Assembly (NCBI GenBank): GCA_963723105.1
Contig: CAVRPK010000007.1
Coordinates: forward strand, 37,461-101,460
DNA: 64,000 nucleotides
Reading direction: 5' to 3'
From: an uncultured Candidatus Micrarchaeota archaeon
GTDB taxonomy: Archaea; Micrarchaeota; Micrarchaeia; Anstonellales; Bilamarchaeaceae
The first letter of the stretch is position 1. Each line of letters begins with the position of its first letter. This document shows positions 1 through 64,000 of the stretch, piece after piece. The notes below the pieces were generated by a model. It was not told the origin of the DNA, did not search any database, and was given only the letters and a program-made list of their open reading frames with translations. A program made the position numbers and the translations under genes.

Positions 1-1
1 T

Positions 2-1519
2 TCTATTGCAAAACTTCTTCAATCAAGAGGATACAAAGTAGTCCCAGTAAAGTTTGATGGGTATCTGAATGTTGATTGTGGAACCATGAATCCGTTTAGA
101 CATGGGGAAGTATTTGTCTTGGATGATGGAACAGAAGTTGATATGGACTTTGGAACCTATGAGAGATTTTTGAATCAGTCACTTCAAGGAGTATGTTCGA
201 TTACTGGTGGAAAACTTTTCAAAACAGTGTTAGAAAAAGAAAGGCGCGGGGATTATCTTGGACGGGATGTGCAGATTGTTCCACATTTAACAGATGAAAT
301 TAAACGAAGAGTAGCAGAAGCTGCAACAGATGCAGATATCGTACTAATTGAAATCGGAGGAACAATTGGAGATCTTGAAAATGGATACTTTGTCGAAGCT
401 ATGAGACAGCAGAATTTTGAGAAGGACAATATGGCATTTATCCAATTGACATATGTTCCAAGCTTAAGCCCAGGAGAGCAAAAAACAAAACCAACTCAGC
501 ATGCAACAAGACTTTTGCAGAGCCTTGGAATTCAACCAGATATAATAGTTGTTCGTGAGCAGGAAAAATTGACAAGCGAATCAAGAAGAAAAATCAGTAC
601 TTATTGTAATGTTCCAGAAGAAGCAGTTTTTGATGATCCGCTTCTTCAAACAGTTTATCAGCTTCCAATAGTTCTTGATAGACAAGGACTGTATGATGTG
701 CTTGCAAAGAAGCTGGATCTCAAGAAAAAAGATGCAGATTTGAAAAATTGGCAAAAGAAAGTAAATCAAATTATGAGGCCAAAAGAAAAACCCCTCAAAA
801 TTGCCATTGTTGGTAAATATACAGCAGTAAAAGATGCTTATGTTAGTGTGAAGGAAGCACTTGTTCACAGTGCAGCTGCGCTTAACTGCGGACTTGAAAT
901 TGGATGGATTGAAGGAAGTGATCTTGAGAGCATGGATAATGTTACACCAACTCTTTCAGAGTATGATGGGATTGTAGTACCTGGTGGTTTTGGAACCAGA
1001 GGAATTGAAGGAAAAATTAGGGCAATTGAATATGCACGAAAAAACAATGTTCCATACTTGGGATTGTGCCTTGGGCTTCAACTGATGGTAATTGAATATG
1101 CACGAAATGTTTGTGGACTCAAAGAAGCAAATTCAAAGGAGTTTGACAAGAAAACACCTCATCCAGTAATTGATTTTCTTCCGGAACAGCAGCAGATAGC
1201 AAAGATGGGAGGAACCCTCAGGCTTGGTGCTTATGATTGTGTTTTGAAAGATGGCACTATTTCACACAAAGCATATGGAGAGAACAAAGTATCAGAAAGG
1301 CACAGGCATAGATACGAAGTAAATTCAGAATATGTGAAAACTCTTGAGGACAAAGGCCTGATTATTGCTGGAACACATCCAAAAAATAATATTGTTGAGA
1401 TTACAGAATGGAGCAAAGGATTTGGGGTTGCATCCCAGGCACATGTTGAGCTTAAAAGCAGACTAGAGTCTCCAGCACCATTGTTTGTAGAGTTTTTGAA
1501 AGCAGCACGGAAAAAGTGA
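2..1519 (+). CDS. pyrG: CTP synthase (5'-truncated by window edge)
   Basis: Frame is open from nt 2 (..VKFDGYLNVDCGTMNPFRHGEVFV). Contains EIGGTIGDLE and EQKTKPTQH, plus glutaminase motifs GLCLGLQ and RHRHRYE. Confidence 0.97.
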   Translation, partial: SIAKLLQSRGYKVVPVKFDGYLNVDCGTMNPFRHGEVFVLDDGTEVDMDFGTYERFLNQSLQGVCSITGGKLFKTVLEKERRGDYLGRDVQIVPHLTDEIKRRVAEAATDADIVLIEIGGTIGDLENGYFVEAMRQQNFEKDNMAFIQLTYVPSLSPGEQKTKPTQHATRLLQSLGIQPDIIVVREQEKLTSESRRKISTYCNVPEEAVFDDPLLQTVYQLPIVLDRQGLYDVLAKKLDLKKKDADLKNWQKKVNQIMRPKEKPLKIAIVGKYTAVKDAYVSVKEALVHSAAALNCGLEIGWIEGSDLESMDNVTPTLSEYDGIVVPGGFGTRGIEGKIRAIEYARKNNVPYLGLCLGLQLMVIEYARNVCGLKEANSKEFDKKTPHPVIDFLPEQQQIAKMGGTLRLGAYDCVLKDGTISHKAYGENKVSERHRHRYEVNSEYVKTLEDKGLIIAGTHPKNNIVEITEWSKGFGVASQAHVELKSRLESPAPLFVEFLKAARKK

Positions 1520-1568
1520 TAGAAACAATATCAATGCATTTTTAAACTCTTTTTAACACTAAATAGAT

Positions 1569-2222
1569 ATGACAAAACGGCTAAAAAGACCTTTAGTTCC
1601 ACTTTCAGAGGCAAGAAGAAAAATGCCCAAATTAAATGAAGCTGCTGTATTTGTCGAAACTCTTTTTGGAAGGCCTCTTCTCAATAATCCAGCAGTAGAT
1701 GATAGAAGAAGATTATTGCCGCGTTTGAGCAATGATGGAAGAATTCTTTCGCCAGGAAAAAATATCCGGCACATGGTGCATGAACTTGTGCATTCAGAGG
1801 ATTATTATAAAACTCCACTAATAGGTCCAGGAGAAATTAGCATTTTGGATAGGATAAAAGGAGCATTGAAGATTAAACTGCAAGTATATACTGAGGGAAG
1901 GGCAATTTTTGCTAGCCACTTATTTAGAGATAAAATAAGAAGATTTGAACTGAATTTCGTTTCTCTTGCAGTGGGATTGTATGGAGCAGTAGCTTCTGGG
2001 GTTGATGCAATGCCTTCGATTCCAACGATAGGTTGGATGATTATGCTAGTTAATGGAATCACATATTGGCCATTTCATAACGCTCTTTGTAGCATAACAA
2101 AAAAGATTGGAGACCCAATTGAAGCATTTAGGCTAACAACTGAGAAACCACCAAACTTTGTTGGTTTGATATTCCCATTAAAATTTTATAGGAGAGATAT
2201 TGAAAAGAAAATAAGCAATTAA
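1569..2222 (+). CDS. Hypothetical membrane protein with HExxH (HELVH) zinc-metalloprotease-like motif
   Basis: 217-aa ORF. HELVH is followed downstream by a TEG glutamate and then two hydrophobic segments. Confidence 0.6.
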   Translation: MTKRLKRPLVPLSEARRKMPKLNEAAVFVETLFGRPLLNNPAVDDRRRLLPRLSNDGRILSPGKNIRHMVHELVHSEDYYKTPLIGPGEISILDRIKGALKIKLQVYTEGRAIFASHLFRDKIRRFELNFVSLAVGLYGAVASGVDAMPSIPTIGWMIMLVNGITYWPFHNALCSITKKIGDPIEAFRLTTEKPPNFVGLIFPLKFYRRDIEKKISN

Positions 2223-2230
2223 AATCATCT

Positions 2231-2929
2231 GTGCAAATTCTGATTATGATTACTGATGATCTACAAAACTTGTCAAACCCAAAAAAAGCAAAACAACTCT
2301 CAAGATATTTCAAAACAGGAAGAGGAGAATATGGAGAAGGAGATGTGTTTCTTGGTTTGCAAGTTCCCGAGATTAGAAAGATTGCAAAGAATTATGCAGG
2401 CCTAAATTTTAAAGATCTTGAAAAGCTCCTTGCAAATGAAATCCACGAATATCGTCTTGCAGCATTACTTATTTTAGTTGATAGATTCAAACGTGCAGAT
2501 AGAAAAGAACAAAAGGAAATCTACGAATTTTATTTGAAAAATACTGATGGGATTGATAATTGGGATTTGGTTGATTTGTCGGCACACGAAATTGTTGGTA
2601 AGTACCTTCTTGATAAAAAACCAGACATACTTTACGAATTAGCACGATCAAGAAATATGTGGGAGCGAAGAATTGCAGTCGTTGCAACATACACATTTAT
2701 CAGGAGCAATAGGTTTGAGGAAAATTTAAAAATTGCAAAAATGCTTTTGTATGATGAGGAAGATTTAATTCACAAAGCAGTAGGCTGGATGCTCCGGGAA
2801 ATTGGAAAAAGAAATCAGGATGCAGAAGAAAGATTCCTCAAAAGACATTACAAAAAAATGCCTAGAACAATGCTTAGATATGCAATTGAAAAGTTTGATA
2901 AAACAAAAAGAAAATATTATATGAGCTAA
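2231..2929 (+). CDS. DNA alkylation repair enzyme (AlkD-like HEAT-repeat glycosylase family)
   Basis: FKTGRGEYGEGDVFLG, NWDLVD, WERRIA and IHKAVGWMLRE motifs. Start may be ATG 2246. Confidence 0.9.
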   Translation: MQILIMITDDLQNLSNPKKAKQLSRYFKTGRGEYGEGDVFLGLQVPEIRKIAKNYAGLNFKDLEKLLANEIHEYRLAALLILVDRFKRADRKEQKEIYEFYLKNTDGIDNWDLVDLSAHEIVGKYLLDKKPDILYELARSRNMWERRIAVVATYTFIRSNRFEENLKIAKMLLYDEEDLIHKAVGWMLREIGKRNQDAEERFLKRHYKKMPRTMLRYAIEKFDKTKRKYYMS

Positions 2930-3504
2930 TCTAAAATTGCAATTGCACGACAGGGGGCTCCATCTGCATTTTTTATTTTAAGTGGAAGGAGATAGAACTC
3001 GCATCTCTTTCCAAGCAGTCCATTGAGATTTGTTAAATTCTCTGCAATAAGGATATTATTCTTGAAAAACAGATGATGAATTTCAAATGGAGAAACATCT
3101 GGACTAAATGAATCAAAACCAACTATTTTTGGCTTTAGTGCAACTATTTTTTTTCCAAGATCAGCAGATACCAATGATTCGTTTGGATAATCATCATGTG
3201 CAAGTCCTGTTGAAAAAAGAAGGATGTCGTTTTTCTTAACTAGATTCAATTTTGGAGCATTGACATCAAGCACAACACCAGATCCAGCAAAGGTTTCAAT
3301 AGGGAACTCGTCGAGTTTTTTGCCTTCTTCAAACATATGAAAAGGAGCATCAATATGAGTTGCAATATGAGAGGAAATTGTTAACGTTTTTGAATTCCAG
3401 CCATGATTTGCAATAGTTGTGGATTGGAGTATTTCTGGGGTATCATCACCAGGATACGTAGGAGTGTCATTATCCAGATAAATAGACAAATCAATAATTT
3501 TCAT
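2926..3504 (-). CDS. Cyclase family protein (kynurenine formamidase-like metal hydrolase)
   Basis: IIDLS..YPGD, SHIATHIDAPFH, ENLTNL and DGAPCRAIA motifs. Likely start MKIIDLS at 3504. Confidence 0.9.
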   Translation of the reverse strand: MKIIDLSIYLDNDTPTYPGDDTPEILQSTTIANHGWNSKTLTISSHIATHIDAPFHMFEEGKKLDEFPIETFAGSGVVLDVNAPKLNLVKKNDILLFSTGLAHDDYPNESLVSADLGKKIVALKPKIVGFDSFSPDVSPFEIHHLFFKNNILIAENLTNLNGLLGKRCEFYLLPLKIKNADGAPCRAIAILD

Positions 3505-3555
3505 AGTTACCACTTGAGATATTGGCATGAGGAAAGGATAAATAAGCTTGCAAAA

Positions 3556-3987
3556 TTATTCGTTATAGTGAATTTTGATATCGGCATACTTTGACTTTAG
3601 TGGCTTGTCTTTTGGAAATTCAAGAAATGCCAGAACGAAAAAAGAATTTGCACCAAGAACATCATCATTTTTCCAAGCATCTGCCATCTGTGGATCATCT
3701 CCAGGATATTCAATTTCTGGAGCAATAGCAGGAATGGAAATTGAAAAATGAAATTCACCGGAAACAAACTCGGAACTGCCTTGAATCTCAGTAGATACAA
3801 ATTCTGTCTCAATAGGAGTGGAGTATGTTTTATCAGGCGCATTATAGGACAATGCCACCCTCAACCGGTCAGCTGGAAGAGGAGATTTTGTTTCAAGCTT
3901 TATGATTCCAGAAATTTCTTCTCCAGGTTTGAATTCGGTTTTATCTAATTTCACACTCAGTTTTTTTCCGCCAAACAGACCAAACAT
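3556..3987 (-). CDS. Hypothetical protein, arrestin-N/SpoOM-like beta-sandwich
   Basis: Start MFGLFGG at 3987 with a GGTGGT SD upstream; the longer ORF call overlaps the tRNA. Shows the LDKTEFKPGEEISG and FHFSISIP pattern. Confidence 0.6.
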   Translation of the reverse strand: MFGLFGGKKLSVKLDKTEFKPGEEISGIIKLETKSPLPADRLRVALSYNAPDKTYSTPIETEFVSTEIQGSSEFVSGEFHFSISIPAIAPEIEYPGDDPQMADAWKNDDVLGANSFFVLAFLEFPKDKPLKSKYADIKIHYNE

Positions 3988-4006
3988 AGAACCACCATAA
4001 AGAAAA

Positions 4007-4171
4007 TGGGCCCGCCCAGGATCGAACTGGGGATCTCTACCACTTTGTGGAAGAGGATTGTGGAGTGCCACAACATCTCTACCATGTCAAGGTAGCGTCT
4101 TAACCATTGTCGCTTAACCAAAAAGTTTTGGTCCAGCTTTTTTCTAAAAGCTGGGACTCGACTACGGGCCC
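4007..4171 (-). tRNA. tRNA-Val(GAC) with two introns (4107-4156, D-loop 15/16; 4043-4084, anticodon loop 37/38)
   Basis: Spliced 73-nt product GGGCCCGTAGTCGAG|TGGTTAAGACGCTACCTTGACA|TGGTAGAGATCCCCAGTTCGATCCTGGGCGGGCCCA folds as a cloverleaf: acceptor GGGCCCG/CGGGCCC, anticodon stem CTACC/GGTAG, T-loop TTCGATC. No encoded CCA. Confidence 0.93.
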
Positions 4172-4209
4172 GGATTAGAAACTATAGTTGATGAAATAGG
4201 ATTAAAAGA

Positions 4210-4677
4210 CTACTGCATGTGTTCGAGGATTTCCAAACCTGCCTTTAACAGTGCTGGATCGTCTGCAAGAGCAGTTTCAACATAATTAACAAGGCCAGCT
4301 GAAGCAAATTGTTCAAAGCAAGATAGAAGGGATATATCAAGAAGAGAAATAATAGCAGCAGCCTTTGGATTAGGGATCCTGAAGGCTTCAAGAGCTTTAT
4401 GGAGCTTGCCTAAATGAAGTGGAAAAAGCTTGGAGCTTCTAAGAATCAAGATATCAGCTGTAATTCCCTCAGGACAATCGTAGAATTGAAGATACCCGAG
4501 AACCTTGCTGGAACTTGAAGCTCCTGTGCGCTGAAAAAAATAAGGCATTAATTTAGCTTCAGATCGAAGATTGGATTCTTCCGTAACAAAAACTATTGTT
4601 CTGCCGTGTGCTGATTCGAGTAGTGGGTCTGAAAAACGTACTCTAGAAGCAGTAGGCTGTGAAAATTTTTGTCTCAT
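4210..4677 (-). CDS. Hypothetical protein, degenerate receiver (CheY-like) fold; paralog of neighbour
   Basis: Pattern RTIVFVTEE..ADILIL..NPKAAAII..AG. Aligns by eye with 4674-5162. Confidence 0.55.
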   Translation of the reverse strand: MRQKFSQPTASRVRFSDPLLESAHGRTIVFVTEESNLRSEAKLMPYFFQRTGASSSSKVLGYLQFYDCPEGITADILILRSSKLFPLHLGKLHKALEAFRIPNPKAAAIISLLDISLLSCFEQFASAGLVNYVETALADDPALLKAGLEILEHMQ

Positions 4678-5162
4678 CTTTGTAACCTTTCAAGAATTTT
4701 TGATGCATTAAAAAGAATCTGGAAATCATCCCCACCTGAACTTTCAAGTGAATCTATTTGGCCAGCTTGATAGTGGGGAATAAGACTTTTCGAGAGTTCT
4801 GGGTCGGTGGCGCAAACAATGACTGCGGACTTTGGATTTGATGACTTAAAATCAATCAGACGATCGGTAAAGAGAGCAAGATTTTCTCCAATGCGGCTAG
4901 AGGGTTTCAGGACTAAAACATCAGCAGAAAAATTATCTGAGAAAAAGCCAGTATAAGTCAAAACCCTGCTTTTAGGGCCAACAATGCCTCGAAATACCCC
5001 AGATTGTATAAGTGGAGTGAGAATAGCAAATTGAGTATCTTCAACTATGAAAACAACTGTCTTTTCACGAAGAGAAGCGCCTATTGCACGCTTACTTTCC
5101 AGTATCGTGGCTCTTGGATCTTTTGCAGACTGATCGGGCTTTTTCTTTGATCTAAAGAACAT
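4674..5162 (-). CDS. Hypothetical protein, degenerate receiver (CheY-like) fold; paralog of neighbour
   Basis: Start MFFRSKKK at 5162. Pattern KTVVFIVED..ADVLVL..NPKSAVIV..AG. ATGA overlap with the downstream gene. Confidence 0.55.
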   Translation of the reverse strand: MFFRSKKKPDQSAKDPRATILESKRAIGASLREKTVVFIVEDTQFAILTPLIQSGVFRGIVGPKSRVLTYTGFFSDNFSADVLVLKPSSRIGENLALFTDRLIDFKSSNPKSAVIVCATDPELSKSLIPHYQAGQIDSLESSGGDDFQILFNASKILERLQR

Positions 5163-5199
5163 AAACTCGATTATAATTAATGGAAGGAAATGTTTAAAA

Positions 5200-5448
5200 T
5201 CAGAAGCGATATGATTTATCCCATACAATTTCATTAGAAGGAGGCTCTCCAATGCGATAAAATGCTTGACGAGCCAGATTTCGAACAGTAAAAGAAGGAT
5301 CATGTACAGAAACATAATGCAGAGAGAGACGAGCAAGGTGGGCATCTTCGTGAGAAATCAAAGCTACCATTTCTTTGATGGCTGCTTTCCTCTCAAGTGC
5401 TTTTTTGCTTGATAATCTTCCCAAAACATTGTGAATCTTTCTTTGCAT
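5200..5448 (-). CDS. Small hypothetical protein with HEAT-repeat-like pattern
   Basis: 82 aa, ERKAAIKEM..HDPSFTVRNLARQAF. AGGCGAT SD and a TTTATAAA TATA box at 5491-5498 upstream. Confidence 0.55.
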   Translation of the reverse strand: MQRKIHNVLGRLSSKKALERKAAIKEMVALISHEDAHLARLSLHYVSVHDPSFTVRNLARQAFYRIGEPPSNEIVWDKSYRF

Positions 5449-5464
5449 AGCTGATCGCCTTCGA

Positions 5465-5481
5465 ACACATATGATATGTGT
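5465..5481. promoter_or_regulatory. Perfect 8-1-8 inverted repeat ACACATAT-G-ATATGTGT (candidate operator)
   Basis: Lies between the TATA box (5491-5498) and the start codon at 5448 of the minus-strand orphan cluster. Confidence 0.4.
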
Positions 5482-5602
5482 GTGAAAATGTTTATAAATG
5501 TATTGAATAGTGTTATATTGGGTTGTAGAGAGAAATCAAGAAAGATACAATAAATAAAAGAGGTTTGATTAAGACTAAGTTAACTGGTTGTGGTGAATCA
5601 AA

Positions 5603-7342
5603 ATGAAATTTACAAGATCCCCAATAATTTGTCTTCTTGCTCATGTTGATCATGGCAAAACTACACTCCTCGATAGCATCCGTGGAACTGCTGTTGTAAA
5701 GAAAGAAGCTGGTGGCATTACCCAGATGATAGGAGCAAGCTATGTGTCAAAAAAATCTATTGATGCAGTTGCAAAAGATTTAGCTGAAAAGATGAAACTT
5801 AAAATCACTATTCCAGGACTGCTTTTTATAGATACTCCAGGACATGAAGCTTTTGGAAATCTTCGAGATAGAGGAGGCAGTCTTGCTGACCTTGTTATTT
5901 TACTGGTTGATATTAATCAGGGATTCCAACCGCAAACAATTGAGAGTATCAAGATACTCAAACAACATAAAACCCCTTTCATCCTCGTAGCAAACAAAAT
6001 AGATGCCTTAGGTGGATGGAAAAGTTATGATACGCCTTCATTTTTGGAATCTTACTCAAAACAACCAGATCACATCAAACAAAGACTTGATGAAAAAATG
6101 TACGAGATCATGGGGAAAATATCAGAGCATGGATTTGATAGTGAACGCTTCGACCGTGTGGAAGATTTCTCTAAGCAAATAGGAATCATACCAATTAGTG
6201 CAAAGACCAAAGAGGGACTAAGCGAATTACTAGTGATCATTGGAGGCCTTTCCCAAAAATTCCTTGGAGATCGCCTTGAAATTGAGGAAAATGGACGGGG
6301 GAAAGGCAGTATTATCGAAGTAAAGGATGAGAAAGGACTTGGAACTACTGTTGATGTTATTGTGTATGATGGGATCATCAGGAAAAATGATGAGATTGCA
6401 TACATGACCCCAAATGGAATTAAGAAAACAAAAGTAAGGAGTTTGCTTGAGCCAAATCTTAGCGGTGGAGACAAGTTTCTCAATATAGATGAGGTTATTG
6501 CTGCTGCGGGAGTAAAAATCTGCGCACCAGGACTTGAAGATGCAATTCCAGGTTCTCCAATTGAAGTTATTCATGATTTTGAAAAAGATAGAGTTGCAAT
6601 AGAAACACAATTCAAAAAAGTTATTTTCCAGAAACGTGATGAGGCCGGAGTTATTCTCAGGGCAGATAGCCTGGGTTCAGTTGAAGCCCTACTCTCGCTT
6701 TTGAAAAATGCAAATATCAATGTAAAGGATGCTGCAGTTGGAAATGTTACCAGAGGGGATATACTGGCAGCTGGAGCTCAGGAAGATAGGTTCCTCAGGG
6801 CCATTCTTGGATTTAATGTTAAGGTGTTAGAAGAAGCAAGAGAAGAGAGCAAAAATGCAAATGTTCCTGTCATCTATAGCAATATTGTATACAAAGTAAT
6901 TGAAGAATATCAACAGTGGGTAAAAACAGAAAAAGAGAATATGAAAAAAGAAGCTCTGACAAAGCTCACATGCCCGGGCAAGATCAAAATACTGAACGGA
7001 TATGTATTTCGAGTATCAAAACCAGCGATTTTTGGAGTTAATGTTCTTGCTGGAAGATTGAAAAAGAATTACAGGCTTATGAATAAATCTGGAGAAATTG
7101 TTGGCCAGGTTCGGGAAATCCAAAAAGATAAGGAAAAAGTTTTGGAAGCTTCTGTTGGAGATGAACTTGCAATTTCCTGCGAGGGGATGACTATTCCAAA
7201 GGATGCTGCAGAAGGAGATGTCCTCTACACATACATGACCAAAGACGAGATAGATGTTTGGAATGAGCGGATAGACATGCTCAGCAAAGAAGAGAAAGAA
7301 CTCTTTGAAGAAATGAAAAAAATGATTTTGAAATTCTTCTGA
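5603..7342 (+). CDS. infB: Translation initiation factor aIF5B (IF-2)
   Basis: RSPIICLLAHVDHGKTTLLD, EAGGITQ, DTPGHEAF and NKID motifs; archaeal length; GGTGA SD. Confidence 0.97.
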   Translation: MKFTRSPIICLLAHVDHGKTTLLDSIRGTAVVKKEAGGITQMIGASYVSKKSIDAVAKDLAEKMKLKITIPGLLFIDTPGHEAFGNLRDRGGSLADLVILLVDINQGFQPQTIESIKILKQHKTPFILVANKIDALGGWKSYDTPSFLESYSKQPDHIKQRLDEKMYEIMGKISEHGFDSERFDRVEDFSKQIGIIPISAKTKEGLSELLVIIGGLSQKFLGDRLEIEENGRGKGSIIEVKDEKGLGTTVDVIVYDGIIRKNDEIAYMTPNGIKKTKVRSLLEPNLSGGDKFLNIDEVIAAAGVKICAPGLEDAIPGSPIEVIHDFEKDRVAIETQFKKVIFQKRDEAGVILRADSLGSVEALLSLLKNANINVKDAAVGNVTRGDILAAGAQEDRFLRAILGFNVKVLEEAREESKNANVPVIYSNIVYKVIEEYQQWVKTEKENMKKEALTKLTCPGKIKILNGYVFRVSKPAIFGVNVLAGRLKKNYRLMNKSGEIVGQVREIQKDKEKVLEASVGDELAISCEGMTIPKDAAEGDVLYTYMTKDEIDVWNERIDMLSKEEKELFEEMKKMILKFF

Positions 7343-7346
7343 TCTT

Positions 7347-7901
7347 ATGTGCCATTATTTTGATATCATTGGAAGTGGGGAAGTGCTGATTCTCCAGCTT
7401 TTGGTATTAGCTTCGATTATTGTCAGTATTCTAATTTGGATAAAACTATACCTGCAAAATGGGCTTGAGAAAGAGTTATGGACTTATGCTCCTGCGATTA
7501 TATTCTGGATTGTTTTTGGAACTTTAGATATTCTAGTTACAGCAAAGGGAACATTTCTCGATCCATACCGAGAAGGAAATCCACTGGCCAGATTTATTTT
7601 TGTTGAAAGCGGATACTTGGGCCCGGTTATTGCAAGTATTTTGTGGATATCGCTCTGGGCAGGAATTGTGCTTTTGATCAACAAGGCAAAGATAAATGGA
7701 GCTGCATTTTTCTCGTGTGCAATATTTTGGTCGCTTGCAGTTGGACACTTGTTTGGATTTAGTTCCTGGTTTATTCCAATGTGTGCAATTTCTGAAAATT
7801 ACAGATTATTCTTCTCTGAACTTCCGAGAGTAATTAAGATAATTCTCGTTGGAATGGTTATTGCAATATTCCAGTATTCAGGATTGAAAAGAGTAAGCTA
7901 G
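7347..7901 (+). CDS. Multi-pass membrane protein (D..T..G..E.NP motif, DUF5658-like)
   Basis: Five hydrophobic segments; LDILVTAKG..REGNPLA. Confidence 0.65.
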   Translation: MCHYFDIIGSGEVLILQLLVLASIIVSILIWIKLYLQNGLEKELWTYAPAIIFWIVFGTLDILVTAKGTFLDPYREGNPLARFIFVESGYLGPVIASILWISLWAGIVLLINKAKINGAAFFSCAIFWSLAVGHLFGFSSWFIPMCAISENYRLFFSELPRVIKIILVGMVIAIFQYSGLKRVS

Positions 7902-8491
7902 CCCTGATCTTGGCGGTGTTTTTCCATCTTGGACATAATTACATCCTTAACAGCTGAGAGAGTTTCTGCAGCAGAAGGAGGACCAATTTCCTTGAGTGGA
8001 ACATTGAGGAACTTTGCTACTTCTTTTGCCTTGTTCCGGATTCCTTCTTCCGGATTTGTAAGGATGTCCATTCCGCCAGATAAAGAACCGAATTCAAATG
8101 GCAACGCTTCACCGCCTTCAAGAACAAAATTGATAATGAACTGGCGCCGAGTTGATCTTCTGGAACTGATGTGCTCTTTTTCAAGAGTAATCCCTGTGAT
8201 AGTCTGTAAGCTTACTTCCCGAGCTTCTTGCTTTATGATGCTCCAGAGAGAGAATCTTGCTTTGCTAGTTCCCTTGTTCAGAGTTATATTTACAAGTTTT
8301 GTTGAGGCAAGAATGCCAAGGCCCGCCAGGACAAAAATCCCAGTAAATGCAATCGGAAGAATCTCACCAGAAGGCAAAAATGCCAATAAAGCAACAATTC
8401 CAACTACCAGAAAAATCAAGCCTCCAAAGAAATGACTGGCGTTGTAATCCTTTAAGGCCATTAAAGATGAGCCCTCAGTTGTAATTTTCAT
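7898..8491 (-). CDS. Hypothetical protein with two N-terminal TM helices and a soluble beta-rich domain
   Basis: 197-aa ORF; 4-nt convergent stop overlap with the neighbour. Confidence 0.7.
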   Translation of the reverse strand: MKITTEGSSLMALKDYNASHFFGGLIFLVVGIVALLAFLPSGEILPIAFTGIFVLAGLGILASTKLVNITLNKGTSKARFSLWSIIKQEAREVSLQTITGITLEKEHISSRRSTRRQFIINFVLEGGEALPFEFGSLSGGMDILTNPEEGIRNKAKEVAKFLNVPLKEIGPPSAAETLSAVKDVIMSKMEKHRQDQG

Positions 8492-8591
8492 GAGATTAAT
8501 TCGCAGATATTGATTTAATTATTCTCCAAGGATGGGACTGAGCTTGGATTTAAATCCATGTCGAATCATACTATTGTTTTGGAGGATTTTT

Positions 8592-9599
8592 ATGATCATT
8601 GGACTTACTGGAGAAAACTGCGCTGGCAAAAGCACAGTTGCAGAACATCTGAAGAAAAAAAGTTTCTATTTTTACTCGCTTTCAGATATAATTCGTGAGG
8701 AACTTAGAGCAGAAGGAAAGGCAATTACAAGAGAAAACTTAATAGAAAAGGGGAATGCTCTTAGGCAGGCACATGGACCTGGCGCACTTGGACTTCGCAT
8801 GGTTGAAAAGATCCAGGAAGACAAGAATTATGTAATTGACTCAATTAGAAATCCGGCAGAAGTAGAAGAACTAAAAAAATTAGGAAGATTTTATCTTATC
8901 CACGTAACTGCTCCTCAGGAAGTTAGATTTGTCAGGACCAAGAAAAGGCAGAGAGAAGAAGACCCTCAGACATTTGATGCTTTTGTTGAGATTGAAAAGA
9001 TAGAGATGGAAAATGAGGATAAAACAAAACAAAATCTCTTGGGGACATTTGCACTTGCAGATAAGAAAATCAATAATGCTGGAAGCATGGATAGGTTACA
9101 TGACCAGATAAATGCAACTCTAGCTGAGCTCTCAGATGAGTTTAAACTTATCAGGCCTAGCTGGGATGAATATTTTATGAGCATTGCAAAAGTCGTTGCA
9201 ACAAGATCCAATTGCATGAAAAGAAAAGTCGCAGCAATAATTGTCAAGGACAAACGAATTGTTTCGACAGGATATAATGGAACTCCAAGAGGGATAAAAA
9301 ATTGTTCTGATGGAGGATGTCCAAGATGCAATAATTTTACTGAATCTGGGAAAGGTCTTGAAGATTGTGTTTGCAGTCACGGAGAGGAAAACGCGATTGT
9401 TCAGGCAGCATACCATGGAATCAGTATCAAGAACACTACGATATATACAACATTTTCCCCATGCATCATGTGTACTAAGATGATCATCAATGCAGGAATC
9501 AAAGAAGTCGTGTACAATGTAGACTACCCAGTTGCAAGGGTTCCAATGGAATTGCTCGAGGAAGCCGGAATAAAAGTCCGTCAGCATAAAATTGAATGA
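8592..9599 (+). CDS. P-loop nucleotide kinase-like domain fused to dCMP deaminase
   Basis: Start MIIGLTGENCAGKS with a GGAGG SD; DSIRNPAEV. C-terminal RPSWDEYFM, TGYNG, HGEENA and PCIMC zinc motifs. Confidence 0.9.
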   Translation: MIIGLTGENCAGKSTVAEHLKKKSFYFYSLSDIIREELRAEGKAITRENLIEKGNALRQAHGPGALGLRMVEKIQEDKNYVIDSIRNPAEVEELKKLGRFYLIHVTAPQEVRFVRTKKRQREEDPQTFDAFVEIEKIEMENEDKTKQNLLGTFALADKKINNAGSMDRLHDQINATLAELSDEFKLIRPSWDEYFMSIAKVVATRSNCMKRKVAAIIVKDKRIVSTGYNGTPRGIKNCSDGGCPRCNNFTESGKGLEDCVCSHGEENAIVQAAYHGISIKNTTIYTTFSPCIMCTKMIINAGIKEVVYNVDYPVARVPMELLEEAGIKVRQHKIE

Positions 9600-9630
9600 T
9601 TTTTAAAAGCGCCCGCCTAAAATACAAATA

Positions 9631-9692
9631 GGCAGCGATGACGACACCGTCCCAGACTGATCAATGATGACAAGAGTAGCTACCGAGTTGCC
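9631..9692 (+). ncRNA. Box C/D methylation guide sRNA (predicted 23S G2251 and U2438, E. coli numbering)
   Basis: Terminal stem GGCA/TGCC; C GCGATGA 9635-9641; D' CTGA 9657-9660; C' ATGATGA 9664-9670; D CCGA 9683-9686. TTTTAAAA TATA about 25 nt upstream. Confidence 0.88.
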
Positions 9693-9796
9693 GTTTGATA
9701 CCTGATTTTATGAGATTCTAGAATAGAGAAGGGAAATATGGAATAGCCGCAAGGTATATTAGGGTTTTTTTCCAATAAATAAACGAGAGGTATATT

Positions 9797-10540
9797 ATGA
9801 AGTTAGTAATTCAGGAGGCCCCAGCGCTAAAATCCGCAATTGATTCTATTGTTTGTTTGGTCGAAGAGGGACAATTTGAACTTGGAAATGAAGGACTTAT
9901 TCTAAAGGCAATGGATCCATCACAGATTTCAATGGTATCATTTCGAATGCCTAAAGAGGCATTTGTCGAGTATAGCGTTCCAGAAGAAATGAAACTTGGA
10001 ATTGATATTGGACAGTTTGCAAATATTTTAGGAAGAGGAAAACGGGGGGAGAGAGTAGAGCTTTCAACAGAAGAAGGAAGACTGGTCGTAAGATTTCTCG
10101 GAGAAAAGCACAAGAGAACTTTCAAAATTCCATTAATAGAGACAGGGGACAGAGTACAGAAAGAGCCAAAGATCGAATTTGGAAACTATGCCATTGTAAA
10201 GGCAGACGCAATCAAAGAAACTCTCAAAGATGCAAAACTCATAAGTTCGCACGTGAGACTTCAGCTAACCCCAGAACAGTTTGTTGTTGATGTCAGAGGG
10301 GAAAATGGGGATGTTAGAGCTGAATTTGAAAAGGGAGGAAGCGAAGTTTCAGAAATCAAAACAGAAAATGGATCTAAGGCAACATTCCCGCTGCAATATC
10401 TAGAGGACATGGTAAAGGCAACTAATTCCAATTCTCAGGTAAAAATAAACCTAGAGACAGACAGACCGTTGAAGTTGGAATATGATATTGAAGGAGCACA
10501 CGTCGTGTATTTCCTTGCGCCAAGAATAGAGACAGATTAG
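9797..10540 (+). CDS. pcn: Proliferating cell nuclear antigen (DNA sliding clamp)
   Basis: KAMDPSQISMV and C-terminal YFLAPRIE; 247 aa; GAGG SD. Confidence 0.96.
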   Translation: MKLVIQEAPALKSAIDSIVCLVEEGQFELGNEGLILKAMDPSQISMVSFRMPKEAFVEYSVPEEMKLGIDIGQFANILGRGKRGERVELSTEEGRLVVRFLGEKHKRTFKIPLIETGDRVQKEPKIEFGNYAIVKADAIKETLKDAKLISSHVRLQLTPEQFVVDVRGENGDVRAEFEKGGSEVSEIKTENGSKATFPLQYLEDMVKATNSNSQVKINLETDRPLKLEYDIEGAHVVYFLAPRIETD

Positions 10541-10600
10541 GGGGATACACAGATTTATAAATACTTTGTGGCCTAAAATATATAAACGTAGTTAACCCAG

Positions 10601-11494
10601 GTGACCGGTAGGATGAAAAAAACGGAGTACTCAGAATTACATGTTCCAGATACTGCAGAAAGACTTACAGTTTTAGAAGCAGGAAAACGTGAGGATGAGC
10701 AATTGCCAGAGTTTACTAAAGAAGTTCCAATATCTTCAAAGAAAAAAGAATCAAAGGATATGGTAACCGTTGAATATGGATGGAATAAGAGCAGTTCGCC
10801 AAGCATTAGAATAAAGAAGATGGAATTTAGAGCAGGCGAAAGTCTTGCCGGGCTTTTTAGAGTTGCAGCAAGAGACGGAACTGACAGTATTAGTTTTGTA
10901 TATCAAAATACCACTTATATTTTAAGAAAAACAGTAAAGGAGATTGCCCAGGCCATCTACAATGCATATGGCAAGATCAAAGGAGCGCTTGAAAATATTG
11001 TAGGGTTCCTTCGAACTGAACTGGGAACAGATTATGTAATTTCCAAAGTAGATAGCGAATCTTGGGCTTTTGATTCAAGAATATCAAAAGGTGGAGTTCA
11101 CTATGTTGATGTAGATGGACTTGACAGAGAAAGCAAAAGCAGATTAGTTACACTTGTTACTGAAAAAATATCCGCACTACATTCTGATAATCTTATCATG
11201 GGGAGATTTACCCTCAACAATATTCTTCTTGGAGAAAATGATATGAAACTAACAGATCTTCGAAGAATGAGAGCATCTAGAAAAAGATCATATGTTATTG
11301 AGGAGTTCAAGAGCATCCTACAATATTTATTTTCTCTTGAGATAGCTTCAAGAGAAGATGTGTATGTATCTCTTGCATGCTATGCAGCTGAAAATGAAAA
11401 GAGCTGCGATGAATGGTATCAAAGCAAAACAGGAAAGAAAGCTTCTGATGAACTTGACATTGTTACAAGACTTGAAGAAGAGATTTATAGTTAA
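10601..11494 (+). CDS. Hypothetical protein with C-terminal kinase-like (pseudokinase) lobe
   Basis: ISALHSDNLIMGRFTLNNILL..MKLTDL resembles LH..IHGDL..NIL..IDF, but the catalytic Asp is replaced. Confidence 0.6.
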   Translation: MTGRMKKTEYSELHVPDTAERLTVLEAGKREDEQLPEFTKEVPISSKKKESKDMVTVEYGWNKSSSPSIRIKKMEFRAGESLAGLFRVAARDGTDSISFVYQNTTYILRKTVKEIAQAIYNAYGKIKGALENIVGFLRTELGTDYVISKVDSESWAFDSRISKGGVHYVDVDGLDRESKSRLVTLVTEKISALHSDNLIMGRFTLNNILLGENDMKLTDLRRMRASRKRSYVIEEFKSILQYLFSLEIASREDVYVSLACYAAENEKSCDEWYQSKTGKKASDELDIVTRLEEEIYS

Positions 11495-13779
11495 ACAGAT
11501 TCTACTTTTGTTTCTCCATTATTTTCTTTATCTCGAGTAAGTCTATAGTTTGATGCAAAATCAGATCCCATAAATGCTTCATCATGAGTGATAACAAAGG
11601 TTTGTTTGACTACTTCTGGAACTTTAAATTGAAGAGCAGATGATAACATCTCAACAGCCTGTGAATCCAAATTATGTGTTGGTTCATCAAGAATAAGCCA
11701 GCTGAGTTTTGGTGTGAGGACCATGGCAAGTGCAACACGTAATGTGAGCGCAGCACTAGCACGCTCGCCTCCGCTTGCAATAATATCAAGAGATTTCCAA
11801 GTCCCGTCATTAACTTCAAATAGATAATCTTTTTCACTAACAGACAAACGAAGAGCCTTGTAATTGTTGTACGGGTAAAAAATCGGCCAGATCTCATTCA
11901 TAGCACCATTAATTGCATCTGTAAGGCTGCTTCGAAGGCTTGTTTGGGTCTCAAGAAGAGCATTTTTGTAAATTAGAAGCTGATCCTCAAGTTCATACAA
12001 GTTCTGGATATCTAAGCTTATAGTACGAAGCAGATTCAGCTCCTCTGAAATGGATTTGAGATGATCTTTGGTAATTCTTTGCTCTGTTTCAAGCATTGTT
12101 TTGGATGAATTTAATTTCTCAAGATCGAGTTTGGCAGATTCGGTTTTGACTCGTATTGATTCAAATGCTTCTTTATCAAATAAAAGATGGGAAAGTTGGG
12201 ATTTTACTTCTGCAAGCTTTTTTGAAGTCTCTTCAAGAAGTTTGTTTTTCTTTAGTATATCCTCATATTTTGAGACTTCAAGACGTAGCTTTTCAGATTC
12301 TTTTCCAAGAACATCGGTAGTTTCTACTAAAGTACGTTTTTCAGAAAGAAAAATTGTTGATTGCTTTTCAAGTTCAAGTGCACGGGATTTCATTTTTTCT
12401 AAATCTACTGGAGTAATTGAACGGAGATTTTCAGAAAGAGAGGTGGCTTTGCGTATTTTTTCTTCAAGCAACTCGTTTTGTTTTTGATTTTGAGCTACAA
12501 GAGAAGATAGTTCTCCAATTCGCTTTTCTTTTTGTGAAATCAATTCTGCGCGCTCTTCTTTAATATGGGAAATTGATTGATCAGTGAGATTGCTTGAGCA
12601 AAGAGGGCACTTGGAAAGATCAGCTTTGAGTTTGGTGAGAAGCTCTCTGAGCTCTTCTATCTGCTGCTTTAGTGAGGTTAGTTCAGACTTGGATGAAAGA
12701 AGAGTTTGTGAAACTGTTTTTTGTTCGGTTTTGAGCGTTTCAATAGTCTTGCTATCAAGAACATCAGCAAGCTCTTTTTTCAGATTGTGGCAACGAGAAT
12801 TGGATTCGGCACCAGCCTTGAGATTTGCAGATATGGAACCGGTTTCTTTGGATAGATCAGAAATTTTTTGATCAAGAGATCTTAGAGAAAGGGAATGTTG
12901 TTCCTTCTGTTTTTGAAGAGATATGAGTTTTTCTTTTGCACTTTCAATAGCCATTTCGGGAATTGGGATGATTTGCTTTTCGATAGATGTGCACTCCGCA
13001 GAAAGAAAAATAGACTGTTTTTCAAGAGATTCAAATTTTTCTTTTTGGGCTTTCATGGAGTTAAAGGACTCAAGAAATGATGCAAGCTGCTTTTGATTTT
13101 CATCCAGAGCCTCAAGAAGCTCTCGAAGTTTGACTTCGAAGCTGGAAATTTTTTGAAGCTGCTCTTTTTCTTTGGATTCTATTTCAGAAAGTTTCTCTTT
13201 TGAAAATCTCTCTTCCAAGGTTTTCTTTTTTGTTCTGAATTTTCCTATAACAGTTACTATGTTTGATCTGGCCGTTTCAAACTTGTCAAGTCCAAGGAGG
13301 GTATCGATCTCCTGCTTTCTCCTTCTTGGATCCAAATTTAGAAAATATTCTATATTGTTCTGCTCGGAATAGATGGCACGGGTAAAAAGATCATAATCAA
13401 CATTAGTCAGATTTTCGATAAATGTTGTTACGGCAGAGGTTCCGTGCTCTACAAGAGAATTGTTTTTGAAGACCTCGGCTGTTGTAGTTGTTCCTCGTTT
13501 TGTCCGCTCTATTTCACGTTCAATTTTATAGGGTTCATCTTCCCAGTCAAACTCAAGAACAACTTTTGAATTTGCTTCATTAAAGCGCATCAGGTTTTCT
13601 AGTTTAAGTTTCCTTCTCTCAAGTGCTGGAAACGTACCAAATAGTGCGTAGCTGATGCCCTCTAGAATGCTGGATTTGCCAGCACCCATTATACCTATAA
13701 GAAGATTGGTGCCACTGCGAAACTCCAGAACTGAGTCTTTGTGAGACCTCCAATTAACAAGGCGAATAGATTTGAGCAT
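11491..13779 (-). CDS. Rad50/SbcC-type SMC-like ATPase
   Basis: Walker A GIMGAGKSS, Q-loop YSEQ, coiled coils with a central zinc hook CPLC, signature ASGGE, Walker B LILDEPT, ITHD. Confidence 0.92.
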   Translation of the reverse strand: MLKSIRLVNWRSHKDSVLEFRSGTNLLIGIMGAGKSSILEGISYALFGTFPALERRKLKLENLMRFNEANSKVVLEFDWEDEPYKIEREIERTKRGTTTTAEVFKNNSLVEHGTSAVTTFIENLTNVDYDLFTRAIYSEQNNIEYFLNLDPRRRKQEIDTLLGLDKFETARSNIVTVIGKFRTKKKTLEERFSKEKLSEIESKEKEQLQKISSFEVKLRELLEALDENQKQLASFLESFNSMKAQKEKFESLEKQSIFLSAECTSIEKQIIPIPEMAIESAKEKLISLQKQKEQHSLSLRSLDQKISDLSKETGSISANLKAGAESNSRCHNLKKELADVLDSKTIETLKTEQKTVSQTLLSSKSELTSLKQQIEELRELLTKLKADLSKCPLCSSNLTDQSISHIKEERAELISQKEKRIGELSSLVAQNQKQNELLEEKIRKATSLSENLRSITPVDLEKMKSRALELEKQSTIFLSEKRTLVETTDVLGKESEKLRLEVSKYEDILKKNKLLEETSKKLAEVKSQLSHLLFDKEAFESIRVKTESAKLDLEKLNSSKTMLETEQRITKDHLKSISEELNLLRTISLDIQNLYELEDQLLIYKNALLETQTSLRSSLTDAINGAMNEIWPIFYPYNNYKALRLSVSEKDYLFEVNDGTWKSLDIIASGGERASAALTLRVALAMVLTPKLSWLILDEPTHNLDSQAVEMLSSALQFKVPEVVKQTFVITHDEAFMGSDFASNYRLTRDKENNGETKVESV

Positions 13780-13833
13780 CAGACGATAATTTGAATGGAA
13801 GAGAATTAAAAACAAGGGGAACTAAAACAAGAC

Positions 13834-15339
13834 ATGAGCTTCAAAAAGGAACTTGAGAGACTTGTTGAAAATGCAGAAATCATATTTAACCCGTCAGAAG
13901 ATGAACTTCGAGAAATGGCTAAGGGAGAGGGGAAAGAAACCAAGTTTGGCAGTGTTTGCTATAAGACAAAACTAAAGGGAAGAAGCGCCAAGCATACCCA
14001 GGTAATAGAGGGCAAAGCAACAGAAGAACAAGTTCGAACAATTCAGAAAGTAGTGGAATATGTTGCAAACAAAAAACTTATCCAGCTCGACCGGCAGATG
14101 TGCCTTACAAAACCATTTTTCTGCAGGGCATATGTATCTGCAGAATATGCACACATAGCACAGATGTGGGGCATGATGCTATTCAAAGAAGTGAAAATTG
14201 ATCACCCGGATTTTATCACAGTTCAAATTCCAGAATGGCCAGAAACAAAAATTATTTGTGATCCTGAAGATAAAATTACATTTATTTTGGGTTCAGATTA
14301 TACGGGAGAGCTGAAAAAGGCAAACCTAAGGCTTGCAATGTTTGCAGCAAAGCAAAGAGGAGGACTTGGACTGCATGCTGGATCAAAATTAATCAGGGCC
14401 ATTGATGAGCAGGGAAGAATGCAAGAGAAAGGAGTGTTGCTCTTTGGTCTTAGTGCAACTGGAAAAACTACATTAACATGCCACCATCATTGGCTCGATG
14501 CACTAAAGAGAGAGGGAGTTGCAATACGCCAAGACGATGTTGTTCTCTTAGATACAGATTCCTCGTCAATTGGAACTGAAAAAAACTTCTACATCAAAAC
14601 AGATGGTCTTGAGGCAGAAAATCAAGGGGTTTTGTATGAAGCTGCAATAGGTAAAAAAGCATTGTTTGAAAATGTGGCAGTGCTTCCAGATGGAACCATA
14701 GATTTCTTTGACACAACAGATACTGCAAATGGAAGGGCAGTAGTTCCAAGAAATGAAATGAGACATACTGATCTAGATATTGATCTTCAAAAAACAGACA
14801 TTGTGCTTTTCATAACACGGAGAAATACGATTGTTCCTCCTGTTGCAAGACTTAATGCAGAGCAAGGAGCAGCATTCTTTATGCTAGGTGAATCAATTGG
14901 AAGCTCAGCCTCGGATGTGGATCCTGGAAAAACAAGGAGGGTAGTTGGAACAAATCCATTTATCATAGGCCCGCTGCATGAAGAGGGGAATCGATTCTAT
15001 GAGATATTAAAGAGAAACCCCAATATCAGATGTTTTCTCCTGAATACTGGAAAGATTGGTGAGGGAGGAACAAAAGAAACAGAAAAGATAACAGTAAGGG
15101 ATTCGGCATCCATAATCAGAGAAATAGCAAGAGAAAGTATCAAATGGAAAAAAGATCCAGATTGGGGCTACGAAGTTATGGAAAGCTGCCCAGGAATTGA
15201 TATTTCAAGACTGGAACCAAAGAACCACTATTCTCCTGAGGATTATCAAAAACTAACACAGGAGCTCAAAGATGAGAGGCAAAAGTGGCTGCACAAGTTC
15301 AAAGGCCTTTGCACTGAAATCCGAGAATGCATCCAATAA
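13834..15339 (+). CDS. pckA: Phosphoenolpyruvate carboxykinase (ATP)
   Basis: YTGELKK, LHAGSK, FGLSATGKTTL, QDD, NGRAV and LLNTG motifs. Confidence 0.9.
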   Translation: MSFKKELERLVENAEIIFNPSEDELREMAKGEGKETKFGSVCYKTKLKGRSAKHTQVIEGKATEEQVRTIQKVVEYVANKKLIQLDRQMCLTKPFFCRAYVSAEYAHIAQMWGMMLFKEVKIDHPDFITVQIPEWPETKIICDPEDKITFILGSDYTGELKKANLRLAMFAAKQRGGLGLHAGSKLIRAIDEQGRMQEKGVLLFGLSATGKTTLTCHHHWLDALKREGVAIRQDDVVLLDTDSSSIGTEKNFYIKTDGLEAENQGVLYEAAIGKKALFENVAVLPDGTIDFFDTTDTANGRAVVPRNEMRHTDLDIDLQKTDIVLFITRRNTIVPPVARLNAEQGAAFFMLGESIGSSASDVDPGKTRRVVGTNPFIIGPLHEEGNRFYEILKRNPNIRCFLLNTGKIGEGGTKETEKITVRDSASIIREIARESIKWKKDPDWGYEVMESCPGIDISRLEPKNHYSPEDYQKLTQELKDERQKWLHKFKGLCTEIRECIQ

Positions 15340-15393
15340 CACCTATGATCGGCCAAATGAACAGAATTAAAAGACAAAAGATCATAATTAGTC

Positions 15394-15524
15394 TGTGGAT
15401 GATGATCAAGGTGATCACTGAGTCTAGCCCTAAGCTAGTGTTTGATTAGTATGTCAGTATTAATCAGACCAGGGGAAACCCGGCCACGGCAAAAACGGTG
15501 AAGGTTGACGTGCGGTCTGACACA
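15394..15524 (+). ncRNA. Elongated (about 130 nt) box C/D RNA with 76-nt structured insert; guides to 16S C1402 region and 16S 3' end
   Basis: Stem TGTG/CACA; C ATGATGA 15399-15405; guide TCAAGGTGATCA; D' CTGA 15418-15421; C'-like GTGAAGG 15498-15504; guide TTGACGTGCGGT; D CTGA 15517-15520. AATTAAAA TATA-like about 25 nt upstream. Confidence 0.82.
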
Positions 15525-15612
15525 AAATACATGTTCGCTTTGGAATATTAGGAGTTAGTTCTGGCTCTTCCATGCACAGCAGATTTTTATATTGTTAAAG
15601 GAAATTGACTTC

Positions 15613-16287
15613 ATGGATGCGACTGCATTGAAGAAGAAAATCTTTCTTGCTTTATTAGCAACACCAGTTATCCTGGGGATTTTTCTATTTGGACCGGCTG
15701 GCACCCTCGACTACTGGCAGGCCTGGGTATATATCGCGATATTGGTTGTGCCTGCTTCTTTTGTAGTTCTCTATTTCCTGAAAAAGGACCCGGCATTCTT
15801 GGAGCGGAGAATGAGAACAAAGGAAAGTGAGGCCAGGCAGGGGCTCATCATCAAAGTATCAGCGTTGATGTTCATAATTGCCTTCCTCATCCCAGGATTT
15901 GATTACCGTTTTGGATGGTCTCTTGTGCCACATGAAATTTCCATCGTCGCAGATGTTTTTGTCTTCCTAGGGTACTTGCTAATCTTTTTGGTGTTCAGGG
16001 AAAACAGTTACGCTGGGCGCACAGTCCAGGTCGACAAAGGCCAGAGAGTCATATCAACCGGACCATATTCTGTTGTCAGGCATCCGATGTATGTTGGGAC
16101 ACTGGTCATGTATATGGCAACCCCAATTGCACTTGGCTCTTATGTAGCTGTGCCCGCATTTATTCTGCTTATCCCAGTTATAGTATTGCGCATTTTGAAT
16201 GAGGAGGAAGTGCTCAGGCGCGACCTGCCTGGATATGTGGAATACTGCAGAAAAACAAGATACCGTCTGATTCCTTTTATATGGTGA
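15613..16287 (+). CDS. Isoprenylcysteine carboxyl methyltransferase family membrane protein
   Basis: ENSYAG..Q.VISTGPYSVVRHPMYVG, RILNEEEVL and Y..YC.KTRYRLIPFIW. Confidence 0.92.
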   Translation: MDATALKKKIFLALLATPVILGIFLFGPAGTLDYWQAWVYIAILVVPASFVVLYFLKKDPAFLERRMRTKESEARQGLIIKVSALMFIIAFLIPGFDYRFGWSLVPHEISIVADVFVFLGYLLIFLVFRENSYAGRTVQVDKGQRVISTGPYSVVRHPMYVGTLVMYMATPIALGSYVAVPAFILLIPVIVLRILNEEEVLRRDLPGYVEYCRKTRYRLIPFIW

Positions 16288-16404
16288 ACCATAATTGCCA
16301 AGCTTCCAAAATGAGCGCAAAACCTCGCCTACGTGTGATCTGTTATAGTTTTTCTGGGCTGAAGAGACAGAAAGGAATTAAATCATGATTACCGATTCTG
16401 GACT

Positions 16405-17001
16405 ATGAACTCTCGGATTCTCATTATACCAATATTTCTTGTGTTTTTGCTACTTTATGGCTGCACCAACCCAGTCAATGAAAAAATTGACCAGGCAATA
16501 GATAGTAACAATCCTGCATTGTGTAATGACCTTGAGGAAAAGGACGATGTCAACGAATGTTTTGCCGAAGTTGCCAGCAAGATGGAAAACCCGAATGTGT
16601 GCCTCCAGGCTGCTGACAGAAACAACTGTGTAGGAAAATATGCATCGGATAAAAGGAGCTTGAAATACTGTGACCTTAGTTCAGATGAAGCTGCAAAATA
16701 CAGTTGCATCCTTAAAGTTACAGGAGACCAAACTGGCAGGGCCCTCGATGAAATACTCTCTGACTGGAGAGCAACCGGCACAGTAAAAAAATGCAGGGAA
16801 GGCTGTACAGCAACTGAATCATCATGCAAGGAATCGTGCTACAATATTATGAAAAGCGAGGAGGCAGGTTGTCTTGCAACACACAAACCAGGCTCTGATG
16901 ATCATTATTGGTGCGATGACGCTGCGAAAAAGAAGAAAAATGACTGCTTCTTGGTCTGCTATGATAACGAAGACGACTGCAAGAAAAACTGCGATCAGTG
17001 A
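16405..17001 (+). CDS. Cysteine-rich lipoprotein
   Basis: Lipobox LLLYGC; repeated C-x9-10-C helical units, then Cx3C-spaced repeats. Confidence 0.75.
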   Translation: MNSRILIIPIFLVFLLLYGCTNPVNEKIDQAIDSNNPALCNDLEEKDDVNECFAEVASKMENPNVCLQAADRNNCVGKYASDKRSLKYCDLSSDEAAKYSCILKVTGDQTGRALDEILSDWRATGTVKKCREGCTATESSCKESCYNIMKSEEAGCLATHKPGSDDHYWCDDAAKKKKNDCFLVCYDNEDDCKKNCDQ

Positions 17002-17188
17002 TGGCCCTGTGCCAAAATTAACTGGTTCCTGTGCTTTAGGAAAGAGAAGAGGCATATTGCAGCTGGGTCAGATCCAAGCATGACAATTCTGAAGAAAGGA
17101 AGCTCCACCAACGAATAATCAGGTTTCTTATATTAGGCATGTTTTTACTTGTTTTCATTCGTAAATTTTTAGAAAGCGAGGTGAAACA

Positions 17189-17818
17189 ATGAGAATGATA
17201 TATAGTTTATTGATTTTTGTATTTTGCTCAAGCATGCTGCTAGGATGCGTAACCAGCTCAGAAACAACTGTAGATGGAGATGTAGTTGTTGAAACTGATA
17301 GTGAAGATACTCAAAACGCAGAGGACAATACTCAGGAAGTAGATGAAGATACTACTCCGGTTGAAGAGGTTCCAGTTGAAGAAGAACTCCCAAGAGGAAG
17401 AAGATTCTGGAACTGAAGAAACTGCACCTGCTTCGGGAGAAGTAGACTGGGGAGCAGAATGCGAAGATGATTATGATTGCGCATGGGCAAAAGATGAAGA
17501 ATGCGAATATGGATTCTGTGTTACCCAGGAATGTGTCTTTTCAACTTCTTGTCCAGAAGGAAACCACTGTTTCAACGGCAACTGTTATTCAGAAGCAGAG
17601 CTCTATGAAGAATTTCCAAGTGTACTGTGGACATGATGCACTGTGAAATAGATTGCCAAACTTGCGAAGCAGGACAACGAGACTGTATACTGACTGGGCA
17701 TGGTGATGGCGATGTATCTGTAGAATACCATATCTGCGTTGAGTGTACTAGCGACATGGGTTGCAGTGAAGGAAATGTTTGTGTTGACAGCTACTGCGTC
17801 CCAGGACCAAACCAATAA
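17189..17818 (+). pseudogene. Cysteine-rich acidic lipoprotein split by two compensating frameshifts (or sequence errors)
   Basis: GAGGTG SD and lipobox MLLGC. Coding sense passes from ORF 17189 to ORF 17343 at about 17392 (+1) and to ORF 17627 at about 17617 (-1), giving one protein of about 209 aa with C.DDYDC/CTSDMGC repeats. Confidence 0.7.
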
Positions 17819-17994
17819 TTTTTATTTTTAATTTTTTTACAAGAATCGAATTAGTTAATAAAAACAAAGGAAAATATAGAGAACATGGATGGAAACAGAG
17901 TCTTGGATTCACAAAAATCCTTCTTTTTGTAGGGATTCTTATTCTCACATACGGATGTGTCCAAGAAAGCATCTCACCAGAGAGGCTTGAGGGA

Positions 17995-18558
17995 GTGGAG
18001 GTAAATGAATATGAAGGAGAAGATCTTTCTTCGATTAATGATTTTAGAGAGAACTCGATAAAGGGCCCTCAGTACATCAATGAAAGTAGTTACAAGTTGA
18101 AAGTGAGTGGGCTTGTAGAGAATCCAAAGGGATATACATACACTGAGATTGTTGATGGATTTCAAAGCTACGAAAAGATAGTAAGACTCGATTGTGTAGA
18201 AGGCTGGAGCGTAAACATTCTTTGGGAGGGAGTTCTTGTCCGAGACATCATATCCCAGGCAAATCCAAAAGAAGATGCGAGCACAGTCATATTTCATGCC
18301 CAAGATGGATATACAACCTCATTTCCAATTGAATACTTCTATGATAATGATATCATTATGGCTCATAGCCTGAACAATGTGACCATCCCGCCTGAAAGAG
18401 GATATCCATTCCAACTTGTAGCTGAGAGCAAATGGGGATATAAGTGGATCAAATGGATTACGGAAATCGAGTTTTCAGATGATGAAGATTATCAAGGATA
18501 CTGGGAGCAAAGAGGATACGCGGATGAAGGAGATTTAAATGAAAGCTTTTTCGATTGA
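17995..18558 (+). CDS. Molybdopterin-dependent oxidoreductase (MsrP/YedY-like), lipoprotein; start codon out of frame
   Basis: LDCVEGWS..WEGV, DGYTTS, PERGYPFQLV, GYKWIKW and GYWEQRGY. The frame extends upstream through a lipoprotein signal (KILLFVGILILTYGC); the nearest ATGs (17885, 17889) are out of frame. Confidence 0.88.
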   Translation: MEVNEYEGEDLSSINDFRENSIKGPQYINESSYKLKVSGLVENPKGYTYTEIVDGFQSYEKIVRLDCVEGWSVNILWEGVLVRDIISQANPKEDASTVIFHAQDGYTTSFPIEYFYDNDIIMAHSLNNVTIPPERGYPFQLVAESKWGYKWIKWITEIEFSDDEDYQGYWEQRGYADEGDLNESFFD

Positions 18559-18730
18559 CAAAAAACTAGTTCTGGCATTAAAAAAGGAAAAAGCAATGGA
18601 GATTACTCCATTAAAGCTTTCATGACTTTTTTCTCCCATTCTGATTGTATGGCATAGATTAGGTTCGTAGCAAGACCATACAGGAAAGTAAAAATTCTTA
18701 CGAAAAGACTATAAGATTCATGATTATATT

Positions 18731-20230
18731 ATGCCCATGCGCATTTTCATCATAATACTGATAATACTGGCACTCGTAACTCCTGCATTCTCACAATGCT
18801 TTGATTCTTGCATGAATAGCTGCTGCTACAAGCATGGAGGCTCCATAATGGAGCTTATGCCAGGCAAGGTCACTGAATGCAATGAACTGCCAGGATGTAT
18901 GGTGATGTTTTTAGGGTCGATAAGAGGATCAGATGACGAGGCATGTTTACAGTATGCTGGAGAAGCAGGAAGTGGCTATAGCAAAGAAGCAATTTCCAGG
19001 TGTATGGCCACATGTATGAATGAATGCGGAAGCCACTGGGAAGGAAGCCCATCTCCATTTTCAGGAGTTTCTGAGAATGACTATGTAGAAGAGATACCAG
19101 AAGGGGTTTGTGCGGATGTTTCTTGCCCATCTGCATGCCAATACGAAAATAATTTACCAGCTCTTTACTATGATGGAAGATGCATAGAGGACAATAGCAG
19201 TTCAGATGGATATGTCTGTGGATATACAAAGGGCCAGTGCGTATGGAAATGCAATTCTGCAGGAACAAACTGCGAAGATGCAGACCCACTAAGTGTTACA
19301 ATAGATTCTCCAACAAATGGTGCTCGTTTTGATACTGGAAAACAAGGATATGTACTTGTGGATGTTGATGGAAGTGTTGCTTCCAGCTCTTCACACCAAG
19401 TTAGTAGAGTAACAATAAGCACCACACTCGCAACGCCAATACAAGCGAGTTTTGATTCAAATTCAAATAGATTTAGTTTAGAAGGAGTAAAGATAACTGA
19501 GGGCAAATCTACAATCATTACTGCAACTGCATATGATGCTGAAGGCAGAAGACTTGGAACAAAAACAGTGACAGTTTATCCATCACCAAACCTAACAAAT
19601 TTGTTAATTAAAAAAGGAGGAGCAACTCTTTGGAGAAATGGCCAGATTATTGGAAGTGATTGGGATGAGGGATACAATGCATATGAAACAATGGAGGGAG
19701 ATGAGTTTGAAGTTCATAGCGGAGAAACAGTTACGATCATGTATAGCGATGATACAGCAGTTGTTTTGAAAGGCCCATTTAGAATTCAGTATTTTAAAAA
19801 TGAAATTAAGCTCAAAAAGGGAGCAATAGAAGTTGAAGTAAAACATGATTTTAGAGTTTTGGGAAGACTTGGGTACCATGTAGTAAAAGGAACAGAATTC
19901 AAAGTTATTGTCCCAGAAGATGAGAGCATGCCTGAAACATTAATTGTAATGAAGGGAACAGTTCTCTCTGGACTTATTGACGCCCCAGAAAATGCGGCCG
20001 AAGTGAATGCTGGAGAGCGCCTTTATCTTTATCCCACAGTAGCGCCAGGAGCAGATAGTGTGGGCACTGCAACTACTGCTGAGATGCAAAGTTTCGCAGA
20101 AGGTGGAGAGGTCACTGTTCCAGAAACATATGGAGATGTGCCATCTGGCAGTGGAAGCTGTATGTCTACGATTTTGCTCTTTTCAGTTTTTGCATTATCA
20201 GCTGCACTGAGATTAGGAGGAAGGGCTTAG
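18731..20230 (+). CDS. Secreted Cys-rich protein with Ig-like and FecR-like domains and C-terminal membrane anchor
   Basis: Signal peptide; Cys-rich N-terminal half; VTIDSPTNGA..ITATAYDAEG (Ig-like); VKGTEFKV..LIVMKGTV (FecR-like); C-terminal Cys plus hydrophobic tail. Confidence 0.75.
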   Translation: MPMRIFIIILIILALVTPAFSQCFDSCMNSCCYKHGGSIMELMPGKVTECNELPGCMVMFLGSIRGSDDEACLQYAGEAGSGYSKEAISRCMATCMNECGSHWEGSPSPFSGVSENDYVEEIPEGVCADVSCPSACQYENNLPALYYDGRCIEDNSSSDGYVCGYTKGQCVWKCNSAGTNCEDADPLSVTIDSPTNGARFDTGKQGYVLVDVDGSVASSSSHQVSRVTISTTLATPIQASFDSNSNRFSLEGVKITEGKSTIITATAYDAEGRRLGTKTVTVYPSPNLTNLLIKKGGATLWRNGQIIGSDWDEGYNAYETMEGDEFEVHSGETVTIMYSDDTAVVLKGPFRIQYFKNEIKLKKGAIEVEVKHDFRVLGRLGYHVVKGTEFKVIVPEDESMPETLIVMKGTVLSGLIDAPENAAEVNAGERLYLYPTVAPGADSVGTATTAEMQSFAEGGEVTVPETYGDVPSGSGSCMSTILLFSVFALSAALRLGGRA

Positions 20231-20383
20231 GTTCTTTTTCCAAAAATGAAATCCGGCAATAACAATGATAGTGCCAAATACAAGAAGATATACACTGAAT
20301 GGGCCCATCATTCCAGTAATTGCAATAAGTAGAATCACAATTCCAAAAGAAATGAGAGATATTGGTAATGATAGTTTTTCCAT
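20213..20383 (-). CDS. Small two-TM membrane protein (56 aa), not in ORF track
   Basis: MEKLSLPISLISFGIVILLIAITGMMGPFSVYLLVFGTIIVIAGFHFWKKNLSPSS; fills the gap directly downstream of the kinase. Confidence 0.6.
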   Translation of the reverse strand: MEKLSLPISLISFGIVILLIAITGMMGPFSVYLLVFGTIIVIAGFHFWKKNLSPSS

Positions 20384-20408
20384 CGGTAAATAATTTACTG
20401 TAAACCAA

Positions 20409-23400
20409 TTAAGAAGTTTGTTTTACAAGCGTTTGTGCAACTACATCAGATATCCTTTGAAGATTATATGGTTTGGGGAGCACACCTGAAAATCCACGAG
20501 CCGTTGGATTTGACATAGTATCATCATTTGTATATCCGCTAGAAGCAATAGCCAGTACATTAGGATCAAGATCCAAGAGATTTTTCAGAGTTTCAACTCC
20601 ACCCATTCCACCAGGAACAGTCAAATCCAAAATCACCAGATCAAAAGGTTTTTCAGAAAGAGCTTTTTGATATTGTTCTATAGCATCAGTTCCATCAATA
20701 GTACACGTACATGAATATCCGAGTTTTTCGAGCATTCTTGACGCAGAATTTCGAACAGAAACTTCATCATCCATCAACAATATCCTGGCGTTGCCAGTAG
20801 TTAGATTAGAAGGAGGAGCGTGACTTGGAATTGGAACAGCCCCAGGCCTTGCAGGAAGGAAAACAGTGAATGTCGATCCTTTGCCCAATTCAGATTTCAC
20901 CTGGATGTCTCCGCCATGATTTTGGACTATTCGATAGGTAGTAGCAAGACCAAGGCCATGGCCCTTGTCTTTGGTTGTATAGAATGGTTCAAATATTTCT
21001 TCCAGCTCGTTTGGACGAATACCAATACCAGTATCGGTAAATGATAGCTCTACATAATCACCAGGTGGCAGGTTGTGCGGATCGGAAACATTGCGAGAAG
21101 AAAGAGTTATTGTTCCACCTTCTGGCATTGACTGATCTGCATTTACAACTAAATTTTGAACCACCTGACCAATTTGACTTCGATCAACATCAACAGCCCA
21201 AAGATCACCAGGATGGTCATGTTTTGCATTAACATTGGAACCTCTTAACATGAGGTGTGAAGTTTCTTCAAGAAGCTCAGTCATGGAAGCAGTTTCTTTG
21301 ACAGGACTTCCTCCTTTGGCAAAGGTAAGAAGCTGGTCAGTCAGTGCCTTTGCCTCTTTTCCAACTCTTTCGATTTCTGCGAGAACCTTTGTTCGCTCAT
21401 CGGCTTCAGTAGAATCAGTTAATACGCCTGCTAAGGAAGCATTTCCAACCATAACCATCAGCAGATTATTGAAATCATGGGCAATTCCTCCAGCCAAACG
21501 ACCAACTGCCTTCATTTTTGCATTTCTTTGCATCTCAACTTCTAATTTTCTGCGCTCAGTAATATCTACTGCAATCCCCCTAAAACCAATGACACGATTA
21601 TCTCTTTTTTTGGTACGGGTATAAACTACAATTGGAAATGTTGTGCCATCGGATCTAACAGCCAGATATTCCCTTCCAGAAGTTTGCCCTCCAGAGCGAA
21701 GAGCAGATATGGAATCAGAAAGGCGAGGCCAGTCTTTTTGAGAGATGAGACTGGCAAGAGTTATGCCGCTTTCAATAATTGATGGAGGATAGCGGAAGGT
21801 CTCGAAGGCCTGCGGGTTAGCATAAGAGATGCGCCCATCCAGATCAGTTTCATAAACAGTTTGGGGCAAAGCTTCAGTAAGATCCCTGAATCGCTCTTCA
21901 CTCTCACGAAGAGCCAATTCGGCCATTCTGCGCTCTTCTTCGCCAGATATTGTAGTAGCAATAATACTGAGAATTTTTCGATCTGCTTTGGAGGGTTTAT
22001 AATCAGAAGTATAAACAACACACAATGTCCCTATGGGCTCGCCATGGCACCTGATCAAATTTCCAAGATATGTTTTCAGACCATACTTTCTTACATTGGG
22101 ATCAGTCTCCCCATAAGGGGAGGTTAATAATCCTGAGATAAACGCTTGGCCATCTTCTGGGGGGTTTGAAATAAGATCAGAGCAAATGTGCCCATCTGCT
22201 GGAGATATGATCTCATAATCATCAGGAACATTCCAACTTCCCAAAGAACAGAGAGTATTGCCTTCAAGATAATTATAGAGGGCGCAATCAGCATCAAGAA
22301 GTTCTCCACAAAGCGCAGTTAGTTTCTGAATGTTTTCTCCAGTGTTGCTTCCAAGAGTTGAAAAGACCTGAGTTATTTTTGTCATCCTCTCTTCGTTTCG
22401 GGCCAGTGATTCTTCGGCCAGCTTCTGTTCAGTAATGTCTCTTACCACGGCCTGGAGTGTGGGCTTGCCATCTAATTCCATGCGTGTTAGTAAGACGGTA
22501 GCTGGAAACTCTTGGCCATTGAGTTTCTTGTGAGTCCACTCAAAGAAGGCAGAACCATCAGACATGGCTTTTTGTATCATTGCCTTTGCCTTCTCACTAG
22601 AGAGTTGGCCATCAGGTTGGAATTTTGGAGAGTATGCCCATGGAGGGTTTGAAGTAAATAGTTTGCTAGTTTCAACACCAAATAAATTCAAGGCTGCACG
22701 GTTGCCGCTAGTAAATTTCCAATCTGGAGGACTCAGGGTCATATTGGCATCATGGGTACTTTCAAAAAGAGTCCGGTATCTTGTTTCGCTACTCATTAGA
22801 GCTTCTTCTGCACGTTTTCTTGCAGTAATATCAGCAAACACAGTTGCGAATTGATCTTCTCTAAGTGAAAAAACAGAAACATGAAAAGTTTTGTTTTGAG
22901 GCTGCCAGATGATTTCAAAATCCTGAGAAACTCCAGTAGTTGCAACTTCAGCATAAATATCAAGGAATGGAGGACCAGGCCCATAGAGCTCAGAAGCAAG
23001 AGAACCCACTGCAACACTAGAAGGAATTTCGGTTAGTTTGGAATATGCAGGATTAGCATCAAGTATCTGATAATCAATAGGAACGCCATCACCATCAAAA
23101 ATTAGTTCATGAATGCATACGCCCTCACGCATGACGCCATATAAGGCAGATTGAAGTTGCTCGCTCTCCAGCAATAAGAGCTCTGCTCCTTTTCTTTCAC
23201 TAATATCCCTGATAGTGCTAACGAAATATACTTCATCCCCCCGGGCCCATGGAACAAGAGTAAGTTCGATTGGAACAACATTTCCGTCTTTTGTAAGGCC
23301 AGATAGCTCTACGGGTTTATCAAAAGAATGAGGAGGGGCAAATCCATTTTCTTGTGATCTTAATCTAAATGCCTCTTTGGAGTCAGGAGGCATTATGATA

Positions 23401-23672
23401 GATATTGGCTTTCCAACAACTTCATCAGGACCATAACCAAAAACCCTTGTTGCAGCAGGATTCCAGGAAACAATTCTGCCTTTAGAATTGGTTACAACAA
23501 TAGCATCATAGATGGTAGATAGAATATCTTGACAAAGATGAGCTGGAAGAATACTATATGATTCGCTTTTAATATCGCACGAACTGAATTTTTTAGCCTT
23601 TGTTAGAGAAGTTGGATTTAGATCTTTTTCAGCATGAGACAGTTGTTTGGGACCTCTTGGTTTTCCAGCCAT
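20409..23672 (-). CDS. Hybrid sensor histidine kinase/response regulator (PAS x3-GAF-PAS-HisKA-HATPase-REC)
   Basis: PAS ends DISERK/DITARK/DITEQK/DITERR; GIAHDFNN; NLVVNA, DTGIG, FEPFYTTK, GHGLGL; receiver LLMDDE..LDLTVP..SSG..KPY. Confidence 0.95.
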   Translation of the reverse strand: MAGKPRGPKQLSHAEKDLNPTSLTKAKKFSSCDIKSESYSILPAHLCQDILSTIYDAIVVTNSKGRIVSWNPAATRVFGYGPDEVVGKPISIIMPPDSKEAFRLRSQENGFAPPHSFDKPVELSGLTKDGNVVPIELTLVPWARGDEVYFVSTIRDISERKGAELLLLESEQLQSALYGVMREGVCIHELIFDGDGVPIDYQILDANPAYSKLTEIPSSVAVGSLASELYGPGPPFLDIYAEVATTGVSQDFEIIWQPQNKTFHVSVFSLREDQFATVFADITARKRAEEALMSSETRYRTLFESTHDANMTLSPPDWKFTSGNRAALNLFGVETSKLFTSNPPWAYSPKFQPDGQLSSEKAKAMIQKAMSDGSAFFEWTHKKLNGQEFPATVLLTRMELDGKPTLQAVVRDITEQKLAEESLARNEERMTKITQVFSTLGSNTGENIQKLTALCGELLDADCALYNYLEGNTLCSLGSWNVPDDYEIISPADGHICSDLISNPPEDGQAFISGLLTSPYGETDPNVRKYGLKTYLGNLIRCHGEPIGTLCVVYTSDYKPSKADRKILSIIATTISGEEERRMAELALRESEERFRDLTEALPQTVYETDLDGRISYANPQAFETFRYPPSIIESGITLASLISQKDWPRLSDSISALRSGGQTSGREYLAVRSDGTTFPIVVYTRTKKRDNRVIGFRGIAVDITERRKLEVEMQRNAKMKAVGRLAGGIAHDFNNLLMVMVGNASLAGVLTDSTEADERTKVLAEIERVGKEAKALTDQLLTFAKGGSPVKETASMTELLEETSHLMLRGSNVNAKHDHPGDLWAVDVDRSQIGQVVQNLVVNADQSMPEGGTITLSSRNVSDPHNLPPGDYVELSFTDTGIGIRPNELEEIFEPFYTTKDKGHGLGLATTYRIVQNHGGDIQVKSELGKGSTFTVFLPARPGAVPIPSHAPPSNLTTGNARILLMDDEVSVRNSASRMLEKLGYSCTCTIDGTDAIEQYQKALSEKPFDLVILDLTVPGGMGGVETLKNLLDLDPNVLAIASSGYTNDDTMSNPTARGFSGVLPKPYNLQRISDVVAQTLVKQTS

Positions 23673-23850
23673 ATAGTTTTCCTCATAGGATCAATAAGCG
23701 CATTTTAGATGTAGAATGGATTTGTTTTTTTTGAATTGGATTGATAACAATAGATTTAAGCAAATAGAATACGCCTGAATTTTTACCCACCATACCTGAA
23801 TATAGATGTACAGAAACATATATAAACAGTTTTTCCGACGGAATTTAAGT

Positions 23851-24384
23851 TTAATGTCCCTTCCAAAGAACTTCATCGACTTTCTTTTTGTAATTTACAG
23901 TGCGAGCCAGAACAAAAAGCAGATCGCCAACACGGTTAAGATAACTGATAGAACTTGAATTGATTTTTTCTTTTTGTGAAATTGAAACGACATTCCTCTC
24001 GGCTCTACGGCAAACAGTTCTAGCATGATGAAGAAGAGATGCGGTTTTACTTCCGCCTGGAAGAATGAAGTGATTTAGAGGAGGTAAATCGGATTCAAGT
24101 TCATCGATTTCTTGCTCCAGCTCGCCAACACGGGCTGGGCTGATGGTTTTTGTTGGAGGTTTTTTTGAAGCAAGCTCCGTACCAATTATGAAAAGATCTT
24201 TTTGAATTTTTTTAAGGGAATCAGTAATGGATTTTGTTTCACTAAAGGCAATTACAATTCCAAGAACAGAATTAAGTTCATCAACACTCCCATATGCTTC
24301 AACACGAGGGTGGTCTTTTGGAACTGTGCCTGAGCCAATAAGAGACGTAGTTCCTTTGTCACCAAATTTAGTATATATCGGCAT
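23851..24384 (-). CDS. pduO: Cob(I)alamin adenosyltransferase, PduO type
   Basis: IYTKFGDKGTT, EAYGSVDELNS, FILPGG, RTVCRRAER and YLNR motifs. Confidence 0.93.
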   Translation of the reverse strand: MPIYTKFGDKGTTSLIGSGTVPKDHPRVEAYGSVDELNSVLGIVIAFSETKSITDSLKKIQKDLFIIGTELASKKPPTKTISPARVGELEQEIDELESDLPPLNHFILPGGSKTASLLHHARTVCRRAERNVVSISQKEKINSSSISYLNRVGDLLFVLARTVNYKKKVDEVLWKGH

Positions 24385-24440
24385 ATGTGGAAAAAACCAC
24401 AGAATTGTTTAAATTATTATTCATTTACACTATTAAACCC

Positions 24441-25514
24441 ATGTCCAGTCTAGATTACAACCAACATGCACGCGCAAGAACATTACAAACACTATTGTTT
24501 AGGTCATTTGCTAAGTCTGAACCAGCATTGGAAGGCCTTACACGATCACATGTTGTTCGAAGAATTATGGAGGAACGTGGAGACGGAAGTCAAGGAATAT
24601 CTGAGCTGATAAAGGCTTCTGCTGGCAGGCTATCTGAGAGAGAAGGAGAAAATGAACGATGGAGATATACCAGAAGGCATAGTGTTGAAGTGGCATTCAT
24701 AGCATATTTAATTGCAAGTGAAGCAAAAAAACAAAACCTCCCAGAAGCAGAGGATTTGGATCCAGATCTTTGTTTTGTTGGTGGGATGATCCATGATATG
24801 GGAAAAACATTTCTTCCAATGGCATTGATAGTAAAAGAACTTGGAATAGACCTGTTTTTTGTGCGATTATTTGAAGGAAGTAAAATGAATGATATAGAAA
24901 GAAGGATACTTAGAGACGAACATATTTCTGCTGGAACTAGATTTGTAAGATTATTTGATGGTGATGAGCAGGTTAGAACCCTCTTGGATATGGTCGGATT
25001 GCACCATGTGATGTTTAATGGAAAGGACAGTTTTGTTCCCAGCTATCCTGCATTGATTAAAGGAATGAACTTACCGCTTCATGCAAGGATTGCAAAGACA
25101 GCAGATTTTATTTCGGCAGTTCTTCCAAGACATTATAGAGAAACAAACTGGATAACGTCATTTAGAACTGCTGCAGCATATGCAATGGCAGTCTCTGGAA
25201 TGGAGCTCGACCCGCTTACAGTCCAGTGCTTCCTCACAGGAACACATGACATAAGCACTTCAGAGGCACGGGCTACAATAGATTCGTTTGTGCACCCAGG
25301 AGGCCAGCTACAAATATCAAGCTACTTGGGAATGCGGGATTATGTTGGAGCAGTAGAAGCAAGTGTTGGTTTTGAAGAGCTTGCAAAAAAATGGGACATG
25401 GTAAAGGTACTTGAGACTGAAGAGAAAGTTGCAATACTTTCAGAAACACATGGATTTCCAACACTTTTGGATGTCTCTCCAATGAGCATTAAGAATAAAT
25501 ATGCAGAGGCATAG
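24441..25514 (+). CDS. HD-GYP-like HD domain phosphohydrolase
   Basis: RRHS..IHDMGK..EH..HH..SYP..ARIAKTAD. Start MSSLDY follows a TATA-like box. Confidence 0.78.
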   Translation: MSSLDYNQHARARTLQTLLFRSFAKSEPALEGLTRSHVVRRIMEERGDGSQGISELIKASAGRLSEREGENERWRYTRRHSVEVAFIAYLIASEAKKQNLPEAEDLDPDLCFVGGMIHDMGKTFLPMALIVKELGIDLFFVRLFEGSKMNDIERRILRDEHISAGTRFVRLFDGDEQVRTLLDMVGLHHVMFNGKDSFVPSYPALIKGMNLPLHARIAKTADFISAVLPRHYRETNWITSFRTAAAYAMAVSGMELDPLTVQCFLTGTHDISTSEARATIDSFVHPGGQLQISSYLGMRDYVGAVEASVGFEELAKKWDMVKVLETEEKVAILSETHGFPTLLDVSPMSIKNKYAEA

Positions 25515-25523
25515 TTACCTTGT

Positions 25524-26147
25524 ATGACGATTGTTGATGATTTTAGGATACTTGAGAAAAATGGTTTTGAATTATTGCCCTATTTTTTAGCAAAAAATGA
25601 AAAAGAAGCAGTGGCAGCTGCAAAAAAAATCAAATACCCAGTTGTATTGAAAGTTGTTTCCTCAGAGATAGAACACAAGACAGATGTAGGTGGAGTCAAA
25701 GTTGGAATATCCAATGAAGATATTCTTCGCCATAGCTACCAAGATATCATGAAAAAAACAAAAGGAAAAAAGGTTGATGGAATTTTAGTTCAGAAAATGG
25801 CGAGAAAAGGCGTTGAACTTATTGTAGGTGGAAAGAAAGACCCCCAGTTTGGACATATGATTGTTCTGGGGCTTGGAGGAATATATGTTGAGATTTTCAA
25901 AGATGTTAGTGCAAGAATTTGTCCTCTTGGTCAAAATGAAATTCAGGAAATGATCTCGGAACTTAAAAGCCATCCGATTATAGACGGTGCGAGAGGAAGA
26001 AAACCCATCAACAAAAAAGCCATTATTGAACTTGTAATTAAGACATGCTCATTTATGGAAAAGGAGAACCTGGGAGAGCTGGACCTCAATCCAGTTGTTT
26101 GTGATGATCGGGGTTGTGATATTGTAGATGCGAGGTTTAGCAGGTGA
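25524..26147 (+). CDS. acdB: Acetate--CoA ligase (ADP-forming) beta subunit, ATP-grasp
   Basis: YPVVLKV..HKTDVGGV, DPQFG..GLGGIYVE, ELDLNP and VDAR. Confidence 0.92.
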   Translation: MTIVDDFRILEKNGFELLPYFLAKNEKEAVAAAKKIKYPVVLKVVSSEIEHKTDVGGVKVGISNEDILRHSYQDIMKKTKGKKVDGILVQKMARKGVELIVGGKKDPQFGHMIVLGLGGIYVEIFKDVSARICPLGQNEIQEMISELKSHPIIDGARGRKPINKKAIIELVIKTCSFMEKENLGELDLNPVVCDDRGCDIVDARFSR

Positions 26148-26151
26148 TATT

Positions 26152-27543
26152 ATGAAAAAAATAATTCAAAATCTCGATAAAATTTTTTATCCAAAATCAG
26201 TTGCGATAATTGGAGCAACGCCCACAACAAATAAAGTAGGAAATGTAATTTCTAAGAATTTTATTGATGGGAAATTCCGAGGAGAAATTTATCCAATAAA
26301 TCCCAAATATAAGAAAATTTTAGGTGTTCCATGCTATTCTGATATTGGAAAGGTCAAGGGAAATATTGATTGTGTGATTATTGCAACACCTTCCAAGACA
26401 GTAGCGCCCATATTGGATGCATGCGTCAAAAAGAAAGTTGGTGGAATTGTAATAGTTACAAGTGGTTTTGAGGAAATTGGAAATAATGAGATTGCTGAAT
26501 ATATTAGGAAAGTTGCGCTAAAAAATAACATACCAATTATAGGCCCAAATTGCCTCGGTGTGTTTAACCCATATACTAAAACAGACAGTATGTTCTTGCC
26601 AATGTACAAATTAGAAAGGCCCAGAGCAGGAGAAATTTCGTTTGTTTCTCAAAGCGGAGCAATAGGCTCTGCAGTACTTGATCTTGCTGCATATTATGGA
26701 GTTGGAATTGCAAAATTCATCTCATATGGAAATGCCACAATACTAGATGAATGCGATTATTTAGAATATTTAGGAGAAGATGAGGATACTGAGGTCATCC
26801 TACTTTATATAGAAGGAGTAAAGGATGGAAAACGGCTTCTTGAAGTAATGAAGAGAGTGAATAAGAAAAAACCAATAATTGTTTTGAAAGGTGGGAAGGG
26901 AGCAGGAGGAGCTGCAGCTGCCAAATCACACACAGGAAACATTGCAGGCAGCTACACCGCATATAATGCTGCATTCAAACAAGCAAAAGTTGTGGAAGCA
27001 GAAGGACTCAATGAATTATTTGATATAGTTAAAATTTTCAATCAACCAAGGCCAAAAAACAACCGAGTTGGTATAATCACCAATGGAGGAGGTCTTGGAA
27101 TTATTACAGCAGATGCTGTTGAGCAAATAGATTTGAAACTAGCTGACTTTTCAGAAGACACTAAGAAGAAGATTTCAGAGATTTTGCCTTCTTATGGAAA
27201 TGTTGGGAACCCCCTTGATTTAGTAGCTGATTCTGGGGTTGATGCATATAAAAAAGCAATAGATATTTTCATGGCTGGAGATGAAATTGATATTTTATTA
27301 ATAATAGTGCTGATGCAAACACCACCTGTTGATGAGAGAATAATACATGTGCTAACAAAGGCTTCAGATGATAGAAGAAAACCAATTGCCACCATTTCTA
27401 TTGGCGGAACATATACTGAAGCATATAGAAAAATATTAGAAAGCAATGGGGTTCCTAGCTATAACTCACCAAAAGCAGCCGTACGGGCGATAAAGAGGCT
27501 TGTGACTTATTCTGAATATTATGAAAAATTGAAAAAAGAATGA
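26152..27543 (+). CDS. acdA: Acetate--CoA ligase (ADP-forming) alpha subunit
   Basis: PKSVAIIGA, IGPNCLG, SQSGA, SHTGNIAG (phospho-His), TNGGG and NPLD; AGGTGA SD. Confidence 0.93.
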   Translation: MKKIIQNLDKIFYPKSVAIIGATPTTNKVGNVISKNFIDGKFRGEIYPINPKYKKILGVPCYSDIGKVKGNIDCVIIATPSKTVAPILDACVKKKVGGIVIVTSGFEEIGNNEIAEYIRKVALKNNIPIIGPNCLGVFNPYTKTDSMFLPMYKLERPRAGEISFVSQSGAIGSAVLDLAAYYGVGIAKFISYGNATILDECDYLEYLGEDEDTEVILLYIEGVKDGKRLLEVMKRVNKKKPIIVLKGGKGAGGAAAAKSHTGNIAGSYTAYNAAFKQAKVVEAEGLNELFDIVKIFNQPRPKNNRVGIITNGGGLGIITADAVEQIDLKLADFSEDTKKKISEILPSYGNVGNPLDLVADSGVDAYKKAIDIFMAGDEIDILLIIVLMQTPPVDERIIHVLTKASDDRRKPIATISIGGTYTEAYRKILESNGVPSYNSPKAAVRAIKRLVTYSEYYEKLKKE

Positions 27544-27605
27544 TTCTGTAGGGTCTGGGGGACCACACTTCCAGTATTAGAAGTTATGTTGTTTGTTTTT
27601 ATTTT

Positions 27606-27625
27606 TATGTAACTATAGTTACATA
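27606..27625. promoter_or_regulatory. Perfect 20-bp palindrome TATGTAACTATAGTTACATA
   Basis: Read directly. It ends 14 nt before the ATG of the Cas2-like gene and overlaps a TTTTTA TATA-like box. Confidence 0.65.
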
Positions 27626-27639
27626 GTAATAGTATAGGG

Positions 27640-27885
27640 ATGTATATGTTTATTTTGTATTTTTACGACATTAAAGCAAGAAACAAGAAAAAATTCAATA
27701 GAACAAAAAGACGTTTTTACTACCATTTGCATAAATTGCCGCTAAAAAAAGAATACTGGAAAACCAAATCCACATTGATGGTTCCAACAAAACTAGAGAA
27801 AATTATGGATTCCTTCTTCAAACGCTTTGGAAAATCTATTGAAGTATATAAAGTGCTCACAGAATCTGTTGAAGAGCTTGAATAG
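27640..27885 (+). CDS. Stand-alone Cas2/VapD-like small basic protein
   Basis: 81 aa. The N-terminal beta strand ends in YDI (FILYFYDI), followed by a basic helix and KST strand, consistent with Cas2 ferredoxin-like topology. Confidence 0.55.
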   Translation: MYMFILYFYDIKARNKKKFNRTKRRFYYHLHKLPLKKEYWKTKSTLMVPTKLEKIMDSFFKRFGKSIEVYKVLTESVEELE

Positions 27886-27914
27886 TGGAACTATGGGGCC
27901 TCCCTATTCTTCTT

Positions 27915-28358
27915 TCAAAACCCGTCTCGGTATTTCTTTACTGCTTTAATATACTTTTCAGATGTAAAATTCGGATATTTTAAGTTACCTGAAGGACTGC
28001 CTTTTTTACAAAATATGTCAACTCCCAACAATCTCCTGATCTGAGGACGTAATTTTCTAACTGAATGACGACCTGTTGGTGTGATATATTGGATTTTCTG
28101 GTCCTTGAACTTTTTACTTACCTTGAATCTACCACTGACCTCTACAATCCAATCCCCTTTACTCAATCTCCACAAACCCTCTTCTAACTCCTTTTCTGTG
28201 AATATGCTATGGTTGATATAATCTCCAATACTGATTATGCCTATAATGTTAACTCCATTCTTTTCTCCAGCGCGCTCTATGGAAGCAAGCAACAACGCAT
28301 CAGACATACAATATTTTATTGGTATTTTTTTACCAACCATCAGTATATCTAGAACCAC
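27915..28358 (-). CDS. Hypothetical protein (possible winged-helix)
   Basis: 147-aa ORF; DYINHSIFTEKELEEGLWRLSKGDWIVE suggests helix-helix-wing. Confidence 0.55.
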   Translation of the reverse strand: MVLDILMVGKKIPIKYCMSDALLLASIERAGEKNGVNIIGIISIGDYINHSIFTEKELEEGLWRLSKGDWIVEVSGRFKVSKKFKDQKIQYITPTGRHSVRKLRPQIRRLLGVDIFCKKGSPSGNLKYPNFTSEKYIKAVKKYRDGF

Positions 28359-28392
28359 GAGTTTTTAATAAATATAATTTCGAGATATTAAA

Positions 28393-29973
28393 CTAAATCT
28401 CCATTTCACAAACATATACCTCAAACCCAAGACCAAACTTATCCAGGACAGTAGGTTTTACCTTACCAAAAATTCCAATTTCCTTTCCTTTGTTTAGAAC
28501 CTTACAGGAAATCTCTTCTTCAAACAACTTTCCTTCGGATTTTTCCAATGAGATCTCCAGCCCAAGCTCACGTCCCAATGTTTGCAAATATCCACGAACA
28601 TCAGAAAATTTCACTGTTTTATCCATAACACCAAAAACTAGTTTTTTCTTAGTTTCTTTTTCTTGGACAATGCCATATTCATAGAATCTTTGAGGAAGTC
28701 CCTTCATTTTATTGGTTGAGAATGTATCTAACATATCTGCGATAAGCGTTGGCCTTACTACTGTAAACTCCACTGAGTTGGGGTTTGATATTTCCACTAC
28801 TTTCTTGTCATAACCCACCACCGCAAGTTTTTCTTTATTTGTCAGAATAAAAGTACTAAGTTCAACAAAACCCATCCCGCGCATTATCCGGTCTCCCTGC
28901 TCAAACGGCTCAATCCTCTCACCTGGAGAAAAGAAATCTGGAAGTGTTTTTTCAAAATTATTATACCCATAAGCAATGGCAATGTCTTCTATAATATCAA
29001 TATTACCTAAAATATCTGCACGGTATGGTGGGACAATAACTTCTCCCTTCTCATATCTATATCCCATCCTTTCCAATAATTTTTTTGCCTCTTTTTCCTT
29101 TAATTCAAGACCTAATATTTTGGTAACTTCCGGAAGCTCTAATTTCATTCTTCTTTCACTAAGATCTGGAGTTTGGAATGTTTCTTTTTCGTATTCCATC
29201 GTCACTTCCTGAATTTCTCCTCCCATATCTGCAAATGTACAAACCAAAATATTCAATGCTGCTTTGCATGAATGAATATCATTTCCAGTTACTTCGACAA
29301 AAAGATCCTTTGTTTTCTCATCAACCTTTCCAGTTTCAGCAGAATTTACTATTGGAATAAGGCACATTACTTTTTTTCCAGCATCAACAAATACTGGATA
29401 TCTTTCAAAATCCTTAATTAGATGGCCATATTGTTTTCCTTTTTTATGCTCCTCTAAAATCATATCCGCACTCATTTCTTCTTCGTGTCCAAGCGGAACA
29501 TATCTTATCTCATCTGGCTTCATTGTCGTGTATTTAACTGGGAAACTAATAGCATGAAGTGGGTATATCCCAATTCCAAATCTCTTCACTCTCCTTCCCA
29601 GAGTTCCTAACAGTTTCTCCTGGAGTAGCACAACATCTCGGATTCTTTGATCATTGAATTTAATTCCCTTAGCTACTGCACAAACCGTATATGGCCTAAC
29701 TTTTGAAACCGATTTGTCTACTATGACCTTATAATCTGATTTTTTTGCAGTGTAGTTTGGATGCTCATTTTTGTAATATGCTTTAAGCGCTCTTGATAGC
29801 CCTTCCATAGAATACCAATCAGGCCTGTTTGGTGTGAGCTCTGCGAGTATCTTTTTGGTGTCCTTTTCATATTCACAAGGAGCTCCTAAACTACTCAATC
29901 CCTCTACCATATCTTCAAGAGGCAACTCCACCAACTTCTTCATTTCCTCATAACTAAATTCAACAACAACCAT
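28393..29973 (-). CDS. pheT: Phenylalanine--tRNA ligase beta subunit (archaeal type)
   Basis: TPNRPDWYSMEG, QEKL..GR.., PPYRADI and EDIAIAYGY. Confidence 0.95.
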   Translation of the reverse strand: MVVVEFSYEEMKKLVELPLEDMVEGLSSLGAPCEYEKDTKKILAELTPNRPDWYSMEGLSRALKAYYKNEHPNYTAKKSDYKVIVDKSVSKVRPYTVCAVAKGIKFNDQRIRDVVLLQEKLLGTLGRRVKRFGIGIYPLHAISFPVKYTTMKPDEIRYVPLGHEEEMSADMILEEHKKGKQYGHLIKDFERYPVFVDAGKKVMCLIPIVNSAETGKVDEKTKDLFVEVTGNDIHSCKAALNILVCTFADMGGEIQEVTMEYEKETFQTPDLSERRMKLELPEVTKILGLELKEKEAKKLLERMGYRYEKGEVIVPPYRADILGNIDIIEDIAIAYGYNNFEKTLPDFFSPGERIEPFEQGDRIMRGMGFVELSTFILTNKEKLAVVGYDKKVVEISNPNSVEFTVVRPTLIADMLDTFSTNKMKGLPQRFYEYGIVQEKETKKKLVFGVMDKTVKFSDVRGYLQTLGRELGLEISLEKSEGKLFEEEISCKVLNKGKEIGIFGKVKPTVLDKFGLGFEVYVCEMEI

Positions 29974-29978
29974 AAGTA

Positions 29979-31370
29979 TCACTTTGATTTTTCTTCTTTT
30001 GCAAGATTTCTTATGTAATCTGAATGGTATTCTTCACTTAAACAACCATCGCAGATGGGGATGCCTATTGCTTTCTTCAATCCTTCGTTTGAAAGATAAC
30101 TTAGACTATCGACATTAAGATATTCTTTGGTTTCTTCAACGGATTTTTTATTTGCAATTAATTCTTTGTAAGTTGGCATATCTACTCCATAAAAACAAGG
30201 GGCCTTTAGTGGAGGACATGTGATTCTCAAGTGCACTTCCTTTGCACCAGTTTTTCGAACAAGCTTTACAATTTCTTTCAATGTAGTTCCACGTACAATA
30301 CTATCATCAATCAAAACAACTGATTTTCCACTAATAACTGATTTGAGTGGATTGAGTTTTAGTTTTACAGCATTGATCCGTTGCTCCTGGCTTGGCATGA
30401 TAAATGTTCTGCCAATATATCTATTTTTGATCAATCCCTCTTCATAGGGGATTCCCAAAACTCTTGCAAAGCTCAATGCTGCGGTTCTAGATGTATCTGG
30501 AACTGGGACAACAACATCTGCTTTAATTGGAGATTCTGCTGCTAAAATTTCTCCAAGTTTTGTTCTAGTCTCATAAACCTCTACTCCGTTAATTATGGAA
30601 TCTGGCCTTGAGAAATACACATATTCAAACATACAATGTTTCTTTTCTTCTTCAACTAATTGTTTTCTTGAAACTATATTTCCTTTTTCTAATGTGATAA
30701 ATTCCCCACCATTCACATCTCCCTTATATGGAATGTTGTTCACATCAAGCGCGACTGTTTCAGATGCAAAACATATGAAGTCTTCATTCTCTCCCCACAC
30801 CAATGGCCTTATTGCATGAGGGTCTCTGAAAACATACAACTTATCATCCATAATCACTACATCAGAAAAAGACCCTTCAAAGTTTTCCATCACATACTTT
30901 GCACCAAGTTCCGCATCCTTCAAATTATGCAAAACATAAAGAATCGGCTCCGAATCAACAGTACTTGAAAAGACATATCCCTTTTCTTCAAGATCTTTTT
31001 TCACAATCTCGTAATTTGCAACGTGTCCATTGTGTGCAGTTGCAATATTATCCTTAATTGAGGGTTGGACATCGCACATTCTACATTTACCTATAGTTGG
31101 GTATCTGGTATGTCCAATTCCCAAATCCCCTTCAAGTGCCAGGTCTCCAGGCTCAAATACTTGGTCAACTAGACCAACTCCTCTTCGTATTTGGATTCCC
31201 TTTCCATCATGAACAGCAAATCCTGCAGCATCCTGTCCTCTATGCTGCAATGCGATTAGTGCGCGGTATAGAAGAGGAGCAACATTTTTTCCTGTTTTAG
31301 AGTAGATAGCAAGTACTCCACACTCTTCTCCCTTTTCGTCAGAATAAGTATTGAGAAAATTTACAACCAT
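29979..31370 (-). CDS. purF: Amidophosphoribosyltransferase
   Basis: EECGV, LQHRGQDAAG, GHTRY, CMFEYVYF and DDSIVRGTT. Confidence 0.96.
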   Translation of the reverse strand: MVVNFLNTYSDEKGEECGVLAIYSKTGKNVAPLLYRALIALQHRGQDAAGFAVHDGKGIQIRRGVGLVDQVFEPGDLALEGDLGIGHTRYPTIGKCRMCDVQPSIKDNIATAHNGHVANYEIVKKDLEEKGYVFSSTVDSEPILYVLHNLKDAELGAKYVMENFEGSFSDVVIMDDKLYVFRDPHAIRPLVWGENEDFICFASETVALDVNNIPYKGDVNGGEFITLEKGNIVSRKQLVEEEKKHCMFEYVYFSRPDSIINGVEVYETRTKLGEILAAESPIKADVVVPVPDTSRTAALSFARVLGIPYEEGLIKNRYIGRTFIMPSQEQRINAVKLKLNPLKSVISGKSVVLIDDSIVRGTTLKEIVKLVRKTGAKEVHLRITCPPLKAPCFYGVDMPTYKELIANKKSVEETKEYLNVDSLSYLSNEGLKKAIGIPICDGCLSEEYHSDYIRNLAKEEKSK

Positions 31371-31418
31371 ATGTCTATACTGAATAGTTTGTTTTTAATA
31401 TTTTTCAACAAATCCTTT

Positions 31419-31673
31419 ATGATGAAAAAAGTTGAGTTTGAGATAGCCGCTCTCAAAGAGCGTAATGCACGCGTCGAATCAGACAAGGCTTGGGAGACTA
31501 GTCTGTTTCGCCGTATCCTAATCGCGGGCGGAACTTATTTTTTATCATTAACACTGTTCCTTATCATCGAAGCTCCAAATCCTTATTTAGCGTCTTTTAT
31601 TCCAACATTAGCCTTTGTTTTATCTACATTAACCCTCCCATTTTTCAAGAAACGCTGGGTCAGCTCCAGATAA
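31419..31673 (+). CDS. Small two-TM hypothetical membrane protein
   Basis: ERNARVESDKAWETS followed by two hydrophobic helices; divergent from purF. Confidence 0.7.
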   Translation: MMKKVEFEIAALKERNARVESDKAWETSLFRRILIAGGTYFLSLTLFLIIEAPNPYLASFIPTLAFVLSTLTLPFFKKRWVSSR

Positions 31674-31727
31674 TACTTTTTTAAATTGCTCACGGCAATA
31701 ATTTATCCTTCTTAAGGTGTAATATTT

Positions 31728-32888
31728 ATGAGACGAGTCGGAATTATCGGAGCTGGAATGACCAAATTTGGTGAAAATTGGGAACAGGGTTTTCGAGAGC
31801 TTGTTGTAGAGGCAGGTGTCAAAGCACTTACTGATGCTGGTATTAGCGGAGATACGATTGATGCTGGATATATCGGAACAATGGCATCCGGACGATTAAT
31901 CGGCCAAGAACATATCGGAGGCCTTATTGCTGATTATATGGGCCTAAATCCCATTCCAATTACCCGCGTTGAGGGCGCGTGTGCATCTGGTTCACTGGCA
32001 CTTCGCCAAGGAATTATGGCAGTAGCTAGCGGGATGCATGATATTGTAGTAGTTGGTGGGGTTGAGAAAATGACTGAGCTTGGTGTCAATACTGTCAGTG
32101 ATATTCTTGGCGGCGCTGGAGACCAGGAGTGGGAACTATTCCTCGGAGCTACGTTTCCTGCTATTTATGCTCTTATGGCAAGAAGGCACATGGAAGATTT
32201 TGGCACTACTGAAGAAATGATGGCTTCAGTCGCTGTAAAAAACCATAAACACGGAGTTCACAACAAGTATGCACAATTTCCAAGAGAAATTTCAATGGAA
32301 CAAGTGCTAGGATCCAAAATGATTGCTGATCCGCTCAAGGTTTTTGACTGTTCCCCAATAACCGACGGTGCAGCTGGTATAATTCTTGCTCCTATGGATC
32401 TGGCCGAGAGCTTTACAAAAAAACCAATTGAAATTACTGCAAGCGCTCAGGCTAGCGATACTATCGCACTACATTCCAGACAATCTTTGACCGGGCTTCG
32501 GGCAACTCAGGTTGCTGCTAAAAAAGCCTTTGAAATGGCCAAAGTAACTCCCAAGGATATTAACCTTGCCGAAGTTCACGACTGCTTTACCATTGCTGAA
32601 ATCATGGCAATTGAAGACCTTGGATTCTTTGAGAAAGGAAAAGGGGGACAGGCCTCTCTTGATGGCAGAACTGCCATAGGTGCCGAGATTCCAATTAATA
32701 CTTCTGGCGGTTTAAAAGCATGTGGTCATCCTGTTGGAGCAACCGGAGTTAAACAAGCAGTTGAATGTGTTTGGCAACTTCGTGGGGAAGCAGAAGGCAG
32801 ACAAGTCAAAGATGCTAATGTTGCGCTTAGCCACAATGTTGGTGGAAGCGGCGCTACTGCTGTAGTTCACATCTATAAAAATCAATAA
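31728..32888 (+). CDS. Archaeal acetoacetyl-CoA thiolase
   Basis: VEGACASG, DCSPITDGA, EVHDCFT, GHPVGATG and HNVGG. Confidence 0.93.
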   Translation: MRRVGIIGAGMTKFGENWEQGFRELVVEAGVKALTDAGISGDTIDAGYIGTMASGRLIGQEHIGGLIADYMGLNPIPITRVEGACASGSLALRQGIMAVASGMHDIVVVGGVEKMTELGVNTVSDILGGAGDQEWELFLGATFPAIYALMARRHMEDFGTTEEMMASVAVKNHKHGVHNKYAQFPREISMEQVLGSKMIADPLKVFDCSPITDGAAGIILAPMDLAESFTKKPIEITASAQASDTIALHSRQSLTGLRATQVAAKKAFEMAKVTPKDINLAEVHDCFTIAEIMAIEDLGFFEKGKGGQASLDGRTAIGAEIPINTSGGLKACGHPVGATGVKQAVECVWQLRGEAEGRQVKDANVALSHNVGGSGATAVVHIYKNQ

Positions 32889-32914
32889 TTAGCGAATAAA
32901 AATTAGAAAAAAAA

Positions 32915-33337
32915 TCAGTTAATGATTTCCATTTTTTGTTTTTGACCGCCAATCTTTTTTATTTCTGGTTCTTCGCCTGTGGCACGTGTAAATAACACTC
33001 CATGCCAATTACGAAGTCCAAATTTGTCATTTAGGAGACTTATCACCTTATCGGTGTCGAAGCTTCTGCAGGAATAAAGGTCAAAATAAACTTCATTATC
33101 TTCCCCATCATGGTCAAAGAAATGCAGTGAACAATGAGAAGTAGTTATCATCTGCACAAAACTTTGGCCTGGAAAATCTAAGTCTTCGGCGTCAGCCCAG
33201 TTAATGTCCCCAAGTGGCTTCATGCCAATTTCCTTTAGCAACATGTCCACGAAACGCTTTGCTTCTTCCCGAGGCAACGCCTTGAAAGACGGGTCGATTT
33301 TTGCGTTCACAGTTAAATGTATGTGTTGTAGTTCCAT
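32915..33337 (-). CDS. S-adenosylmethionine decarboxylase proenzyme family (pyruvoyl enzyme)
   Basis: G.SFVQMITTSHCSLHF and YFDLYSC..FD motifs. Confidence 0.8.
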   Translation of the reverse strand: MELQHIHLTVNAKIDPSFKALPREEAKRFVDMLLKEIGMKPLGDINWADAEDLDFPGQSFVQMITTSHCSLHFFDHDGEDNEVYFDLYSCRSFDTDKVISLLNDKFGLRNWHGVLFTRATGEEPEIKKIGGQKQKMEIIN

Positions 33338-33599
33338 TTTTCATCTTCCTATAATTTTTTTTTATTATTCTACTAAGAACAAATACAATTTTTGTTCTGA
33401 TAAAAAACTTATGTCTAACAACATTTCTGTTAATATTTTTTTCGCATCCTATTTGAGTACCCATTAAGTATTTAAACGTTTCCATCATTTTCCCCTCCGA
33501 ACCATTATCACTACCTCGGACCACAGTTTATGCGGTATCTTTTTATTAACTCATAATCTATCTTATTTACGGGTCTAATTACTCGTGCGGGAGAGGACA

Positions 33600-34238
33600 A
33601 TGCAGCTTGAGATAATACCAGCAATCTTAGTCAAAAGTAGGGAGGAGCTTCTCTCACGTATCGCTCTTATCCAGAATCATGTTAATATTATTCAGCTTGA
33701 TATCATGGATGGTGAATTTGTTCCCAACAAAACCATTGGCCTCGAATCATTGCATGATCTGCCAAATGCAAATTATGAATTTCACTGGATGGTTTTTCAT
33801 CCTGAAAAATGGATTGAAAAAACTCCTGGGCCACATATGCATCTTGTGCATATTGAGACCATCAATGATTTTGATAAACTCATAAAAACTGTAAAACAAG
33901 CAGGGGGGAAGCTTGGTCTTGCAATAAATCCCGAGACTCCTGTTGAAAAGCTCATACCCTACATTTCCCATATTGAAGAAGTTTTAGTAATGACTGTTCG
34001 TCCTGGTTTCTCTGGACAAACCTACATTGCTGAGATGGAAGATAAAATAAGAAAAATACGAGAACTTAGCCCTTCTCTAAACATAGAGGTGGATGGGGGG
34101 GTTTGCCTACAAACCATTCATGGTGCATATGTTGCTGGAGCAAATTATCTTGCTGCTGCAAGTGCCATTTTTTCTGGTGAAGTAAAAACAAATATTGAAA
34201 ACCTCAAGAAAACTGCTACAAGTGGGTGCCAAGAATGA
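33600..34238 (+). CDS. rpe: Ribulose-phosphate 3-epimerase
   Basis: LDIMDGEFVPN, GLAINPET, MTVRPGFSGQ and EVDGG; GAGG SD. Confidence 0.93.
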   Translation: MQLEIIPAILVKSREELLSRIALIQNHVNIIQLDIMDGEFVPNKTIGLESLHDLPNANYEFHWMVFHPEKWIEKTPGPHMHLVHIETINDFDKLIKTVKQAGGKLGLAINPETPVEKLIPYISHIEEVLVMTVRPGFSGQTYIAEMEDKIRKIRELSPSLNIEVDGGVCLQTIHGAYVAGANYLAAASAIFSGEVKTNIENLKKTATSGCQE

Positions 34239-35095
34239 GACGAAAAAAAATAAATAACATAAAGCAACTGAATTTGATTGCGAATGAAGTCCGTCAGGAT
34301 GTTGTCAAAATGATATACGAGGCTAAAAGCGGACACTCTGCAGGTTCAATTGGACTTGCCGATATCTTCGTAGCACTCTATTCCAATGTACTATATCATG
34401 ATCCAGACAATCCAGATTGGCCAGAACGGGATCGTTTTGTTCTTTCAAACGGACATGTCTGTCCTGTCTTATATGCAGTACTTGCAAATTCCGGCTATTT
34501 TCCAAAAGAAGAGCTCATGACCCTTCGTAAACTTGGTACTCGCCTTCAGGGGCACCCTCACAGGGCGTTGCTCCCTGGAATCGAAACTTCTTCTGGTCCT
34601 CTTGGCCAGGGGCTTTCTCAGGCTATTGGTATGGCTCTAGTTGCAAAAACCGAAAAGAAAAAATCAAGAATTTATTGTATGGTTTCAGATGGGGAGCAAC
34701 AAGAAGGCCAAAGCTGGGAAGCTGCAATGCTTGCAGCAAAGCTCAAACTTGGGAATCTAACTGTAATAATGGACCGAAACAATATCCAGATAGATGGTTA
34801 TACTGAGGATGTCATGCCTCTTGAGCCTCTAGCTGAAAAATTCAAATCCTTTGGTTGGCATGTGATAGATATTGATGGGCATAACATTCAACAAATCATT
34901 AATGCGTGTAATGAAAGTCGTGCAGTGTATGAAAAACCCACAATGATTATTGCACATACTATCCCAGGAAAAGCAGTTTCATTTATGGAGTATAGCTTTG
35001 AATGGCATGGAAAACCCCCAAGCAAGGAAGATCTGGAAAAGGCTCTCGAAGAGCTTGAAAACATGAAGAAACTTATCGAGGAGGGAGAAGCATGA
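34235..35095 (+). CDS. Transketolase, N-terminal (TPP-binding) subunit
   Basis: SGH, RDRFVLSNGH, LQGHP, SGPLGQG and DGEQQEG; ATGA overlap with rpe. Confidence 0.95.
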   Translation: MRRKKINNIKQLNLIANEVRQDVVKMIYEAKSGHSAGSIGLADIFVALYSNVLYHDPDNPDWPERDRFVLSNGHVCPVLYAVLANSGYFPKEELMTLRKLGTRLQGHPHRALLPGIETSSGPLGQGLSQAIGMALVAKTEKKKSRIYCMVSDGEQQEGQSWEAAMLAAKLKLGNLTVIMDRNNIQIDGYTEDVMPLEPLAEKFKSFGWHVIDIDGHNIQQIINACNESRAVYEKPTMIIAHTIPGKAVSFMEYSFEWHGKPPSKEDLEKALEELENMKKLIEEGEA

Positions 35096-36054
35096 TCGCT
35101 GATTTACATAATCCAGAAACAAAAAAACCCACTCGTGATGGGTTTGGGAAAGGATTGCTCGAGCTTGGAGAAAAAGATGAAAATGTATGGGCGATCACTG
35201 CAGATGTTTCTGGCTCTACCCGAACCAACTGGTTTGCAGAAAAATATCCTAAGAGGTTTGTTCAGGTTGGCGTTGCAGAGCAAAATATGGTCGGTGTTGC
35301 ATCTGGAATTGCAAGTCTTGGCAAAACTGTTTTTGTTTCTGCATTTGGTGCATTTTCTCCAGGGAGAAACTGGGACCAAATCCGGGTTTCAGTATGTTAC
35401 AATAATGTTAATGTAAATTTCCACGCATCCCATACTGGAATTACTGTTGGTCCAGATGGTGCCTCGCACCAGGTTCTTGAAGACATTGCAATAGTACGAT
35501 CTCTTCCAAATATGATTGTGATGTCTCCAGCAGATGCTGAGGAAACTAGGAAAGCGACTGTGGCAGCCGCAGCAACCAAAACTCCTTGTTACATAAGAAC
35601 CTCACGGCAAAAGGTTCCTGTATTTACTACTGAAGATGATCCATTTGAAATTGGCAAAGCAAATGTTTATCGTGAAGGCTCTGATGTTGCAATCTTTGCT
35701 CATGGTATTGTAGTCTATGATGCGCTTATGGCAGCAGAAAAGCTCAAAGAAAAAGGAATTGATGCTGCAGTTGTTGATTGCCATACAATTAAACCAATTG
35801 ATGAAGATGCAGTTTTGAAATATGCAAAAGACTGCGGATTAATTGTAAGCGTTGAAGATCACCAAGTTACTGGTGGCCTTGGAAGCGCAATTTCAGAAAC
35901 AGTTTCCGAGAAATATCCAATTCCAGTAAAACGACACGGAATCTATAACCGGTTCTGTGAATCTGCAAGTGCGAATGAGCTTCTAAAGAAATACATGCTT
36001 GATGCAGATGGCATTGCAAAAACAGTAGAAGAATCTATGAAAATGAAAAAGTGA
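35092..36054 (+). CDS. Transketolase, C-terminal subunit
   Basis: [20 protein letters not shown] and EDH..GGLGS. Confidence 0.95.
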
Positions 36055-36713
36055 TGAATATGAAATTTTTCCTTGATACAGCGGACGTTGAAGAAATTAA
36101 GAGAGCAGTTGCTCTTGGGATGTGTGATGGAGTTACGACAAATCCATCTTTGATCATGAAAGCTGGCAAAGACCACAAAACAGTAATCCAGGAAATTTCT
36201 AAAGTGGTTGATGGTCCGGTCTCAGTTGAGGGAATTGCCGAAACTGCAGAAGATATGATCAAAGAAGCAGAAGAATTCTCTACCTGGGGCCCAAATGTCG
36301 TAATTAAAATTCCAATGACCAAAGAAGGAATGAAGGCTGTTCGCGCTCTTTCTCAAAAAGGCGTCAAGACAAATGTCACACTTGTCTTTTCAGCATCTCA
36401 AGCTTTACTTGCTGCCAAAGCAGGAGCAACATACGTCTCTCCATTTGTTGGAAGGCTTGATGATATCTCCGAAAGCGGCACTGATCTTATCTCAGATATT
36501 ATGGACATCTATGGTAATTATGAGTTTAGCACAGAAGTAATAGTTGCATCTGTCAGGCACCCTGTACACATACTTGAATCTGCAAGAGCAGGAGCTCATA
36601 TTGCAACTGTTCCAGCAGCAGTACTTGAGAAGCTTTGGCACCATCCACTTACTGACAAAGGGATAAAGACCTTCAAAGAGCACCACGAAAAACATAAAAA
36701 CACCATGCAATAA
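36051..36713 (+). CDS. tal: Transaldolase / fructose-6-phosphate aldolase
   Basis: [38 protein letters not shown] and HPLTD. Confidence 0.94.
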
Positions 36714-36722
36714 CGTGATATC

Positions 36723-37124
36723 ATGAAAGAAGCAATTCCACTTACCTGGAGACGAATTCCAGAGAGATACCGACTTCTTGGAGTAAAATGCGAAACCTGC
36801 TCTAAGAATTACTTCCCAAAGCGCAGCATCTGTCCAGCTTGCAGAAGAAAAGGGAAACTCATTGATGTTCAATATTCTGGAAAAGGTACTATCTTCTCAT
36901 TTACGGAAGTAAATGCACCCCCCCAAGGATTTGAGGATCAGATTCCATATATCCTGGCTGTGATCGAACTTAAGGAAGGGGCAAGACTTACTGCACAAGT
37001 TGTAGATGTCACTAAAGCTGATGTTAAAATTGGATCAAAAGTTGAGCAGGTATTTAGGGTTATCCAAAGGGATGATCCAGAAGGTTTAGTTCACTATGGA
37101 TTCAAGTTCAAATTAGTTTCATGA
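36723..37124 (+). CDS. DUF35 Zn-ribbon/OB-fold protein (thiolase/HMG-CoA synthase scaffold)
   Basis: WRRIPERYRLLGVKCETC..CPAC and G.VHYGFKF. Confidence 0.9.
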   Translation: MKEAIPLTWRRIPERYRLLGVKCETCSKNYFPKRSICPACRRKGKLIDVQYSGKGTIFSFTEVNAPPQGFEDQIPYILAVIELKEGARLTAQVVDVTKADVKIGSKVEQVFRVIQRDDPEGLVHYGFKFKLVS

Positions 37125-37530
37125 TCCATTCAGTCATTCTTCCAAGTTTCTCTTTTTTTACTTCTTTTAGGCCTACCCATCGAAAACCAACAAATTCGCT
37201 GCTTGGGTGTGCCTGCTTATTCTTTGCTTTAATTTCAAACACATAACACGAGATCCAATTTTTTTTCCGCCTTGAGCCTGCATTATGTTTTGCTTCAAGT
37301 TTAATTTCTCCTACTTCTGCATCTATTCCTGTTTGTTTGAGAAAGATTTCTCCAAGCTGTGATACTGGGTCTGAACTTTGATATGTGTAGATCCAAGGAA
37401 GTTGCAGTCGCTCAACTCCATGCTGATCTTTTTTAACCAAAAACAATACTCTTCCCCCATCACTCAGCATGCCGCAAATAAGGGCCTTGGGCACCTCTGG
37501 CTGCTCTCGTAGTTTTTTTGCACTACTCAT
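37108..37530 (-). CDS. NUDIX-fold protein with degenerate Nudix box
   Basis: GRVLFL..LQLPW..L.E.FLKQTGIDAEV..FRWV; lacks the REUXEE acidic residues. Confidence 0.6.
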   Translation of the reverse strand: MSSAKKLREQPEVPKALICGMLSDGGRVLFLVKKDQHGVERLQLPWIYTYQSSDPVSQLGEIFLKQTGIDAEVGEIKLEAKHNAGSRRKKNWISCYVFEIKAKNKQAHPSSEFVGFRWVGLKEVKKEKLGRMTEWIMKLI

Positions 37531-38659
37531 GGATAGTATCCCACATTTTTTTTGCAAGCTTTCCGCTATACATCATCTTTTCTACTTCTGCCTTTTCTTT
37601 TCTTTTTCTGTGATCTACAAGAAATTCATTCACCTTTTCAATAAGAATTCCTTTCATCTCTCCAGAAAGAATTTTTCCAGATGTGTAGTCCTCGCGTATC
37701 TGCGCAAGTTTTTTATCATCGCCTTCAAACATTATTGAAAGCCATTGGAATGGAACATCTATTGTAGGGTCTCCTCCAAGTTTTCTGTGCTCTTCAACTG
37801 TATCCTTTCCACCAGAAAATGCATATTTGTTGATTTTTTTCTTTACTTGTTTTTCGTCATCAGTAAGCAGTATTGCAGTTTGTGCTCCTGCACTGGAGCT
37901 CATTTTTCCCTCAACTCCTTGTAGTGGTGGAAGGAATCTGCTATGTATCGCAGATGTTTTGTGGAAACCAAGACCTTCTGCTATGTCCCGCTGTATCCTC
38001 CAGTAATTATCCTGATCAATAGCACATGGGATCAAACACCTTTTTTTCTCAAACATTGAAGGTATTGTTTGAATTGCAGGATACATTGAAAGCCCAATAT
38101 TGGTAGAATCGTCAAATCCGAATACTGCCTTTACTGTAGATCCTGTAATCTTTCTTGCAGCTCGAAGAAGTAGAGGATACATGTTCCGGATATACTCACT
38201 GTCTTTGAAGATAAAAGTTCTATCTGGATCAAATCCAATTGCTGCAATATCTGCTATGTTTTCTGTAGCTGCATTTTGGACATCTGACCACGTATAATCC
38301 CGTTTATGCAGAAATCCTTCATCATCTGTGATCTCAATATACAAGTTGCATTTGAATTTATCCTGTAGCCATTTTGTCAATGTTAAAGGAACCATATGCC
38401 CAATATGCATTCCTTTACTTGGTTTCCTCCCCGTGTATAAGAAAAAACCCTTTCCTTTTTCATAATCATCAAGTATTAGGTTCAAATCTCTATGAGAGAA
38501 GAAAAAACCTCTTTGAAGCATCGGGTGCAAAGATCCACAAGTGCGTTCCAACCTTTCAGTTAGTTTTTCATCTATCCTGCTTGTGCCGAATTGCTTGATG
38601 AGTTTTTCATAATCAACAGAACCACTTACTTCCCACGGTGTGACCTTGAAATCTTTCAT
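37523..38659 (-). CDS. trpS: Tryptophan--tRNA ligase (archaeal/eukaryal type)
   Basis: VTPWEV, FFFSHRD, YTGR.PS..MHIGH, AIDQD, KMSSS and KYAFSGG. Confidence 0.97.
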   Translation of the reverse strand: MKDFKVTPWEVSGSVDYEKLIKQFGTSRIDEKLTERLERTCGSLHPMLQRGFFFSHRDLNLILDDYEKGKGFFLYTGRKPSKGMHIGHMVPLTLTKWLQDKFKCNLYIEITDDEGFLHKRDYTWSDVQNAATENIADIAAIGFDPDRTFIFKDSEYIRNMYPLLLRAARKITGSTVKAVFGFDDSTNIGLSMYPAIQTIPSMFEKKRCLIPCAIDQDNYWRIQRDIAEGLGFHKTSAIHSRFLPPLQGVEGKMSSSAGAQTAILLTDDEKQVKKKINKYAFSGGKDTVEEHRKLGGDPTIDVPFQWLSIMFEGDDKKLAQIREDYTSGKILSGEMKGILIEKVNEFLVDHRKRKEKAEVEKMMYSGKLAKKMWDTIHE

Positions 38660-38725
38660 ACCTGATAGAAGGAGAAAAGGGATTAAAAAAAGCACGAACC
38701 TTTTTAAGTCGCACTAGATATATTA

Positions 38726-39373
38726 TTGTGTATGGTTTCTTGTTCTTCTTTGCGAAAACCCTATACATTTAGGTCCAAAGCAAAGGCATTTGCACGTGGA
38801 ATGCCAGCATCTCCTCTTCTGGAAGTAGCCAAAGAAGGTTTCCTCGGAAAGCATTCTTTAACTTCTGCACAGGAGCAGAAGTATGTAGAGAGACTGCTTA
38901 CTCATGGTTCGCCTGATCTGTTCTGCGGAGTTCTTGAATCAGACTGCTCTGAAAATATCCAGGATTTGTTTGCAAGAGAGATTCAAACCCATTTCCAATT
39001 AAAGCTGCGACAAATGTCTTCTGTTTCATTTGCTATGCACGAATCTAGTCATCCCGTGGACGCATTCATTGATGCATGTGCTGCTGATGCACAAGAACTT
39101 TCAAAACTTCGAGAAAAAACAATTCGCGCTGTTGCATCAAAAAATATCACTTCTATCAGAGCGCAAAACGATCTTGCTTATCTCTTCCGGAACTATCCAA
39201 TTTTGGATGTTCTCTTTGTTTCAAAAATAACATGTCTTCCTGACCAACTGGATGCTCTTGTCCATACTTCTCTTCCTCCAGAATTGCTGAGAATATTTTT
39301 CGGACAATTCCATGATTCTCTCAAGATTCCGCGCAGCGAACTTGCACTTCCAATCACTCCGTATCTTCCCTAA
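38726..39373 (+). CDS. Hypothetical protein
   Basis: About 215-aa ORF filling the gap; 4-nt convergent stop overlap. Confidence 0.55.
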   Translation: MCMVSCSSLRKPYTFRSKAKAFARGMPASPLLEVAKEGFLGKHSLTSAQEQKYVERLLTHGSPDLFCGVLESDCSENIQDLFAREIQTHFQLKLRQMSSVSFAMHESSHPVDAFIDACAADAQELSKLREKTIRAVASKNITSIRAQNDLAYLFRNYPILDVLFVSKITCLPDQLDALVHTSLPPELLRIFFGQFHDSLKIPRSELALPITPYLP

Positions 39374-41307
39374 ATATACTGGCTGATATCCCTTCTTTTC
39401 ATTACAATTATTGCCTGGCCAATCCCCAGAATTGCAAATGCAATTCCCAGTGCAATCAGATTGGTTGAAGGGTCTCCATTTGTTATCAGGACTATTTTGA
39501 ACAGGTTGGTTATGTGCGATAGGGGCAGCAACTGTTGCAATGCCTGAGTATATAATGGCAATAAATCTGGAGAAAATAATATGTTGCCTAAAAACAGCAT
39601 TGGAATTGCAATTAGCAATGATGTCTGTATTGCTGCAGATTCACTTCTAGCATAAAATCCAACTATTATCCCAATTGATGATAGTACGAGTGCAGACATC
39701 ACAGTTCCTAAAATCACCATCATTATGTTCTCTGGCATGGCAACTGCAAAGAGTAAAAGCGCAACCACAAGTATCAAACCAATCTGCCCAAGAGATATCA
39801 AAGTAATAGATATCATCTTCGCAATAACGGCATTTCCCAAGGCTCCAGGCATCATCAAAAGCCGGACAATTGTTTTTCCTGTTTTCTCTCGAACGACGCT
39901 AATTGAAGCAAGCAAAAAACATGAAAACATTAGAGAAACTGCAATTACTCTTGGTAAAATGAAATCTACAAAACTATTTCTCACATACTGGTTTTCTACC
40001 TTTACAGATAATGGAGCTGCAATTGTTTCAGGATCCTTTGCCGTTTGTGCTGCAACTGTTCCTTGAAGCGAACCAATAAGATCATCCACGGAACTTGTTT
40101 GCTCAAGAACCTCTTCAAGAGTGCTATCTATGTCGTTTGTGGTGGAGTTTATCTCAGTAAATAATATTTTTAATTTAGTAATTGTTTCTTTGGATTCAAC
40201 AAGTGATGCATTAAGGGACGTAAGTCCATCGAGTACCTCTCCAAGTGTATTGCTTTGAGTTGTTTTTACCTCATTCAATTCAGTTCCATATCCCTCAAGA
40301 GAAATTCTAAACGATTGCAAAGTCACATTTAGCGATTCCAGTTCCAAAATCTCAGCTTCAATATCTGCAGCTTGTTGTATGCTTGTATTTCTCAATGATT
40401 CAAGAGTGAGGATATTTATCTCCAGTGCTGTTGCAGTTAGGTTGTCTGATGTTGAACTTTTTATGAACTCCAAAGCAGATATTGCCGTGTCCAGGGTATC
40501 TATTGTCTCATCTAGTTTTATTTTCTGATCAACTAACTTCGTATGGGTCTCTCCAACTGTGTCAATTGAATGATTTACTGCAAAACTTGCATTGTACAAA
40601 AATTCCTCACTTTTGATCAAGAAACTAGAATCATTTTGATCTGATATTTTATCCTGCATTAAAACTATTTCATCCGCCGCATTGTTCAGAGAGTTTTCCA
40701 AGTTTCCAATATTAATATTACTCATATTATCCTGAATCTTTACTAACTGCTCTCTTGTCTGTTCCATTTTACTTCTGCTTTCTTTTAGGTCTTCAGTCAG
40801 ATCTGCTGCGCTTTGGTTTAGCACATACAAATCTTCCCATGCTTCTGTTACGTAAGACTTAGTGAAGTTTGTTGAAGATGCCTGGATGACGGAACCCATA
40901 GCAGCAAGTATTGCCTCTTGAAGTGCAATATCTGAATTGTCGATAGCTATCCTCACTTCTGAGCTATCTCCTGATCCCAAAGCACTTTCGAAATCCTCAG
41001 GCACAATAATAATTGCCCGAAGCTTCCCATTTCTAAAATCTGTCATTGCTGTGCTCTCAGAATCATAGTTAATGAGATTGAATGCTGGAGACTCGTTCAA
41101 ATCTGAAAAGAGTACTGAAGAAAATGATGTGTTTGTTGGCCCAACGACTCCTACAGGAAGCCCCTGGATTTCAATTGAACCAAATGCGCTTCCCATAAGC
41201 AGCATAACAAAAACTGGGAATAGTATAAGCGCTGCCAGCATAGTGTGATCATGCATAGTTTCCAGGAGTTCCTTTCTAATCGCATATAATATTCTCATAA
41301 AAATCAC
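39370..41307 (-). CDS. ABC-2 type permease with long extracellular coiled-coil insert (YhgE/Pip-like)
   Basis: N-terminal KELLE..TM, about 300 aa of heptad-rich helix, then SVVREK and five C-terminal TMs (LLPLSH). Confidence 0.85.
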   Translation of the reverse strand: MIFMRILYAIRKELLETMHDHTMLAALILFPVFVMLLMGSAFGSIEIQGLPVGVVGPTNTSFSSVLFSDLNESPAFNLINYDSESTAMTDFRNGKLRAIIIVPEDFESALGSGDSSEVRIAIDNSDIALQEAILAAMGSVIQASSTNFTKSYVTEAWEDLYVLNQSAADLTEDLKESRSKMEQTREQLVKIQDNMSNINIGNLENSLNNAADEIVLMQDKISDQNDSSFLIKSEEFLYNASFAVNHSIDTVGETHTKLVDQKIKLDETIDTLDTAISALEFIKSSTSDNLTATALEINILTLESLRNTSIQQAADIEAEILELESLNVTLQSFRISLEGYGTELNEVKTTQSNTLGEVLDGLTSLNASLVESKETITKLKILFTEINSTTNDIDSTLEEVLEQTSSVDDLIGSLQGTVAAQTAKDPETIAAPLSVKVENQYVRNSFVDFILPRVIAVSLMFSCFLLASISVVREKTGKTIVRLLMMPGALGNAVIAKMISITLISLGQIGLILVVALLLFAVAMPENIMMVILGTVMSALVLSSIGIIVGFYARSESAAIQTSLLIAIPMLFLGNILFSPDLLPLYTQALQQLLPLSHITNLFKIVLITNGDPSTNLIALGIAFAILGIGQAIIVMKRRDISQYI

Positions 41308-42023
41308 CTTGCTGGTTTTACCAAATGCGCAAATACGTCTTCCATTTGCTTTAATTTATATTTTTTCTTTAGTTGCTCCGGAGTTCCACTGGCAACAATT
41401 CTTCCTGCAAACATAATAGCAACTTTTGAGCACAGGTACTCTATTTCTTCCATATAATGTGAGGTTATGATTATCGTCTTTTTTTCGCTTTGGAGTTCCT
41501 TTATCAATTTCCATATGTCCTTCCTAACAACTGGATCCAGACCTACTGTTGGCTCATCTAGAAAAATAATTTTTGGCTCATGAACTAGTGAACACCCCAT
41601 GTTCAGTCTTTTTTTCATTCCTCCAGAGAGTTTTGATGCCAGTGCATTTGCTTTTGATGTTAATTTGATCTGAGATATGATTTTCTTTACAATCTCTTGT
41701 TGTTTTGCCCTTCCAATGCCATACTGGGAGGCAAAAAACTCTAAATTTTCCTTTACTGTAAGCGTTTCGTAAAAAGAATCCTGCTGAGTGACAAACCCAA
41801 CATCGCGCCGTGCATCTTTTACTTTTCTGCCAAAAATATTGGCGTCTCCAGAAGAAGGTTTTAGCAATCCAGATAGCATATTGAAAGTGGTTGTTTTTCC
41901 AGATCCATTTGCTCCCAGAAATCCAAATGTTTCTCCTTCATCTACTGAAAATGATATTCGGTCAACTATGATTTTCTCGCCAATTACTTTTGCAAGTTCC
42001 TTTACCTCTAGAGCAGGTGCCAT
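41304..42023 (-). CDS. ABC transporter ATP-binding protein
   Basis: GANGSGKTT, LSGGM, FLDEPT and TSHYMEE. Confidence 0.95.
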   Translation of the reverse strand: MAPALEVKELAKVIGEKIIVDRISFSVDEGETFGFLGANGSGKTTTFNMLSGLLKPSSGDANIFGRKVKDARRDVGFVTQQDSFYETLTVKENLEFFASQYGIGRAKQQEIVKKIISQIKLTSKANALASKLSGGMKKRLNMGCSLVHEPKIIFLDEPTVGLDPVVRKDIWKLIKELQSEKKTIIITSHYMEEIEYLCSKVAIMFAGRIVASGTPEQLKKKYKLKQMEDVFAHLVKPAR

Positions 42024-42050
42024 ACTGGGATATATGCCTATGAGATATAA

Positions 42051-42968
42051 ATGTTTGCTGGGTATTTCTATCCGGTGGGCGAATTGCACGTAGATTTCAA
42101 ACACGCAGAATCAAGTATAAAAAAAGGCTCAAAAACATTTTATTTCGCTTCTCGATTTATGGGGCGCGAACTTCGTGATTCTTTTTATGCAGTATATGCT
42201 TTCTGTAGGCATACGGACAATCTGATTGATGACAATGAAAACAACTCTAAACTCCAACGTATTCTTATCCGCCAGTGGAAAAAGGAATTTTTAGACACAT
42301 ATAAAAATGACTATTCAACTAATCCAATTCTCAATTCCTTTGTTTACACAATGAAAAAATATTCCATTCCACTTCGTTATCCCCTTGAACTCATCAGAGG
42401 GGTGAAGGCCGATGTTAACAAAAAAGAATATGCGACATTTGCAGAACTTAGGCGCTATTGCTACCGTGTTGCTTCTGTTGTTGGAATCATGCTTACCTAT
42501 GTCATGGGGGCAGGAGACATATCCAAAGCAAAGAAATATGCAACAAAACTTGGCATTGCAATGCAGCTAACTAACATCCTTCGTGATGTTGGAGAAGATG
42601 CCCGCCTTGGCAGGGTATATTTCCCCAAAGATGAACTTGCCAGGTTTGGACTCACTCTCAAGGATATCCTGTCTCTTAAAAGGACCAAAAATCTCATTGA
42701 ATTTCTGAAATTCCAGATTGAGAGGGCACGAAGATATTATGCTGAAGCCGTTCGTGGAATATCCATGCTTCAGAAAGATGTTCGGCCTGTGATTTCACTT
42801 GCATTCACATTATATCGTGAAATTCTTGGTGTGATTGAAGAAAATGGATATGAAGTTTATTCCAAACGCGCATATGTCAATATTTTCAGGAAAATTTTTC
42901 TCTATCTCAGATTAATGTTCTTTGGATCTACTGTTCCTGTAATGCAGTTTTCTCCTGAAAAATTCTAA
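42051..42968 (+). CDS. crtB: Phytoene/squalene synthase family protein
   Basis: GSKTFYFAS, FCRHTDNLIDD, YCYRVASVVG, QLTNILRDVGED and GRVYFP. Confidence 0.88.
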   Translation: MFAGYFYPVGELHVDFKHAESSIKKGSKTFYFASRFMGRELRDSFYAVYAFCRHTDNLIDDNENNSKLQRILIRQWKKEFLDTYKNDYSTNPILNSFVYTMKKYSIPLRYPLELIRGVKADVNKKEYATFAELRRYCYRVASVVGIMLTYVMGAGDISKAKKYATKLGIAMQLTNILRDVGEDARLGRVYFPKDELARFGLTLKDILSLKRTKNLIEFLKFQIERARRYYAEAVRGISMLQKDVRPVISLAFTLYREILGVIEENGYEVYSKRAYVNIFRKIFLYLRLMFFGSTVPVMQFSPEKF

Positions 42969-43001
42969 ATAACTTAAATATTTCTCTTTTATTATCCTAT
43001 T

Positions 43002-44270
43002 ATGGATATTTCAGGGCTCAAGCATCTAATCCAATTAAGGCGCGATAAATGGAAAGATTCAGAAGCGCTCAAACAAATGCAATATAAAAAACTTGAGAAT
43101 CTAGTTGCCAGCGCAAGACAAACCCAGTACTATGGAAATCTGCTCAAAGACATCTCCCAAAATGATTTTTCTCTGGACATGCTTCCGGTTACTGAAAAAG
43201 ATGCTGTTCGGGGCAATGTTGATTCTTTTATACGAAAAGGAATCTCAAAACAAAACCTCATAAAGGTCAAAACTTCTGGCTCCAGCGGCCAGCCTGCCAC
43301 ATTTTTTTTGGATCCAGAAACATCATCTTATCGGAAGGCACTTACTTTTTTTATTGGTATTGAAGCCGGACGAACTCCTTTTGATGTTTTTACCTGGTTC
43401 CGTTCCCATGCCATCCCTGAACCTCCCAAACTCTATTCTAATTTGGGCCTTTACAATTGCCTGATCTTATACATGATTACTGATGAACGGAAAAACCTGG
43501 AATATGCTAAAAAATACAAATCAACTATCTTTGGAGGTTATCCATCGGAAATGCAGTGTCTTGCCCATGCCAACAATGAGCTTGAAAATCCTATCAAACT
43601 CAAATACATCTTTTCTGGTGCAGAGGTTTTGTCTCCAGCTACACGTAAATTTATTGAGGATTCATTTTCTTGCCCTGTTTTCAATGCTTATGCTTGCTGG
43701 GAATTTGGCCCAATTGCTTTTGAATGTCCAGAGGAACACAATCTGCACATTAATTCCAGGTCAGTTTATTTGGAGGTTTTAGATCAAAATGGAAAACCAA
43801 AGAAAAGCGGCACTGGAGAAATTGTTATCTCCGGACTTCTAAATACTGGGATGCCTCTTTTGAGATATCGCCTTGGAGATCTCGGAAGTCTTGGAGGAGC
43901 ATGTCCTTGCGGGCGCGGGCACCAAGTGCTCAAATCTATTGAAGGAAGGTCAGATGACTGGATTGTTCTTCCTAGTGGAAGAGTTCGTCCTGCGTTTTCC
44001 ATGAATCTTGGCGATCGGGACGATGTGATTGCTGAAGCCTGGACTCATCAATTAGTACAGGAAAAACCAAATCTTTTTGTTTTTCGCTATGTTCCAAGTA
44101 GGAAAGGCCTTAATGATACTTCTAAATCCGAACTTCAAACAATCGTTCAAAATGCATGTTTGGGAGAGAAAGTATCTCTTGAATTTGAAGAAGTAGATTC
44201 CATTCCGCGTGGCAGAGCGGGCAAAGCTCACCGCGTGATTTCTAAAGTAAACCCGCCTAATCGATTTTGA
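43002..44270 (+). CDS. Phenylacetate--CoA ligase / CapK-like adenylate-forming enzyme
   Basis: TSGSSGQP, GYPS, YACWEFG, MPLLRYRLGD and EGRSDD. Confidence 0.88.
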   Translation: MDISGLKHLIQLRRDKWKDSEALKQMQYKKLENLVASARQTQYYGNLLKDISQNDFSLDMLPVTEKDAVRGNVDSFIRKGISKQNLIKVKTSGSSGQPATFFLDPETSSYRKALTFFIGIEAGRTPFDVFTWFRSHAIPEPPKLYSNLGLYNCLILYMITDERKNLEYAKKYKSTIFGGYPSEMQCLAHANNELENPIKLKYIFSGAEVLSPATRKFIEDSFSCPVFNAYACWEFGPIAFECPEEHNLHINSRSVYLEVLDQNGKPKKSGTGEIVISGLLNTGMPLLRYRLGDLGSLGGACPCGRGHQVLKSIEGRSDDWIVLPSGRVRPAFSMNLGDRDDVIAEAWTHQLVQEKPNLFVFRYVPSRKGLNDTSKSELQTIVQNACLGEKVSLEFEEVDSIPRGRAGKAHRVISKVNPPNRF

Positions 44271-45285
44271 ATCTCAAAAGAGCAGCAATTTTTCCAAATC
44301 CCTTTAATTTGGCACCTGCATCTCCTTCAGATGAAAAAATTACTATTTCTGCTTTCGCCTTATCTGCATGATCTACAACTGCTTCTGCTTTTTTGTCTGT
44401 TCTAAGATATTCGTCTAAAACCAGAAGTTTTCCAATTGCTTTAGCTTCTCCTGCGCGTTTAACTTCTGCAATTCCATATACTGCATTTCCAGATTCTTTG
44501 TAAATTTCTGTTAGGAGCTCCTCAACTAATTTCATCTCAGTTTCAAAACGCTCTTCTCCCATAATTTTTTCAATTACTCCACGTTTGAAAAGTTCATTTA
44601 CTCCATTTCTCTCAGCATAGCTTACACTTTCAAAAATAATCTTGTTGAGAAGTTCTGGTTTTCTTTGTTTTATGAAATTCTTCAGATTATCCTTTGTGAA
44701 TCCCGGCCCGGCCACAATGAATTTTTCTGGATGTCTTTCAATCTCAGCTACCACTTGGCCAAAATAAGATTGTTCTGATTGTTCATACTTATCATCTCTC
44801 TTACTTCCACTGTTTCTGAATTCAGCGCCATATTCTACTCCAAAAGACCTGAGCATTGCAGTGAGTGCTTTTTCCTCATCCATTACAATAATCCTGATCT
44901 TTGGTTTTTTGGATTCTTTTTCTGCTTGCTGTAATCTTTTGATCTGGTGTCCCTTCCAGTTTTTATAAATCTTTAATCTGTCTCCTTCTGCAGCTTCGAT
45001 TGTGTGATGGCGCCCAAGCTGAACATATTCTTCAGGAGTTCCCCATACAATTATTCCAAGAATCCTTAATCTATTAGAGGTTTTTGAAAATTCGATTCTC
45101 TCAGCTTTTATCCTAAGTGTAACTGGTTTTTTCTCTTCTTTGGTTCCAACTTTGTAGGTTCTCATGGTGCGTGATTCAACGAGATCTGCCGGGGATAATA
45201 TCTTTTCCAGATGCCACATATCATCTAATGTATCTATCTGGAGTTTCATCTCACCTAGCTTTCTATCAAAGTGAATTATCCTCAT
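44257..45285 (-). CDS. pelA: Pelota mRNA surveillance / ribosome rescue factor
   Basis: TLDDMWHL, LGRHHT, AGPGFTK and GKIAALLRF. Confidence 0.95.
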   Translation of the reverse strand: MRIIHFDRKLGEMKLQIDTLDDMWHLEKILSPADLVESRTMRTYKVGTKEEKKPVTLRIKAERIEFSKTSNRLRILGIIVWGTPEEYVQLGRHHTIEAAEGDRLKIYKNWKGHQIKRLQQAEKESKKPKIRIIVMDEEKALTAMLRSFGVEYGAEFRNSGSKRDDKYEQSEQSYFGQVVAEIERHPEKFIVAGPGFTKDNLKNFIKQRKPELLNKIIFESVSYAERNGVNELFKRGVIEKIMGEERFETEMKLVEELLTEIYKESGNAVYGIAEVKRAGEAKAIGKLLVLDEYLRTDKKAEAVVDHADKAKAEIVIFSSEGDAGAKLKGFGKIAALLRFKID

Positions 45286-45327
45286 TTGAACCTACCTTTA
45301 ATATATTTGCGAATATCACCTACTAAT

Positions 45328-45915
45328 ATGGGGACTAGTATAAAAATGGAAAGCCAGACAATGTGCTCTGGCTGTCCTGGTCACTGCTGCAAGATTAATG
45401 CCGAAGTTACTGCTTTTGATATTGCCAGAATTGCAATACTTGAAAAGATGGAAATTATTGATTTTGTTCATGCTTCTGAATCATCCGATGAATATGGCTT
45501 CAAAGCTCTGGGTAGCAAATACTCCTTTATTCTGATGCACAAAAACAACGCATGCATCTTCTATAATAAAAAAAATGGGATTGGCTGCTCTATCGAAGAC
45601 TCAAAACCTAGTGTCTGTTTAGCATATCCATTTTCGATAACTCGGGGCATTCCTGTTCTTAGAGATGATGTACTGTGTCCCCCTGCAAATTTCAAATTAG
45701 CTGACTGGGACAAAATGTCTAAACAAACCATAGAGGATTACTTTTGGGAATGGGAACAGTACTTACTCATCATGGACGATTGGAATTCCTTTTCCAAAGG
45801 AACAGAAAAACCGCATGAATTTCTAGAACACGCTCTTTGGTCAATAGAACATCGCAAATATCCTCTTGGACAGCTACATTATCGAGCTCATATTCTTTTC
45901 AAGAAATATTTTTGA
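45328..45915 (+). CDS. YkgJ-family cysteine-cluster (Zn/Fe-chelating) protein
   Basis: CSGCPGHCC, CIFY, CSI..KPSVCLAYPF. Confidence 0.85.
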   Translation: MGTSIKMESQTMCSGCPGHCCKINAEVTAFDIARIAILEKMEIIDFVHASESSDEYGFKALGSKYSFILMHKNNACIFYNKKNGIGCSIEDSKPSVCLAYPFSITRGIPVLRDDVLCPPANFKLADWDKMSKQTIEDYFWEWEQYLLIMDDWNSFSKGTEKPHEFLEHALWSIEHRKYPLGQLHYRAHILFKKYF

Positions 45916-46426
45916 TGATCTCTTCCAGTGTATCTTCAATGTTGAATCTGTCTGTGATTATCGTATCATTAACTAGAACTTGCGGGACAAGTTGCTTCGA
46001 AGTACTAAGGTTATATTTCTCTGCAAATTGCACGTATGCTTTGCTTCCATTTGCGCTTGCAAGAGAATAATTGATAAAAACAATATTTGGATATTTTTCT
46101 TCGAGATCTGCAATTGTTTGATATGTTTCCCTACATGCCGAGCATCCTGGCGAATGGAAGAAATAAACAATCATTGATCCGTTTTCAGCTGTTTTATTAA
46201 ACTCAAAAATAGGTTCTTCTGGAAAAATTGTATCTGTATTCATGACATCTGCATGGAGATCATTGTCTGTTGAGTTTGCGGAGATATTCCCTTCAATTGC
46301 TTCAATCTCATGTTCAAAAATTTTGCTATCGTTTATTGTTTTGTTTTCTACTATTTCTATGCCTTGAGTTTCTGAAACGCAGCCAAATAGCAGCATGAAT
46401 GATATGATTACAAAGTGCAGTTGCAT
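45899..46426 (-). CDS. Thioredoxin/glutaredoxin-like lipoprotein
   Basis: Lipobox LLFGC; VYFFHSPGCSAC; cis-Pro motif VPQ. Confidence 0.82.
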   Translation of the reverse strand: MQLHFVIISFMLLFGCVSETQGIEIVENKTINDSKIFEHEIEAIEGNISANSTDNDLHADVMNTDTIFPEEPIFEFNKTAENGSMIVYFFHSPGCSACRETYQTIADLEEKYPNIVFINYSLASANGSKAYVQFAEKYNLSTSKQLVPQVLVNDTIITDRFNIEDTLEEIIKNIS

Positions 46427-46566
46427 ATGATCGTTTTACTCTCTGAAGATTTAATATATTGATTGTTGATCTACACACTCATATCCTGCTTTTTTAGCCA
46501 TGTCCACACTTGTTTTTACAAAACCTATATCTAGTTCAATTCTTCACGGTATTCTGGGGGGATGGA

Positions 46567-49500
46567 ATGAGCAAGCTTGTTCTTTTTTTTCTTTTATTTT
46601 TCATTACTTTAGTGAATTCAGGATTCTTGCGGCCGTGGGAAAATCAAACTTGGATCAGTACTAATCCATCTATCTATTCCGATGGTGTAGAAATCTGGTG
46701 GAATATTCCCGAACTGGACAAATCCCTCAATTCCATTTATCTTGATCATCTTCCTGCAAACACTTCTGTTGATTCATACATATCAAATGCACAGACCTAT
46801 CTAACACTTGCCAAAAATAATTCTAATTCATGCACACATGCCGTTGTTTTAGCTCCTCTATTCATATCCTCGCATGTTATTCATGCAGAACGTGTCTTTT
46901 ATGCTGCAACAATCACGAGTATAGATGATTGCATGAGGTATAAAACTAATTGGAGACTCACTTTTGATTATTCTCTCAAAGCAATTGAAAAAAGCGAAAC
47001 AACGGCCATCGAATCTATTCAAGAATCGCAAGAAATCTACGAAGAAATCTACTTTACTGGTATCTGCAACCAAAATTTCTCCCACAGGAATGATAATTAT
47101 TGTGATCGCGCATCTGCAGCATTTACTACTATTGATTCTGGACTTACTGAAGGAGAATTTGGGGGCTATAATATTTTTCTGAAGAGCGTAGGTAATCTAA
47201 AAACACAACTTAATCATCCAACTCCAGATTTTTCAGAAGCAGAAGTTCTACTCAATTTAGTCTGGGGTCGCAACGGCATTGTTCCAACATTTTCAAATCT
47301 TTCACAAACCGGAATCAATTTCAAAAATTCAACAGAAAAAAGTTTTGATTTATTGCTTGTACAAACAGAAGGAAAAAAAGTGTCATTGGAAGCTGAACTT
47401 TCATCTCTTGAGAAACAAAAACTCCATCTAATACACCTGGCTCCTTCTTCTTTTGTTGCACAAAAATCTGGTACGATCTCATATCTCTTCTCGGATTTAA
47501 AACAGCAAAAATCACTTGCGGATATCGATCTTCAAACATATTCCCTAATGCGAAAAAATATATTCCGAGCTAATTACTTATCTTTATCAATGATGGGTGT
47601 TAGTAATATTAATCAAGACTACTCCTCATTAATCATAGAGAGCACCATTCTCTTTGAAAATGCCAAACAAACTGTTGTACAACAGCGTACAAATGCCCTG
47701 GATCAAATCAACACTGTCAACTCCATGAAAAATCCTTCTCCAGAAACTCTAGAACTTCTTGATGAGGCAAAACAAATTTTTGGGAAAGGAGAGCAAAGCA
47801 AGGCATTGGGAGATCAATTTATCTGTTATTCAGAGGCTCTTATTCTTGCTCGAACTGCTGCAAGCCAAAGAAATTATGAAAATGAACTTACAATAAAAAC
47901 TTCTCTTAAAGAGCTCAAACTATTAATTGAAAATGCAAAAAAAGATGAAATAAATGTGGTTGTTGAAGAGGAAAATTTTGCATTGCTAACTAATCTTGAA
48001 AATTATCAGATAGATATGCACGTACAATCTGCCATTAAAACCATAATCTCTAAAGCACAAATAAAATACGAACAAGATCTGTTAGGTACTAGGTCAGAGA
48101 TTCTCGATAAACTCTCATCCGCTGGTGATTCTGCTGCGGATCTTTATACTGATCTTGAGATTTATGAGCAGGATATTGTACTGGCTAATAGGATTATGTA
48201 TCCAGGTTCTATAGGGAGACTCAAAGAACTTCGTGAGAACTATTTATATCTAAATTCAGAGCTCGATCAATATCTCGGCGATGTCGTTGGAAATTCCATG
48301 TCTGTAAAAGCAACTCCTATTTTTTCCGAAGTTTTGCTCGATCAACCTGTCGATATTTTTCTAGATTTAGTACTTACAAACCCTAAACCATATGCTGCTA
48401 AGAATGTCCAAGTTCCTATTCTTTTTGACTCTCCAATTTCTTTTCTTTATTCGGATATTGAATCTGGTCAGGATTCTGTTGAAAGTTTATTTTTTGAAGG
48501 AGATGCACTGATCTTGGTTTTTGATTCTGTAGATGCATTTGACTCCAAACATGTTACGTTCAAAAAGAAGAGTATACTTGCACATACTCGTTCTGAGGAT
48601 CTTGTTGCAACCGGAATAGGTAATGATGCTGCATATGTTGTTGGGACCCTGAATTTTGAGCTTGATACTAGCATATCACATCTAGACCTTCCTCAGGATC
48701 CCTCCAACATAACTATTGATGGGGCTACGCCTGATCGGGAATTGCAAGCGGGACATCATAAGTTGACCTACGAAAAAATAGTTCATAATGCCTATTCTGA
48801 ATCTAAAAAGAATATTAAAGCGTATTCACTGGGAATTAATAGTCAAATTGAATATGATATAGAAATTATCCCAACAATGAATCTTGATTCAGTTCCAGTT
48901 CTTATTAATTCCATAAATAATTCTCAAGCGTCTTCATTGCGTGTTTTTGCAGCTACTGGAGAAAGTATTGTCGGACTAAAACGTCTTTCCGAAACACAAT
49001 CTAGTGCTACTGTAAAAAATCTAAAAAAATCCAATCCAACCATATTGAAAGTTTCGTATATCGTTGAAGATACTGAATCATATGTTAAGGCCCAACTTAC
49101 CACACTTACTCAGCTGAACTCTAGTTCTAGTTCACAAAAGATCCTCGACCAAGCAAAGTTTCAAGCTGCAAATAGCAATTATACCAAAGCACTTGAACTT
49201 ATTGATCAATTCAAAACTTCCCTTATATCCGAAGAAAAAACTACAGCTAAGTTGCAAAAGAAATTCATCGAATTACAGTTTGATTTTCTTGATGAGCTGG
49301 ATGAAATTAACTATGTGATTCCAAATGCTCCAACTAATTCTTCATTTGTTAATAAACTCATAGCGCGACAAGATGAGCTTGAGAGGGTTTCTGAAGACCT
49401 TTCAAATTCTAATCTTAGTCAAAAAGTTTTTCTCCTTGAAAAAATGGATTTTAAATGGAAATCCAAGGAAATAACCAATCTAAAAAAATCAAGTTATGCC

Positions 49501-50265
49501 GAATATAATGATCTCAAAGAAAGATTTTTTGAGGCCGGCAATTCAACTACCCCTGTTCATTTTTTGGAATTTGAAAATGCACTAACCAAGTTGGAAGTTG
49601 GTTCTCGTTTAGAATATGCCATTGAAGTAGTATCCAGGCTTGATGCTGTAAGAACTACAGTAATTGCCCAAGAAAACATGACTACTTTTGAAAAAAATAT
49701 TCGGAAAGAAAAATTTGAGAAATTGAAACTGGATTCTGAAATTGTTTTAGATCAATATCTCAAACAAGCTTCTGCTGCCAAGGGTACGGAGTTTAGCGGC
49801 ATGTTTACTGAATCTGAAAGAAAGGTTACCTCACTTATCAAAGAAGTGGAATCGGCCTTGGACTCAGATCTCAGAGTATTCTCCATCAAACTTTCCACAT
49901 TAAATACGAGCAAATCGCATATGCATGACACTCTTTCATCGTTGGAATCTCAAAGTTCTGCGAAAACTTCTCTAATCCTTTCTCTTCTGCAACAATCTGA
50001 TCTCACTGATCAAAAAAGAAGCACCGTACTTGAAAAACTCCGTTCCATGGAACAGATGCATGAGTCTGGAGACTATGTCAACGCTCTTCGTGCAGGTTCA
50101 TTAATAGCCAAAGAATTGAGTTCTACTGAAGAATCTGACGGATCCCCTCTTCTTATCCTTGGAATAACTGCTCTAGCAGTACTCGCTGTTATCGGCGCAT
50201 ATATGGCAAAGCAGAAAAAACCCAAGAAGGAATTTAAGAAAGTCCCGAAAATCACCGAATTTTGA
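46567..50265 (+). CDS. Large (about 1230 aa) secreted, C-terminally membrane-anchored protein
   Basis: Signal peptide MSKLVLFFLLFFITLVNS; helical-beta-helical organisation; C-terminal TM followed by a Lys-rich tail. Confidence 0.8.
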   Translation: MSKLVLFFLLFFITLVNSGFLRPWENQTWISTNPSIYSDGVEIWWNIPELDKSLNSIYLDHLPANTSVDSYISNAQTYLTLAKNNSNSCTHAVVLAPLFISSHVIHAERVFYAATITSIDDCMRYKTNWRLTFDYSLKAIEKSETTAIESIQESQEIYEEIYFTGICNQNFSHRNDNYCDRASAAFTTIDSGLTEGEFGGYNIFLKSVGNLKTQLNHPTPDFSEAEVLLNLVWGRNGIVPTFSNLSQTGINFKNSTEKSFDLLLVQTEGKKVSLEAELSSLEKQKLHLIHLAPSSFVAQKSGTISYLFSDLKQQKSLADIDLQTYSLMRKNIFRANYLSLSMMGVSNINQDYSSLIIESTILFENAKQTVVQQRTNALDQINTVNSMKNPSPETLELLDEAKQIFGKGEQSKALGDQFICYSEALILARTAASQRNYENELTIKTSLKELKLLIENAKKDEINVVVEEENFALLTNLENYQIDMHVQSAIKTIISKAQIKYEQDLLGTRSEILDKLSSAGDSAADLYTDLEIYEQDIVLANRIMYPGSIGRLKELRENYLYLNSELDQYLGDVVGNSMSVKATPIFSEVLLDQPVDIFLDLVLTNPKPYAAKNVQVPILFDSPISFLYSDIESGQDSVESLFFEGDALILVFDSVDAFDSKHVTFKKKSILAHTRSEDLVATGIGNDAAYVVGTLNFELDTSISHLDLPQDPSNITIDGATPDRELQAGHHKLTYEKIVHNAYSESKKNIKAYSLGINSQIEYDIEIIPTMNLDSVPVLINSINNSQASSLRVFAATGESIVGLKRLSETQSSATVKNLKKSNPTILKVSYIVEDTESYVKAQLTTLTQLNSSSSSQKILDQAKFQAANSNYTKALELIDQFKTSLISEEKTTAKLQKKFIELQFDFLDELDEINYVIPNAPTNSSFVNKLIARQDELERVSEDLSNSNLSQKVFLLEKMDFKWKSKEITNLKKSSYAEYNDLKERFFEAGNSTTPVHFLEFENALTKLEVGSRLEYAIEVVSRLDAVRTTVIAQENMTTFEKNIRKEKFEKLKLDSEIVLDQYLKQASAAKGTEFSGMFTESERKVTSLIKEVESALDSDLRVFSIKLSTLNTSKSHMHDTLSSLESQSSAKTSLILSLLQQSDLTDQKRSTVLEKLRSMEQMHESGDYVNALRAGSLIAKELSSTEESDGSPLLILGITALAVLAVIGAYMAKQKKPKKEFKKVPKITEF

Positions 50266-50508
50266 GGTATTAATAATATAGTAACCGATTTCTATACCTT
50301 TTTCACCATTTATCCTAACTATTTCACTGTTTTTCAGTAAAAAAACATTTTTTCGAGGTGGCTTATGTTAAATCTAACAGTATTCTTTTATAAGGAATGA
50401 TTTTTACACTAGCTTTTTGTGGAAAAAGTATAAATAAAACAAATGTTAGATACAGTATGGGTTGAGGGAATCAGTGAATTGCTGTTTTTCCTAAAATGGG
50501 GGGATAAA

Positions 50509-50604
50509 ATGTCAGTTGTTGAAGTAGCAAAAGTCTGTGGAGAGAAAACCGTTGGGTCAGTAACCTTCACAGAACTTTGGGTTGGAGAGTATGAGCGTAG
50601 TTAA
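50509..50604 (+). CDS. Putative 31-aa peptide MSVVEVAKVCGEKTVGSVTFTELWVGEYERS
   Basis: GGGGGA SD; BRE/TATA-like GAAAAAGTATAAATA about 50422-50436; overlaps the next small ORF. Confidence 0.4.
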   Translation: MSVVEVAKVCGEKTVGSVTFTELWVGEYERS

Positions 50605-50698
50605 TGTACTTGCAGTTCCGTTTCAAAGCGATGAAGCGGTATATGCATTGCTAGGACTATTGGTAGTAGTTTCACTGTGGGCAGTTGGCGGTATCTAG
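50591..50698 (+). CDS. Putative 35-aa single-TM microprotein MSVVNVLAVPFQSDEAVYALLGLLVVVSLWAVGGI
   Basis: GGAG SD; hydrophobic helix. Its stop overlaps the radA stop by 4 nt (CTAG), as in other convergent pairs in this window. Confidence 0.55.
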   Translation: MSVVNVLAVPFQSDEAVYALLGLLVVVSLWAVGGI

Positions 50699-51651
50699 TC
50701 GGATATACCTTTGGATCCGACTGTAAATACTGCCTCTCCTTCAGGAAGATTTGGGGAGTCAACTAATCTTGCAATTCTTTTTTCTCCTTTACTCTTCCTA
50801 ACATACAGTCTGTATGTTGACATATGAGCTAGTACATTCCCTCCAATTGGTGTTGTAGGGTCTCCAAATAAAATACCTGGATTATCCATAACCTGATTGG
50901 TTACATATACTGCCAGATTGTATTTTTCTGCGAGCTTTTGCAATGTGTGGACATGCTTGTTCAGTTTTTGCTGTCTCTCGCCAAGAGCTCCTCGTCCAAG
51001 ATAATCTGCTCTAAAGTGTGAAGTTAGAGAATCAATAACAATAAGCTTGATATTATTCTTTTCAATCACTTCACTACTTCTCTCAAGTAGAATAATCTGA
51101 TGATCACTATTTTCTGCTCTTGCAACATGTATATTTTTCAGAACACTATCTACATCCATTCCATTTGCTTCTGCGAGTTGTACTATTCTCTCTGGTCTGA
51201 ATGTTGCTTCAGAATCTATGAATAGTGTTCCTCCACCAAGTCCTCCTTCTTCTGTAGGCCTTTGAACATTTACTGCAAGTTGGAATCCAAGCTGGCTTTT
51301 TCCACTTGAGAATCTCCCATACATTTCAGTAATCGACATGGTTTCAACTCCCCCTCCGAGAAGTTCATTGAGGGCTTTGGAATTTGTAGCAATTCTGGAA
51401 ATATGTTTTCTTCTCTCAAAGACAGCATCTGCAGTTTCAAAACCGATCTCCACCATTGTTTTTGAAGCTTCGATTGCTTTTTTTGCTGATTCTACTCCCA
51501 TTCCAGCTGCCTCTGCAACCTCATGTGGGTTTGCAGCTGCTAGGCTTGAAAATTCTCCATACCCACTTGTCCGCAATTTTTCTGCAGTAATTTCTCCAAC
51601 ACCAGGAAGGTCTTCCAAATCTCTATAATATTTCTTTTTATCGTCTGCCAT
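50695..51651 (-). CDS. radA: DNA repair and recombination protein RadA
   Basis: N-terminal HhH LEDLPGVG, GRFSSGKSQ, TFRPERI, DSLTSHFR and RLVDSPNLPEGE. Confidence 0.97.
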   Translation of the reverse strand: MADDKKKYYRDLEDLPGVGEITAEKLRTSGYGEFSSLAAANPHEVAEAAGMGVESAKKAIEASKTMVEIGFETADAVFERRKHISRIATNSKALNELLGGGVETMSITEMYGRFSSGKSQLGFQLAVNVQRPTEEGGLGGGTLFIDSEATFRPERIVQLAEANGMDVDSVLKNIHVARAENSDHQIILLERSSEVIEKNNIKLIVIDSLTSHFRADYLGRGALGERQQKLNKHVHTLQKLAEKYNLAVYVTNQVMDNPGILFGDPTTPIGGNVLAHMSTYRLYVRKSKGEKRIARLVDSPNLPEGEAVFTVGSKGISD

Positions 51652-51661
51652 ATCTATCGCC

Positions 51662-51928
51662 TCACTTGTTGTTTGGGAACACGAGCAGCTTTAGCTGTCC
51701 TATCTTAAGTGTGTAAAAAACATTTCCATTCTTCGAAACATTTTTCCACATTCCACCTACATTAGAATAAACTACATTTCCATCTTTATCTCGATCTGCC
51801 TGAACAACTCGCATATCTGGTCTATTGGAGCTAGCATCACTACTACTAGTTCCAGATGAACTTGATCCCTTATCCACTTGGACCTCTTCAAATCCCTCTT
51901 CATTCAACTTTACTTCACTTTCTTTCAT
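51662..51928 (-). CDS. Small DUF736-like protein co-transcribed with radA
   Basis: NVGGMWKNVSKNGNVFYTLKIG motif; GGAGG SD; 10-nt gap to radA. Confidence 0.65.
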   Translation of the reverse strand: MKESEVKLNEEGFEEVQVDKGSSSSGTSSSDASSNRPDMRVVQADRDKDGNVVYSNVGGMWKNVSKNGNVFYTLKIGQLKLLVFPNNK

Positions 51929-51952
51929 ATCAAAACCCTCCTTGGCAAAAGC

Positions 51953-51991
51953 CCCTGAGTATATACCTATACTATAAGTATATACTAAGGG
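51953..51991. promoter_or_regulatory. 14-bp inverted repeat (13/14) CCCTGAGTATATAC-N11-GTATATACTAAGGG upstream of the radA operon
   Basis: Read directly. It lies between the minus-strand TATA-like box (about 52006-52015) and the SD. Confidence 0.55.
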
Positions 51992-52098
51992 ATAGGAATT
52001 TCAACTTATTAAAAGCTAGAGAGGGCTTATTTCCGCGGGCAGTTCTCACTTTACTTCTATGCAATTCGAACTAATAAAACTCAAAAAAGAAGAAGAAA

Positions 52099-52353
52099 TT
52101 ATACAGGCTTAAGCAAACCTGAAGATTGTTCTTGTAAGAATGATGCAGCACCTGCAATTGCGCCTACGATAAATCCGCCGATTACAATACTAATCGCAGC
52201 TGCTTGCCATTTTCCTCTCGAATCTGGAGGTTGAGTTTGCGCAACTCCGTACATAATTCCTCCAAGAATAATTAGAATTAATGAGATTATTGGCGCAATA
52301 GCTGAAAGAAAACCAGCTATGTTTGATGCTACAACCTCTAGTCCAACTGCCAT
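52099..52353 (-). CDS. Small two-TM TrbC/VirB2 pilin-like protein
   Basis: 84 aa; two hydrophobic helices separated by a short QTQPPDSRGK loop. Confidence 0.6.
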   Translation of the reverse strand: MAVGLEVVASNIAGFLSAIAPIISLILIILGGIMYGVAQTQPPDSRGKWQAAAISIVIGGFIVGAIAGAASFLQEQSSGLLKPV

Positions 52354-52390
52354 CGAATTATGATAAGCAGTAAAGGCTTATAAACGTCTC

Positions 52391-53392
52391 TCAAGCCTTA
52401 GCCAGTGATTTTACAAAGTCAACCAGTCTGCTGGAATATCCATATTCATTGTCATACCATGCAGATATTTTCACAAGTTTTCCGTTTGCTTTTGTCAGAT
52501 TTCCATCAACAATTGCTGATCTTGAATCTCCAATAATATCTGAAGATACTAGAGGCTCTTCCGTATACCCAAGAATCCCTTTAAACTCATTTTCAGAAGC
52601 TTTCTTTAATGCAGAATTAATCTCTTGTGCACTTGCCTCTTTTTTGAGTAGAAGTGCAATGTCATTCATTGATCCATCTGGAACAGGAACTCTGAATGAA
52701 ACTCCATCCATTTTTCCATTGAGCTCTGGCATAACCTCGCCAATTGCCTTTGCTGCTCCTGTTGTTGTTGGAATAATATTCACTGCGCCTGCTCGCGCTC
52801 TTCTCAAATCTTTGTGGCTACCATCAACAATTTTCTGATCATTGGTATATGCATGAATCGTGCTCAGAAATCCGCTTTCGATTCCAAATTCGCGTTCAAT
52901 TATTTTTACTACAGGACCCAGACAATTTGTGGTGCATGAAGCTAGTGAGATTATTTTCTTTTCCTCGTCCATAACTTCATCATTTACTCCAGGAACAATC
53001 GTGGCATCAACCTCTTTTCCAGGAGCTGAAATCAAAACTAATTTCGCTCCAGCTTCCAAGTGTTTTGTTGCGTCTGCTTTAGACCTGAATTTGCCTGTGC
53101 TCTCAAGAACAAGGTCAACTCCAAGCTCTTTCCATGGAAGTTTTTCCGGATCTGTTTCCTGAATCCATTTGATTTTGTATCCATTGACAACAAACTCGTC
53201 TCCGTTTCCTTCTACTGTTCCATTGAATTTGCCATAAACAGAATCATATTTGAACATATGAACATGCCCACTGACATCGCTTCTTGTGTTTATTGCAACG
53301 ATATCAAATTGTCTGCCAAGAACTCCCTGAGCAATTGCTGCTCGAAGAAATGATTTTCCAATTCTTCCAAATCCGCTTATTGCAATTTTCAT
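52391..53392 (-). CDS. gap: Glyceraldehyde-3-phosphate dehydrogenase, type I (bacterial type)
   Basis: GFGRIG, ASCTTNCL, NIIPTTTGAAKA, FRVPV and WYDNEYGYS. Confidence 0.96.
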   Translation of the reverse strand: MKIAISGFGRIGKSFLRAAIAQGVLGRQFDIVAINTRSDVSGHVHMFKYDSVYGKFNGTVEGNGDEFVVNGYKIKWIQETDPEKLPWKELGVDLVLESTGKFRSKADATKHLEAGAKLVLISAPGKEVDATIVPGVNDEVMDEEKKIISLASCTTNCLGPVVKIIEREFGIESGFLSTIHAYTNDQKIVDGSHKDLRRARAGAVNIIPTTTGAAKAIGEVMPELNGKMDGVSFRVPVPDGSMNDIALLLKKEASAQEINSALKKASENEFKGILGYTEEPLVSSDIIGDSRSAIVDGNLTKANGKLVKISAWYDNEYGYSSRLVDFVKSLAKA

Positions 53393-53440
53393 CTTAATTT
53401 CGCCTCACAAATAGTGTATAATCTATCGTTTCCTAGACTA

Positions 53441-53764
53441 TTAATCCTTTTCTATTGCCATCAAATACATCACAAAAGAGCTCAATATGAACATTATGAA
53501 CACCACGGCATCAAAACCTGATCTGATGTAGCTGTCTATCAGTAAAAATAACCAAAACGCAAAAGATGCAATTCCCATCGCCCTCTTTGCCTTTCCTTTT
53601 TTTGGCAGGTACTTGTATCCAGTTGCAGATGCAAATGACAGTGCAAATCCCATCAGCCACATCATACTTATGTCAAGCTCAGATGAAACAACCATTGCAG
53701 CATATATTGCAAGTGGTACAAACAATAGATACGCCAATACGAAAATGGTTCCTTCTTTCATCAT
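53441..53764 (-). CDS. Small four-TM hypothetical membrane protein
   Basis: 107 aa with four hydrophobic segments. Confidence 0.65.
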   Translation of the reverse strand: MMKEGTIFVLAYLLFVPLAIYAAMVVSSELDISMMWLMGFALSFASATGYKYLPKKGKAKRAMGIASFAFWLFLLIDSYIRSGFDAVVFIMFILSSFVMYLMAIEKD

Positions 53765-53822
53765 TATCTCTCACTTACTATGTATTTATATTATTAGTAT
53801 CCCCTCTTTCTTCCGTGAAACC

Positions 53823-56800
53823 ATGAAAGTAAACCTAAAGAAATTCGGTGCAATTGTTGCAGGTGCAACAATTCTGGCAAGTTCAGCTGCTTTTGCTGCT
53901 GTAACTTTTGGATCAACCACATTGGTTGATGACAGTGGCGCTCCTCTTGCAAAAGTAGCTCTTGGAAGCAACTCTGCTCCATCTGATGCTGTTGTTGCAT
54001 CAATGATTGCAGGAAAGCTTGCAAGTGCAACTTACAAGAGTGAAACACTCACTGCTTCAGTATCCGGAACTGCAACTTGCAGCGGAGATGATGAAGGAAA
54101 CTCTTCAGGAACCTGTTCAATCAGCAATGAGAAGGCCAGGTTAGAAATCACTGTTCCAGGCTCAGTAGCAGCAGGAACATGGACTGGAGACAACCTCATT
54201 GGTGACTTCCTAAACAGGGATCTCTTTGACAGAGAACCAAATGCAGATCCCACAGATTCTGACCAGGCATATGAAAATGGTGGATCTGACACTTCTGAGA
54301 ATGCAAACCCATTCACAGATGGTTCAGGTGCAGACATTGGTGTATCTGAAGAGTTTATGTACAACATTGATGGTGGAATGTTCTCACCATTTGCAGATGC
54401 AACTTTGACTGATACAGACTCTGGAAACACATATGTAGAAATGCAGAATCTCTGGGTAAAAGGTGACAACCACTTTGATGAAGATCCAGATGATGTTGTT
54501 GGAGACCTTGACTTCATTGCATACACTTTGAAGTTTGATGGTCCAGGTGGAGATGAGCTTGGTATTCCAGTATGTACTGAATCCGAGGACAATGACTTCT
54601 CATTCTGTAAAGGAGCAAACGGTGACATTGATGATGCAACTGAAACCCACAGACTAAAAGTATGGTTCTTGGGTGAAGAGTGGATTATCAGTGAAATGAA
54701 TGCACCAACTCCTTCAGATGTAACAAATGAGAATGTACTTGTAAACGGTGGTTCAGTTAAGCTTGCAAAGGAATCAGTTGGTGGTATCCTTAACCAGGGA
54801 GAATTCCTCCAGGTTGATGATCTAAAATTCCAACTAGATGATCTTGAAGCTCACGGAGACACAACTTCTGCAATTCTCTCTGTTCTTGATGCCAATGACA
54901 ACATTTTGGAAAAGGACAAGGTAGATCCAGGAGACACAAAAGAGATGAACGTAAACGGCAAGGAATACAGATTCCACGTATACAAAGTAGCTCCAGGTTA
55001 TACATTTGGTGCTAAGTGGGCCGACGTTGCTATCTTCTCACATGAAATTGAATGTGAAGATGGTCAGGATCTTGACTCTGATGAAAATACCAATCCACAC
55101 TATGAGTGCGCACTTGGATGGAAGAACATGGATGCAGAAACCGGAGCACCAGTTGCTGACGGTGGAGACCCAGAAAATCCAGATACTCTAAGAACCTTGG
55201 TTATCTTTACAGATGATGTAGAAGATGTATCAAGCTCTGGTGAATCTGAACTTGAAGCAGGTGACTATGTATCACTTGTTGAAGAGCCAACTGCATGGAA
55301 GCTTTCATATAAAGGACTTGATGTTGCTGAGGATGACAGGTACAACCTTAAGTTTGAAATAAAAACTTCTGATAAAGAAATTTCAGCAAATAAGGGACCA
55401 TACACAAGTTGTGATGATGGCAGTATGCCAACATTCTACCCAACTACTTGTGGCGGCGGCGCAAATCCAGTTCAGGCCAAATGCGTTATTTATGCACCAT
55501 ACATAGAAGTAAGCTCTGGCGCTACTGGTTCAGTCTTTGAAGTAGATAGATCTGATGTTGGCGGAGATTTGTCTGATAATGAATTCTATGTTGTATTATC
55601 TGCAGATCCAGGCAATCCAACTGGCGCAGTTTTTGCAGCGACATGTGATGCAACAAACAGTGGAGAAGCTGCAGATGATTTCCCCAACCAATTTCAGTCA
55701 GTTGGTGCTGGTGAGGACCTTGGTCTTCATCAAGGTACTGTGTTTATGAAATTGTCATCTTCATCAAATGACTACGGAATCTTGGATTATGTCGATTCTT
55801 CAAATGGCAACTTTGGAACTGGAGGAACTACAAAATCTGATGTTGGTACTGAAGTTCGCTACGAGGACATTGGAGATGGCGATCATGATTTTGCCCCTCC
55901 AGACGGAGGAGTTATTGTAATCGAAGGAACCTCATTCAGTGCATCTGGCTATAATGGTGTTGGTGATGATGTTGCAGCTTCAGGTGAGGAGAATCAAATT
56001 GAAGATCTTCTTCAGTCTCTTGCACCAGGAAGCGGAACTGCTGGCTGGAATTCCGGAACTCCGGAACTGCTCTTTGCAATAGCCGAAAAAGCAGGAACAG
56101 GATCATCCAGCGAATTTGTTGACTATTGGGTGTTTGGTGTTGAAGATTCTGATGCCGGCCCATCAGATGCTACATTTGACTTTAATTCTGAGCATTATGA
56201 TGGTACGCAAGTAACATCTGATGATGAGGAAATACTTTATGGACATGCAGTATCAAATCCTGGAGCTGGAGATAGTTGTGCATTTGGAGCAACAGAATTT
56301 TACTGTGGCCCAGAAGTATCTGGTCCAATTGATTCCAATATGCAACTGGTAGAAGAAGGATACATCTCAGAGCGTGGTTCTGTCTTTGACATGATAGATG
56401 ACAACACAGTTGAATTCGACATGGCACACAGACTCATTAGAGCAGAGTGGTGGTTAGGCCCTTCTGAAACATCTTCAGCTAGCGACTCAACAACTGTAGT
56501 AACTCTTGGAGAAGGTGAATCAACAACAGTAGGTGGAGTAACTGTAAAAGTACTTGAAATCACCGAAGATGTTGGTGCATGCAGCGCAGCAGGCGGTGCA
56601 GTATCCTGTACAGCTGATATGAGCGGAGTTAGTGCATTAGTTATGCCAAACAATGCACCATCAGTAGAAGTAGCAGTTCCATACTCTGGAAACTACGGAA
56701 ACCTTGTTGTGCTTGATACTGATGCAGTTGGACTCAACACTGTTATTGCAGTAGGTGGAGATGCAGTCAACTCTGTAAGCCTTGATCTTCTTGCAGACTC

Positions 56801-56933
56801 TCCAGTAGACTGGACTACAGAAACAACTGTAGTTCGTGAAGTTGCTACCGGAAAAATAGTTGTTGCAGGCGCAGAAGCATCAGACACTATGCAAGCTGGA
56901 AAGGACTTCCTAGCACAGCTACAAAACGCATAA
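53823..56933 (+). CDS. S-layer protein (Methanococcales/Thermococcales-like N- and C-terminal domains)
   Basis: Signal MKVNLKKFGAIVAGATILASS; SAPSDAVVASMIA; very acidic core; C-terminal IAVGG.AVNSV and IVVAG....DT..A. Confidence 0.9.
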   Translation: MKVNLKKFGAIVAGATILASSAAFAAVTFGSTTLVDDSGAPLAKVALGSNSAPSDAVVASMIAGKLASATYKSETLTASVSGTATCSGDDEGNSSGTCSISNEKARLEITVPGSVAAGTWTGDNLIGDFLNRDLFDREPNADPTDSDQAYENGGSDTSENANPFTDGSGADIGVSEEFMYNIDGGMFSPFADATLTDTDSGNTYVEMQNLWVKGDNHFDEDPDDVVGDLDFIAYTLKFDGPGGDELGIPVCTESEDNDFSFCKGANGDIDDATETHRLKVWFLGEEWIISEMNAPTPSDVTNENVLVNGGSVKLAKESVGGILNQGEFLQVDDLKFQLDDLEAHGDTTSAILSVLDANDNILEKDKVDPGDTKEMNVNGKEYRFHVYKVAPGYTFGAKWADVAIFSHEIECEDGQDLDSDENTNPHYECALGWKNMDAETGAPVADGGDPENPDTLRTLVIFTDDVEDVSSSGESELEAGDYVSLVEEPTAWKLSYKGLDVAEDDRYNLKFEIKTSDKEISANKGPYTSCDDGSMPTFYPTTCGGGANPVQAKCVIYAPYIEVSSGATGSVFEVDRSDVGGDLSDNEFYVVLSADPGNPTGAVFAATCDATNSGEAADDFPNQFQSVGAGEDLGLHQGTVFMKLSSSSNDYGILDYVDSSNGNFGTGGTTKSDVGTEVRYEDIGDGDHDFAPPDGGVIVIEGTSFSASGYNGVGDDVAASGEENQIEDLLQSLAPGSGTAGWNSGTPELLFAIAEKAGTGSSSEFVDYWVFGVEDSDAGPSDATFDFNSEHYDGTQVTSDDEEILYGHAVSNPGAGDSCAFGATEFYCGPEVSGPIDSNMQLVEEGYISERGSVFDMIDDNTVEFDMAHRLIRAEWWLGPSETSSASDSTTVVTLGEGESTTVGGVTVKVLEITEDVGACSAAGGAVSCTADMSGVSALVMPNNAPSVEVAVPYSGNYGNLVVLDTDAVGLNTVIAVGGDAVNSVSLDLLADSPVDWTTETTVVREVATGKIVVAGAEASDTMQAGKDFLAQLQNA

Positions 56934-58214
56934 TTTTTTCTTTTTTATTTTTTCTATCAACTGACTCAAAACTTCTTTTGCAAATCCTTGTCTTACTCTG
57001 ATAGCACCAGCTCTGATATGTCCGCCACCGCCTTCAACAAAATCACCCATGCATTTCTGCATTTCTTCTGCAAGAAGATTTGCTCCAAGCCCCATTTTTT
57101 CAGCTTCTGCATTCAATCTCAAAATAAGCGTCCGTTCATTGTATCCTATCACAACAAGCGGCCCATCATTCATTTTTCCTTCAAAAATTCTTGTTGTAAT
57201 CTTTCCAGCAGGTGGCCACTCTCCTTTTTTGACAATATTTTCCAGTGCAAAATGAACAATATTCAAATTCCCTTCCTTTGTTTCTTTTATTCGAACTTTT
57301 CCAACTGCTTCATCAATTGCTTCTTCTGCCTGGTTTGAAATAGAATAGAAAAGCTCAGCCTTATCCATAACATTTTTGTAGAACTCAAGGTTATTTCCAA
57401 AAGAAGTATGTGCTGCTAAAAAGTCCAAAACCAATGCTTTTTTTACTTCCTTTTCTCCGTGTTCAATGATATTGCTCTTATCTCCAGAACATGCAGTTGC
57501 AGCAAGGTCCATTGCCTTTTCGCTTTTCATCCCACAAGCAACTGCTATCTCACTTGCCAGATATCCAGCACAATATTTAGAACCATTATCTGTTACTGAG
57601 AATGGAGTAATTGCTCTTTTTGCAACTTCTTTGCCTGGAGGATGATGATCTATGATCATATACTCAATTCCAGCTGCTTCCAAAAGCTTTAATCCATCTA
57701 ATGACTGGTCGCTCGATCCAAAATCAAGAAGAATAATTAACGGTCTTGTTTCCTGTCCAATTCCGCTAATATCTCGAAGTGCATCACGAACACTATATGC
57801 TACTGCATTTTGCTGATAGCTTTTACATCTAACTACTTCGTTAATTGCAAAAGCACCGCAAACTCCATCTGCATCTCCGTGAAACCTGAGTAAAACCATT
57901 CTCCCTAGTTTTTTTGCGCATATCAATTTCTGTGCAGCTTCCTTTAGCTGTGGCCAAAGCTTTTCAGTAACCTCATCTTTTAGCAAAGAAGGAGCATCAG
58001 CGTCAATCTGAACATTATCTGCGATCTTTTGATATGCATCGTCTGCTTCTTTTCCTTCGAGTATTATAACTAAACTCGGATTGATTACATCTCCGTTTAT
58101 TTCTCCTTCTACGTCAACTAAACTTCCCTGGGAAATGTCGTTTTCACTTTGAAACACGTATCTATTTTTTCCATCAATAAAAGTATACTCTTTTTTCCCT
58201 GAAAAATATCTCAC
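56919..58214 (-). CDS. DHH-family phosphoesterase, RecJ-like, with N-terminal OB-like domain
   Basis: RFHGDADG, LLDFG, IIDHH, SGD and DHHA1 GGGH..AG. Confidence 0.85.
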   Translation of the reverse strand: MRYFSGKKEYTFIDGKNRYVFQSENDISQGSLVDVEGEINGDVINPSLVIILEGKEADDAYQKIADNVQIDADAPSLLKDEVTEKLWPQLKEAAQKLICAKKLGRMVLLRFHGDADGVCGAFAINEVVRCKSYQQNAVAYSVRDALRDISGIGQETRPLIILLDFGSSDQSLDGLKLLEAAGIEYMIIDHHPPGKEVAKRAITPFSVTDNGSKYCAGYLASEIAVACGMKSEKAMDLAATACSGDKSNIIEHGEKEVKKALVLDFLAAHTSFGNNLEFYKNVMDKAELFYSISNQAEEAIDEAVGKVRIKETKEGNLNIVHFALENIVKKGEWPPAGKITTRIFEGKMNDGPLVVIGYNERTLILRLNAEAEKMGLGANLLAEEMQKCMGDFVEGGGGHIRAGAIRVRQGFAKEVLSQLIEKIKKKKLCVL

Positions 58215-58231
58215 TCTTTTTATGATTCCTA

Positions 58232-58849
58232 TCAGAAGATCACCACTATTTTATCCCCGTCTTTTTTGTTTAGTTTTTTCCTAATGTCAAATTCGCTGAT
58301 AATCTCAAGCACATTTTGTCCATGGGAGCTTCGAAGCGGAACAACAACTGCACACTTTTCTCCCCCGAGTTTTCCAGGATATGCATAAATGTCTCCATAA
58401 GTTCTGTCTTTGCTTGAAAAACCTTTGATCAATATTGGCTCGAGCCCCATCAATTGGTCTTTTTTCCATTTCTCATCTACTTCGATATTCAATGTGCCTG
58501 GATATGGGCTAAACCCAAGTTTTTCTTTGATCTGGCTTCTATATTCATCTAATTCCATGTAGTATCTTCCTTCTCCAAGCCCAGTTACTATCTTTCCAGA
58601 AATCTCGAACTTTTCTTCAATTGCTGCCTTCAAAATCGCATATTCTGCTGCAAAAATTTCCTGTGCTTTTTTTGTAATACTAATCCCATCATTAGTTCTT
58701 CTCACATATCCTTCTTCTTCCAGTTGTCCAAGTCTTCTTGATGCGCTTTGTTGGGAAATTCCTATCTCTGCCCCAAGCTCTAGCGTAGTTATTTTTGCCG
58801 GTTTTCGATGCGCTCCGATTTTCAGGAGCAAAAGAAGAATCTCGTCCAT
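58232..58849 (-). CDS. ribK: CTP-dependent riboflavin kinase with N-terminal HTH
   Basis: ISQQSASRRL, GLGEGRYY, PYPGTLN, P.RSSH..LEIIS. Confidence 0.93.
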   Translation of the reverse strand: MDEILLLLLKIGAHRKPAKITTLELGAEIGISQQSASRRLGQLEEEGYVRRTNDGISITKKAQEIFAAEYAILKAAIEEKFEISGKIVTGLGEGRYYMELDEYRSQIKEKLGFSPYPGTLNIEVDEKWKKDQLMGLEPILIKGFSSKDRTYGDIYAYPGKLGGEKCAVVVPLRSSHGQNVLEIISEFDIRKKLNKKDGDKIVVIF

Positions 58850-58883
58850 CTGATTTTATATTTATCAGGAATCTATAAATATC

Positions 58884-59462
58884 ATGGAGATTTTTTACAA
58901 TTCCTTAAAACTCACAATCACAGACACTGTATACGCCCCTGCTGAGGATTCATATATGCTTGCAGATAGCGCTTTTTCTGCAGGAAACGTCCTTGAAATT
59001 GGCTGTGGCAGTGGTGTTGTTTCTCTTTCCTGGGCCAAATTAAATTCTGTTACTGGAGTAGATATCAATCCTGATGCCGTTGCGCTTTCAAAGGAAAATG
59101 CCCTGAAAAATAATATTTCAGCATCATTTTTCCAAAGCGACCTTTTCTCAAATGTTAATGGAAAATTCGACGTGATTCTTTTCAATCCTCCTTACCTCCC
59201 AACAGATCGCCATGAACAGATTAATGGAAAAATAAACCATGCCTTTGATGGTGGTGCTGATGGCCGCGTGATTCTAAATCGCTTTTTGAGCCAGTTTGAG
59301 GAGCATCTCAAGCCAGATGGAAAACTGTTTTTGATTCAAAGCAACCTCAATGATTATGATCAAACAATAGAGCAGTTGCATGAGCTTGGTTTTAATACTG
59401 AAATAATTGAAAAACACGAGTTCTTTTTTGAAAAACTTTATCTGATTGTAGCTTCCAAATGA
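58884..59462 (+). CDS. HemK2/MTQ2-family release factor glutamine methyltransferase
   Basis: VYAPAEDSY, LEIGCGSG, FNPPYLP and GGADGR. Confidence 0.93.
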   Translation: MEIFYNSLKLTITDTVYAPAEDSYMLADSAFSAGNVLEIGCGSGVVSLSWAKLNSVTGVDINPDAVALSKENALKNNISASFFQSDLFSNVNGKFDVILFNPPYLPTDRHEQINGKINHAFDGGADGRVILNRFLSQFEEHLKPDGKLFLIQSNLNDYDQTIEQLHELGFNTEIIEKHEFFFEKLYLIVASK

Positions 59463-59468
59463 GATCAT

Positions 59469-59559
59469 TTCGGTCAGACGCTGTTGACGCTGTCATCAAG
59501 ACAAGAGCTAAAATACGGCGCTCAAGCCTCTCTAAGGTTGTCCATGTCATCATCCCGAA
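59469..59559 (-). ncRNA. Box C/D guide RNA (91 nt) with about 31-nt hairpin insert
   Basis: Stem TTCGG/CCGAA; C ATGATGA 59553-59547; C' TTGATGA 59499-59493; guide CAGCGTCAACAGCGT; D CTGA 59477-59474. D' is degenerate (TAGA). ATTTAAT TATA-like about 25 nt upstream. Confidence 0.82.
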
Positions 59560-59684
59560 TTAATAATTTACTAGCAGGGCATTAAATCCTCTTCCCTCGC
59601 AGTTATTTTTTCTTTCCCATGGTTTTTCTTGCCTAAACACCACATAACATACCTTTTTATAACTTATTGAACACTAATTATAAC

Positions 59685-60125
59685 ATGAACAGTGGATTTT
59701 CGCGCTTAAGTCCAGAGTCGAAGGCCAAGATGCGGACGGTCATTCAATCTTGGAAGCGAACTAAATCTGGTATTGATATACTTACAGAAGGGCTTCAGGT
59801 TCTTGCTAGTCCCAACCGGGAGAGTGCAATGACATTAATCAAAGAAGGCTCTGCTGTAGCTGATTTTATTTGCGGATATGGAAAAGGCACCCGGCCAAAA
59901 CTATCTCTTGATAAAAGGGATGCTATCCTATTGCTCGAGGTTTTATCGGCTGTAAAGGATGTGGCACAGGATGATCCAAAGAGAACTGCAGAGCTTTTAG
60001 ATACTGCAACTTCTGTTTTGCTAAACGGAACAGATCCAGGTTCTTTAGACCGCTCTTATGATCCTCTGATTAAAAAACTGACTAAATTCCATCCAAAAAT
60101 CGGACAGCAATCATTGTTTTCATAA
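59685..60125 (+). CDS. Hypothetical helical protein
   Basis: About 146-aa ORF after a TTTTATAA TATA box (leaderless start). Confidence 0.55.
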   Translation: MNSGFSRLSPESKAKMRTVIQSWKRTKSGIDILTEGLQVLASPNRESAMTLIKEGSAVADFICGYGKGTRPKLSLDKRDAILLLEVLSAVKDVAQDDPKRTAELLDTATSVLLNGTDPGSLDRSYDPLIKKLTKFHPKIGQQSLFS

Positions 60126-60173
60126 TTGAAAATTCTTCTAGTTATTTAAATCTTTTTTTCCTAATCTTCTTCT

Positions 60174-60419
60174 ATGACAAAAGCTGAAGAGATAATCGCA
60201 GAATTTGTTGGCGTTGGGGTCTCAGAGCACGATGCCCAGGTTCTTGCTGATTGCATTATAACGAGAAAATCATGTTCTTGGGTTAGTACTGAAGATGTAA
60301 ACAATCAGATGCTCAAAGACGTAGACCATGTTATTGAAAAAAATGCGTATGGCCTTACTGTTAAAGTTGACTCCATTCCAACTCGAAGCAAGTTTATTTG
60401 GGATGTGAAGGTAGTATGA
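60174..60419 (+). CDS. Small hypothetical protein
   Basis: 81 aa; TTTAAA TATA upstream; ATGA overlap with the NUDIX gene. Confidence 0.65.
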   Translation: MTKAEEIIAEFVGVGVSEHDAQVLADCIITRKSCSWVSTEDVNNQMLKDVDHVIEKNAYGLTVKVDSIPTRSKFIWDVKVV

Positions 60420-60799
60420 GGCAATTTGCCTGCGATTCTATTCTAATTGAAAATGGAAAACTACTTCTGATAAAACGTGCCTATGATCCATTTGCAGGTC
60501 AGTGGGCGCTTCCAGGTGGCAGAATAGACGATAATGAAACTGCCGAAGATTGTCTTGTGCGCGAGATGAAAGAAGAAACAAACCTTGAAGTTGAACTAGT
60601 AAAATTCACTGGGCTTTATTCTGATCCAAATCGGGATCCTCGAGGGGTAATTGCTGCTGCTTATCTGGTAAAACGCTTATCTGGAGATCCAAAGGCAGGC
60701 GATGATGCTGGAGAGGTTGCATGGTTTGATCTAACTGACTTGCCTCCACTTTGTACCGATCACAGGAAAATCCTAAACGATGCGCTCAATTCCAGATAA
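60416..60799 (+). CDS. NUDIX hydrolase (ADP-ribose pyrophosphatase-like)
   Basis: WALPGG..ETAEDCLVREMKEETNL, DPNRDPRG and AGDDA. Confidence 0.93.
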   Translation: MRQFACDSILIENGKLLLIKRAYDPFAGQWALPGGRIDDNETAEDCLVREMKEETNLEVELVKFTGLYSDPNRDPRGVIAAAYLVKRLSGDPKAGDDAGEVAWFDLTDLPPLCTDHRKILNDALNSR

Positions 60800-60844
60800 T
60801 AGGAACATATATATCAATCAATTGAGCGATGAATACGTGTTTAT

Positions 60845-61378
60845 ATGAAAATCCTTGTTTTTGTCATTTTATCAGTTATTCTGCTCGGTTGTACTGCCTC
60901 GGATACAACCAATACCGATGAACAATCGATAGAAGAGTCATCCAATTCCGACTGGCGCAATATTGAACTAACTGATGTTTCAACTGGCAATACCTTCCGA
61001 ATCAGTGATTATTCCGGAAAGCCAATACTAGTTGAAAGTTTTGCAGTCTGGTGTCCGACCTGCTTGCAGCAACAGAGAGAATTACAAGACATTGTTGATT
61101 TACGTGGAGACGAAATCACCCACGTTTCACTTGATACTGATCCAAACGAAGACTCACAAAAAGTTCTTGATCATGTGCAGCAAAATAATTTTGGATGGTA
61201 CTATGCGATTTCTCCAGCTGATCTTACAGAAGATCTGATCGATGAATTTGGAATAGGCATAGTAAACGCACCTTCTGCTCCGATCATTCTAGTATGTGAG
61301 GATCAGAGCGCACGTCTTCTCCCAAGCGGGCTCAAAAGAAGCGCTGCAATTCTGGAAGAACTAGAAAAGGGGTGCTAG
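60845..61378 (+). CDS. TlpA/ResA-like thioredoxin lipoprotein
   Basis: Lipobox ILLGC; FAVWCPTC; SLDTDPNE. Confidence 0.88.
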   Translation: MKILVFVILSVILLGCTASDTTNTDEQSIEESSNSDWRNIELTDVSTGNTFRISDYSGKPILVESFAVWCPTCLQQQRELQDIVDLRGDEITHVSLDTDPNEDSQKVLDHVQQNNFGWYYAISPADLTEDLIDEFGIGIVNAPSAPIILVCEDQSARLLPSGLKRSAAILEELEKGC

Positions 61379-61381
61379 CTT

Positions 61382-62056
61382 GTGTTATTAGAAGACTTAG
61401 GCTCATCATTTATCCTTGGACTTCTAACACCGCTAACAGCACTATGCACTCTTCCGCTATTTCCTGGTTTTCTATCTTATCTAACAGAACAGCTCTCAAG
61501 AAAAAACATCAAAATTTCTCCATTTGGCCTATCTTTGATTGTAAGTCTTGGGACAATATCATTCATGGTGCTCTTTGGATTAGTATTCTCCACCATTCTT
61601 CAGGTTTCCCTGACAAATGTAATCGGGATAATCTCCCCAATCGCATTCTTTTTTCTTGGAGCAGTCAGTATTTCCATGATTCTAAACTATGACCTTTCCA
61701 ACATCTTTCCACAATTCCAGGCACCAATTTCAAAAAATCCGATCATCAGCGCATATTCTTTTGGCTTTTTCTTCGGTGCAATAGTTATCCCTTGCAATCC
61801 TCTATTTATTGCAGCAATTTTTGCCAAAAATCTGCTTTCAAATGATGCTCTATTGGGAATTTTTAATTTTCTGTTCTTTGGCTTTGGAATAAGTTTCCCA
61901 TTAGTTTTATTCTCACTACTTTCAGGCTCTCAATCTAGTTCAATAATCAAATTCCTTATCAAACACAAGAGAAATATCAATTTATTTTCAGGGATCATCA
62001 TGCTACTGGTTTCCATTTACTATATTGTCTTTGTTTTCAAAATTTTTGGAGCATAA
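61382..62056 (+). CDS. ccdA: CcdA/DsbD-family membrane electron transporter
   Basis: Six TMs with two membrane Cys (LCTLPLFP; IPCNP); adjacent to the thioredoxin gene. Confidence 0.85.
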   Translation: MLLEDLGSSFILGLLTPLTALCTLPLFPGFLSYLTEQLSRKNIKISPFGLSLIVSLGTISFMVLFGLVFSTILQVSLTNVIGIISPIAFFFLGAVSISMILNYDLSNIFPQFQAPISKNPIISAYSFGFFFGAIVIPCNPLFIAAIFAKNLLSNDALLGIFNFLFFGFGISFPLVLFSLLSGSQSSSIIKFLIKHKRNINLFSGIIMLLVSIYYIVFVFKIFGA

Positions 62057-62131
62057 GTAAAGAAGAAATAGCAAGGGAGAGGGATTTCTGGTTGTATTTC
62101 ATCCAGATGCCCTACTCATATTAGAGAATAA

Positions 62132-62683
62132 CTATTCAGAGTTCTCAATCATTGCAAGGTCTCCAAGAGCAACCATATCTTCTTCTGCTCTTGCGGCTGC
62201 AGCAGCTTCCTTTCTTGCAACTGCTCTAATTCCTTTGTATTGGTCATAGAGGCCTTTCAATTCATCTCGAATAACTTTAAGATCAACTTCAATAGTTACG
62301 ATCTCGCCTTCTCCATCGGTTATGTCTTTTTCAACATATCTGATCTTTCGGCGTGCTCGCTCTACTTCTTTGACTTCTTCGAGCTTTTCATCGATCTTGC
62401 GCATTTTTTTGATTAGTTCTCTTTCCATAGCTGGGGTATATGCAGCAGTCGATATTTTGAATTCCAAAGATCGTTTCATCTTCCTAAATGGAGCGACTTG
62501 GACATCTTTTGTCTGTTCAAGAAATGGTTTGAGGGCTTTCTGCTCGTACTTCTTGTACCTAATCCTTCTATTGAGGGCTTTGATCCTATCGATGAGATCT
62601 CCCTTCTGCTTCTCAAGTTCGTCTATCCTAGTCTTGAGAGAATCCTCAGGCGTCCCTTCTTTGATTTCTTCTTCAGTTCCCAT
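62132..62683 (-). CDS. Archaeal coiled-coil protein
   Basis: Heptad-rich, with the LEFKISTAAYTPAMERELIKKM motif seen in archaeal coiled-coil (COG1340-like) proteins. Confidence 0.7.
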   Translation of the reverse strand: MGTEEEIKEGTPEDSLKTRIDELEKQKGDLIDRIKALNRRIRYKKYEQKALKPFLEQTKDVQVAPFRKMKRSLEFKISTAAYTPAMERELIKKMRKIDEKLEEVKEVERARRKIRYVEKDITDGEGEIVTIEVDLKVIRDELKGLYDQYKGIRAVARKEAAAAARAEEDMVALGDLAMIENSE

Positions 62684-62740
62684 GCTATCACTAAAACAAG
62701 TATTCCGAATATTGTAGAGCAATACTTTAAAAGAATATCT

Positions 62741-63799
62741 TCAAACCTTAAATTCTATCAAAATATCTGCTCCAATCATTTTTGCCTTCATACCTCTTAC
62801 TTTTCTTGCTTTTTTCATATCACTGATTCCGCTTCCGCCAATAATTCCTGGAGCACCAATCCCCCCAATAATCTTTGGAGCAACAAATATGTAGAACTTA
62901 TCGACTATGCCTGATTCAACTGCACCTGCATTTAGTTCTGAGCCTCCTTCTATCAAAATCTTTTTTATTCCCATTGCGCCAAGTGAGCGAATTAGTGCTT
63001 TCAAATCAACTTTATCCTCTCCACAGACAAATACGTCCGCTCCTGTAGCTTTTATTGCATTGATCTTTTTCGAAGAGGCCTGTTTTGTTGTCACTATTAT
63101 CGTCCCATTCTGGACAACTTTTGAATTGAGCGGAATCTTTAGTTTTCCATCAACAATTACTCTGATTGGATTTTTTGCTCCGGGGATTCTTGCAGTCAAT
63201 CTTGGATTATCCTCTATCACTGTTCCAGATCCTACCATCACAGCATCGTAATCTGCCCTTAGTCTGGCTACAAATTCTCTGGATTTAGCGCAACTTATCC
63301 ATTTCGAGTCTCCTGTTTTTGTTGCACTTTTTCCATCTGCACTCATTGCCATCTTGATTGCAACAAATGGTTTTTTTGAAATATTCTTCAAATATCTTTT
63401 GTTTATTGCCCTGCCTTTTTCTTCTGCAACAGGACCCTTGGCAATTATACCTGCCTTTTGCAAAACCTTTTTACTGCTCACTAGTGGATTCGGGTCGCTC
63501 ATTCCATAAACCACTTTGCTTATTTTCTTTTCAATAATTAGTTCTGTGCAAGGTGGGGTTCGTTTACTATGGTGAGAACATGGCTCTAAACTCACATACA
63601 AAGTTGCTCCCTTTACATCTGCTCCATTTTTTTCAGCATCTAAAATTGCGTTTACTTCTGCATGTGGTGCTCCGGCTTTTCTATGGTATCCTCTGCCAAT
63701 AATCTTTTTTCCTTTAATAATTACTGCACCTACTCTTGGATTAGGGTAAGGATCTGCTTTTTTTGCAAGCGATAGTGCAAGTTCCATTGGTTCCATCAC
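62741..63799 (-). CDS. ribD: Bifunctional diaminohydroxyphosphoribosylaminopyrimidine deaminase / reductase
   Basis: PNPRVGAV, HAEV, LEPCSH..TPPC, SKWIS, DNPRLTAR and EGG. Confidence 0.95.
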   Translation of the reverse strand: MMEPMELALSLAKKADPYPNPRVGAVIIKGKKIIGRGYHRKAGAPHAEVNAILDAEKNGADVKGATLYVSLEPCSHHSKRTPPCTELIIEKKISKVVYGMSDPNPLVSSKKVLQKAGIIAKGPVAEEKGRAINKRYLKNISKKPFVAIKMAMSADGKSATKTGDSKWISCAKSREFVARLRADYDAVMVGSGTVIEDNPRLTARIPGAKNPIRVIVDGKLKIPLNSKVVQNGTIIVTTKQASSKKINAIKATGADVFVCGEDKVDLKALIRSLGAMGIKKILIEGGSELNAGAVESGIVDKFYIFVAPKIIGGIGAPGIIGGSGISDMKKARKVRGMKAKMIGADILIEFKV

Positions 63800-63835
63800 A
63801 ATTACCTTTTAATCATATTATGTGATACTTTTTTT

Positions 63836-64000
63836 ATGCGCGTTATTATTTTACTAATATTCTTTGTGTTTATCATTGTTGCTTTGCTCGGTGCATTAAT
63901 ATTATTCGGCCCTCAGATCGGTCTTCCACAAATCCAGATTACAGTTGTTCCGGATGAACCAACAGAACCTGAACCCTTATTCCCTGCTGATATGCAGCGT
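63836..64000 (+). CDS. Membrane-anchored or secreted protein, 3'-truncated by window edge
   Basis: MRVIILLIFFVFIIVALLGALILFG followed by a Pro/Glu linker; open to the end of the window. Confidence 0.6.
   Translation, partial: MRVIILLIFFVFIIVALLGALILFGPQIGLPQIQITVVPDEPTEPEPLFPADMQR

What the first reader, a model, noticed from the sequence alone, without database searches (positions are those of the whole stretch)
15394..15524. Elongated, possibly switchable box C/D RNA targeting both the 16S decoding site (C1402) and the 16S 3' end
Seen: C/D boxes with a terminal stem. The D guide TTGACGTGCGGT is complementary (11/12) to conserved 16S ACCGCCCGUCAA, and D+5 lands on C1402. The D' guide contains AGGTGATC, complementary to the 16S tail GAUCACCU. 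Between D' and C' is a 76-nt insert with hairpins CTAGC/GCTAG, GTTTGATTAGTA/TATTAATCAGAC and GGG-GAAA-CCC. The insert can alternatively pair with the D guide and box D: TCAGACC 15464-70 with GGTCTGA 15514-20, CACG.CAA 15485-92 with TTG.CGTG 15505-12, and loop TGTCAG with CTGACA. The one guide base that mismatches consensus rRNA pairs in this internal helix. Known: Cm1402 is made by RsmI in bacteria and guided by snR70/U43 in eukaryotes, and eukaryotic U13/snR45 are long C/D RNAs acting near the small-subunit 3' end. Inference: an undescribed archaeal long C/D RNA that couples decoding-site methylation to 16S 3'-end maturation and may be self-gated by two alternative folds.
Basis: partly seen in the sequence, partly recalled or inferred. 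Interest (0 to 1): 0.85.

Follow-up and report, generated by a model that had tools for sequence, protein, structure and literature searches.

The report
Long box C/D guide RNA, Micrarchaeota
This is a real, expressed archaeal methylation-guide RNA aimed at the ribosome's decoding site, and it carries an unusual conserved folded insert that looks like a fixed structural arm, not an on/off switch.

Summary
Window 15395-15524 (+) is a genuine box C/D sRNA gene of a Candidatus Micrarchaeota (DPANN) MAG. The D guide pairs 11/12 with 16S 1398-1409 of relatives and puts C1402 at N+5. It has a conserved U opposite C1403. The invariant D' guide core GGUGAUC pairs with the 16S 3' tail.

The 76-nt D'-C' insert is a conserved folded domain. 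15 of 22 pairs show compensatory changes in 18 genus sequences, and 18 of 22 in 77 sequences. No shuffle of 500 reached the observed pairing or covariation score.

The insert has two short helices closing C'/D' into a K-turn, an invariant CUAA/CAC internal loop, and a three-way junction. One junction hairpin has a GUCA loop and the other a GNRA or UUCG loop. Across the family the linker ranges from a 3-nt loop to about 139 nt.

A metatranscriptome contig covers 15395-15513 at 100% identity and depth 88.9. The flanks have no cover, and a contig in the next gene has depth 2. An adapter+GGG junction sits at 15395.

The proposed alternative self-gating folds, and the CTAGC/GCTAG hairpin, show no covariation. 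Rfam has no match. Verdict: a new structural variant of a known RNA class. Methylation itself and the function of the arm remain untested.

The parts
15365..15372 (+). TATA-like box AATTAAAA, about 23-30 nt upstream of the RNA 5' end
   Evidence: Read. A similar GATTAAAA/AATAAAA box sits at the same distance in most genus relatives, although the flanks are otherwise unalike. That it is a promoter is inference.
15395..15524 (+). The sRNA itself, about 130 nt
   Evidence: RNA-library contig of 143 nt, depth 88.9, 100% identical over 15395-15513. It is preceded by a loose end of adapter letters plus GGG at 15395. The 3' end is inferred from the terminal stem and from where conservation stops.
15394..15397 (+). 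5' strand of the terminal stem (TGTG), pairs with 15521-15524
   Evidence: Relatives show CTAC/GTAG and ATAC/GTAT at the same place, and some have only 1-2 pairs.
15399..15405 (+). Box C ATGATGA
   Evidence: TGATGA is invariant in 18 of 18 genus sequences.
15406..15417 (+). D' guide TCAAGGTGATCA. The core GGTGATC pairs with 16S GAUCACC(U) of the 3' tail, and N+5 faces C1533.
   Evidence: GGTGATC is invariant in 18 of 18 and present in 72 of 77 family hits. Guide positions 1-3 and 12 vary.
15418..15421 (+). Box D' CTGA
   Evidence: Relatives have CTGA 36, CCGA 23 and other forms 11 of 70 distinct sequences.
15422..15423 (+). P1a 5' strand (GT), pairs with AC 15495-15496. This is the C-stem of a C'/D' K-turn.
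   Evidence: GC/GC, GT/AC and GC/GT variants are seen. Both P1a pairs show changes on both sides in 77 sequences.
15427..15429 (+). P1b 5' strand (GCC), pairs with GGC 15488-15490
   Evidence: GCC/GGC, TCC/GGA, GCT/AGC, ACT/AGT and others. All three pairs are standard in 52 of 53 motif-bearing sequences.
15430..15433 (+). Invariant internal loop, 5' strand CUAA, opposite CAC 15485-15487
   Evidence: Invariant columns. Present in 53 of 70 distinct family sequences and 55 of 77, including ones that lack both hairpins.
15434..15436 (+). P2 5' strand (GCT), pairs with GGC 15482-15484
   Evidence: In short relatives P2 is capped directly by UUCG or GCAA.
15440..15469 (+). Hairpin HP1, 13 bp, with loop GUCA 15453-15456
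   Evidence: All 11 modelled pairs have changes on both sides. The loop GTC is invariant and the A is nearly so.
15472..15481 (+). Hairpin HP2, GGG-GAAA-CCC
   Evidence: GGG/CCC and GGA/UCC occur, with loops GAAA, GCAA or UUCG.
15482..15496 (+). 3' strands of P2 (15482-84), loop CAC (15485-87), P1b (15488-90), a variable 4-nt bulge, and P1a (15495-96)
15498..15504 (+). Box C' (GTGAAGG here, ATGAAGA or ATGACGA in most relatives)
15505..15516 (+). D guide TTGACGTGCGGT. It pairs with 16S 1398-1409, N+5 faces C1402, and U at guide position 7 faces C1403.
   Evidence: Positions 2-12 are nearly invariant. Position 7 is T in 76 of 77 and A in 1 of 77, never G.
15517..15520 (+). Box D CTGA
15521..15524 (+). 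3' strand of the terminal stem (CACA)

Best explanation
An independently transcribed box C/D guide RNA of a Micrarchaeota archaeon, working with L7Ae, Nop5 and fibrillarin.

Shown:
- It has the boxes, the 12-nt spacers and a terminal stem.
- It is conserved across one family and partly across the order.
- It is present in an RNA library as one molecule that spans the insert.
- Its D guide is complementary to 16S 1398-1409.
- Its insert folds into a conserved, covarying domain.

Inferred:
- The RNP 2'-O-methylates C1402, the site made by RsmI in bacteria and guided by snR70/SNORD43 in eukaryotes.
- Meanwhile the D' guide holds the 16S 3' tail (1530-1537). The RNA would then grip both ends of the 3' minor domain (h44-h45) during small-subunit assembly.
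- The insert is not a switch. It replaces the usual 3-9-nt K-loop with a helix, so that C'/D' forms a true K-turn.
- From that K-turn projects a rigid arm: P1a, P1b, the invariant CUAA/CAC loop, P2, and a three-way junction with HP1 (GUCA loop) and HP2.
- I take the arm to be a docking surface for a protein or an rRNA element. It grew by stepwise accretion in a lineage whose C/D RNAs generally close C'/D' with hairpins.
For: Anatomy.

Homologues. Found in 22 of 24 genus genomes, with full-length matches at 71-100% identity and flanks that do not align. The exact D guide plus box D is in 62 of 401 genomes of the phylum: family f1 53/76, genus g1 24/28, reversed-pattern control 0.

Taxon: from the record titles of the pattern scan.

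Targets.
- 16S of 8 relatives gives 11/12 for the D guide and 8 contiguous pairs for the D' guide.
- A perfectly complementary site occurs in only 2 of 81 family genomes, no more than the reversed control.
- The runner-up 23S site varies among relatives while the guide does not.
- Guide positions that pair with 16S are invariant and positions that do not pair vary.

Insert fold.
- RNAalifold finds it.
- In 18 sequences, 94.4% of cells are paired and 15 of 22 pairs have changes on both sides. 0/500 shuffles reach the pairing percentage or covariation score. Slid controls give 27-44%.
- In 77 sequences, the figures are 93.2%, 18 of 22, and 0/500 for the same two measures.
- P1b is fully standard in 52 of 53 sequences, with at least 7 pair combinations.

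Accretion series. Linkers run from 3 nt to 139 nt, and the CUAA/CAC core is kept even without HP1 and HP2. A second C/D RNA in this window has linkers from a 10-nt tetraloop hairpin to 45 nt among relatives.

Machinery. Fibrillarin and Nop5 are in the own MAG. L7Ae-family hits are in 30 of 31 genomes searched, the own MAG being the one without.

RNA. A metatranscriptome contig covers 15395-15513 at depth 88.9, with flanks at 0 and a contig in the next gene at depth 2. An adapter+GGG junction lies at 15395. A TATA-like box is conserved about 27 nt upstream.

Cm1639/snR70 = Cm1402 (E. coli) = Cm1703 (human): passage in PMC2794176.
Against: - No methylation data exist.
- The conserved U.C mismatch sits next to the target nucleotide (N+6). 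By my recollection of in-vitro work on archaeal sRNPs, this could impair catalysis, and I have no explanation for it.
- The D' pairing is only 7-9 bp and is not significant as a match on its own: 35 of 200 shuffles reach it.
- The own MAG (66% complete) has no 16S and no L7Ae hit, so the cognate pairings are inferred from relatives.
- The RNA evidence is one assembled contig from one study. Such contigs cannot show the 3' end or rule out DNA carry-over.
- Nothing shows what the arm binds. No conserved insert element is complementary to rRNA.
- Relatives are not independent, and alignment A2 was fitted to the model.
Confidence: 0.72

Rival explanations
1. Self-gated switch. The insert alternates between its own hairpins and a fold that sequesters the D guide and box D, gating methylation.
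For: The complementary stretches are really there in this sequence. Single-sequence folding of naked RNA pairs GGCC of the insert with GGUC upstream of box D in 3 of 7 sequences folded: G000, L004, L016. 77% of alternative-fold cells can pair, against 30-39% for slid controls. The invariant GUCA loop and CAC are complementary to UGAC and GUG of the invariant guide, so covariation cannot test those few pairs.
Against: There is no covariation: 276/500 shuffles do as well, and 155-213/500 for loop versus box D. The alternative fold was derived from this very sequence, which inflates its paired percentage. The 3' arm of HP1 changes freely while box D is fixed, leaving 8-9 of 18 sequences unpaired at four of the seven positions. 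G to A at column 101 in 4 of 18 breaks the alternative pair and is compensated in P1b. The one guide variant T7A is not compensated. The mismatching U is equally conserved in relatives without the insert. The two proposed mimics overlap on guide positions 5-6.
Confidence: 0.06
2. Neutral expansion. The insert is an expansion-segment-like hairpin that only closes the C'/D' K-turn and has no function of its own.
For: Linker length varies from 3 to 139 nt among homologues. Extra hairpins of about 55 nt sit at three different places. Some species lack HP1 and HP2. A second C/D RNA shows the same variability. rRNA genes of relatives also vary in length: 16S matches span 1493-1627 nt and 23S matches 2890-5113 nt.
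Against: CUAA/CAC is invariant in all 53 motif-bearing distinct sequences, and the GUCA loop is nearly invariant, while the surrounding stems change by compensatory substitution. That is purifying selection on sequence as well as on fold.
Confidence: 0.2
3. Non-catalytic chaperone. The RNA binds 16S at both sites but, because of the N+6 mismatch and the short D' duplex, does not methylate. It acts only as an antisense placeholder.
For: The U.C mismatch next to the target is conserved: T in 76 of 77, A in 1, never G. The D' duplex is 7-9 bp. Chaperone roles for double guides whose targets are far apart in sequence are proposed in PMC4644070 and PMC6009581 (passages).
Against: The N+5 pair itself is a Watson-Crick G-C. 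One mismatch is within the usual prediction criteria (PMC4644070, methods passage). 8-12-nt targets are considered normal (PMC6009581). C1402 is ribose-methylated in the other two domains.
Confidence: 0.15
4. The insert is an archaeal bulge-helix-bulge intron, removed to give a canonical sRNA of about 55 nt.
For: Relatives' rRNA genes carry long insertions. Canonical-length homologues exist.
Against: The RNA contig runs uninterrupted from box C through the insert into the D guide, and no joint was reported. The base of the insert has two internal loops (3x4 and 4x3), not two 3-nt bulges 4 bp apart. Internal sequence is conserved.
Confidence: 0.03
5. The D guide's true target is 23S (own 23S about position 1046, ACCGUACGUGGG), where the odd U pairs with A.
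For: 9 contiguous pairs including one G.U, and the U at guide position 7 pairs.
Against: The N+5 pair would be G.U. Guide positions 2-3 are invariant yet unpaired there. The site varies among relatives (ACCTTACG, ACCGTACA, ACCAGGAC and others) while the guide stays fixed.
Confidence: 0.04

Closest known systems
Canonical archaeal box C/D sRNAs (Pyrococcus, Sulfolobus, Pyrobaculum and Nanoarchaeum sR families)
   Same: Boxes C, D', C' and D, 12-nt guide spacers, a short terminal stem, the N+5 rule, rRNA targets, double-guide logic, and the fibrillarin/Nop5/L7Ae partners.
   Different: Those are about 50-60 nt with a 3-9-nt D'-C' loop forming a K-loop (PMC7994747 and PMC6009581 passages). Here the loop is a 76-nt conserved multi-helix domain, and C'/D' is a stem-closed K-turn. 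No Rfam family matches.
Eukaryotic snR70 / SNORD43 (U43)
   Same: They guide 2'-O-methylation of the same universally conserved nucleotide: yeast Cm1639 = E. coli Cm1402 = human Cm1703 (PMC2794176 table passage).
   Different: No sequence relationship was detected (Rfam search). This is a functional analogue only. The archaeal guide carries a conserved mismatch at N+6.
Eukaryotic atypical long C/D snoRNAs acting on the SSU 3' region (SNORD13/U13, snR45, snR4)
   Same: They are longer than standard C/D RNAs and pair with the small-subunit rRNA near its 3' end through two antisense elements (abstracts listed).
   Different: Those bracket one cytidine for acetylation by Kre33/NAT10. Here the two elements lie about 120 nt apart at the two ends of h44-h45 and keep the methylation-guide geometry.
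11-nt GAAA tetraloop receptor (CCUAAG/UAUGG)
   Same: The 5' strand here, C-CUAA-G, reads CCUAAG letter for letter (receptor sequence seen in passages of 10.1101/2024.03.11.584472).
   Different: The 3' strand is C-CAC-GG, one nucleotide longer and not UAUGG. The only GAAA loop in the RNA (HP2) is replaced by GCAA or UUCG in relatives. This is a lead, not a membership.

Membership tests
Archaeal box C/D sRNA | Box C (RUGAUGA) near the 5' end and box D (CUGA) near the 3' end, brought together by a terminal stem | tested here: met
   ATGATGA 15399-405, CTGA 15517-20, TGTG/CACA stem. The boxes are invariant in 18 of 18.
Archaeal box C/D sRNA | Internal D' and C' boxes with 12-nt guide spacers on both sides | tested here: met
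   D' CTGA and C' GTGAAGG (degenerate; ATGAAGA or ATGACGA in relatives). Both spacers are exactly 12 nt.
Archaeal box C/D sRNA | Guide complementary to rRNA or tRNA, with a Watson-Crick pair at N+5 | tested here: met
   D guide: 11/12 with 16S, G-C at N+5 = C1402. D' guide: 8 bp, G-C at N+5 = C1533. Tested on relatives' 16S because the own MAG has none.
Archaeal box C/D sRNA | Short (3-9 nt) D'-C' loop forming a K-loop; total length about 50-60 nt | tested here: not met
   76-nt structured linker, total about 130 nt. Canonical-length homologues exist in other genera.
Archaeal box C/D sRNA | Genome encodes fibrillarin, Nop5 and L7Ae | tested here: inconclusive
   Fibrillarin and Nop5 found. There is no L7Ae-family hit in this 66%-complete MAG, but 30 of 31 genomes in the relatives search have one, the own MAG being the one without.
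Archaeal box C/D sRNA | Accumulates as a discrete small RNA | tested here: inconclusive
   One RNA-library contig, depth 88.9, with a 5' junction at 15395. The 3' end is not determinable from contigs.
Archaeal box C/D sRNA | Target nucleotide is 2'-O-methylated | not testable with these tools
   Needs RiboMethSeq or primer extension.
Any Rfam family | Score at or above the family's gathering threshold | tested here: not met
   0 matches in the window at gathering thresholds. At E up to 10, only weak snoRNA-like hits of 10-18 bits against thresholds of 38-75.
Conformational switch RNA | Two mutually exclusive folds, each maintained in evolution | tested here: not met
   Native fold: 0/500 shuffles reach its pairing or covariation score. 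Alternative folds: 276/500 and 155-213/500.
Bulge-helix-bulge intron | Two 3-nt bulges on opposite strands 4 bp apart, and a spliced product | tested here: not met
   The geometry is absent. The RNA contig is unspliced and no joints were reported.
11-nt tetraloop receptor | CCUAAG opposite UAUGG, with a conserved GAAA partner loop | tested here: not met
   The 5' strand matches. The 3' strand is CCACGG. The HP2 loop is not conserved.
SNORD13/snR45-type acetylation guide | Two antisense elements bracketing a single cytidine in h45 | tested here: not met
   The elements pair at 1398-1409 and 1530-1537, not around the h45 CCG.

The most novel reading that the evidence does not exclude
The arm is a docking module that makes this RNA a U3/U13-like assembly chaperone, not a mere methylation guide. 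While the D guide keeps the 5' strand of h44 unpaired and the D' guide masks the anti-Shine-Dalgarno tail, helix 45 emerges right beside the C'/D' K-turn. The receptor-like CCUAAG/CCACGG loop, about 8-9 bp-equivalents up the arm, would capture the h45 GGAA tetraloop or an assembly factor such as a Dim2/Nob1-type protein. It would stand in for the h44 docking site until the RNA is released. The conserved U.C mismatch would tune that release.
Probability: 0.1. Interest if true: 0.8.

Novelty: new variant of a known kind. Interest (0 to 1): 0.55.

Why it matters
Archaeal C/D guide RNAs are known for their uniform small size and K-loop architecture. This family keeps the guide geometry but carries a conserved, covarying multi-helix domain in place of the K-loop. 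Relatives preserve intermediate stages from a 3-nt loop to about 139 nt, which gives a natural series for how small RNPs acquire eukaryote-like extensions.

The family also predicts RNA-guided Cm1402 in an archaeal lineage. That decoding-site ribose methylation is already known in bacteria (protein enzyme) and eukaryotes (snoRNA).

The same RNA touches the 16S 3' tail. This makes a role in folding the 3' minor domain testable in the few Micrarchaeota now in co-culture.

The conserved guide mismatch next to the target is an unexplained feature that in-vitro sRNP systems could address directly.

Tried and rejected
1. Rfam at gathering thresholds and at E up to 10 gave nothing usable.

2. The own genome has no 16S, so cognate pairing could not be done. 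Relatives' 16S were used instead.

3. A perfect target for the D guide was sought in the own genome and in 81 family genomes. None exceeded chance.

4. The 23S runner-up site was rejected after alignment of 15 relatives. The loose 2-mismatch pattern search was too noisy to use.

5. Accessory pairing of conserved insert elements with rRNA: none found.

6. Two regex scans for further C/D RNAs in the genome were too crude. One search gave one good candidate (window 59468-59559). One search gave one probable false positive.

7. Single-sequence MFE folds disagree with one another and with the consensus. They were not used as evidence for the native fold.

8. RNA run X15 laid only on 15453-15525 at depth 4 and then ran into unlike sequence. 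It is a relative, and it says nothing on expression here.

9. Parts of the stretch without cover in the RNA runs are not evidence of absence.

11. Literature searches listed no paper on C/D sRNAs of Micrarchaeota or DPANN other than Nanoarchaeum, and none on archaeal C/D sRNAs with long structured D'-C' inserts. I read only listings and 'find' passages of PMC7994747, PMC4644070, PMC6009581, PMC3491384, PMC2794176 and 10.1101/2024.03.11.584472. Supplements were closed. The target tables of PMC4644070, PMC6009581 and PMC3491384 might list a C1402-equivalent or 3'-tail target that I could not see.

12. No protein searches, structure predictions or complex predictions were needed.
Full report
WHAT IS THERE. 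Window 15394-15524 (+) lies in a 274-nt gap between a PEP carboxykinase gene (13834-15339) and a PEMT/ICMT-family methyltransferase gene (from 15592/15614). Reading 5' to 3', the elements are:
- TGTG (15394-97), one unpaired G, then box C ATGATGA (15399-405)
- a 12-nt D' guide TCAAGGTGATCA
- box D' CTGA (15418-21)
- a 76-nt insert (15422-97)
- a degenerate box C' GTGAAGG (15498-504)
- a 12-nt D guide TTGACGTGCGGT
- box D CTGA (15517-20) and CACA (15521-24)

Rfam has no match at gathering thresholds. At E up to 10 there are only weak snoRNA-like hits of 10-18 bits.

WHOSE IT IS. The genome is a 1.12-Mb, 39% G+C, 66%-complete MAG. I scanned one genome per prokaryote species for C'-box TGA, the D guide with its seventh base free, and box D. 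This gave 98 stretches. The sRNA-like ones carry record titles naming Candidatus Micrarchaeota, Micrarchaeia, Bilamarchaeaceae, Anstonellales or 'ainarchaeum'. The remainder are scattered bacteria without a box C, as expected by chance. Fibrillarin and Nop5 are encoded in the MAG. No L7Ae-family gene was found in it. The relatives search found one in 30 of 31 genomes, the own MAG being the one without.

TARGETS. The MAG has no 16S. Eight relatives' 16S, four of them from the same genus, read ACCGCCCGTCAA (one has ACTGCC) and end ...GCGGATAGATCACCTCCA.

The D guide pairs 11/12. The fifth base upstream of box D faces C1402 and the sixth, a U, faces C1403. E. coli numbering is recalled. This is the best hit in a relative's 16S plus the own 23S. 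A perfectly complementary site is absent from the own genome. It occurs in only 2 of 81 family genomes, no more than the reversed-pattern control. A 23S runner-up (9 pairs with G.U at N+5) varies among 15 relatives while the guide does not.

The conservation pattern fits 16S. Guide positions 2-12 are almost invariant and position 1 varies (T 58, G 13, A 5, C 1 of 77). Position 7 is T in 76 and A in 1, never the G that would pair.

The D' guide pairs with GAUCACCU of the 3' tail (8 bp, N+5 = C1533). As a match this is weak: 35 of 200 shuffled guides do as well somewhere in rRNA. However, exactly the pairing bases GGTGATC are invariant in 18 of 18 genus sequences found by whole-length similarity and present in 72 of 77 family hits. 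Guide positions 1-3 and 12 vary.

Three relatives keep the D guide but carry another D' guide and a 4-nt linker. Cm1402 is made in E. coli and is guided by snR70 in yeast (Cm1639) and present in human (Cm1703) (PMC2794176 passage). In seven archaea surveyed, h44 predictions were sparse and did not include this site (PMC4644070 passage; supplements not seen).

THE INSERT IS A FOLDED, CONSERVED DOMAIN. Eighteen genus homologues (71-100% identical; only the RNA aligns, not the flanks) were aligned (A1). RNAalifold and explicit pair counts give these helices:
- P1a: 15422-23 with 15495-96
- P1b: 15427-29 with 15488-90
- an invariant internal loop: CUAA 15430-33 opposite CAC 15485-87
- P2: 15434-36 with 15482-84
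- HP1: 15440-69, loop GUCA
- HP2: 15472-81, with a GAAA, GCAA or UUCG loop

In A1, 94.4% of cells pair and 15 of 22 pairs have changes on both sides. No shuffle of 500 reaches the observed paired percentage or covariation score. Slid controls pair 27-44%.

A covariance model found 77 hits in 78 loci. On that alignment 93.2% of cells pair and 18 of 22 pairs are compensatory, again with 0 of 500 shuffles reaching the pairing or covariation score. That alignment is fitted to the model, and the sequences are relatives, so these are not independent events. P1b keeps three standard pairs in 52 of 53 distinct sequences through GCC/GGC, TCC/GGA, GCT/AGC, GCC/GGT, ACT/AGT, TCC/GGG and GTT/AGC.

With P1a directly after D' and a 3-nt bulge before the GA of C', the C'/D' motif is a stem-closed K-turn, not a K-loop. 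This is my reading of the sequence against the standard K-turn scheme described in PMC7994747 and PMC6009581.

AN ACCRETION SERIES. Among 70 distinct family sequences:
- 2 have a 3-nt linker.
- 15 have a plain hairpin without the CUAA/CAC motif, often capped by UUCG. Fourteen of these are 9-32 nt and one is 81 nt.
- 7 have P1a/P1b/CUAA-CAC/P2 capped by a tetraloop (33-46 nt).
- 37 have the full form found here (74-87 nt).
- 9 carry extra hairpins of about 55 nt, at three different sites (121-139 nt).

The exact D guide plus box D is in 62 of 401 genomes of the phylum: family f1 53/76, own genus 24/28, f9 5/17, f7 2/2, f13 0/94, f14 0/82. These are samples of incomplete genomes.

A second C/D-like RNA in this window (59468-59559, minus strand) has linkers from a 10-nt tetraloop hairpin to 45 nt in relatives. 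Stem-closed, expandable C'/D' linkers are therefore a trait of the lineage. The invariant CUAA/CAC loop is special to this RNA, and the motif occurs only once in the MAG.

EXPRESSION. Of 19 runs listed, two are RNA libraries. In a groundwater metatranscriptome a 143-nt contig of depth 88.9 matches 15395-15513 without a difference. The flanks have no cover, and a contig in the downstream gene has depth 2.

The contig's 22 unaligned letters before 15395 read as the end of an Illumina adapter followed by GGG. I take this, from recalled knowledge of template-switch libraries, as marking an RNA 5' end. Contigs cannot show the 3' end and do not exclude DNA, and this is one study.

A TATA-like box (AATTAAAA, 15365-72) sits about 27 nt upstream, and most genus relatives have a similar box at the same distance. 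The contig runs unspliced through the insert and no joints were reported. Together with the lack of bulge-helix-bulge geometry, this argues against an intron.

THE SWITCH IDEA. Three foldings were tested on A1:
- The alternative fold (insert with D guide and box D): 77.4% of cells can pair, but 276 of 500 shuffles do as well.
- HP1 loop with box D: 75.5%, with 155-213 of 500 shuffles as good.
- The CTAGC/GCTAG hairpin: 66.7%, with 96-281 of 500 as good.

These folds were derived from this very sequence, which by itself raises their paired percentage above the slid controls. Where the insert varies, it follows its native partner and not the guide. Column 101 G to A (4 of 18) is matched by C to U in P1b and breaks the alternative pair. 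The HP1 3' arm varies while box D is fixed.

But the same U is conserved in homologues with 3-nt or tetraloop linkers. The single U to A variant is not compensated.

A few pairs between invariant partners (GUCA with UGAC, CAC with GUG) cannot be tested by covariation. Naked-RNA folding does form insert-guide pairs in some sequences. I therefore leave 6% for a switch.

WHAT THE ARM DOES. This is inference. In the known sRNP architecture the loop side of C'/D' points away from the guides, so a helix there need not disturb guide function. The invariant loop and the near-invariant GUCA tetraloop, amid freely covarying stems, point to a specific contact.

No conserved insert element is complementary to 16S or 23S. 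The 5' strand CCUAAG equals that of the 11-nt GAAA-tetraloop receptor. But the opposite strand differs and is one base longer, and the HP2 tetraloop is not conserved. I do not file it as a receptor.

My best reading is a docking arm on a double-guide RNA that holds the two ends of the h44-h45 domain. The main alternative is that it is largely neutral expansion beyond closing the K-turn.

UNEXPLAINED. The conserved U opposite C1403 has no explanation. It is not explained by the insert, by another target, or by variation in 16S. It may limit duplex stability on a very G+C-rich target or fix the register on the CCC run. Both ideas are speculation.

VERDICT. This is a new structural variant of a known RNA class, of moderate interest.

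Noticed in passing
window 59468-59559 (-): A second box C/D-like RNA, with a TTCGG/CCGAA terminal stem, GATGATGA, a 32-nt hairpin linker, TGATGA and CTGA. Relatives keep both guides but have linkers from a 10-nt UUCG hairpin to 45 nt, several with a UCCUAC loop. The D' guide's best rRNA match is the own 23S near position 2615 (10/12 counting G.U as half).
   Followed up: partly
L049, L062, L111; G071, G158, G210, G280, G284, G307: A paralogous canonical-length sRNA has the same D guide but a different D' guide (CACGTACGACT) and a 4-nt linker. Its best 16S match is AGUCGUA near the 3' strand of h44 (7 bp). Six genomes hold 2-3 copies of the D guide plus box D.
   Followed up: partly
L031-L038 and L146-L160: rRNA genes of relatives differ much in length or are matched in pieces. 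16S matches span 1493-1627 nt and 23S matches 2890-5113 nt. This suggests introns or expansion segments.
   Followed up: no
window 15365-15372 and the same offset in L003-L020: A conserved GATTAAAA-like box lies about 27 nt upstream of the sRNA 5' end, in otherwise unalignable flanks. It is a probable archaeal TATA box.
   Followed up: partly
window 15305-15356: The best DNA-holding run's contig replaces these 50 bases (the end of the PEP carboxykinase gene and the start of the spacer) with 71 other letters. A second DNA run diverges at the same two points. This is strain-level variation right upstream of the sRNA promoter.
   Followed up: no
own 23S about 1020-1060 (L039) and relatives: The 23S stretch UUACGGG...ACCGUACG changes by compensatory substitutions among relatives (for example UAAGG with CCUUA). 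It is an ordinary variable helix that happens to resemble the D-guide target.
   Followed up: yes
window 15399-15417: Box C and the 3' part of the D' guide can pair with each other (UGAU.AC with GU.GAUCA) in naked-RNA folds of every sequence tried. All positions are invariant, so it is untestable. It is probably a by-product of the GAUC palindrome.
   Followed up: no
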